Under the pieces are notes generated by a model. That model made no database searches, was not told where the DNA came from, and worked only from the letters and a program-made list of their open reading frames with translations. 6,720 nt of DNA from a virus (lineage: Duplodnaviria; Heunggongvirae; Uroviricota; Caudoviricetes). A program made the translations under genes and the position numbers. The stretch is taken from the IMG/VR virus record IMGVR_UViG_3300029643_000047; one strand, given 5' to 3'. Shown here one piece after another: positions 1 to 6,720 of the stretch (positions are counted from its first letter, which is position 1; the number at the start of each line of letters is the position of its first letter).

Positions 1-156
1 ATCGACTCAAACATGAAGAAATGAAATGACTGAGTCAGCCGAGAAGAATTTCCCCGCTTATTCGCACCTTCCCTAGTATTTTATGTTATTTCGAATAATT
101 ATGCATCAGATTACCATCCTACAATTGTGCATAAAACGAGCATTTTGCTGATTTTT

Positions 157-205
157 CTGCGGATGCCTGAGACAGACAACCTCAAGCACCCGCAGCAATT
201 TTACT
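157..205 (+). terminator. Candidate intrinsic terminator (plus orientation): imperfect 15-bp stem with 9-nt loop followed by a T-rich tract
   Basis: Seen in sequence: left arm 157-171 CTGCGGATGCCTGAG, loop 172-180, right arm 181-195 CTCAAGCACCCGCAG. By hand, 13 of 15 positions pair. The stem is followed by CAATTTTACTT, a short and interrupted U-tract. On the minus strand the hairpin is followed by an A-rich stretch, so it would only terminate plus-strand transcripts entering from the left edge. Confidence 0.3.
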
Positions 206-258
206 TAACTCCCGCTACCTCGCCAATATGAAATCAATAAGAAAGGTGCTCCATAAAA

Positions 259-945
259 TCACTCCTTCTCTTCTTTATCGTAGTGGAGTTGACCAATTTT
301 GATAAGAGGGCGTCCCTGAGATTTGCGGTGTAGATTGGTATCGCGCAGAGAATACACACAGCCACAATATTCCTGCTGATAGAATTTTTCGCGCTTGCTG
401 ATTTCAATCATGCGGGACGAGCCGCCCTGCTTGCGCCAGTTATAATCCCAGTACACCATGCCCGGATAATGCGCGACGGCTCGCCGCCCACAGTCGTTAA
501 CCTGCTGCATATTTTTCCAGCGTGAAATGCCCAGTGAACTGCTGATCACACTGAAACCATTTTCAGCAGCGTACAGCGCTGTCCGCTCAAAACGCATGTC
601 AAAACACATGGTACAACGGATCCCCCTCTCGGGCTCCCATTCCATTCCTTTGGCACGTTCAAACCAGTTGTCGGTGTCGTAATCAGCATCGATAAACGGC
701 ACGCCGTGTTGTTCAGCAAAGCGAATATTTTCATCCTTACGAATTAAATACTCTTTCTGAGGATGAATGTTCGGGTTGTAGAAAAAGATGGTATAGTCGA
801 TTCTCGAGGCCTGAAGTGCCTCCATCACTTCACCGGAACATGGAGCACAGCAAGAGTGCAGTAGTAGTTTGTTTGCCCCGTTTGGGAGCTCCAATTTAGG
901 CCGTTTGAAATCAGCAATAGTCATAAATATTTTTATTGGGGTCAT
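259..945 (-). CDS. queH: QueH-family (DUF208) epoxyqueuosine reductase homolog, predicted Fe-S enzyme of tRNA queuosine biosynthesis
   Basis: 228-aa ORF. The translation carries [11 protein letters not shown] near the N-terminus and EYCGCVYS near the C-terminus, the cysteine signature I associate with QueH/DUF208. Stop TGA at 261..259. Start ATG at 945..943 has no clear Shine-Dalgarno; an alternative ATG at 924..922 also lacks one, so the start is uncertain. Family assignment is from motif recognition, not a search. Confidence 0.75.
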
Positions 946-1098
946 GAAAATAGCACAGAGTGTAGCATCAGAGCAGGTCTATCGGGAATATATGTCTAAA
1001 TCTGGTAATATCTGGTTTTGACGCAAAGCGGACAACCACGCTGGCTCTACCCTGCGCCATGAAAATGTCAATTCACATCTGAACTAATGCTCTTTAAT

Positions 1099-1524
1099 CT
1101 AGTAACGTCTAAAATACCTAACATTTCCTTGATAAAATGCCAGTACACGCTGCATAGCTTCGCTCTTCCGGCACTCGCGACAGATTATATTCAGGCGCCT
1201 GTCGTAGCGGCGTATTTCGCCGTCTGGTAACGACCAGATAAGGTCCGGATCAACCACTGCAGGTTTCTTCACCTTTGCCCTTGAGAGTTTTTTGCGAGCA
1301 TTTTGCCAGTCCTTACGCGCCTGTTCAGACGGGAATAACCCGTAACCAGAGTTGTATACATCGCCACTGGCAACCAGCTCTCTGGCGAGAACACTCATCA
1401 GATATCTTGTCGCACCTGTCCTGGCTTCCAGTTGCCGCAACGTCTCGCGACCGCTCAGACGTACAAGTTCAACAACCTGCCCTTTAATTTTTTCCCGCTC
1501 TTCTTGTGTAAATACTTTTGCCAT
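1099..1524 (-). CDS. Hypothetical phage protein, 141 aa, basic, last gene of the minus-strand early operon
   Basis: Open frame 1099..1539 in the ORF track. I place the start at ATG 1524..1522 because GGAGG sits 5 nt upstream on the minus strand; the track's longer start is a TTG. Stop TAG at 1101..1099. It begins 15 nt after the stop of the upstream gene (1540). I do not recognise the family. Confidence 0.7.
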   Translation of the reverse strand: MAKVFTQEEREKIKGQVVELVRLSGRETLRQLEARTGATRYLMSVLARELVASGDVYNSGYGLFPSEQARKDWQNARKKLSRAKVKKPAVVDPDLIWSLPDGEIRRYDRRLNIICRECRKSEAMQRVLAFYQGNVRYFRRY

Positions 1525-1539
1525 AAGCGCCTCCGGCAA

Positions 1540-2310
1540 TCACTTTTCCGATACAACACGGCGGGAAGAATCAGTAATCTGTCGAACAATATCCCGGTGC
1601 TTGTTCAGCTCCCGCAGCGCGGCGCAGACTCGCTCCCACTTCTGAACATCACTTTTCGCCCTGCGCAGCGCCAGGTTTGCCCTGCGAAGGGACGGAAAAA
1701 TCAGCTCATCTGCTTGCGTTTCGGTAAACGATGGCAACGGCTGCACAATGTCCGCCACAGTTTCTGTTTTAATTTCTTCCTGTGTTGCGGCTTCCCGGAC
1801 TGGTAACGCAGCACCTGCTGGCTGAGGAAAGGCCTTACCATCACTTTCCGTTACCAGCGCGGCTTTCGGCTCTGCTGGTAAATTATCGCCCGGCATGCAG
1901 TAACGAAATTTACCGTTCTGATTAACGCGTGCCAGCCGCCCCGTTGCGGTTACCACCGCCAGCGTGGAAGCAACCTTGCGAGTACTGACACCGAACTTAC
2001 CCGCCAGTTCCTCACACGTTTTAGCCCCATCCTGACCGATAAACTCAATCATCATGTCTGCGGTAACTTTTTGTTCGACCTCCCCGGTCAGCATATCCTG
2101 TGCTTCAGATTTTACTGGCCGCTCTTCGGTTACCCGGGATTCACCTTCGCCAGCCAGAAACCAGGTGTGACCAGTTTTATCAACGACGCCTTTTCTTTTG
2201 AGTTCCCACAGCTCGTTGACAGCCTCTTCACGACTGATTCCAAGGCGAGCTGCCACCACATGTGAAGAGGCTTTTTTCAGTGCTTTCAGTGCGTCAGATA
2301 CGGTTTCCAT
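1540..2310 (-). CDS. Hypothetical phage protein, 256 aa, with two helix-turn-helix-like segments; sits where ydaW lies in K-12 Rac
   Basis: Start ATG 2310..2308 preceded by GGAGG with an 8-nt spacer; stop TGA 1542..1540. Two segments look like winged-helix DNA-binding units (VVAARLGISREEAVNELWELKRKGVV and CEELAGKFGVSTRKVASTLAVVTATGRLARV). The ydaW correspondence is from position only. Confidence 0.75.
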   Translation of the reverse strand: METVSDALKALKKASSHVVAARLGISREEAVNELWELKRKGVVDKTGHTWFLAGEGESRVTEERPVKSEAQDMLTGEVEQKVTADMMIEFIGQDGAKTCEELAGKFGVSTRKVASTLAVVTATGRLARVNQNGKFRYCMPGDNLPAEPKAALVTESDGKAFPQPAGAALPVREAATQEEIKTETVADIVQPLPSFTETQADELIFPSLRRANLALRRAKSDVQKWERVCAALRELNKHRDIVRQITDSSRRVVSEK

Positions 2311-2331
2311 TAAAATTTCCTCCGGACAAAA

Positions 2332-3078
2332 TTACTTCACAACCCTCATATTGCTGACATTTGGACGCCAGCTATCCCAGTTAAACGTCACCCATCGACC
2401 ACCGTTCATGGTCATGCGGTCCATAATCCTCTCACCAAGAAGCGTACTCATTGCGGCATGATTCAGGTTTGTTAACATCCCGACACTGCACAGTGATGCT
2501 GTCCGGCGATCAATTATCTGGTGCAATACCACCTGCTCGTTTTTCGTCTCCCGCTGAACGCCTATTTCATCCAGGACCAGCAAATCAACCCCGCAAAGCT
2601 CCTGTAAAAATTTTTCCCCGGATTTGCCGTTGTCGTAGCTGTCATGCAACACGCTCATGACGTCAGACACGGTGACGATAATCACGCTGCGCCCCTTCAC
2701 CATCAGCCGGTTGCCCATCGCCGCTGCAAGGTGATTTTTCCCGGTGCCGGTTTTACCGCTGAACACAAAATTCGTGCACCCGGTCATCAGTTCGTCAGCT
2801 ATGGATTTGGCCTGGCTCAGCGCGTATTTTTGCCCGTCGTTCTGCACCTGATAATTTGCAAACGAGCATTTGCTGTGCAGAGGCTGGATGCCCGAACGAT
2901 TCAGGATTTTTTCCACCCGCAACTGGCGATTCTGGCGGTTAATCTCCTCGCTGCGTTTTCGTCCTTCAGCAAGTTGCCATTCCCGCCACTCCTCCACCGT
3001 CCGGTACGGTGGAACCGACCCCTGTGGTGCAAGTCTGCGAATACGTTCAAGAACCCCAACTGCCGCAATGTTTTTCAT
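2332..3078 (-). CDS. ydaV: DnaC/IstB-like AAA+ helicase loader (phage replication protein, YdaV-like)
   Basis: 248-aa ORF. Walker A-like FSGKTGTGKNHLAAA and Walker B LLVLDEIG are visible in the translation. Start ATG 3078..3076 with GGGGGTGA upstream; only 6 nt separate it from the stop of the upstream O-like gene (3087..3085). Length and position match my recollection of YdaV in K-12 Rac. Confidence 0.88.
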   Translation of the reverse strand: MKNIAAVGVLERIRRLAPQGSVPPYRTVEEWREWQLAEGRKRSEEINRQNRQLRVEKILNRSGIQPLHSKCSFANYQVQNDGQKYALSQAKSIADELMTGCTNFVFSGKTGTGKNHLAAAMGNRLMVKGRSVIIVTVSDVMSVLHDSYDNGKSGEKFLQELCGVDLLVLDEIGVQRETKNEQVVLHQIIDRRTASLCSVGMLTNLNHAAMSTLLGERIMDRMTMNGGRWVTFNWDSWRPNVSNMRVVK

Positions 3079-3084
3079 GACACG

Positions 3085-3942
3085 TCACCCCCTGAATCCC
3101 GGCGGTATTTCAGTGTCCGGTTCAGAAATGTGATTCACGCAACGCTGCGCAGGCGAACGCCCCAGGCGGATAACCAGTTCATCCCATTTTTCCCGGAGTT
3201 TTGCCGGACTCATGATGTTTTTTACCCAGAACGAATCCCGCTGGAGACGCCCAAACATTTCACAAATTTGTCTGTGAGTTCTGCCATCCAGCATCCGCAT
3301 TGTGCGAACGTCATTGGCCCATGCTGTCCAGTTGGGTTCTTTCGGTCTAGTGATCTCGCCATCATAGCTGGCCGCCTGCTCGTAAAGACTCACGATTCGT
3401 CCCCAGATCCACTGTGCGCACACCAAATCTTCCTGACTTCCCCACTGGCGTTTTTTCGCACTGAACACAACCGCGTCAGGGTGTCGGGTTAAAAAATCCT
3501 GTTCAGCCGTCTGCGGGTCCGGTTGCGAAGCGTCCGGACAAGAAGATCTTTTATCTGACGGATCAGGTTTTAATACTGACGGATCGGGGTCAATCATCGC
3601 CCCCCTAATCGGCAGTTTTTTATCAACAGTTGATCCATCAAAATTTGACGGGTCAACCGTTGAGGGGTCATTTTTTGCCGGGCTAATTTTTCTTTTCGGT
3701 TTATATGACTCACGCGCCGCCGCCGCAGCTGCTTCGAGTTTTTCCACATTAAGCCGATAGATATTGCTTACATTACGCCCACCGACCTTACGCTCTTCCT
3801 TCGTCAGCCAGCCCTCTTTCGCCAGTTCTGCAATAGCCGATTTCACTGTGGATTCACTTCTTGCACCGATCTGACGCCGGATAGTTTCAATGGCAGGCCA
3901 TGACACGCCCTCGTCATTGCTGTAGTCTGCAAGACGGGCCAT
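3085..3942 (-). CDS. ydaU: Phage replication initiation protein (lambda O-like, N-terminal HTH), YdaU-like
   Basis: Open frame 3085..4032. Candidate starts are GTG 4032 (no SD), ATG 4017 (GGGGG 4 nt upstream), ATG 3966 (no SD) and ATG 3942 (GGTGG 5 nt upstream). I chose 3942, which gives 285 aa and matches the length I recall for YdaU; the true start could be 4017. HTH-like segment VSWPAIETIRRQIGARSESTVKSAIAELAKEGWL. Stop TGA 3087..3085. Confidence 0.8.
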   Translation of the reverse strand: MARLADYSNDEGVSWPAIETIRRQIGARSESTVKSAIAELAKEGWLTKEERKVGGRNVSNIYRLNVEKLEAAAAAARESYKPKRKISPAKNDPSTVDPSNFDGSTVDKKLPIRGAMIDPDPSVLKPDPSDKRSSCPDASQPDPQTAEQDFLTRHPDAVVFSAKKRQWGSQEDLVCAQWIWGRIVSLYEQAASYDGEITRPKEPNWTAWANDVRTMRMLDGRTHRQICEMFGRLQRDSFWVKNIMSPAKLREKWDELVIRLGRSPAQRCVNHISEPDTEIPPGFRG

Positions 3943-4039
3943 AACCGCCACCCTGGATAAGATCATGCCGGTGAAGGCGCACCCTTCCCAGACAAGACCA
4001 TGAAGCTTGCTGCTCATAAAACCCCCGAACACCGTGCTT

Positions 4040-4465
4040 TTAGTGCATCACCACAGCATTCCCTGCCGGGCCGCCGCGATTCATCTGGTCATACAAAACA
4101 ACCGCTGACGCAACAAAATCATCGACATCCTTCACCAGCCGATCCCTCCGTTCGACGATCTCACGGTAATATTCAGAACTGTGGCTGCGCATACGGGCCA
4201 CCAGCAAAGGCGGCATCGCCTTTTCGATCGCCGGTAACAGAGCCTGCATTTTTTCAACAGCATCAGGGGTGTCTTTATCCAGCCAACGGAAAATTTTCTG
4301 GGTATTACGGGCCAGGGCTTCCGGATGGCTGTCGTCGTACAGTTCAGGGAACGTCATCCCCAGTTCGAAATAAGTCCGGGCTATTTCAGCTGCAGGAACT
4401 TTCTCACCATCAGGGTATGCCCAGGCATTCATCGCCATGCGGATGTGCTCATGTTTGATTTTCAT
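4040..4465 (-). CDS. ydaT: YdaT (Rac prophage cII-like protein; toxic when derepressed)
   Basis: 141-aa ORF, start ATG 4465..4463, stop TAA 4042..4040. Its start overlaps the 3' end of ydaS by 17 nt. The translation (MKIKHEHIRMAMNAWAYPDGEK...) matches my recollection of YdaT, and the gene sits immediately after ydaS as in K-12 Rac. Confidence 0.85.
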   Translation of the reverse strand: MKIKHEHIRMAMNAWAYPDGEKVPAAEIARTYFELGMTFPELYDDSHPEALARNTQKIFRWLDKDTPDAVEKMQALLPAIEKAMPPLLVARMRSHSSEYYREIVERRDRLVKDVDDFVASAVVLYDQMNRGGPAGNAVVMH

Positions 4466-4772
4466 GAATCATTTGCCTCTTGATGCTTCGGGTATGATCG
4501 TTTTCGTCATTTGGTTGCTTCATCGACATATTCTGCGAATAACATGACGAGCGTCGTAAGTATGTCCAATCAACATCAGGACGAAGTTCTTCACACAGGA
4601 CACCACCTTTTGTTGCTCGTTCAATCGCAGGACATCTCTCAGCAGGTAACTGACGTACACCTTTGATCCATTGATTTACGCTTGGAGGAGATACACCTAA
4701 AAGCCTAGCCATTGCTGATTGCCCACCGACAACAGCACAAGCTCGTTTGAATGAATAGTTATCTTTTTTCAT
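4449..4772 (-). CDS. ydaS: YdaS (Cro-like HTH regulator of the Rac immunity region)
   Basis: Start ATG 4772..4770 with GGAG 8 nt upstream, giving 107 aa; the ORF track's longer form starts at a GTG at 4793 with no SD. HTH segment AMARLLGVSPPSVNQWIKGVRQLPAERC. Divergent from racR across a 124-bp operator region. Stop TGA 4451..4449. Confidence 0.85.
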   Translation of the reverse strand: MKKDNYSFKRACAVVGGQSAMARLLGVSPPSVNQWIKGVRQLPAERCPAIERATKGGVLCEELRPDVDWTYLRRSSCYSQNMSMKQPNDENDHTRSIKRQMIHENQT

Positions 4773-4799
4773 CGAATGAACTCCAAAAAACACGCAACA

Positions 4800-4829
4800 A
4801 TATTAGGCTTAGCCTAATGAAATTGTCAA
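4800..4829 (-). promoter_or_regulatory. pR-like sigma70 promoter for the ydaS-ydaT-replication operon
   Basis: On the minus strand: -35 TTGACA (plus 4829..4824), 18-nt spacer, -10 TAATAT (plus 4805..4800). The predicted transcript start is about 20 nt upstream of the ydaS ATG. The -10 overlaps operator site A and the -35 lies between sites A and B. Confidence 0.55.
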
Positions 4830-4868
4830 TAGGCTATGCCTAATACATCGAGAGTAGGGATTGCCTAA
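4802..4868. promoter_or_regulatory. Triad of operator-like inverted repeats (OR-like), consensus ATTAGGC-N3-GCCTAAT
   Basis: Site A 4802-4818 ATTAGGC TTA GCCTAAT has perfect 7-bp half-sites. Site B 4829-4844 ATAGGC TAT GCCTAAT and site C 4855-4868 TAGGG ATT GCCTAA are degenerate. Centre-to-centre spacing is about 26 and 25 bp. The sites lie between divergent racR and ydaS. Confidence 0.55.
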
Positions 4869-4896
4869 CGCGATGCGCATAGGAGACTATTAAGCA

Positions 4897-5373
4897 ATGC
4901 TTAGTGGTAAAGACTTAGGCCGAGCGATAGAGCAGGCCATTAACAAAAAAATTGCATCAGGAGCCGTCAAATCAAAGGCGGAAATCGCACGTCATTTCAA
5001 AGTCCAACCACCATCAATCCATGACTGGATTAAGAAAGGTTCGATAAGTAAAGACAAACTTCCAGAACTATGGCGTTTCTTTTCTGATGTGGTTGGTCCA
5101 GAGCATTGGGGGCTTAACGAATACCCCATACCAACCCCATCCACTTCAGATACAAAAAGTGAACTTTTAGACATAAACAGCCTTTATCAAGCCGCCTCTG
5201 ATGAAAAAAAAGCAATTGTGGCTTTCATCTTATCTGGAAATGCTACGGAGCCTAGTTGGGTTGATTATGACGTTCGCGCCTACATTGCCGCAATGGAAAT
5301 GAAGGTAGCTAACTATCTGAAAAATCAAGAATCAAAACGGAAAAGCCAGAACATCACCAAGACAGGAACTTAA
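4897..5373 (+). CDS. racR: RacR, prophage repressor (cI analog) with N-terminal HTH
   Basis: 158-aa ORF, start ATG 4897, stop TAA 5371-5373. The translation (MLSGKDLGRAIEQAINKKIASGAVKSKAEIARHFKVQPPSIHDWIKKGS...) matches my recollection of RacR. AGGAG lies 11 nt upstream of the ATG. The gene is divergent from ydaS and flanked on both sides by the same operator motif. Confidence 0.9.
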   Translation: MLSGKDLGRAIEQAINKKIASGAVKSKAEIARHFKVQPPSIHDWIKKGSISKDKLPELWRFFSDVVGPEHWGLNEYPIPTPSTSDTKSELLDINSLYQAASDEKKAIVAFILSGNATEPSWVDYDVRAYIAAMEMKVANYLKNQESKRKSQNITKTGT

Positions 5374-5447
5374 ACTTATATGGTCCGACGGGAAATTCCT
5401 AGTTCCCGTTAGTTAACTCCTACTACCTCTCCCACAAACCATCACCT

Positions 5448-5508
5448 ATTAGGTTGCGCCCAAATTATTAGGCATAGCCTATTGACAAGTAATTAGGCAT
5501 TTCCTATA
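5448..5508. promoter_or_regulatory. Second operator cluster (OL-like) downstream of racR with the same half-site motif
   Basis: Site D 5467-5483 ATTAGGC ATA GCCTATT is near perfect. Site E 5492-5508 ATTAGGC ATT TCCTATA has a degenerate right half. A weak third site at 5448-5465 has a good ATTAGG left half only. Sites D and E bracket and overlap the -35 and -10 of the promoter at 5482-5510. Confidence 0.5.
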
Positions 5509-5510
5509 GT
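5482..5510 (+). promoter_or_regulatory. pL-like sigma70 promoter with consensus -35 and near-consensus -10
   Basis: TTGACA at 5482-5487, exactly 17 nt spacer, TATAGT at 5505-5510. It fires away from racR into the downstream small ORFs. The 18-bp block GGCATAGCCTATTGACAA (5471-5488) is repeated in inverted orientation at 4840..4823 inside the pR-like promoter. Confidence 0.6.
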
Positions 5511-5691
5511 TTTCCCATACCAACCCATCCCGTCCCACACAATACAGGGCAATACCTCGAGTTACCAGGCAGTGGTCAGGGGTTAAGTAGCCAGCCCGAG
5601 GCGTAAGAACATGACGGCAGGGTTCAACTTTAATAACTATGCAGCAGGTTTTTGTTCCGCTACCCCGGCGTTAAGGGGAAATGAGGTCAGC

Positions 5692-5844
5692 ATGGATACT
5701 ATCGAGCTTGGCAACAACGAATCTCTGGTATGCGGCGTGTTTCCCAACCAGGACGGCACGTTTACCGCGATGACATATACCAGAAGCAAAACGTTTAAAA
5801 CTGAAGCTGGCGCGCGTCGCTGGTTAACCAGAAACACTGACTGA
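5692..5844 (+). CDS. Small early-operon protein, 50 aa (possibly YdaF-like)
   Basis: ATG 5692 with GAGG 5 nt upstream; stop TGA 5842-5844. The ORF track's longer form (from 5611) has no Shine-Dalgarno. The length is close to what I recall for YdaF of K-12 Rac, but that identification is from memory only. It lies about 180 nt downstream of the pL-like promoter. Confidence 0.55.
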   Translation: MDTIELGNNESLVCGVFPNQDGTFTAMTYTRSKTFKTEAGARRWLTRNTD

Positions 5845-5855
5845 TGAGGTTGACG

Positions 5856-6176
5856 ATGGAATTTAAAGATTTACCAGTACCATTCCAGGAAATGGCATCG
5901 AATGTGGTTCGCTCTCAACTGGCGACTCTTGACCTGAGTACCGTAGAAAAAGAAACCATCGACAATATATCCGGTAACGTACGCCGAGCCTTTATCGGGC
6001 TGTACGAAGAGAAGCAGCTCTCTGATAACCAGGATTTACATGAAAAATACTTCCTGGATCTAATGGACATCATTGATAAGGGGTTTGGCTTGTTAATGAA
6101 AAAGAAAGGGATTCGAATAGAACCCCTTGAAAATTACTTTGCAACAAAAAGCATTAATTCTTTTGATTCAAAATAA
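5856..6176 (+). CDS. Hypothetical small acidic protein, 106 aa
   Basis: ATG 5856 with GAGG 6 nt upstream. An alternative ATG at 5844 overlaps the upstream stop (TGATG) but lacks an SD. Stop TAA 6174-6176. The C-terminal half lies in AT-rich DNA. No recognisable motif. Confidence 0.6.
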   Translation: MEFKDLPVPFQEMASNVVRSQLATLDLSTVEKETIDNISGNVRRAFIGLYEEKQLSDNQDLHEKYFLDLMDIIDKGFGLLMKKKGIRIEPLENYFATKSINSFDSK

Positions 6177-6429
6177 GAGAATTAATTACAGACTTAACAT
6201 GCTCTTTCTCATGATTGAAGCTCTCATGATTGAAAGTGCCGGGTTGAAGCGAGTCGATATAATCAACAAGACTCTGTCGTACGACTTCATTTTTATCCAT
6301 AACAGATGCAAGAAATGAAATTGCTAAAAGAGTTATATCACTACGCGCCGCAGCATGTTGCAATGCTTTATCAAAATTATTAATCTGGCGTATCAGGGAG
6401 TTAATGATTTCATCATTTTCAGTCGACAT
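6154..6429 (-). CDS. Hypothetical small protein, 91 aa, convergent with the upstream plus-strand ORF
   Basis: ATG 6429..6427 preceded on the minus strand by AGGAGGG with a 4-nt spacer; stop TAA 6156..6154. The frame stays open upstream to the window edge, but that 97-codon extension is Arg/Pro/Thr-rich, GC-rich and non-protein-like, so I call the internal start. The region is AT-rich (about 36% GC by hand count over 6181-6420). Confidence 0.55.
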   Translation of the reverse strand: MSTENDEIINSLIRQINNFDKALQHAAARSDITLLAISFLASVMDKNEVVRQSLVDYIDSLQPGTFNHESFNHEKEHVKSVINSLILNQKN

Positions 6430-6720
6430 TTCACCCTCCTGAGGGTTGGTGATTAAGGAGTTCTCCACGGGTGAGGTGGAGTGCGTGCGCCGGACACGGG
6501 TGAGCATCCGGCACTGACAGTTTACTGAAAGGATATTTCCCTGAAAAGTCAGACCATAACGCGAAAGCGCCCGGCGAGGTAGCTGGTTCATAGATAGCCT
6601 GTCGTTAAATTTTCGTCGACCGTGCGTTTCCGGTTGTGGCAATCCGCGAAATGGCGCGGCGGTAAGTATGGCGGGGTTATTCCTTCCCCGTTGAGGACAC
6701 CGAGTTGTCAGGTTGACCAT

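Follow-up and report, generated by a model that had tools for sequence, protein, structure and literature searches.

E. coli makes no cobalamin de novo, and duf208 genes of several bacteria are said to have restored queuosine (Q) in an E. coli queG mutant in work of Zallot et al. from 2017, which also reportedly placed both enzymes, QueG and QueH, in A. baylyi. QueG is a cobalamin/[4Fe-4S] enzyme (PMC5175355), and the cobamide-dependent reduction of epoxyqueuosine (oQ) in E. coli and Salmonella is credited to Frey et al. 1988, as that same paper relays it (its reference 26). QueH is the non-orthologous, cobalamin-independent replacement for QueG (PMC5372724; PMC6461909; PMC6063277) and is listed as the cobamide-independent alternative to it (PMC6461909). 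The two can coexist, as in S. aureus, where their expression patterns were attributed to cofactor availability (PMC13443448).

Viral genes of the queuosine pathway have been surveyed, and no homologs of QueA, QueG or QueH turned up (PMC6884629); the searchable literature holds neither a mention of QueH or DUF208 on a phage or prophage nor an experiment on the protein described here or on its prophage alleles. The QueH family, its reaction and the database name of this protein are already known; what appears to be new is the phage-borne setting.

The window (the whole stretch of DNA analysed, 6,720 nucleotides) comes from a Rac-like lambdoid prophage of E. coli, whose immunity and replication region it represents. 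Our main reading, to which we give a probability of about 0.7, is that the queH gene at the left end of the window is a self-contained piece of cargo that would provide lysogens with a cobalamin-independent route from oQ to Q. The features on which the argument draws are the following:

4897-5373, plus strand: racR-type repressor
4449-4793, minus strand: YdaS/Cro-like gene
4040-4465, minus strand: YdaT/CII-like gene
3085-4032, minus strand: O-like initiator
2332-3078, minus strand: DnaC-like loader
1540-2310, minus strand: DUF1627 gene
1099-1539, minus strand: DUF977/Ren-like gene (Pfam DUF977, E 9e-28; PHROG 142, 'Ren-like exclusion protein')
946-1040, minus strand: upstream leader, about 95-115 nt, which travels with queH between prophage backgrounds
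959-967, minus strand: TGCTACACT, a candidate promoter motif of the extended -10 type, 35 nt before ATG 924
259-924, minus strand: most likely extent of the queH coding sequence (Pfam, 7LC5 match, AF2 model, cysteines, dN/dS, invariant ATG 924)
157-195, minus strand: 15-bp G+C-rich hairpin about 65 nt past the queH stop (MFE fold of window 120-262, z -2.5)

The listing of longest ORFs gives an uninterrupted frame at 259-945 on the minus strand (228 aa), which the first-pass annotation had called a QueH homolog that should match the DUF208/QueH profile. Its single Pfam match is indeed QueH (PF02677; E 3.4e-65, 219.8 bits, the gathering score being 23.5 bits), and this match runs end to end, from ORF residue 27 to 201 and from profile position 1 to 174 of 175. 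Searching the PDB with the ORF retrieved only T. maritima QueH (7LC5 and mutants; E 2.8e-22, residues 27-203), and the 221-aa form has 4726 relatives at E<=1e-3 in a library of 50%-identity representatives. A protein identical to the 221-aa form is on public record for at least 1000 contigs under the RefSeq label 'MULTISPECIES: epoxyqueuosine reductase QueH [Enterobacteriaceae]'. A search of NCBIfam profiles with the ORF gave zero matches, so no HMM of that NCBIfam library can be the source of the RefSeq name. In PHROGs the corresponding family, 3217, continues to be labelled 'unknown function'.

The shorter form is preferred because ATG 945 is not conserved (it is ATT in the divergent allele L020), while ATG 924 is invariant across prophage and chromosomal homologs and is the start used by RefSeq. 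The coding sequence is thus most likely 259-924, encoding 221 aa; inspection of the upstream sequence showed no evident Shine-Dalgarno sequence before either ATG.

The predicted structure leads to the same family. An AF2 model built with 30 homologs (mean pLDDT 74.3, pTM 0.76) has the adenine-nucleotide alpha-hydrolase-like core of the solved QueH structures, and a Foldseek search of the PDB ranks the five entries for T. maritima QueH highest (7LC7, 7LC5 and others; probability 1.00, TM 0.80-0.81 normalised by target, rmsd 3.1-3.9 A). The next matches, to the PP-loop/AANH proteins TtuA, TilS and LarE, reach a TM of 0.46 at most.

The cysteine signatures CCxPC and CGC, noted at first reading, are present in the ORF and shared by the family. 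The ORF carries HSCCAPC (C32, C33, C36), RCTMC (C111, C114) and CGC (C194, C196), and in an alignment of 62 near-full-length representatives (38-73% identity) with the T. maritima sequence these seven columns hold cysteine in 60, 61, 58, 62, 62, 54 and 56 of the 62 representatives. R110 is invariant in this alignment and K144 is lysine in 61 of 62; both residues are present in the ORF. C32, C33, C111, C114, C194 and C196 align with six T. maritima cysteines, which are C9, C10, C87, C90, C169 and C171 when counted from the alignment with 7LC5, and which we take to be the proposed ligands of a [4Fe-4S] cluster and an adjacent iron, an assignment reportedly made by Li et al. in 2021. The third cysteine of CCxPC (C36) aligns with Asp13 of T. 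maritima; with cysteine in 58 of the 62 representatives, Cys is the family rule at this position and the T. maritima Asp13 is the exception. At residue 48 the window allele has R, whereas G is found in 76 of 80 IMG/VR copies and in every close homolog that was aligned. We rejected G48R as a deleterious allele, since the column varies in the wider family (G in 32 of 62) and T. maritima aligns R there. Profile, PDB sequence match, modelled fold and cysteines all agree with the QueH identity proposed at first, and the ORF very probably encodes a QueH enzyme.

The position of the gene also bears out the first-pass annotation, which had placed it in a nin-region-type cargo position at the distal end of the early operon. 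queH shares the minus strand of the early operon, where it follows the Cro/CII-like, O-like, DnaC-like, DUF1627 and DUF977/Ren-like genes; in relatives it precedes hokD, DUF968, RusA and Q. Its conserved neighbour on the upstream side is the DUF977 gene, which ties queH to the end of the replication module: of the 75 best IMG/VR loci with enough flank, 68 have DUF977 immediately before queH on the same strand, and so do the loci L001, L003, L019, L020 and L021 and phage HannyBb. The closest relative of the window, in strain GN04592 (99.7% identity over window 163-6720), belongs to a prophage adjoining ompW in which queH is followed by hokD, DUF968, RusA, Q, a methyltransferase, three tRNA genes, lysis genes and the terminase. 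In other genomes the queH cassette is found in Qin-site prophages with differing Q and lysis modules. Two of these Qin-site elements, L001 and L019, contain pseudogenes.

Downstream of queH the neighbours vary (IS5, a KwaB-like gene, hokD, DUF1971). The left edge of the window is an IS5 end: its first approximately 73 bases occur in 8209 copies in 1734 genomes, the stretch sits immediately 3' of an IS5 transposase gene, and the insertion site is a CTAG about 185 nt past the queH stop.

Among 5426 complete E. coli genomes, queH DNA was found in 995 (about 18%), at 1014 chromosomal and 3 plasmid places with 90-100% identity, and all 30 of the places sampled are annotated 'epoxyqueuosine reductase QueH'. 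Full-length copies number 985 and, judging from a spread sample of 30, are intact in nearly all cases; truncation, as in H80/L021, was rare in the sample. Carriers of queH include clinical lineages. queG is present in 5426 of 5426 genomes as against 995 for queH, in keeping with the earlier statement that E. coli uses QueG for this step. Parts of the window's early region match 5004 of the 5426 genomes but queH only 995, so that the gene shows the variable presence at a fixed slot (after DUF977) that is typical of morons.

Viral records extend this distribution. In IMG/VR, at least 191 viral contigs encode a QueH relative, and the isolated, complete, lambda-like and plaque-forming Escherichia phage HannyBb carries a QueH of 94.7% amino acid identity in the same slot, annotated as 'hypothetical protein'. 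Two sets of apparent phage carriers were discarded: the 328-kb record of 'Acinetobacter phage MD-2021a' has soxR, cynX and tadA near the gene and resembles a bacterial chromosome, and the 'Bacteriophage sp.' matches are short unannotated gut contigs with 31-51% identity.

Outside prophages, QueH proteins of 78-85% identity are encoded on the chromosomes of Erwinia (between purL and glrK), Providencia (adjoining tmcA), Pantoea and Photorhabdus (both alone), all in non-phage contexts. Closer relatives occur in Scandinavium (91%), Kluyvera (90%), Enterobacter (87-89%) and a cluster from Citrobacter koseri, Klebsiella and E. albertii (89%). Among the 80 best species-representative genomes, the copy of E. 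albertii (99%) is the only one with phage neighbours. QueH evolves slowly, the proteins of Sphingomonas and Stenotrophomonas still being 75-78% identical, so identity alone gives no date of capture. When the prophage leader was sought in chromosomal loci, these proved to share with the prophages only the coding region and a 9-nt motif, and therefore no single donor species can be named. The best reading of these comparisons is that queH came from a chromosomal gene related to Enterobacteriaceae queH.

Such a gene could have been picked up without function and persist merely through recent prophage spread, and its functional redundancy with queG in every genome, its absence from 82% of complete genomes and its occasional truncation (H80/L021) would all fit a neutral passenger. 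Pairwise Nei-Gojobori comparisons among six prophage alleles, however, gave dS values of up to 0.44 (0.27-0.44 among the diverged alleles) with dN of 0.015-0.025, which is not expected without selection on the protein, and nearly all of the 985 full-length copies are intact, those in the sample of 30 being labelled RefSeq QueH rather than pseudogene. Neutral hitch-hiking is accordingly very improbable. With dN/dS at 0.05-0.09, prophage queH is under strong purifying selection, and the protein has therefore been maintained while resident in prophages.

What this selection maintains could in principle be something other than tRNA modification. Phages use the preQ0 pathway to modify DNA (PMC6884629), and QueH was crystallised with GMP and with queuosine (PDB titles), hence binds nucleosides; a repurposed 7-deazaguanine chemistry, in which QueH would act on a DNA base, free base or nucleoside for genome modification or anti-restriction, had been offered at first reading next to a tRNA role, together with the idea of looking for neighbouring 7-deazaguanine genes. 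That search came out against it. The annotations of three prophages and of the complete 45-kb HannyBb genome list no queC, queD, queE, folE, tgt (or TGT-like) or dpdA gene, Pfam and PHROGs revealed no transglycosylase or preQ0-synthesis gene among the window ORFs, and the left edge of the window leads into IS5, not into further pathway genes. In the known pathway oQ is made on tRNA only, by QueA, and the DNA-modifying viruses analysed by Hutinet et al. yielded none of QueA, QueG and QueH (PMC6884629). Nor does anything set the prophage protein apart from housekeeping QueH: identity is 78-91%, the active-site columns are invariant and dN/dS is about 0.05. A DNA or free-nucleoside substrate is on these grounds extremely improbable. 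Of the two roles first suggested, the tRNA role is thus the one consistent with the data.

If the enzyme acts on tRNA, the next question is how its gene would be expressed. TGCTACACT occurs once in the window, against 0.02 occurrences expected, and every upstream variant among the prophages, including those with unalignable flanks, retains TGCTACAC, which most alleles have as TGCTACACT; in allele L020 the hexamer ends in A (TACACA). The motif is shared with chromosomal genes: 10 species representatives have TGCTA[C/A/T]A[C/A/T]T between -37 and -44 of queH. One of them is the prophage copy of E. albertii, and the other nine (among them Scandinavium, Kluyvera, Enterobacter, Symbiopectobacterium and Acerihabitans) are in non-phage settings. 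When the pattern was relaxed and the searched interval widened, 12 of 79 species-representative loci matched, where 0.005 is expected per 75-nt window. This promoter candidate arose from comparative alignment only. TGCTACACT has no -35 element, and for that reason was missed by a generic sigma-70 scan, which called no minus-strand promoter between DUF977 and queH. We infer from its conservation that TGCTACACT is the native queH promoter, captured along with the gene, and we consider autonomous expression from TGCTACACT in the lysogen slightly better than an even bet.

The leader around the motif is conserved in the window, in L001, in L003 and in the divergent phage HannyBb, the sequence beyond it being different. 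A riboswitch (B12 or preQ1) or another structured leader was rejected: a search of the entire window returned no Rfam family at E<=1, and the fold of the leader is no more stable than that of its shuffles (z -0.8). Past the other end of the gene, the hairpin at 157-195 is common to L001 and in part to L003, is followed in the sense direction by an A-run rather than a U-run, and was accompanied by no terminator call after queH in the terminator scan. It is possibly a transcript end or a stabiliser, of a kind that is not a canonical terminator in the sense direction.

Expression could also be supplied by the phage. If queH is a lytic-cycle auxiliary gene, it would be transcribed mainly after induction, as the distal gene of the early-right operon, would keep newly made tRNA fully Q-modified during the translation of phage proteins, and would have no role in the lysogen. 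The arrangement suits this, since queH immediately follows the cro/cII-like, O-like, DnaC-like, DUF1627 and DUF977 genes on their strand and the scan called no terminator between DUF977 and queH in the window; so do the fixed position of queH in mosaic prophages with different Q and lysis modules and its retention in the plaque-forming HannyBb. On the other hand, a chromosomal-type promoter-like motif that read-through would render superfluous has been kept, the lytic cycle is short relative to tRNA turnover, the host's QueG is always present, and carriers that are seemingly defective (the window with its adjacent IS5, L001 and L019 with their pseudogenes) keep queH intact. We regard a purely lytic role as unlikely. 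A function in the lytic cycle and one as lysogen cargo are not mutually exclusive, and the two would be compatible.

Variable cargo accumulates in the slot that follows queH. L001, for example, has a KwaB-like (Kiwa) gene and a hypothetical gene there, ahead of hokD, which raises the idea that queH counters or joins a defence system or toxin sensing tRNA position 34, such as anticodon nucleases or colicin-type tRNases. QueH nevertheless matched 0 PADLOC families at E<=0.01, and it has no conserved partner gene, the downstream neighbours differing from locus to locus. We know of no nuclease that tells oQ from Q. Participation in such conflicts is the least probable of the explanations considered.

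We return to the preferred reading, queH as self-contained lysogen cargo. The ORF would encode a functional QueH, an iron-sulfur, cobalamin-independent tRNA epoxyqueuosine(34) reductase, which would turn the wobble-position oQ of tRNA-Asn, -Asp, -His and -Tyr into Q. A chromosomal queH would have been captured together with its own promoter-like element and would now be moron-like cargo at the replication-module end of Rac/Qin-type lambdoid prophages. A lysogen carrying it would gain a second, B12-independent way to complete queuosine, because QueG needs cobalamin and E. coli has no de novo synthesis of it. The first-pass annotation spoke of manipulation of host wobble modification; a B12-independent completion of the normal host modification fits the data better.

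Whether this brings a real fitness benefit under B12 limitation is a more tentative matter, on which we lean towards no; any such benefit would depend on oQ and Q differing in decoding. It is possible, if somewhat doubtful, that queH acts in lysogenic conversion by making the maturation of queuosine independent of the supply of cobalamin, so that tRNA would stay fully Q-modified under B12 scarcity in the gut or after loss or repression of the B12 receptor BtuB. E colicins and some phages also use BtuB as a receptor, and queH carriage would, if this is true, cheapen resistance by receptor loss. In that case, too, no temperate phage would have been documented before as providing its host with an isozyme for tRNA modification.

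What temperate coliphages carry as auxiliary genes is mostly toxins, factors for exclusion or defence, or tRNAs, and a complete tRNA-modification enzyme that duplicates a core host function with another cofactor need is unusual phage cargo. If the enzyme is active, strains with queH differ from K-12 in the B12 dependence of Q synthesis, with consequences for studies of Q-dependent translation, of metal and oxidative stress and of virulence, as well as for predictions of cobamide dependence that count QueG only. As a matter of annotation, PHROG 3217 and the 'hypothetical protein' of HannyBb can be named QueH.

Compared with known systems, the locus resembles the morons and nin-region cargo of lambdoid phages in its organization, being likewise a single gene with its own promoter-like element, lodged between conserved modules, patchy in distribution and set beside variable cargo (hokD, the KwaB-like gene). 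It differs from them in that its promoter and transcript end are predictions drawn from the nucleotide sequence, and its early-operon orientation makes read-through equally possible. The phage 7-deazaguanine clusters (DpdA with FolE, QueD, QueE and QueC, as in phage 9g) are likewise phage-borne sets of queuosine/archaeosine pathway genes, but they insert preQ0-type bases into DNA by means of a transglycosylase and none of them includes QueA, QueG or QueH (PMC6884629), whereas prophage queH encodes a lone last-step tRNA enzyme with no transglycosylase beside it. QueG carries out the same reaction on the same tRNAs as QueH (PMC5372724; PMC5175355), but is not homologous to it, requires cobalamin and is a core gene (5426 of 5426 genomes, against 995). 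T. maritima QueH (PDB 7LC5, 7LC7, 9DEU; DUF208, PF02677/IPR003828) shares the fold, cysteine set, size and single-domain structure of the prophage protein, which is about 30% identical to it, has CCAPC in place of the T. maritima CCAPD, and is encoded on a temperate phage rather than a chromosome. Closer in sequence are the chromosomal queH genes of Enterobacterales, with 78-91% amino acid identity and no core indels, the nearest of which share the extended -10-like motif about 40 nt upstream; the copies inspected lie in ordinary chromosomal neighbourhoods, whereas prophage queH is flanked by phage replication genes and hok-type cargo.

The slot immediately 3' of queH, the gene for an epoxyqueuosine reductase family protein, is a cargo/defence hotspot in its behaviour, as a Kiwa KwaB-like gene and a gene for a hypothetical protein are inserted there in the prophage locus of Escherichia coli MS 85-1 (L001), directly downstream of queH. 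The place where relatives have hokD or this KwaB-like cargo is occupied in the window by the end of an IS5 element, whose insertion point is CTAG, approximately 185 nt 3' of the queH stop codon. The features of this slot are as follows:

Window 1-73, IS5 end of ~73 bp, with the terminal inverted repeat GGAAGGTGCGAATAAG on the minus strand
Window 157-195, perfect 15-bp G+C-rich hairpin, with arms CTGCGGGTGCTTGAG and CTCAGGCATCCGCAG on the minus strand
L001 10339-11978, genes for a Kiwa KwaB-like domain protein and a 204-aa hypothetical protein, between queH and hokD

The hairpin is bordered on both sides by A- or T-runs, and is also found in L001 and, in part, in the prophage locus of GN04592 (L003). 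It could be a transcription terminator for the plus strand or a stabiliser of the mRNA end.

On the other side of the gene there is a second upstream variant, in which a short GC hairpin (CGCCCGAAAGGGCG) directly precedes the conserved leader, about 100 nt 5' of queH. This variant comprises the IMG/VR viral loci L036, L042, L045 and L049 along with 14 others, and in contigs carrying it the DUF977 gene, the usual upstream neighbour of queH, is sometimes missing or more distant.

Two of the queH prophages carry tRNA genes:

L003 7244-7493 (GN04592), tRNA genes Ile-Arg-Arg, downstream of Q
L020 1231-1384 (GPEC657), tRNA genes Thr-Gly, downstream of Q

No link between queH and these genes is evident, because none of the L003 and L020 tRNAs belongs to the queuosine family (Asn, Asp, His, Tyr).

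The 'Acinetobacter phage MD-2021a' records CAKLQH020000001.1 and CAKLQF020000001.1 (328-379 kb), in which soxR, cynX, tadA and LysR-type genes surround a queH of 78.5% identity, look like bacterial chromosome wrongly labelled as phage. The 'toxin' labels that Pfam gives to the YdaS and YdaT genes (window 4040-4793) appear to be legacy annotation. In the immunity region these genes take the places of cro and cII, and PHROGs scores one as a transcriptional repressor, the other as a CII-like activator. The stretch from the DUF1391 gene to the window's right edge contains two ORFs, neither with a match in Pfam or PADLOC:

Window 5844-6176, plus strand, ORF matching PHROG 6937 ('unknown function')
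Window 6154-6720, minus strand, 188-aa ORF extending to the window edge, so that its real start may lie outside

The queH allele of the window itself departs from its relatives at one residue:

Window 802-804, Arg codon at position 48 of the 228-aa ORF in this allele (QASRIDY)

Residue 48 is Gly in 76 of the 80 IMG/VR copies, in the five other prophage alleles and in all close chromosomal homologs (29/29). Across the wider QueH family this column varies, and the QueH of Thermotoga maritima aligns an Arg there.

Follow-up and report, generated by a model that had tools for sequence, protein, structure and literature searches.

The three inverted repeats that lie between ydaS and racR very probably make up the portion of the right operator nearest to ydaS in a Rac-type immunity switch, with a left set of sites repeating the same logic beyond racR. 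The window (the whole stretch of 6,720 nucleotides analysed here) comes from a Rac-like prophage, whose immunity region it contains, and is 100% identical to E. coli 2017C-4173W12 (RefSeq record). Since the K-12 repeats, footprints and operators were published between 2017 and 2023, the RacR operator is already mapped in K-12, and both the triad and its interpretation are already known. As first written, the triad adds nothing beyond the published K-12 Rac work, and its value is that of a correct reading of raw sequence. The cassette that we describe downstream of racR extends this picture.

DNA identity between the window and K-12-type Rac is ~87% here, and the two RacR proteins are 90% identical. 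The genes that frame the repeats are the following, in window coordinates.

4897–5373, plus strand: racR, repressor gene (158 aa), annotated racR in the identical RefSeq record.
4449–4772, minus strand: ydaS, Cro-like HTH gene divergent from racR (Pfam YdaS_toxin, E = 3.8e-30; P22_Cro, 1e-8).
4040–4465, minus strand: ydaT (Pfam YdaT_toxin).

The flanking genes are thus the racR and ydaS named in the original prediction (RefSeq annotation; Pfam YdaS_toxin). The repeats adjoin an orthologue of RacR and a divergent ydaS-ydaT pair, as indicated by the RefSeq annotation, the 90% identity and the Pfam matches; ydaS, ydaT and the replication genes all run on the minus strand, divergently from racR. 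A Pfam search with RacR returned zero matches, including to Peptidase_S24, a domain carried (E = 2.4e-14) by an Achromobacter homologue that has the same N-terminal domain as RacR. The lack of Peptidase_S24 places RacR apart from CI/LexA-family proteins: it is CI-like at the DNA level, yet outside that family. About one in five of the complete E. coli genomes analysed here harbours Rac or a Rac-like prophage, O157:H7 strains included.

The whole window was searched for ATTAGGC-N3-GCCTAAT with up to 3 mismatches, and 200 dinucleotide-preserving shuffles served as reference. Seven matches were obtained against 0.25 expected (shuffle mean), a count reached by none of the shuffles (0/200). All 7 fall into two clusters flanking racR, which are also the only places in 13.3 kb of the identical prophage where matches at up to 2 mismatches occur. 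The cluster on the ydaS side contains four sites.

4802–4818, unstranded: right-operator site centred at -87 from the racR ATG, ATTAGGCTTAGCCTAAT (ATTAGGC-TTA-GCCTAAT), perfect palindrome, 0 mismatches.
4828–4844, unstranded: right-operator site centred at -61, AATAGGCTATGCCTAAT (AATAGGC-TAT-GCCTAAT), 1 mismatch.
4853–4869, unstranded: right-operator site centred at -36, AGTAGGGATTGCCTAAC (AGTAGGG-ATT-GCCTAAC), 3 mismatches, weak left half.
4889–4905, unstranded: fourth right-operator site, centred on the A (A4897) of the racR ATG, ATTAAGCAATGCTTAGT (ATTAAGC-AAT-GCTTAGT), 3 mismatches.

The first three are the repeats originally noticed, described as 17-bp inverted repeats some 25–26 bp apart, one perfect and two degenerate. 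The motif search bears this out, with 0, 1 and 3 mismatches and start-to-start (and centre-to-centre) distances of 26 and 25 bp; adjacent sites are 2.4–2.5 helical turns apart by computation. The span given for the triad, 4802–4868, starts at the right base and stops one short, as the third site ends at 4869. The triad was also said to fill the divergent intergenic region, of which it covers only 68 of 124 bp (4773–4896), and the site at 4889–4905 and the downstream cluster at 5448–5508 had been missed. All four right sites follow the published RacR-operator pattern (0, 1, 3 and 3 mismatches) and, as in the published operator set, one lies on the ydaST promoter while another has its spacer at the racR ATG.

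Two promoter elements of the intergenic region help to place these sites.

4800–4829, minus strand: ydaS-ydaT promoter (PR-like), -35 TTGACA at 4829–4824, 18-bp spacer, -10 TAATAT at 4805–4800.
4883–4888, plus strand: predicted counterpart of the -10 of PracR3, the leaderless racR promoter, by alignment with K-12-type Rac.

The ydaS-ydaT promoter agrees with the consensus at 10 of 12 positions (consensus scan), and the identical hexamers have been mapped in K-12 by primer extension and -10 mutagenesis (PMC9638921, PMC11879457). The perfect site at 4802–4818 covers the spacer and -10 hexamer of this promoter, which makes it OR1-like, and the site at 4828–4844 abuts the -35 hexamer with a 2-bp overlap, which makes it OR2-like. 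On the racR side, the spacer and right half of 4853–4869 read TTGCCT (4861–4866), 16 bp upstream of the PracR3 -10 counterpart; this hexamer may be the -35 element of the leaderless racR promoter. The predicted -10 itself reads GAGACT in the window and GAGAAT in K-12, where it was mapped and mutagenised (PMC9638921). The alleles also differ at the published K-12 PracR2 -10 (AGTAAG, read as ATCGAG in the window) and PracR4 -35 (TTGACG, read as CTGACG). Finally, the site at 4889–4905, which runs across the racR start codon, is the equivalent of O3 in the literature; an off-target box described for the controller protein C.Csp231I lies within it.

Most of this organisation has been established experimentally in K-12. 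Krishnamurthi (mSphere 2017) found three variants of a GCCTAA/TTAGGC repeat within the 123-bp intergenic region, three RacR complexes on that region and one on a single-repeat fragment in EMSA, RacR enrichment by ChIP-qPCR and repression of the ydaS promoter, and had already drawn the lambda analogy for the racR-ydaS region (PMC5700373). The transcription starts of ydaS and racR were then mapped (NAR 2022), with TTGACA-18-TAATAT for ydaS and a leaderless PracR3; in the same work, DNase I revealed protection of the ydaST promoter region at the lowest RacR concentration and of the racR-proximal part at higher ones, an ATTAGGC half-site (logo) was derived from the RacR footprints, and O1–O3 were defined as (T/A)TAGGC-n3-GCCTA(T/A) across Enterobacteriaceae, the O3 spacer falling on the racR ATG (PMC9638921). 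A later paper (NAR 2023) reported "four inverted repeats" and, by size exclusion, a RacR octamer that its authors explain by the four right-operator sites alone, and called the RacR regulon, including ydaFG, uncharacterised (PMC11014345). The operator papers of 2022, 2023 and 2025 (PMC9638921, PMC11014345, PMC11879457) come from the Wisniewska/Mruk group.

K-12 Rac is the same system as that of the window. The ATTAGGC half-site, the four sites at -87/-61/-36/0 and the ydaS hexamers all match, and a leaderless racR start and a YdaT box on the ydaT start are common to both; the two are nonetheless distinct alleles, whose spacers and linkers differ. RacR binding, the order of occupancy, the promoters and the repression of ydaS have been demonstrated by others with the K-12 allele. 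The proposal that the motif represents RacR-binding sites is therefore well founded, as EMSA, ChIP-qPCR and DNase I place RacR on the same sites at the same positions in that allele. The graded occupancy suggested for the triad finds support in the K-12 DNase I order, in which the ydaST promoter comes first (PMC9638921).

For the comparison, we retrieved 241 loci that encode RacR relatives from collections of genomes and viruses and reduced them to 120 unique regions and 18 RacR protein clusters that are 27–98% identical to the RacR of the window. A viral search with protein alignment gave the same close relatives, and the divergent loci were reached only via distant-homologue queries. Measured from the A of the ATG, the sites occupy -87/-61/-36/0 in E. 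coli Rac-type loci and -60/-35/0 in all other genera. The cross-genus triad is hence -60/-35/0, and the perfect -87 site is an extra unit of E. coli/Escherichia Rac-type lineages only.

Within the sites, conservation is concentrated in the half-sites (1.74–2.0 bits per position), compared with 0.69–1.4 bits in the spacers of the strong sites and 0.6–1.5 bits in the flanks. Among 25 distinct Rac-type sequences, the half-sites of 4802–4818 reach 1.93 bits versus 0.69 bits for the spacer; at 4828–4844 the values are 1.90 and 1.38 bits. Unlike these spacers, the ATT of 4853–4869 is invariant (2.0 bits) in Rac-type and other lineages. Alignment of the window with K-12 likewise shows substitutions in the N3 spacers (TTA/GAC, TAT/TGT) and linkers, with the half-sites kept. 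All but one of the 18 RacR lineages (17/18) have the ATG-centred site at position 0. Besides, Leu codon 2 of RacR is CTT in all lineages that have Leu there (17/17), whereas at Leu codon 7 each of the six possible codons occurs, which argues for a constraint on the DNA itself at the ATG site. In Pseudomonas phage D14H (N-terminal domain ~52% identical), just the ATG-centred site remains at up to 2 mismatches, so that the motif is not confidently extendable that far.

The second cluster lies downstream of racR and combines operator-like sites with a predicted outward promoter.

5448–5464, unstranded: weak candidate third left site, ATTAGGT-TGC-GCCCAAA, 3 mismatches, only the left half well kept.
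5467–5483, unstranded: putative left-operator site A, ATTAGGC-ATA-GCCTATT, 1 mismatch.
5492–5508, unstranded: putative left-operator site B, ATTAGGC-ATT-TCCTATA, 3 mismatches, right half overlapping the -10.
5482–5510, plus strand: predicted PL-like promoter, outward from racR, -35 TTGACA at 5482–5487, 17-bp spacer, -10 TATAGT at 5505–5510.

This promoter scores 11 of 12 consensus matches in the consensus scan, and its TTGACA is invariant across lineages. The last 2 nt of site A are the first 2 nt of this -35, and site B is constantly 25 bp from site A. The recurring pair can be written as ATTAGGC-N3-GCCTA followed directly by TTGACA-N5-ATTAGGC-N3-(G/A)CCTAATAT (TATAGT in Rac-type loci); the half-sites of site A hold 1.98 bits and its spacer 0.93–1.38 bits. 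The pair, with its 25-bp spacing, is found in 13 of the 18 RacR clusters, either ~100 bp past the racR stop or, in loci with additional genes in between, 1.1–1.4 kb past it. It was not found in 5 of the 18 lineages, for two of which the sequence covered only ~630 bp past the stop. The weak site at 5448–5464 has a counterpart at stop+83..86 in most Rac-type loci and is lost in some (clusters 0, 2 and 4). The cassette is also found in two phages, Escherichia phage vB_EcoS-683R6 and Klebsiella phage KpF5, in the latter on the far side of a DUF450 gene. An 81-bp cassette query retrieved 1086 of 5426 complete E. coli genomes, compared with 1085 in which the racR region occurs. This place is devoid of RefSeq annotation.

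The left cassette mirrors the ydaS promoter-operator, and an alignment of the two (PL and PR) holds from E. coli to Klebsiella and Proteus. Indeed, a 23-nt perfect inverted repeat (4823–4845/5466–5488), which includes part of 4828–4844, brackets racR. The predicted promoter faces a DUF1391/ydfA-dicB-exonuclease-xis-int operon (gene order from the identical RefSeq record), whose K-12 counterpart comprises ydaG, ydaF, kilR, racC, recET, xisR and intR; the K-12 equivalent of the cassette lies upstream of ydaG. In K-12, ydaG, ydaF, kilR, ydaE and racC go up 40- to 70-fold when RacR falls, and silencing of racR likewise increases recET, xisR and intR. The derepression of these leftward genes could be indirect, via YdaS, YdaT or prophage excision. 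We found no description of a site or promoter downstream of racR in the recent Rac literature, although older sbcA/kil papers or Jobling 2016 might contain one, and we provisionally consider the cassette unreported. Since repeats were noted at the downstream PL promoter of the sister prophage CP-933P, a left operator is expected for this type of switch; the cassette is a modest addition and not a surprise.

RNA features were also considered around the cassette. An Rfam scan of the whole window (E up to 1) returned zero RNA families. A terminator after the racR stop was unconvincing (8-bp hairpin at 5387–5410, z = -1.8, no T run), and a nut-like or structured RNA downstream of the left promoter was discarded, as the 179-nt leader folds no better than shuffles (z = +1.2).

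RacR may not be the only protein that reads these palindromes. They could also be operators of the Cro-like YdaS, with a different order of preference, as for lambda Cro, and we put the chance of this just short of even. A YdaS-family gene is found beside every motif-bearing RacR lineage, so that YdaS, RacR and the sites behave as one module; RacR and YdaS are, however, never apart in the fetched loci, and for this reason the comparison cannot separate them. YdaS of CP-933P gives a footprint that overlaps that of the repressor, and the promoter of the repressor gene is the first that it occupies (PMC8630535). In K-12 without racR, inactivation of ydaS raises PydaST 16-fold, which indicates that YdaS acts near the ydaST promoter, in agreement with the autorepression of PydaST by YdaS (PMC11879457), and RacR is stated to compete with YdaS for operators (PMC11014345). 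On the other hand, YdaS is reported not to repress racR, in contrast to Cro (PMC9638921), and the Rac literature consulted offers no footprint of YdaS on Rac DNA. A far less probable candidate is the CII-like YdaT, taken as the protein that recognises the repeats instead of RacR. In K-12, YdaT does protect the -35/-10 of the ydaS promoter and reduce the expression of racR, but no palindrome or motif was seen by the authors in the protected region (PMC11879457). The YdaT box is moreover a different sequence, TTGATT-N6-AATCAA, located here at 4455–4472 on the ydaT start codon, and the RacR footprints and ATTAGGC logo account for the repeats (PMC9638921); recognition by YdaT in place of RacR is hence highly improbable. 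YdaS also acts in this intergenic region, as does YdaT according to PMC11879457, so that RacR shares the region with other occupants in vivo.

Two further readings deny a function to the sites. The downstream cluster (5448–5508) might be an inert relic of a duplicated ydaS promoter region, and the 23-nt perfect inverted repeat could also be produced by recent duplication or gene conversion. Yet the cassette is kept across genera at 57–66% RacR identity, with near-invariant half-sites and TTGACA next to variable spacers and flanks. Its position relative to the leftward operon is kept despite gene insertions of 1.1–1.4 kb after the repressor gene, and the genes that it faces are those derepressed 40- to 70-fold when RacR falls, all of which makes a relic improbable in our opinion. 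As for functionless chance or low-complexity matches, general caution alone recalls that short palindromes arise by chance; the shuffles (0/200), the conservation in 18 lineages and the published footprints already refute this explanation, which we consider virtually nil.

In the RacR switch that we favour, RacR is an HTH repressor that contacts DNA through its N-terminal domain and oligomerises through its C-terminal one, and its dimers bind 17-bp sites in which 3 bp separate two ATTAGGC half-sites. The best sites (4802–4818 and 4828–4844) would fill first, as shown for K-12, and shut the very strong ydaS-ydaT promoter. The weaker ones (4853–4869 and 4889–4905), at the -35 region and start point of racR, would fill at higher RacR and provide autoregulation. 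The sites at 5467–5483 and 5492–5508 (plus the weak 5448–5464), 0.56 kb away, would cover the -35/-10 of the outward promoter, from where RacR could directly silence the early-left operon (kil/dicB-type, recombination, xis, int). We infer RacR binding at the left cassette from its sequence, its conservation and the expression data. By analogy, a RacR octamer may bridge OL and OR. The OL-OR distance is 665–668 bp in Rac-type loci and 636–684 bp or 1.6–1.95 kb in others, and a distance so variable (from 636 bp up to 1.95 kb) speaks neither for looping nor against it. The complete proposal of a bipartite RacR operator, with a working left operator/promoter that silences the early-left operon and an octamer that loops ~0.66 kb like lambda CI, is doubtful and we put it forward as a speculation.

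If true, the loop would tighten both ydaS repression and racR autoregulation, and the loss of RacR would be linked directly to the excision of Rac, an event for which YdaS and YdaT are considered responsible at present. In the published model, RacR acts only in the racR-ydaS intergenic region. The left operator pair would directly explain the leftward derepression (ydaG-kilR-racC-recET-xis-int) and offers an alternative reason for the octameric state of RacR. It also suggests that intergenic-only constructs miss half of the operator system. This extension is possibly useful for work on Rac and Rac-like prophages.

The resemblance to phage lambda is extensive. In lambda as here, the repressor and cro-like genes are divergent, and several imperfect 17-bp palindromes, filled in a graded manner, lie over the -10/-35 of the lytic promoter and over the promoter of the repressor; at least three such palindromes lie here between the divergent genes and overlap both promoters. 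A leaderless repressor mRNA and an octameric repressor are also common to both systems. Lambda has a second operator set on the outward promoter across the repressor gene, and the window has its equivalent on an early promoter beyond racR at the sequence level. The lambdoid OR1-OR2-OR3 layout originally proposed is thus right as a divergent-promoter operator arrangement but not in the number of sites: lambda has three right sites, whereas Rac has four on the right and two to three on the left. Spacing is close to that of lambda without being identical (25–26 bp in Rac, 23–24 bp between lambda operators), and the OL-OR distance is ~0.66 kb here as against ~2.3 kb in lambda. Finally, RacR differs from lambda CI in being devoid of the Peptidase_S24 autocleavage domain.

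Another parallel in layout is CP-933P of E. coli O157:H7 (PaaR2/YdaS/YdaT), which combines four evenly spaced intergenic palindromes, a leaderless repressor gene, YdaS- and YdaT-family partners and related repeats at a downstream PL promoter, all as here (PMC8630535). The regulator and its target are nevertheless different, since PaaR2 and its half-site (GTTTAGTAA consensus) are unrelated to RacR and ATTAGGC, and CP-933P, unlike Rac, carries a toxin-antitoxin pair after the repressor gene.

A second group of RacR-type sites lies downstream of the repressor gene racR, at 5448-5510, and overlies a near-consensus promoter (TTGACA-17-TATAGT) directed away from racR. From its sequence, this cluster is a putative lambda-style left operator/promoter. 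The cassette is kept in 13 of the 18 RacR lineages (protein clusters of RacR relatives), and the recent Rac papers that were consulted do not describe it. Moreover, racR is flanked by a perfect 23-nt inverted repeat, with arms at 4823-4845 and 5466-5488. Since each arm consists of one operator and a -35 element TTGACA(A), racR lies between two mirror-image promoter-operator cassettes.

On the right side, in the racR-ydaS intergenic region, a fourth operator site is found at 4889-4905, whose centre is the A of the racR ATG and which corresponds to the published K-12 operator O3. The Leu codon 2 of racR is CTT in all 17 lineages having a leucine there, while all six Leu codons occur at Leu codon 7. 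Within this site there is also a sequence known from earlier work as an off-target box for the controller protein C.Csp231I (ACTAAGCATTGCTTAAT, minus strand).

The weakest site of the right-operator triad (4853-4869) has an ATT spacer (4860-4862) that is invariant in every lineage, whereas the spacers of the strong sites vary. Together with the following GCCT, this spacer spells TTGCCT (4861-4866), 16 bp upstream of the counterpart of the -10 element of PracR3, one of the published K-12 racR promoters. TTGCCT is a possible -35 hexamer; contact by another protein is also a possible explanation for the invariant ATT. Three of the published K-12 racR promoter elements are changed in the window allele, suggesting that the control of racR expression may differ between the two alleles:

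Published racR promoter elements altered in the window allele
4650-4655, PracR4 -35: TTGACG in K-12, CTGACG in the window
4847-4852, PracR2 -10: AGTAAG in K-12, ATCGAG in the window
4883-4888, PracR3 -10: GAGAAT in K-12, GAGACT in the window

Further along the divergent transcript, the stretch 4455-4472 (TTGATTTTCATGAATCAT) has one mismatch to the published YdaT box TTGATT-N6-AATCAA and spans the ydaT start codon, the same placement as reported for K-12 and for CP-933P, the sister prophage of E. coli O157:H7.

Two Achromobacter homologues of 362-366 aa (L011 1501-2601 and L013 1501-2589) combine a RacR-type N-terminal DNA-binding domain with a Peptidase_S24 (LexA/CI-like) domain, and their loci carry the same operators at about -60/-36/0. 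In contrast, RacR itself ends in a different C-terminal domain and matches no Pfam family, a pattern that looks like domain swapping upon a conserved DNA-binding and operator module. In the Klebsiella-type relatives (Klebsiella phage KpF5, L242 3149-4303, and also L172, L185, L201 and L125), 1.1-1.4 kb of extra genes separate the repressor gene from the left operator pair; those of KpF5 include a DUF450 protein. As this is the position of rexAB in lambda, the insertions may encode accessory or defence functions that are expressed in the lysogen.

The Rac immunity region of E. coli, including a 90% identical RacR and all operator sites, also occurs on a 5.2-kb contig (JARKOR010000130.1) binned in a 'Candidatus Nanosynbacter' MAG; the contig is most likely a binning contaminant. 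Finally, the prophage contains an epoxyqueuosine reductase (QueH) gene (259-945, minus strand), which is metabolic or tRNA-modification cargo of this Rac-like element; in the identical RefSeq record, hokD follows just outside the window.

Follow-up and report, generated by a model that had tools for sequence, protein, structure and literature searches.

In phage lambda, one repressor gene lies between two clusters of a single operator motif, and each cluster is placed over an outward-facing early promoter. The operators are spaced ~24-25 bp centre to centre (24 bp between OR1 and OR2), and the repressor CI bridges OL and OR as an octamer. The divergent operon begins with a cro-like gene, followed by cII-like and replication genes, and kil, recombination, xis and int functions are encoded in the left operon. 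The cargo between the repressor gene and OL is rexAB, and the module can be exchanged between heteroimmune phages.

In the Rac prophage of E. coli K-12, published work on the operators covers the racR-ydaS intergenic region only. GCCTAA/TTAGGC repeats were noted there, and RacR was found to bind the region in vitro and by ChIP-qPCR (Krishnamurthi et al., PMC5700373). The RacR operator was subsequently defined as (T/A)TAGGC-n3-GCCTA(T/A), and a single ydaS start was mapped in K-12 by primer extension, with the hexamers TTGACA/TAATAT assigned to it (Gucwa et al., PMC9638921). In the same study, replacement of the -10 abolished PydaS activity in K-12, a RacR footprint on PydaS was visible already at the lowest concentration used, and the operator O3 was placed over the initiating ATG of racR; ydaG and ydaF are not mentioned. 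K-12 RacR elutes as an octamer in size-exclusion chromatography, which was read as four dimers on four upstream repeats, and its C-terminal domain has a fold unrelated to S24 (PMC11014345). That report called the RacR regulon, including the ydaFG operon, uncharacterised, and described xisR and intR as far from racR.

Expression data from K-12 extend well beyond ydaS. When RacR falls, ydaC, kilR and ralA rise >70-fold and ydaF, ydaG, ydaE and racC ~40-fold (PMC6765115), xisR and intR rise ~100-fold when RacR is low (PMC11014345), and a CRISPRi block of racR transcription induces the same gene set, including ydaG, kilR, xisR and intR (bioRxiv 10.64898/2026.09.06.749655). Across these recent papers, lowering RacR switches on kilR, recET, xisR and intR and triggers excision. 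In the searchable literature, neither a left operator nor a PL has been described for Rac as far as we could find; older subscription-only work, such as that on sbcA mutations or the Rac kil gene, might contain such a description.

Left-side control has been described in two related prophages. In Qin of K-12, the promoter dicBp lies between dicA and ydfA and has operators like those of dicA-dicC, and deletion of dicA raises dicBp 22-fold (PMC10448788). Qin shares a common backbone with the locus analysed here, with DUF1391/ydfA first in the left operon, then dicB and ydfD, and its repressor DicA is non-cleavable, as is RacR; repressor, operator sequence and leader differ. In CP-933P of E. coli O157:H7, PaaR2 repeats are found in the intergenic region as well as at the downstream promoter PL933P, and toxin-antitoxin cargo lies between the repressor gene and PL (PMC8630535). 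CP-933P carries YdaS/YdaT-type cro and cII analogues, as here, whereas its repressor is PaaR2 rather than RacR and its operator consensus is different (GTTTAGTAA repeats). A promoter/operator cassette downstream of racR, the subject of the present analysis, appears to be undescribed for Rac, though predictable from these relatives.

Prophage setting and the racR gene

The window is a 6,720-nt stretch of viral DNA (IMG/VR record IMGVR_UViG_3300029643_000047). A sequence search returned a 100% match of positions 4400-5900 to E. coli 2017C-4173W12, where, according to the record annotation, the matching copy belongs to a lambdoid prophage inserted beside ompW. K-12 Rac aligns to the window at 86% over 4442-5679. 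Homology to Qin starts only at 5654, with 92% identity over 5654-5823 and 97% over 6444-6720.

The racR gene (4897..5373, plus strand, ATG at 4897) encodes a 158-aa repressor and is 100% identical to an annotated racR locus. The protein scores 244.6 bits against the curated NCBIfam equivalog NF049929.1, above the cut-off of 200, and is 97% identical to the RacR cluster P0001 and 90% identical to the K-12-type cluster P0010. A Pfam search of RacR found no domain and no S24 peptidase of the kind carried by cleavable repressors. PF00717 is present in homologues that share the same N-terminal domain (P0101, P0102, P0114), and the C-terminal part of RacR is unalignable with it. The S24-bearing homologues include the Pectobacterium protein P0101 and Betaproteobacterial proteins of 227-366 aa with GDSMxP motifs. 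RacR thus differs from lambda CI in having no S24 autocleavage domain and an unrelated C-terminal fold.

The genes around racR follow the lambdoid order. The minus strand encodes a Q antiterminator, RusA, QueH, DUF977, DUF1627, an IstB-like ATPase, an HTH_36 replication protein, YdaT and YdaS, and Pfam matches on this arm are to YdaS/P22_Cro, YdaT, HTH_36 and IstB-like families. Transcribed divergently from racR, the cro-like ydaS (4449..4772, minus strand; Pfam YdaS_toxin 3.4e-30, P22_Cro 8.8e-09; annotated as a CDS at 9050-9373 of the identical record, L002) is the first gene of the minus-strand operon, and is followed by ydaT (4040-4465, minus strand; Pfam YdaT), the cII-like gene, and then by the replication genes. 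On the plus strand, the annotation of the identical record lists DUF1391, a hypothetical gene, dicB, DUF1482, an exonuclease, an excisionase and an integrase after racR. The DUF1391 gene (ydaF/ydfA-like; 5692..5844, plus strand; Pfam 9.3e-28) is the first annotated gene facing the predicted PL; dicB, the exonuclease, xis and int lie beyond the window edge. As in lambda, kil-type, recombination, xis and int functions are found in the left operon.

Operators and promoter-like sites on the two sides of racR

An 18-bp block, GGCATAGCCTATTGACAA, had been noted at 5471-5488 on the plus strand and at 4840..4823 on the minus strand, and both copies are exact. Against these two matches, 0.01 are expected and 0/200 shuffles reached 2. 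Each copy had been taken for an operator half-site joined to a consensus -35. The TTGACA -35 was borne out, but the half-site was not: the block belongs to a perfect inverted repeat of 23 nt (4823-4845 / 5466-5488, TATTAGGCATAGCCTATTGACAA), longer than first noted, in which each arm holds a complete operator, ATTAGGC-ATA-GCCTAT, abutting TTGACA.

A scan for TAGGC-n3-GCCTA with <=2 mismatches found 8 matches in the window versus 1.6 expected. 7 of the 8 cluster in 4804-4903 and 5450-5506, starting at 4804, 4830, 4855 and 4891 on the right side, upstream of racR, and at 5450, 5469 and 5494 on the left side. One operator motif is thus clustered on both sides of the repressor gene, as in lambda. 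Each cluster is accompanied by an outward promoter as judged by sequence consensus, and these two are the only sigma-70-like sites that a consensus scan of 4400-5900 detected, both facing away from racR.

The right-side promoter is the PR equivalent, PydaS (4800..4829, minus strand), with its -35 TTGACA at 4829..4824, an 18-nt spacer and its -10 TAATAT at 4805..4800 (consensus 10/12). Over the spacer and -10 lies an operator with 0 mismatches, ATTAGGC-TTA-GCCTAAT (4802..4818, perfect core 4804-4816), which is kept in all RacR-type loci examined. The operator abutting the -35, AATAGGC-TAT-GCCTAAT (4828..4844, perfect core 4830-4842), was recovered by both the motif and the repeat scans and forms the left arm of the 23-nt repeat. 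The third, TAGGG-ATT-GCCTA (4853..4869, 1 mismatch), is located in the racR promoter region and has a counterpart, the -35/-36 operator, in every homologous locus. The fourth, TAAGC-AAT-GCTTA (4889..4905, 2 mismatches), straddles the racR ATG and equals the published O3 (PMC9638921). All elements published for K-12 are retained in the window: the operator motif, the promoter TTGACA/TAATAT and the site over the start codon of racR. The minus-strand, ydaS-side cassette is therefore established biology in the K-12 orthologue and is not new.

The left-side, PL-equivalent promoter (5482..5510, plus strand) has a -35 TTGACA at 5482-5487, a 17-nt spacer and a -10 TATAGT at 5505-5510 (consensus 11/12), and is invariant in five E. 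coli/phage relatives. Abutting its -35 is ATTAGGC-ATA-GCCTATT (5467..5483, perfect core 5469-5481), again recovered by both scans, which forms the right arm of the repeat and recurs, unchanged or nearly so, in loci of K-12, Morganella, Proteus, a metagenome-assembled genome and phages. Over the spacer and -10 the motif scan placed ATTAGGC-ATT-TCCTATA (5492..5508, core 5494-5506, 1 mismatch). A possible weak third operator, ATTAGGT-TGC-GCCCAAA (5448..5464, 2 mismatches), has one good half-site; its ATTAGGT half is kept in E. coli relatives and missing from other genera. The locus therefore has two strong and one doubtful operator on the left and four on the right, whereas lambda has three and three. 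Because the operator over the -10 TATAGT contains one mismatch (TCCTA), predicted RacR occupancy at PL may be weaker than at PR.

The preliminary description also held that each block is followed by a further operator and a -10, and this is what we find: the second operator lies 25-26 bp promoter-distal, a spacing similar to that in lambda, and overlaps each -10. Start points computed from the positions of the -10 hexamers are ~5517 on the plus strand and ~4793 on the minus strand, the latter one base from the 4792 first proposed.

No N/nut antitermination system of the lambda type was recognised by Pfam, Rfam or leader folding. Rfam, searched with the whole window at E <= 1, returned no match, so no known RNA element is present in the PL leader, and folding of the predicted leader (5517-5695) gives no sign of structure relative to shuffled sequences (z = +1.19). 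A short hairpin follows the racR stop codon; a single compensatory change in two lineages is insufficient for calling it.

Conservation of the downstream cassette and edges of the immunity module

Scanning one genome per species yielded 23 loci whose products have a RacR-type N-terminal domain. They belong to Enterobacterales (Mixta, Morganella, Proteus, Erwinia, Klebsiella) and Betaproteobacteria (Achromobacter, Burkholderia, Pigmentiphaga, Herbaspirillum, Nitrosomonas). The upstream operator set is present in all 23. For the downstream side we examined 22 non-redundant sequences, the window and 21 loci, and found an operator pair 25-26 bp apart in 15 of them. The first operator of the pair ends GCCTATTGAC and the second CCTAATAT or a near variant. 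The pair lies 68-2490 bp past the repressor stop codon and is conserved independently of this distance. Three more loci carry it, those of E. coli isolate ApSLC23, phage vB_EcoS-683R6 and the isolated Klebsiella phage KpF5, bringing the total to 18 RacR-type loci in two proteobacterial classes, all in outward orientation. The second operator follows at 25 bp in every cassette-bearing locus (26 bp in L025). In KpF5 the cassette comes after a 389-aa DUF450 cargo gene; where lambda carries rexAB between repressor and OL, RacR-type loci carry DUF450 and others. The cassette is absent from the available sequence in 6 of the 23 loci, where the sequence may end before it or the prophages may have decayed.

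The composite signature "operator + TTGAC", searched as a regular expression, has 34 matches in 139 kb from the 23 RacR-type loci, ranging from Enterobacterales to Burkholderiales and including Klebsiella phage KpF5; shuffled sequences gave 0.07 on average and at most 2. All 34 face outward: those upstream of the repressor gene lie close to it on the minus strand, and those downstream lie on the plus strand. At closer range, both operators and both hexamers of the downstream cassette are invariant in K-12 Rac, E. ruysiae, vB_EcoS-683R6 and another E. coli isolate, within variable intergenic DNA. Among 5426 complete E. coli genomes, the 91-bp cassette occurs in 1086, compared with 1085 that have the racR locus, and it is unannotated.

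Comparison across genera also bears on the origin of the 23-nt identity. In non-E. coli loci the operator beside the PR -35 is TTAGGCAATTCCTA, and in Enterobacterales that beside the PL -35 is typically TTAGGCATAGCCTA. In E. coli Rac-type loci, the alignment of the window with Mixta reveals a 25-bp insertion on the right side, which sets a PL-type operator against TTGACA; a degenerate TTAGGCAATTCCTA copy (4855-4867) no longer abuts TTGAC. The insertion results in four right-side operators rather than three, and in the 23-nt identity. We interpret this alignment to suggest that the E. coli right side gained one operator unit by insertion or conversion from left-side sequence.

Covariation of operator and repressor inside the RacR family was uninformative, as both the DNA-binding domain and the motif are almost constant, and we used a comparison with heteroimmune modules in its place. 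In prophages that share the backbone but have a different repressor, alignment to the window runs as far as 4471, where ydaT starts, and resumes at 5516, 5525 or 5526, so that the right-hand homology junction lies within ~10 bases of the predicted PL start. These breaks indicate that the exchangeable immunity unit is ~4472-5515, comprising ydaS, the right-side operators, racR, and the left-side operators with the predicted PL. As in lambda, the module is thus exchanged between heteroimmune phages as a unit that includes both operator/promoter sets. Three heteroimmune modules each have a palindrome of their own, TACCCAYRGGTA, a GTAC-type sequence and GTTTT-n-AAAAC, and each palindrome occurs at the PR of its module and again directly ahead of the junction. 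At least for the TACCCAYRGGTA module (L028), both promoters have one and the same operator/-35/operator/-10 layout.

Regulatory model and competing readings

The locus had initially been likened to the lambda pL-cI-pR arrangement, with one repressor silencing two outward early promoters through the same motif. The identity of RacR, the published motif, the mapped PydaS, the conservation of the cassette, the module edges and derepression in K-12 support this comparison, which for PL is a prediction from sequence. We give a probability of about 85% to the reading that 4472-5515 is a Rac-type lambdoid immunity module with outward PR and PL under RacR control, in which RacR would bind at 5467-5508 and transcription would initiate near 5517.

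In the proposed mechanism, RacR recognises 15-17-bp palindromes of the form (A/T)TTAGGC-n3-GCCTAA(T/A), arranged in pairs by a common design rule. The first operator ends ...CCTA and leads straight into TTGACA, and the second, 25-26 bp downstream, ends CCTAATAT or CCTATAGT and supplies the -10. Because the pair covers the promoter in this way, RacR dimers bound to it would occlude both the -35 and the -10. Pairwise cooperativity of the dimers is plausible, since the centre-to-centre spacing resembles the 24 bp of lambda. The minus-strand copy (4800-4845) is PR/PydaS, serving ydaS, ydaT and the replication genes, and the plus-strand copy (5466-5510) would serve as the PL equivalent for the DUF1391-...-dicB-exonuclease-xis-int operon, to which ydaG-ydaF-kilR-racC-recET-xisR-intR corresponds in K-12. 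Loss of RacR would release PR and PL together. Read-through from the racR promoters is an unlikely source of left-operon expression, because the CRISPRi block of racR transcription also induces it. The derepression seen in K-12 could in principle be partly indirect, via YdaS or YdaT.

The downstream operators might instead serve mainly as an auxiliary anchor, either holding a ~640-bp DNA loop to the right-side operators or blocking read-through, with the embedded promoter secondary. Such an anchor would tighten repression of PydaS and autoregulation of racR, and is compatible with RacR control of two outward promoters. The octameric state of RacR (PMC11014345) fits a loop, as do the two strong operators at each end, which all E. 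coli-type loci place 639-641 bp apart; also in favour of this reading, a scan for intrinsic terminators from racR to the cassette found none. We nevertheless regard a primarily anchoring role as unlikely. A near-consensus promoter (11/12) is embedded in every copy of the cassette in two proteobacterial classes, which a pure anchor would not need, expression of the left operon depends strongly on RacR in K-12, and the OL-OR distance ranges from 591 to 2809 bp across loci. Helical phasing across genera likewise shows no conserved fractional turn, and a phased loop is thus unsupported by sequence.

More improbable still is a reading in which the PR cassette was duplicated, or copied by gene conversion, and left an inert relic downstream of racR, with the left operon under indirect control (YdaS, YdaT or other) or served by a different promoter. 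Sequence transfer is suggested by the identity of the arms over 23 nt, including 4-5 positions without obvious constraint, and the 25-bp insertion with its PL-type operator among the E. coli-type right-side operators points the same way. However, an inert relic would hardly have kept its orientation, both operators and both hexamers in 18 loci with unalignable flanks, nor would it form the edge of an exchangeable immunity module, and heteroimmune modules show the same two-site design with other motifs. A chance match is already refuted by the repeat and composite counts (0.01 expected and 0/200 shuffles reaching two; 34 observed versus 0.07).

Beyond RacR control of outward PR and PL, a broader picture can be drawn, which we offer tentatively and consider doubtful as a whole. 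Rather than four dimers aligned on the right-side operators, the RacR octamer would form a lambda-like bridge from these operators to the left-side pair ~640 bp away, the E. coli PR would have been rebuilt by a 25-bp copy of a left operator, and the cassette would be an ancient portable unit, accompanying the RacR-type DNA-binding domain whatever C-terminal sensor is attached. Octamer bridging of the two clusters is speculative, because neither distance nor helical phase is conserved in other genera. If the bridge is real, the toxic ydaST operon would be less tightly repressed, and racR less well autoregulated, once the left-side pair is deleted. If the 25-bp copy is real, the 23-nt identity is explained.

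The locus is an ordinary lambdoid OL/PL-repressor-OR/PR module, and the general picture of lambdoid regulation is unchanged. For Rac, the cassette at 5466-5510 (4038-4082 in the K-12 locus, L001) supplies the missing cis-element for the effects of RacR on distant genes, in the form of a predicted RacR-controlled PL, and one leftward transcript from this promoter could reach kilR, recET, xisR and intR. It provides exact targets for gel-shift, reporter and ChIP work, and a simple sequence rule that delimits Rac-type immunity modules together with the cargo slot that separates the left-side operators from the repressor gene.

Operator number and the divergent promoter

The right-side operator region of the E. 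coli Rac-type loci carries four operators, with centres at -87, -61, -36 and 0 when counted from the racR ATG, whereas that of the loci from other genera carries three, with centres at -60, -35 and 0 from the repressor ATG. Alignment of the window (4855-4867 and 4823-4847) with the comparison locus L007 (2935-2975) revealed that a 25-bp insertion, CTCTCGATGTATTAGGCATAGCCTA, accounts for this difference. The insertion brings a PL-type operator up against the TTGACA, and its sequence suggests that the left-side sequence was the source from which this operator unit was copied. In the betaproteobacterial loci (L013-L018 and L025), the PR -10 region lies on the minus strand, upstream of the repressor gene by approximately 50 nt at each locus. 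The -10 element is TAATAAT, and only 5-9 nt separate it from the ATG start codon of the divergent cro-like gene, which suggests that the betaproteobacterial cro transcripts are leaderless or near-leaderless.

Transcript ends and the module junction

A hairpin, GACGGGAA ... TTCCCGTT, begins 13 nt past the racR stop codon (window 5386-5411). Comparison of the window with K-12-type sequences revealed one compensatory change (G-C/A-T) in this hairpin, and no T-run is present. The hairpin may act as a 3'-end stabilizer or as a weak terminator of the racR transcript.

The first ~50 nt of the predicted PL transcript (window 5510-5569) are C-rich and G-poor, with a GC skew of -0.48. This early part of the transcript is unstructured, is conserved among the heteroimmune prophages, and resembles a Rho loading site. 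Rac kil is kept silent via Rho-dependent termination (PMC4150792). The predicted PL start also coincides with one copy of a perfect 13-nt direct repeat, CCCATACCAACCC (5514-5526), the other copy of which lies within racR (5125-5137). The same position forms the junction with the heteroimmune backbones, and the repeat could be microhomology from module exchange. By our estimate, approximately 0.01 13-nt repeats are expected in 1.1 kb; the sequence is C-rich, and the repeat could also have arisen by chance.

The Qin-like segment

The end of the window (6444-6720) shows 97% identity to the untranslated stretch between ydfC and dicF in Qin. A mechanical ORF listing gives a 188-aa minus-strand ORF at 6154-6720, which is probably spurious past the annotated 91-aa gene (6154-6429).

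Repressor architectures and cargo genes

The RacR-type N-terminal DNA-binding domain (~75 aa) is nearly invariant and is fused to differing C-terminal parts (P0101, P0102, P0114; L013 3001-4101, L015, L016, L018, L023 and L025). In E. coli, the C-terminal part is a RacR-specific domain, and the Pectobacterium and betaproteobacterial versions (227-366 aa) have S24/LexA-like peptidase domains at this position. The operators and cassettes are identical in kind alongside every C-terminal variant.

Among the late-early genes of the prophage is one for QueH (epoxyqueuosine reductase; 259-945, minus strand), a host-type tRNA-modification function present as prophage cargo. Several of the loci have the repressor gene separated from the left-side cassette by one to four genes (L031 3454-4623, L017 3490-5281, L025 1974-3932 and L013 4128-5402); for example, phage KpF5 has DUF450 in this position, and Burkholderia has proteins of 376 aa and 143 aa. 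Such intervening genes are comparable to rexAB in lambda. This cassette-delimited slot may hold lysogen-expressed cargo.

Follow-up and report, generated by a model that had tools for sequence, protein, structure and literature searches.

The DNA analysed here (the window) is a stretch of 6720 nt from the IMG/VR virus record IMGVR_UViG_3300029643_000047. It represents a lambdoid E. coli prophage of the Rac/Qin type and matches E. coli prophage DNA with the annotation order racR, DUF1391 gene, two hypothetical genes and dicB at 100% identity. The racR gene is annotated by RefSeq at 4897–5373. Downstream of it lies a pL-like sigma-70 promoter on the plus strand (TTGACA-17-TATAGT, 5483–5511), which agrees with the consensus in 11 of 12 positions, is the equivalent of dicBp and is kept in K-12 Rac according to the alignment. 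The first gene of the operon (5692–5844, plus strand) codes for a 50-aa homologue of YdfA and YdaF, which belongs to the DUF1391 family (Pfam PF07151, 97.8 bits at a gathering cut-off of 27.3; phrog_751; RefSeq annotation), and the gene aligns to both Qin ydfA and Rac ydaF. It is followed by a 106-aa gene on the plus strand (5856–6176; ATG at 5856, TAA at 6176) and a 91-aa gene on the minus strand (6154–6429; ATG at 6429, TAA at 6154). The original prediction, which was made from the letters of the window, had placed this module directly downstream of the pL-like promoter, and this is where it lies. Both ORFs are annotated exactly as CDSs by RefSeq in identical DNA (WP_001435739 and WP_000102678).

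From 6430 to 6720, the plus strand corresponds to the 5′ portion of the DicF precursor in the dicBF transcript; this region is near-identical to that of K-12 Qin. DicF itself was found at the window-equivalent position 6766–6817, 46 nt past the window end (Rfam 76.7 bits, gathering threshold 48; L001 10366–10417), and dicB and a DUF1482 gene are annotated by RefSeq further downstream on the same strand. A repressor-proximal promoter, a DUF1391 gene in the first position and DicF and dicB downstream on one strand make up a dicBF-type operon. As read from the sequence, the ORF pair sits within this early-left operon, which begins with the promoter, the DUF1391 gene and the 106-aa gene and continues with DicF and dicB beyond the window. 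The Qin dicBF operon of K-12 (ydfA-ydfB-ydfC-dicF-dicB-ydfD) shares the repressor-controlled promoter, the DUF1391 gene in the first position, DicF, dicB and the DUF1482 gene with this locus, but has ydfB and ydfC in place of the 106-aa gene. [quoted passage not shown] DicF and DicB block cell division, change metabolism and guard against phage; these toxic products are under layered control, and their regulation is only partly understood (PMC10448788). No internal or antisense promoter was reported for dicBF in that study, in which the plus strand alone was examined (PMC10448788).

The 106-aa gene

The plus-strand gene is an ordinary member of the early operon, and its N-terminal domain is conserved. 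Codons 1–55 (5856–6020) encode this helical domain, whereas the AT-rich remainder (6021–6176) encodes a variable tail. The protein matched phrog_6937 over its full length and phrog_1363, phrog_2151 and phrog_9419 only over residues 1–55. The AF2 model has a pLDDT of 76–86 in residues 1–55 and below 58 in residues 85–106, and the dN/dS values, which are based on small counts, were 0.05–0.25 for the N-terminus and 0.24–0.5 for the tail. The N-terminus is common to the loci with different minus-strand ORFs (the cargos of what are called cassette types below), and the C-terminus differs among them.

The 91-aa gene

The product of the minus-strand gene is an acidic, soluble protein for which AF2 predicts three helices (residues 2–42, 48–59 and 68–90) at a moderate pLDDT of 67.6. 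The gene exhibited dN/dS of 0.26–0.28 at dS 0.43–0.49, which indicates purifying selection, and one of its alleles carries an in-frame 15-bp indel. Homologues aligning over the full length with 26–36% identity were found in different mobile elements: one family member lies by cox/C/int of a P2-like prophage and another by a P4-type integrase, TacA1 and a type IIG restriction enzyme. The family is tiny. When 1.84 billion representative proteins were searched by word-indexed and exhaustive profile methods, no more than 19 clusters were detected, none of them annotated. Of 5426 genomes, 198 carry the gene itself and thousands carry its flanks. From the selection and homology data, we conclude that the ORF is a real coding gene of a small, uncharacterised family of all-helical proteins.

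Alternatively, the minus-strand ORF or both ORFs might be non-functional annotation artefacts in decaying prophage DNA. The tiny size of the family without any known domain, the merely moderate AF2 confidence and the deletion of the gene in many prophages (the type D remnants) would be in agreement with such decay, but dN/dS of 0.27 at dS of about 0.45, the retention of the frame in the indel allele, the full-length homologues in different mobile elements and the strong Shine-Dalgarno (SD) sequence and own terminator of the gene (see below) make this explanation highly improbable.

The protein has a single hydrophobic run of 13 residues (residues 32–44, ITLLAISFLASVM). Its maximum Kyte-Doolittle score in a 19-residue window is only 1.43 and therefore no transmembrane helix is expected. 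Both this run and the small size and missing membrane helices of the protein had been pointed out in the original prediction, as had the lack of a recognised family for either protein, and the analysis agrees on all points. Comparison of the three proteins with Pfam, PHROGs, NCBIfam and PADLOC yielded no matches other than DUF1391 and PHROGs of unknown function. The 91-aa protein had no match in Pfam (E ≤ 1), PHROG, PADLOC, NCBIfam, PDB and fold searches; its family profile found nothing among PDB sequences, and tblastn against 50,697 phage records gave no match either. The PADLOC-DB v2 defence profiles generated only sub-threshold noise (BrxA, E 0.014, 12.7 bits). No Foldseek match with E < 0.7 to PDB or BFVD was obtained with the AF2 models of the 106-aa and 91-aa proteins. 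Both proteins are soluble and acidic, and neither contains a toxin domain or a catalytic motif.

The convergent overlap and the terminator

The 23-bp overlap of the ORFs at their 3′ ends (6154–6176) and the AT-rich composition around it, estimated previously at about 36% GC against about 57% outside, were confirmed: the overlap is the same for the RefSeq CDSs, and the GC content is 36.2% over 6181–6420 and 56.7% over 6481–6540. The AT-rich block in fact extends over approximately 6021–6429 (34.7% GC; 48.3% in the window) and starts inside the plus-strand ORF. We propose that this composition marks an exchanged segment. The idea that the AT-rich half of the plus-strand gene is a mere part of the inserted minus-strand cassette was found to be only partly true; the same tail also occurs with a different cargo (73-aa type) and with none.

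The original prediction suggested that the pair could be an exclusion or anti-defence cassette with built-in antisense regulation. A dedicated two-gene cassette was not supported. The convergent arrangement is not due to chance, as pairs with an overlap of 23–32 bp recur in other genomes (type-A loci) and the minus-strand gene is under purifying selection. Across the cassette types, the overlap ranges from 0 to 131 nt, so that its length is not conserved. It arises because the plus-strand ORF reads on through the antisense of the cassette terminator and of the end of the cargo ORF until it meets a stop codon; the overlap thus looks like an incidental by-product rather than a designed feature. 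Each ORF also occurs without the other: of 726 E. coli genomes with the 106-aa gene, about 530 are devoid of the 91-aa gene, a plus-strand gene of this type is present without any cargo in type D and K-12-like prophages, and the 91-aa family has no partner of the 106-aa type in other elements (L012–L015).

A dedicated effector/immunity or toxin/antidote module, in which the variable C-terminus of the plus-strand protein would be active, the minus-strand protein would inhibit it and the overlap would couple their expression, is nevertheless suggested by several observations. The tail of the plus-strand gene co-varies with the cargo type (69-aa cargo with a 212–216-aa protein, Zn-ribbon-like cargo with a 186-aa protein, 91-aa cargo with a 106–109-aa protein), its dN/dS is below 1, and polymorphic toxins likewise combine a conserved N-terminus with a variable C-terminus. 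Moreover, two cargo types are GhoS-like, and GhoS belongs to an antitoxin RNase family. However, neighbouring stretches of DNA between two recombination arms would co-vary in any case, the plus-strand gene with the same tail is mostly found without the 91-aa gene (726 versus 198 genomes) or with the 73-aa cargo, and the 91-aa family is partnerless in L012–L015. Neither protein resembles a toxin, and in the sequences we found neither a small hydrophobic peptide or known toxin fold nor the obligate co-occurrence typical of toxin-antitoxin systems. We therefore regard such a module as unlikely, although some functional link between the tail and the cargo is conceivable.

The 3′-overlapping convergent pairs txpA/RatA and bsrG/SR4 of Bacillus subtilis are type I toxin-antitoxin systems of prophages. 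Like these, the pair in the window is a convergent unit with complementary 3′ ends in prophage DNA, and an RNA–RNA interaction would be possible. In contrast to them, it contains no small hydrophobic toxin, both partners are protein-coding and the length of the overlap is variable.

The cassette ends with an intrinsic terminator on the minus strand (6097–6129), which consists of a 9-bp hairpin (AAGGGGTTC/GAATCCCTT) followed by TCTTTTTCAT and has a folding energy of −14 kcal/mol. This is the sole terminator-like site in the 1.8 kb scanned. It should act one way only, since there is no T-run on the plus strand. A hairpin with a T-run is located 3′ of the stop codon in all contexts of the 91-aa family; its counterpart in the P2-like locus L011 shares 80.6% identity with it over 36 nt, and other members have GC hairpins of their own. 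This likeness is at the nucleotide level and is not frame-specific. It also accounts for a candidate which we rejected, namely that the C-terminal module of the 106-aa protein is a domain travelling with the 91-aa gene, as the 45% identity to the tail of a 214-aa protein from L011 seemed to indicate. The tblastx scores of the two tails are equal in the sense and antisense frames and the core of the match is the 36-nt terminator (80% identical), and the travelling-domain idea was discarded for these reasons. The same finding removes this resemblance as an argument for the two-gene module.

The leader and the candidate promoter

Upstream of the 91-aa gene, the minus strand contains the SD sequence AGGAGG (6435–6440), 5 nt from the ATG at 6429, and a conserved structured 5′ leader of 85 nt (6427–6515), which is supported by a covariance model, minimum free energy (MFE) folding and pair counts. 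The leader forms three predicted hairpins: H1 (6514–6487), H2 (6481–6463) and H3, in which the anti-SD CUCCU (6460–6456) pairs with AGGAG (6440–6436). The SD junction and the leader are common to cassette types A, B and C despite their different ORFs. The covariance model scored 101 bits in the window, and its weak matches abut the ATG of distant family members exactly. The MFE of the window leader is −37.1 kcal/mol (z = −4.6), and the z-scores of individual leaders range from −1.3 to −6.3. Leader copies were gathered by DNA-pattern scans, and the conservation of H1 is partly circular because the sampling pattern fixed H1.

Explicit pair counts showed that 84.9% of the pair cells are paired, compared with 35–50% when the controls were slid, and at two pairs both partners change. 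In H3, where 89% of the cells are paired, the SD/anti-SD pair 60/82 switches between AU (17 leaders) and UA (12 leaders), so that the SD/anti-SD helix is both conserved and covarying, although this covariation stems from few independent events (two or three leader subtypes). Per-sequence MFE folds sequester the SD in nearly all leaders. In subtype 2 leaders, H2 is replaced by a different helix. As the registers of the two H2 subtypes differ, RNAalifold captured the structure from a MAFFT alignment in part; the per-sequence folds and the pair counts were added to it. When the region 8000–11500 of L001 was scanned on both strands with Rfam 15 (cmscan, E ≤ 1), only DicF and a sub-threshold STnc100 were detected and the leader was unmatched, and nothing was found by the Rfam scan of eight other leader loci. 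The leader is a candidate for a new cis-regulatory RNA motif.

The candidate sigma-70 promoter of the cassette (TTTTCA-17-TAAACT, 6520–6548, minus strand) had the second-best minus-strand score in the scan, but the match is weak and no better than several chance-level sites. The start predicted from it is at about 6513, at the foot of H1. A −10-like hexamer is present 5–9 nt upstream of H1 in every independent context, with promoter-like examples such as TGnTATTAT in L011 and L018 and TTGAGA-17-GATAAT in L027. The reverse unit probably reaches to about 6548 and takes in the leader and the probable promoter, which lie beyond the span of the original prediction.

Distribution of the leader and its cargos

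The pattern scans located the leader in 11 species-representative genomes and in at least 120 viral contigs. About 62% of complete E. coli genomes carry it, with as many as six copies, and it is likewise present in Stx phages, P2-like prophages, Edwardsiella and Pluralibacter. Across its lambdoid, Stx, P2-like and integrase-island contexts, the leader stands at a fixed distance before 12–13 or more ORF clusters unrelated by BLASTP, and every cargo is preceded by a strong SD at fixed spacing. The cargos are single small proteins of 57–104 aa. When ten other cargos were compared with Pfam, PHROGs and PADLOC, a borderline match to GhoS was the only named one and no defence model was matched. The leader is always located near an immunity or integration region and opposes the early operon where there is one; the order cI, early genes, cargo facing them and leader behind the cargo was observed in L027, L014, L015, L018 and L023.

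No cargo follows the leader in 72 of 141 copies, which are still 95–99% identical. K-12 Qin is among them: the leader sequence is present on the strand opposite to dicBF (53.6 bits) and no minus-strand ORF lies behind it. Such conservation would fit a function of the opposite strand, as DicF precursor, or just recent shared ancestry. The former case can be extended to the whole element: it would be kept for the plus strand as part of a long DicF precursor, for RNase III/RNase E processing or stability, and the minus-strand ORFs would hitch-hike on a fortuitous ribosome site. The position of the element within the 5′ precursor of DicF, the highly conserved ORF-less copies, the requirement of DicF maturation for upstream cleavage by both RNases (PMC10448788) and the inverted repeat, which folds on both strands, speak for this possibility. 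On the other hand, the leader occurs without DicF in P2-like, Edwardsiella, Pluralibacter and other loci, and the cargo strand is the more stable one in 28 of 31 leaders, owing to G·U pairs. Three G·U wobbles in H1 pair on the cargo strand only (mean −16.2 versus −11.1 kcal/mol). The SD and anti-SD co-vary and the ATG is at a fixed distance, and the mapped RNase III site (the 5′ end of the 190-nt DicF; PMC10448788), which falls at about window position 6629 by coordinate transfer, is more than 100 nt from the element. A plus-strand role as the reason for the conservation of the leader is thus improbable.

Proposed function of the cassette

The arrangement that we favour, and hold to be rather probable, is that a self-contained reverse cassette, with a probable promoter, leader, SD and terminator of its own, lies inside the dicBF operon and carries the 91-aa gene as an exchangeable cargo. 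According to this model, the RacR-controlled pL-like promoter would drive the DUF1391 gene, the 106-aa gene and then the DicF sRNA and dicB. The backward-facing unit would comprise the candidate sigma-70 promoter (6548–6520), the 85-nt leader, the cargo ORF and the one-way terminator (6129–6097), and its promoter-leader part would be a portable platform reused for unrelated small ORFs at the same slot. The cassette would be transcribed in the lysogen while RacR holds the early promoter off, and the SD-sequestering hairpin may gate the translation of the cargo. Firing of the early promoter would result in convergent transcription over approximately 416 nt (6098–6513), and the ensuing transcriptional interference and double-stranded RNA would shut the cargo off. 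In turn, the cassette may damp leaky read-through into the toxic DicF and DicB genes.

The antisense RNA rather than the protein might be what matters at this locus. As a cis-antisense regulator or a roadblock, it would hold down toxic DicF/DicB or adjust the prophage switch, and the ORF would be of secondary importance. Over about 416 nt immediately upstream of DicF, the dicBF transcript is complementary in full to the cassette, leaders are retained even where they have no cargo, the toxicity and layered control of the dicBF products (PMC10448788) would suit such a regulator, and there are precedents in sas of P22 (PMC12197685) and other phage cis-antisense RNAs. This has little probability in our opinion, since purifying selection acts on the cargo ORFs, the protein-level conservation of the 91-aa family extends to unrelated elements without DicF and a strong SD at fixed spacing precedes every cargo.

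If the cassette with a translated cargo is the correct model, the cargo would be a lysogenic-conversion factor. Its likeliest class, suggested tentatively by the position of sieB, is superinfection exclusion or defence. The 91-aa gene was previously noted to occupy the position and orientation of sieB in K-12 Rac without being a sieB gene, and both statements proved to be right. The Rac sieB gene is flanked by ydaF and kilS/kilR, points towards the early-left operon and shares 4 bp at its 3′ end with the DUF1391 gene ydaF, and like the 91-aa gene it is a prophage gene opposing an operon that is silent in the lysogen. However, SieB is an inner-membrane protein of about 160–190 aa with transmembrane helices, whereas the 91-aa protein is half that size, is predicted to be a soluble helical bundle and does not match PF14163, with which SieB of K-12 Rac gave 109.4 bits. 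The leader covariance model found nothing upstream of Rac sieB. In P22, sieB is controlled by the sas antisense RNA (PMC12197685), and by analogy with this precedent the cargo could plausibly have an accessory function of the exclusion type that involves antisense interplay.

The 91-aa gene shares with phage morons its atypical GC content (34.8% versus 48.3% in the window), its own terminator and patchy presence between conserved genes in related prophages; the candidate promoter would be a further common trait. In contrast to morons, which are located between operons, the cassette is antisense inside an operon, and its platform (candidate promoter, leader and SD) is itself conserved and reused for many cargos. 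One locus with conserved flanks and many unrelated alternative cargos is also a property of the accessory and defence hotspots of P2- and P4-like prophages; here, however, the cargos are single proteins of 57–104 aa without any known defence model and the conserved flank is an RNA leader. No description of an antisense promoter, hotspot or leader at dicF/ydfC was found in the open-access papers searched.

The promoter and the three-hairpin leader might even constitute an undescribed, widespread plug-in platform, which puts a varying set of small proteins under one translational switch; the 13 unrelated clusters found so far contain the 91-aa family and the GhoS-like proteins. Its antisense placement would couple the cargo and DicF/DicB reciprocally to the state of the prophage, and the cargos would be a new source of factors, each made of a single protein, for superinfection exclusion, defence or host takeover. 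We put this wider view forward as a speculative possibility. As the leader precedes a dozen or more unrelated small genes, the slot is a little-noticed site for accessory genes. If the cassette works as outlined above, this would be a very common unannotated slot of E. coli prophages, in which small proteins are exchanged behind a shared RNA leader. The leader would then provide a simple sequence handle for harvesting candidate exclusion, defence or host-modulating proteins, and an antisense layer would be added to the control of the dicBF operon.

The 91-aa gene is frequently annotated as encoding a 145-aa protein, the reading frame of which continues through the leader; if the cassette works as proposed, this annotation would be corrected to the 91-aa gene.

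Results and discussion

The most fitting interpretation is an ordinary early operon into which a reverse-facing, self-contained accessory cassette (candidate promoter, leader, cargo ORF and terminator, all on the minus strand) has been inserted, downstream of the small leader-proximal genes and ahead of DicF. Its cargo here, the 91-aa gene, has many alternatives.

Several E. coli strains carry, as chromosomal prophage DNA, a perfect match (100% identity) to the 1.3 kb surrounding the finding, and portions of this stretch were found in 4,565 of 5,426 complete genomes. The integration site of the GN04592 prophage adjoins ompW, and its annotation along the window plus strand lists, in order, racR, a DUF1391 protein, a hypothetical protein, a hypothetical protein on the opposite strand, dicB, a DUF1482 protein, exonuclease, excisionase and integrase; YdaS/YdaT-like, replication and Q-type genes lie leftward of racR. 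The DicF sRNA (Rfam, 76.7 bits) is encoded at window-equivalent positions 6766-6817, 46 nt past the window end. Together with the gene order, this places the finding within a Rac/Qin-type early-left (dicBF) operon. [quoted passage not shown] The pL-like promoter that had been proposed upstream of the module is present as TTGACA-17-TATAGT (5483-5511) and is kept in K-12 Rac. It precedes the DUF1391 (YdfA/YdaF) gene (5692-5844, +; 97.8 bits), whose 50-aa form starting at 5692, with a GAGG site 5 nt 5' of the start, is favoured by RefSeq and the Pfam alignment; an alternative in-frame ATG upstream would give a 77-aa form (5611-5844, +).

Two further elements of the prophage were observed. Between DicF and dicB, beyond the window (10415-10624 in the identical prophage L001, window-equivalent 6815-7024), there is a structured element resembling STnc100, which scores 35.7 bits, below the 47-bit gathering score; a 2026 preprint (doi 10.64898/2026.05.13.724894) connects STnc100 with PasD sRNAs from pathogenic E. 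coli. A 228-aa ORF (259-945, −), located between the replication genes and hokD, is annotated as epoxyqueuosine reductase QueH, a tRNA-modification gene that is uncommon as phage cargo.

The convergent gene pair stands as originally predicted. The 106-aa plus-strand ORF (5856-6176) and the 91-aa minus-strand ORF (6429-6154) overlap by 23 bp at their 3' ends (6154-6176), and RefSeq gives exactly the same limits. The GC contents, claimed to be about 36% over 6181-6420 and 57% over 6481-6540, were computed as 36.2 and 56.7%, and the 13-residue hydrophobic stretch ascribed to the 91-aa protein spans residues 32-44 (maximum KD(19) 1.43). The placement of sieB at this position in K-12 Rac was also right: it lies between ydaF and kilS/kilR and faces ydaF with a 4-bp overlap.

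Alignment with K-12 Qin and Rac revealed two conserved blocks with unrelated DNA between them. The left block extends through the DUF1391 gene and the right one runs from about 15 nt upstream of the minus-strand ATG through DicF and dicB, enclosing ydfB and ydfC in Qin, sieB in Rac and the plus and minus ORFs in the window. Four alternative fillings of this slot were distinguished. Type A (window, L004-L006) combines a plus gene of 106-109 aa with a minus gene of 91 aa, overlapping by 23-32 bp; the respective values are 133 aa, 92 aa and 41 bp in type B (L009) and 135 aa, 77 aa and 23 bp in type C (L010), and type D (L007, L008) has a 124-aa plus gene, no minus gene and no applicable overlap. 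The 3' overlap, which spans 0-131 nt across cassette types, is incidental. The plus proteins have residues 1-53 in common and diverge beyond, and their PHROG matches split likewise. Compared with type D, the 91-aa ORF and its ribosome site form a clean indel of about 270 bp, scraps of which remain in type D. The AT-rich block 6021-6429 (34.7% GC) is exchanged DNA. One of its junctions falls where the plus gene's conserved N-terminal domain ends, another close to the plus stop codon and a third at the ribosome site.

The cassette ends in a terminator (6129-6107, −), a 9-bp hairpin followed by TCTTTTTCAT, which is the sole terminator-like site in the 1.8 kb scanned and lies 25 nt past the 91-aa stop, within the plus ORF. 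The hairpin occurs at the equivalent place in every member of the 91-aa family, and that of the P2-like locus shares 80.6% identity with the window hairpin across 36 nt. Protein-level kinship of the 106-aa tail with the tail of an unrelated 214-aa HTH protein of the P2-like locus (45% identity) was rejected, as tblastx scored equally in sense and antisense frames; the terminator DNA is therefore what is conserved, and the plus ORFs just read through it. The AF2 model of the 106-aa protein, with confidence of 76-86 for an N-terminal helical hairpin and below 58 for residues 85-106, is consistent with this. Viewed on the plus strand, the A/T run precedes rather than follows the hairpin, and the dicBF transcript should therefore not be stopped there. 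Co-variation of the plus-gene tails with cargo type and some constraint on the plus tail could suggest that the plus and minus genes form a dedicated two-gene module, but the common tail motif is nucleotide-level and the genes occur independently, the 91-aa gene in 198 genomes and the plus gene in 726 at a coverage of at least 80%.

The 91-aa gene compared with an 87%-identical allele gave a dN/dS of 0.26-0.28 (dS 0.43-0.49). The allele of E. coli JNEC-KY173 (L005 2501-2761) has lost one FNHES/FNHEK repeat copy by an in-frame 15-bp deletion, which looks like replication slippage with the frame kept, and the type-B 92-aa protein is homologous to the 91-aa protein (28% identity, E 9e-6). Judged by these three lines of sequence evidence, the 91-aa gene is a real protein-coding gene. 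Such protein-level conservation makes it unlikely that the ORF is spurious or that the cassette has an RNA-only role. The frame stays open upstream through the GC-rich leader as a 188-aa ORF reaching the window edge (6154-6720, −), and a 145-aa version is often called in public annotation (P0002 with 481 member sequences; L004 annotated as 145 aa). Both the strong AGGAGG site ahead of ATG 6429 and the conservation of the leader structure speak for the 91-aa start as the genuine one.

Exhaustive profile searching against 1.84 billion representative proteins yielded just 19 clusters, including four proteins of 90-93 aa with 26-36% identity. AF2 predicted three helices with moderate confidence (pLDDT 67.6), and nothing significant was found in Pfam, PHROG, NCBIfam, PADLOC, PDB sequences, PDB folds or viral folds. 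Identity with SieB was rejected, since the protein has no PF14163 match (K-12 SieB scores 109 bits). One distant family member, in a P2-like prophage (int, C, cox), is likewise convergent with an early gene and overlaps it by 41 bp; others lie just left of a cI-type repressor, facing it, in two lambdoid prophages, and on an island adjoining a P4-type integrase, together with TacA1 and a type IIG restriction enzyme. On position alone, a role in exclusion or defence would be the leading guess.

The 85 nt upstream of the minus ATG, including AGGAGG 5 nt before it, are common to types A, B and C, and this leader is recognisably kept before the P2-like family member. Scanning with a pattern built on its first hairpin (H1) gave 11 loci among species-representative genomes (E. 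albertii, Shigella, Edwardsiella ictaluri, E. anguillarum, Pluralibacter gergoviae) and at least 120 IMG/VR contigs. Of 5,426 complete E. coli genomes, 3,345 have the window-type promoter-plus-leader segment, with up to six copies each; the leader is absent from Rfam. No ORF follows 72 of the 141 leaders, including K-12 Qin and type D, and the remainder, in a sample biased to the 91-aa family by deliberate inclusion of several such loci, have at a fixed distance an ORF of 57-104 aa from one of 13 BLASTP-unrelated clusters. The cargos tested all matched PHROGs of "unknown function" and had no match in PADLOC.

Several cargos were observed individually. Two types, of 94 and 101 aa (IMG/VR L075, L111, L113), are GhoS-like, with PF11080 at 21.2 bits against a cut-off of 21 and a match to phrog_8894 in both; in the type V GhoT/GhoS system, GhoS acts as the RNase antitoxin. 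In Edwardsiella ictaluri and E. anguillarum (L017 2181-2838; L026), the locus adjoins a P4-type integrase at icd. Behind the leader come a 30-aa proline-rich ORF (MRINQFGG...) and then a 156-aa protein with two predicted TM segments, with a GhoS-like ORF further downstream in L026. This cargo, which has no Pfam or PADLOC match, is possibly of the membrane toxin or abortive-infection type. In the Stx-type phage PA2 (L147 3422-3504, KP682371), the 3' end of a 147-aa early gene, whose N-terminal domain is that of the 106-aa protein, carries in antisense a third leader subtype, which precedes a 33-codon remnant resembling the C-terminus of a 99-aa cargo. The cassette thus also exists, decayed, in functional Stx phages.

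All 31 distinct leaders fold alike into a 5' hairpin H1, largely fixed by the search pattern itself, a second hairpin H2 and a third helix, H3, in which an upstream CUCC(U/A) is base-paired to the Shine-Dalgarno sequence. Their stability exceeds that of dinucleotide shuffles (z −1.3 to −6.3). H2 has the same position but an entirely different sequence in the two main subtypes (CUCCAC/GUGGAG versus ACCACACG/CGUGUUGGU). In an alignment of closely related mobile DNA with few independent covariation events, 84.9% of cells were paired, compared with 35-50% with slid partners, and both sides change in pairs 36/52 (UA 15, AU 13, CG 2) and 60/82 (AU 17, UA 12). Owing to three G.U wobbles, H1 folds better on the cargo strand (−16.2 versus −11.1 kcal/mol), and the whole leader is more stable on that strand in 28 of 31 cases. 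A covariance model scored 101 bits at 6515-6427, 54-58 bits for cargo-less copies, 33.9 bits for the PA2 subtype with its truncated cargo remnant and about 14 bits for distant family members, where the matches directly abut the ATG; it had no match upstream of Rac sieB. Retention of the leader in cargo-less operons could suggest that it acts on the plus strand, in DicF processing, but this would leave unexplained its occurrences without DicF, the G.U asymmetry and the Shine-Dalgarno covariation.

The best candidate promoter in the window, TTTTCA-17-TAAACT (6548-6520, −), has its predicted start at the foot of H1. Taken alone, it is weak as a sequence match. A −10-like hexamer lies 5-9 nt before H1 in every independent upstream context: TGnTATTAT in the P2-like locus and L018, TGgTAAACT in L044 and TGgTAAGCT in PA2, with a promoter-like TTGAGA-17-GATAAT in L027. 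Stem-loops at 5' ends can stabilise mRNA, and a hairpin at the extreme 5' end would also stabilise the cassette mRNA. Two TTTCAG repeats stand in the candidate promoter region (6520-6560, −), within a stretch that is partly palindromic, CTGACTTTTCAGGGAAATATCCTTTCAGTAAACTGTCAG; every dicBF-type copy keeps this stretch, and a regulator could bind there.

The same topology, in which the immunity repressor and early genes are followed by a cargo facing the early genes with the leader behind it, recurs in L014, L015, L018, L023 and L027, and the placement of Rac sieB matches that of the cargo. We infer that the cassette would be expressed in the lysogen and would function with cargo translation gated by H3, and that after loss of the repressor convergent early transcription over about 416 nt would antagonise it; P22 sieB and its antisense RNA sas provide a model for such antagonism (PMC12197685). 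As a general kind, reverse genes of the moron or sieB type within an early operon are already known. A limited full-text literature search retrieved no account of an antisense cassette, a hotspot or a leader here; what appears to be new is the re-use of a structured leader and the wide range of cargos.

The K-12 study of dicBF looked at the plus strand only (PMC10448788). In Qin of K-12 MG1655 (L002 2046-2134, −), between ydfC and dicF, the candidate promoter, H1 and H2 are present (53.6 bits) without a ribosome site or ORF. Activity of this promoter, if there is any, would give K-12 an antisense RNA, as yet unannotated, opposite the ydfC-dicF region.
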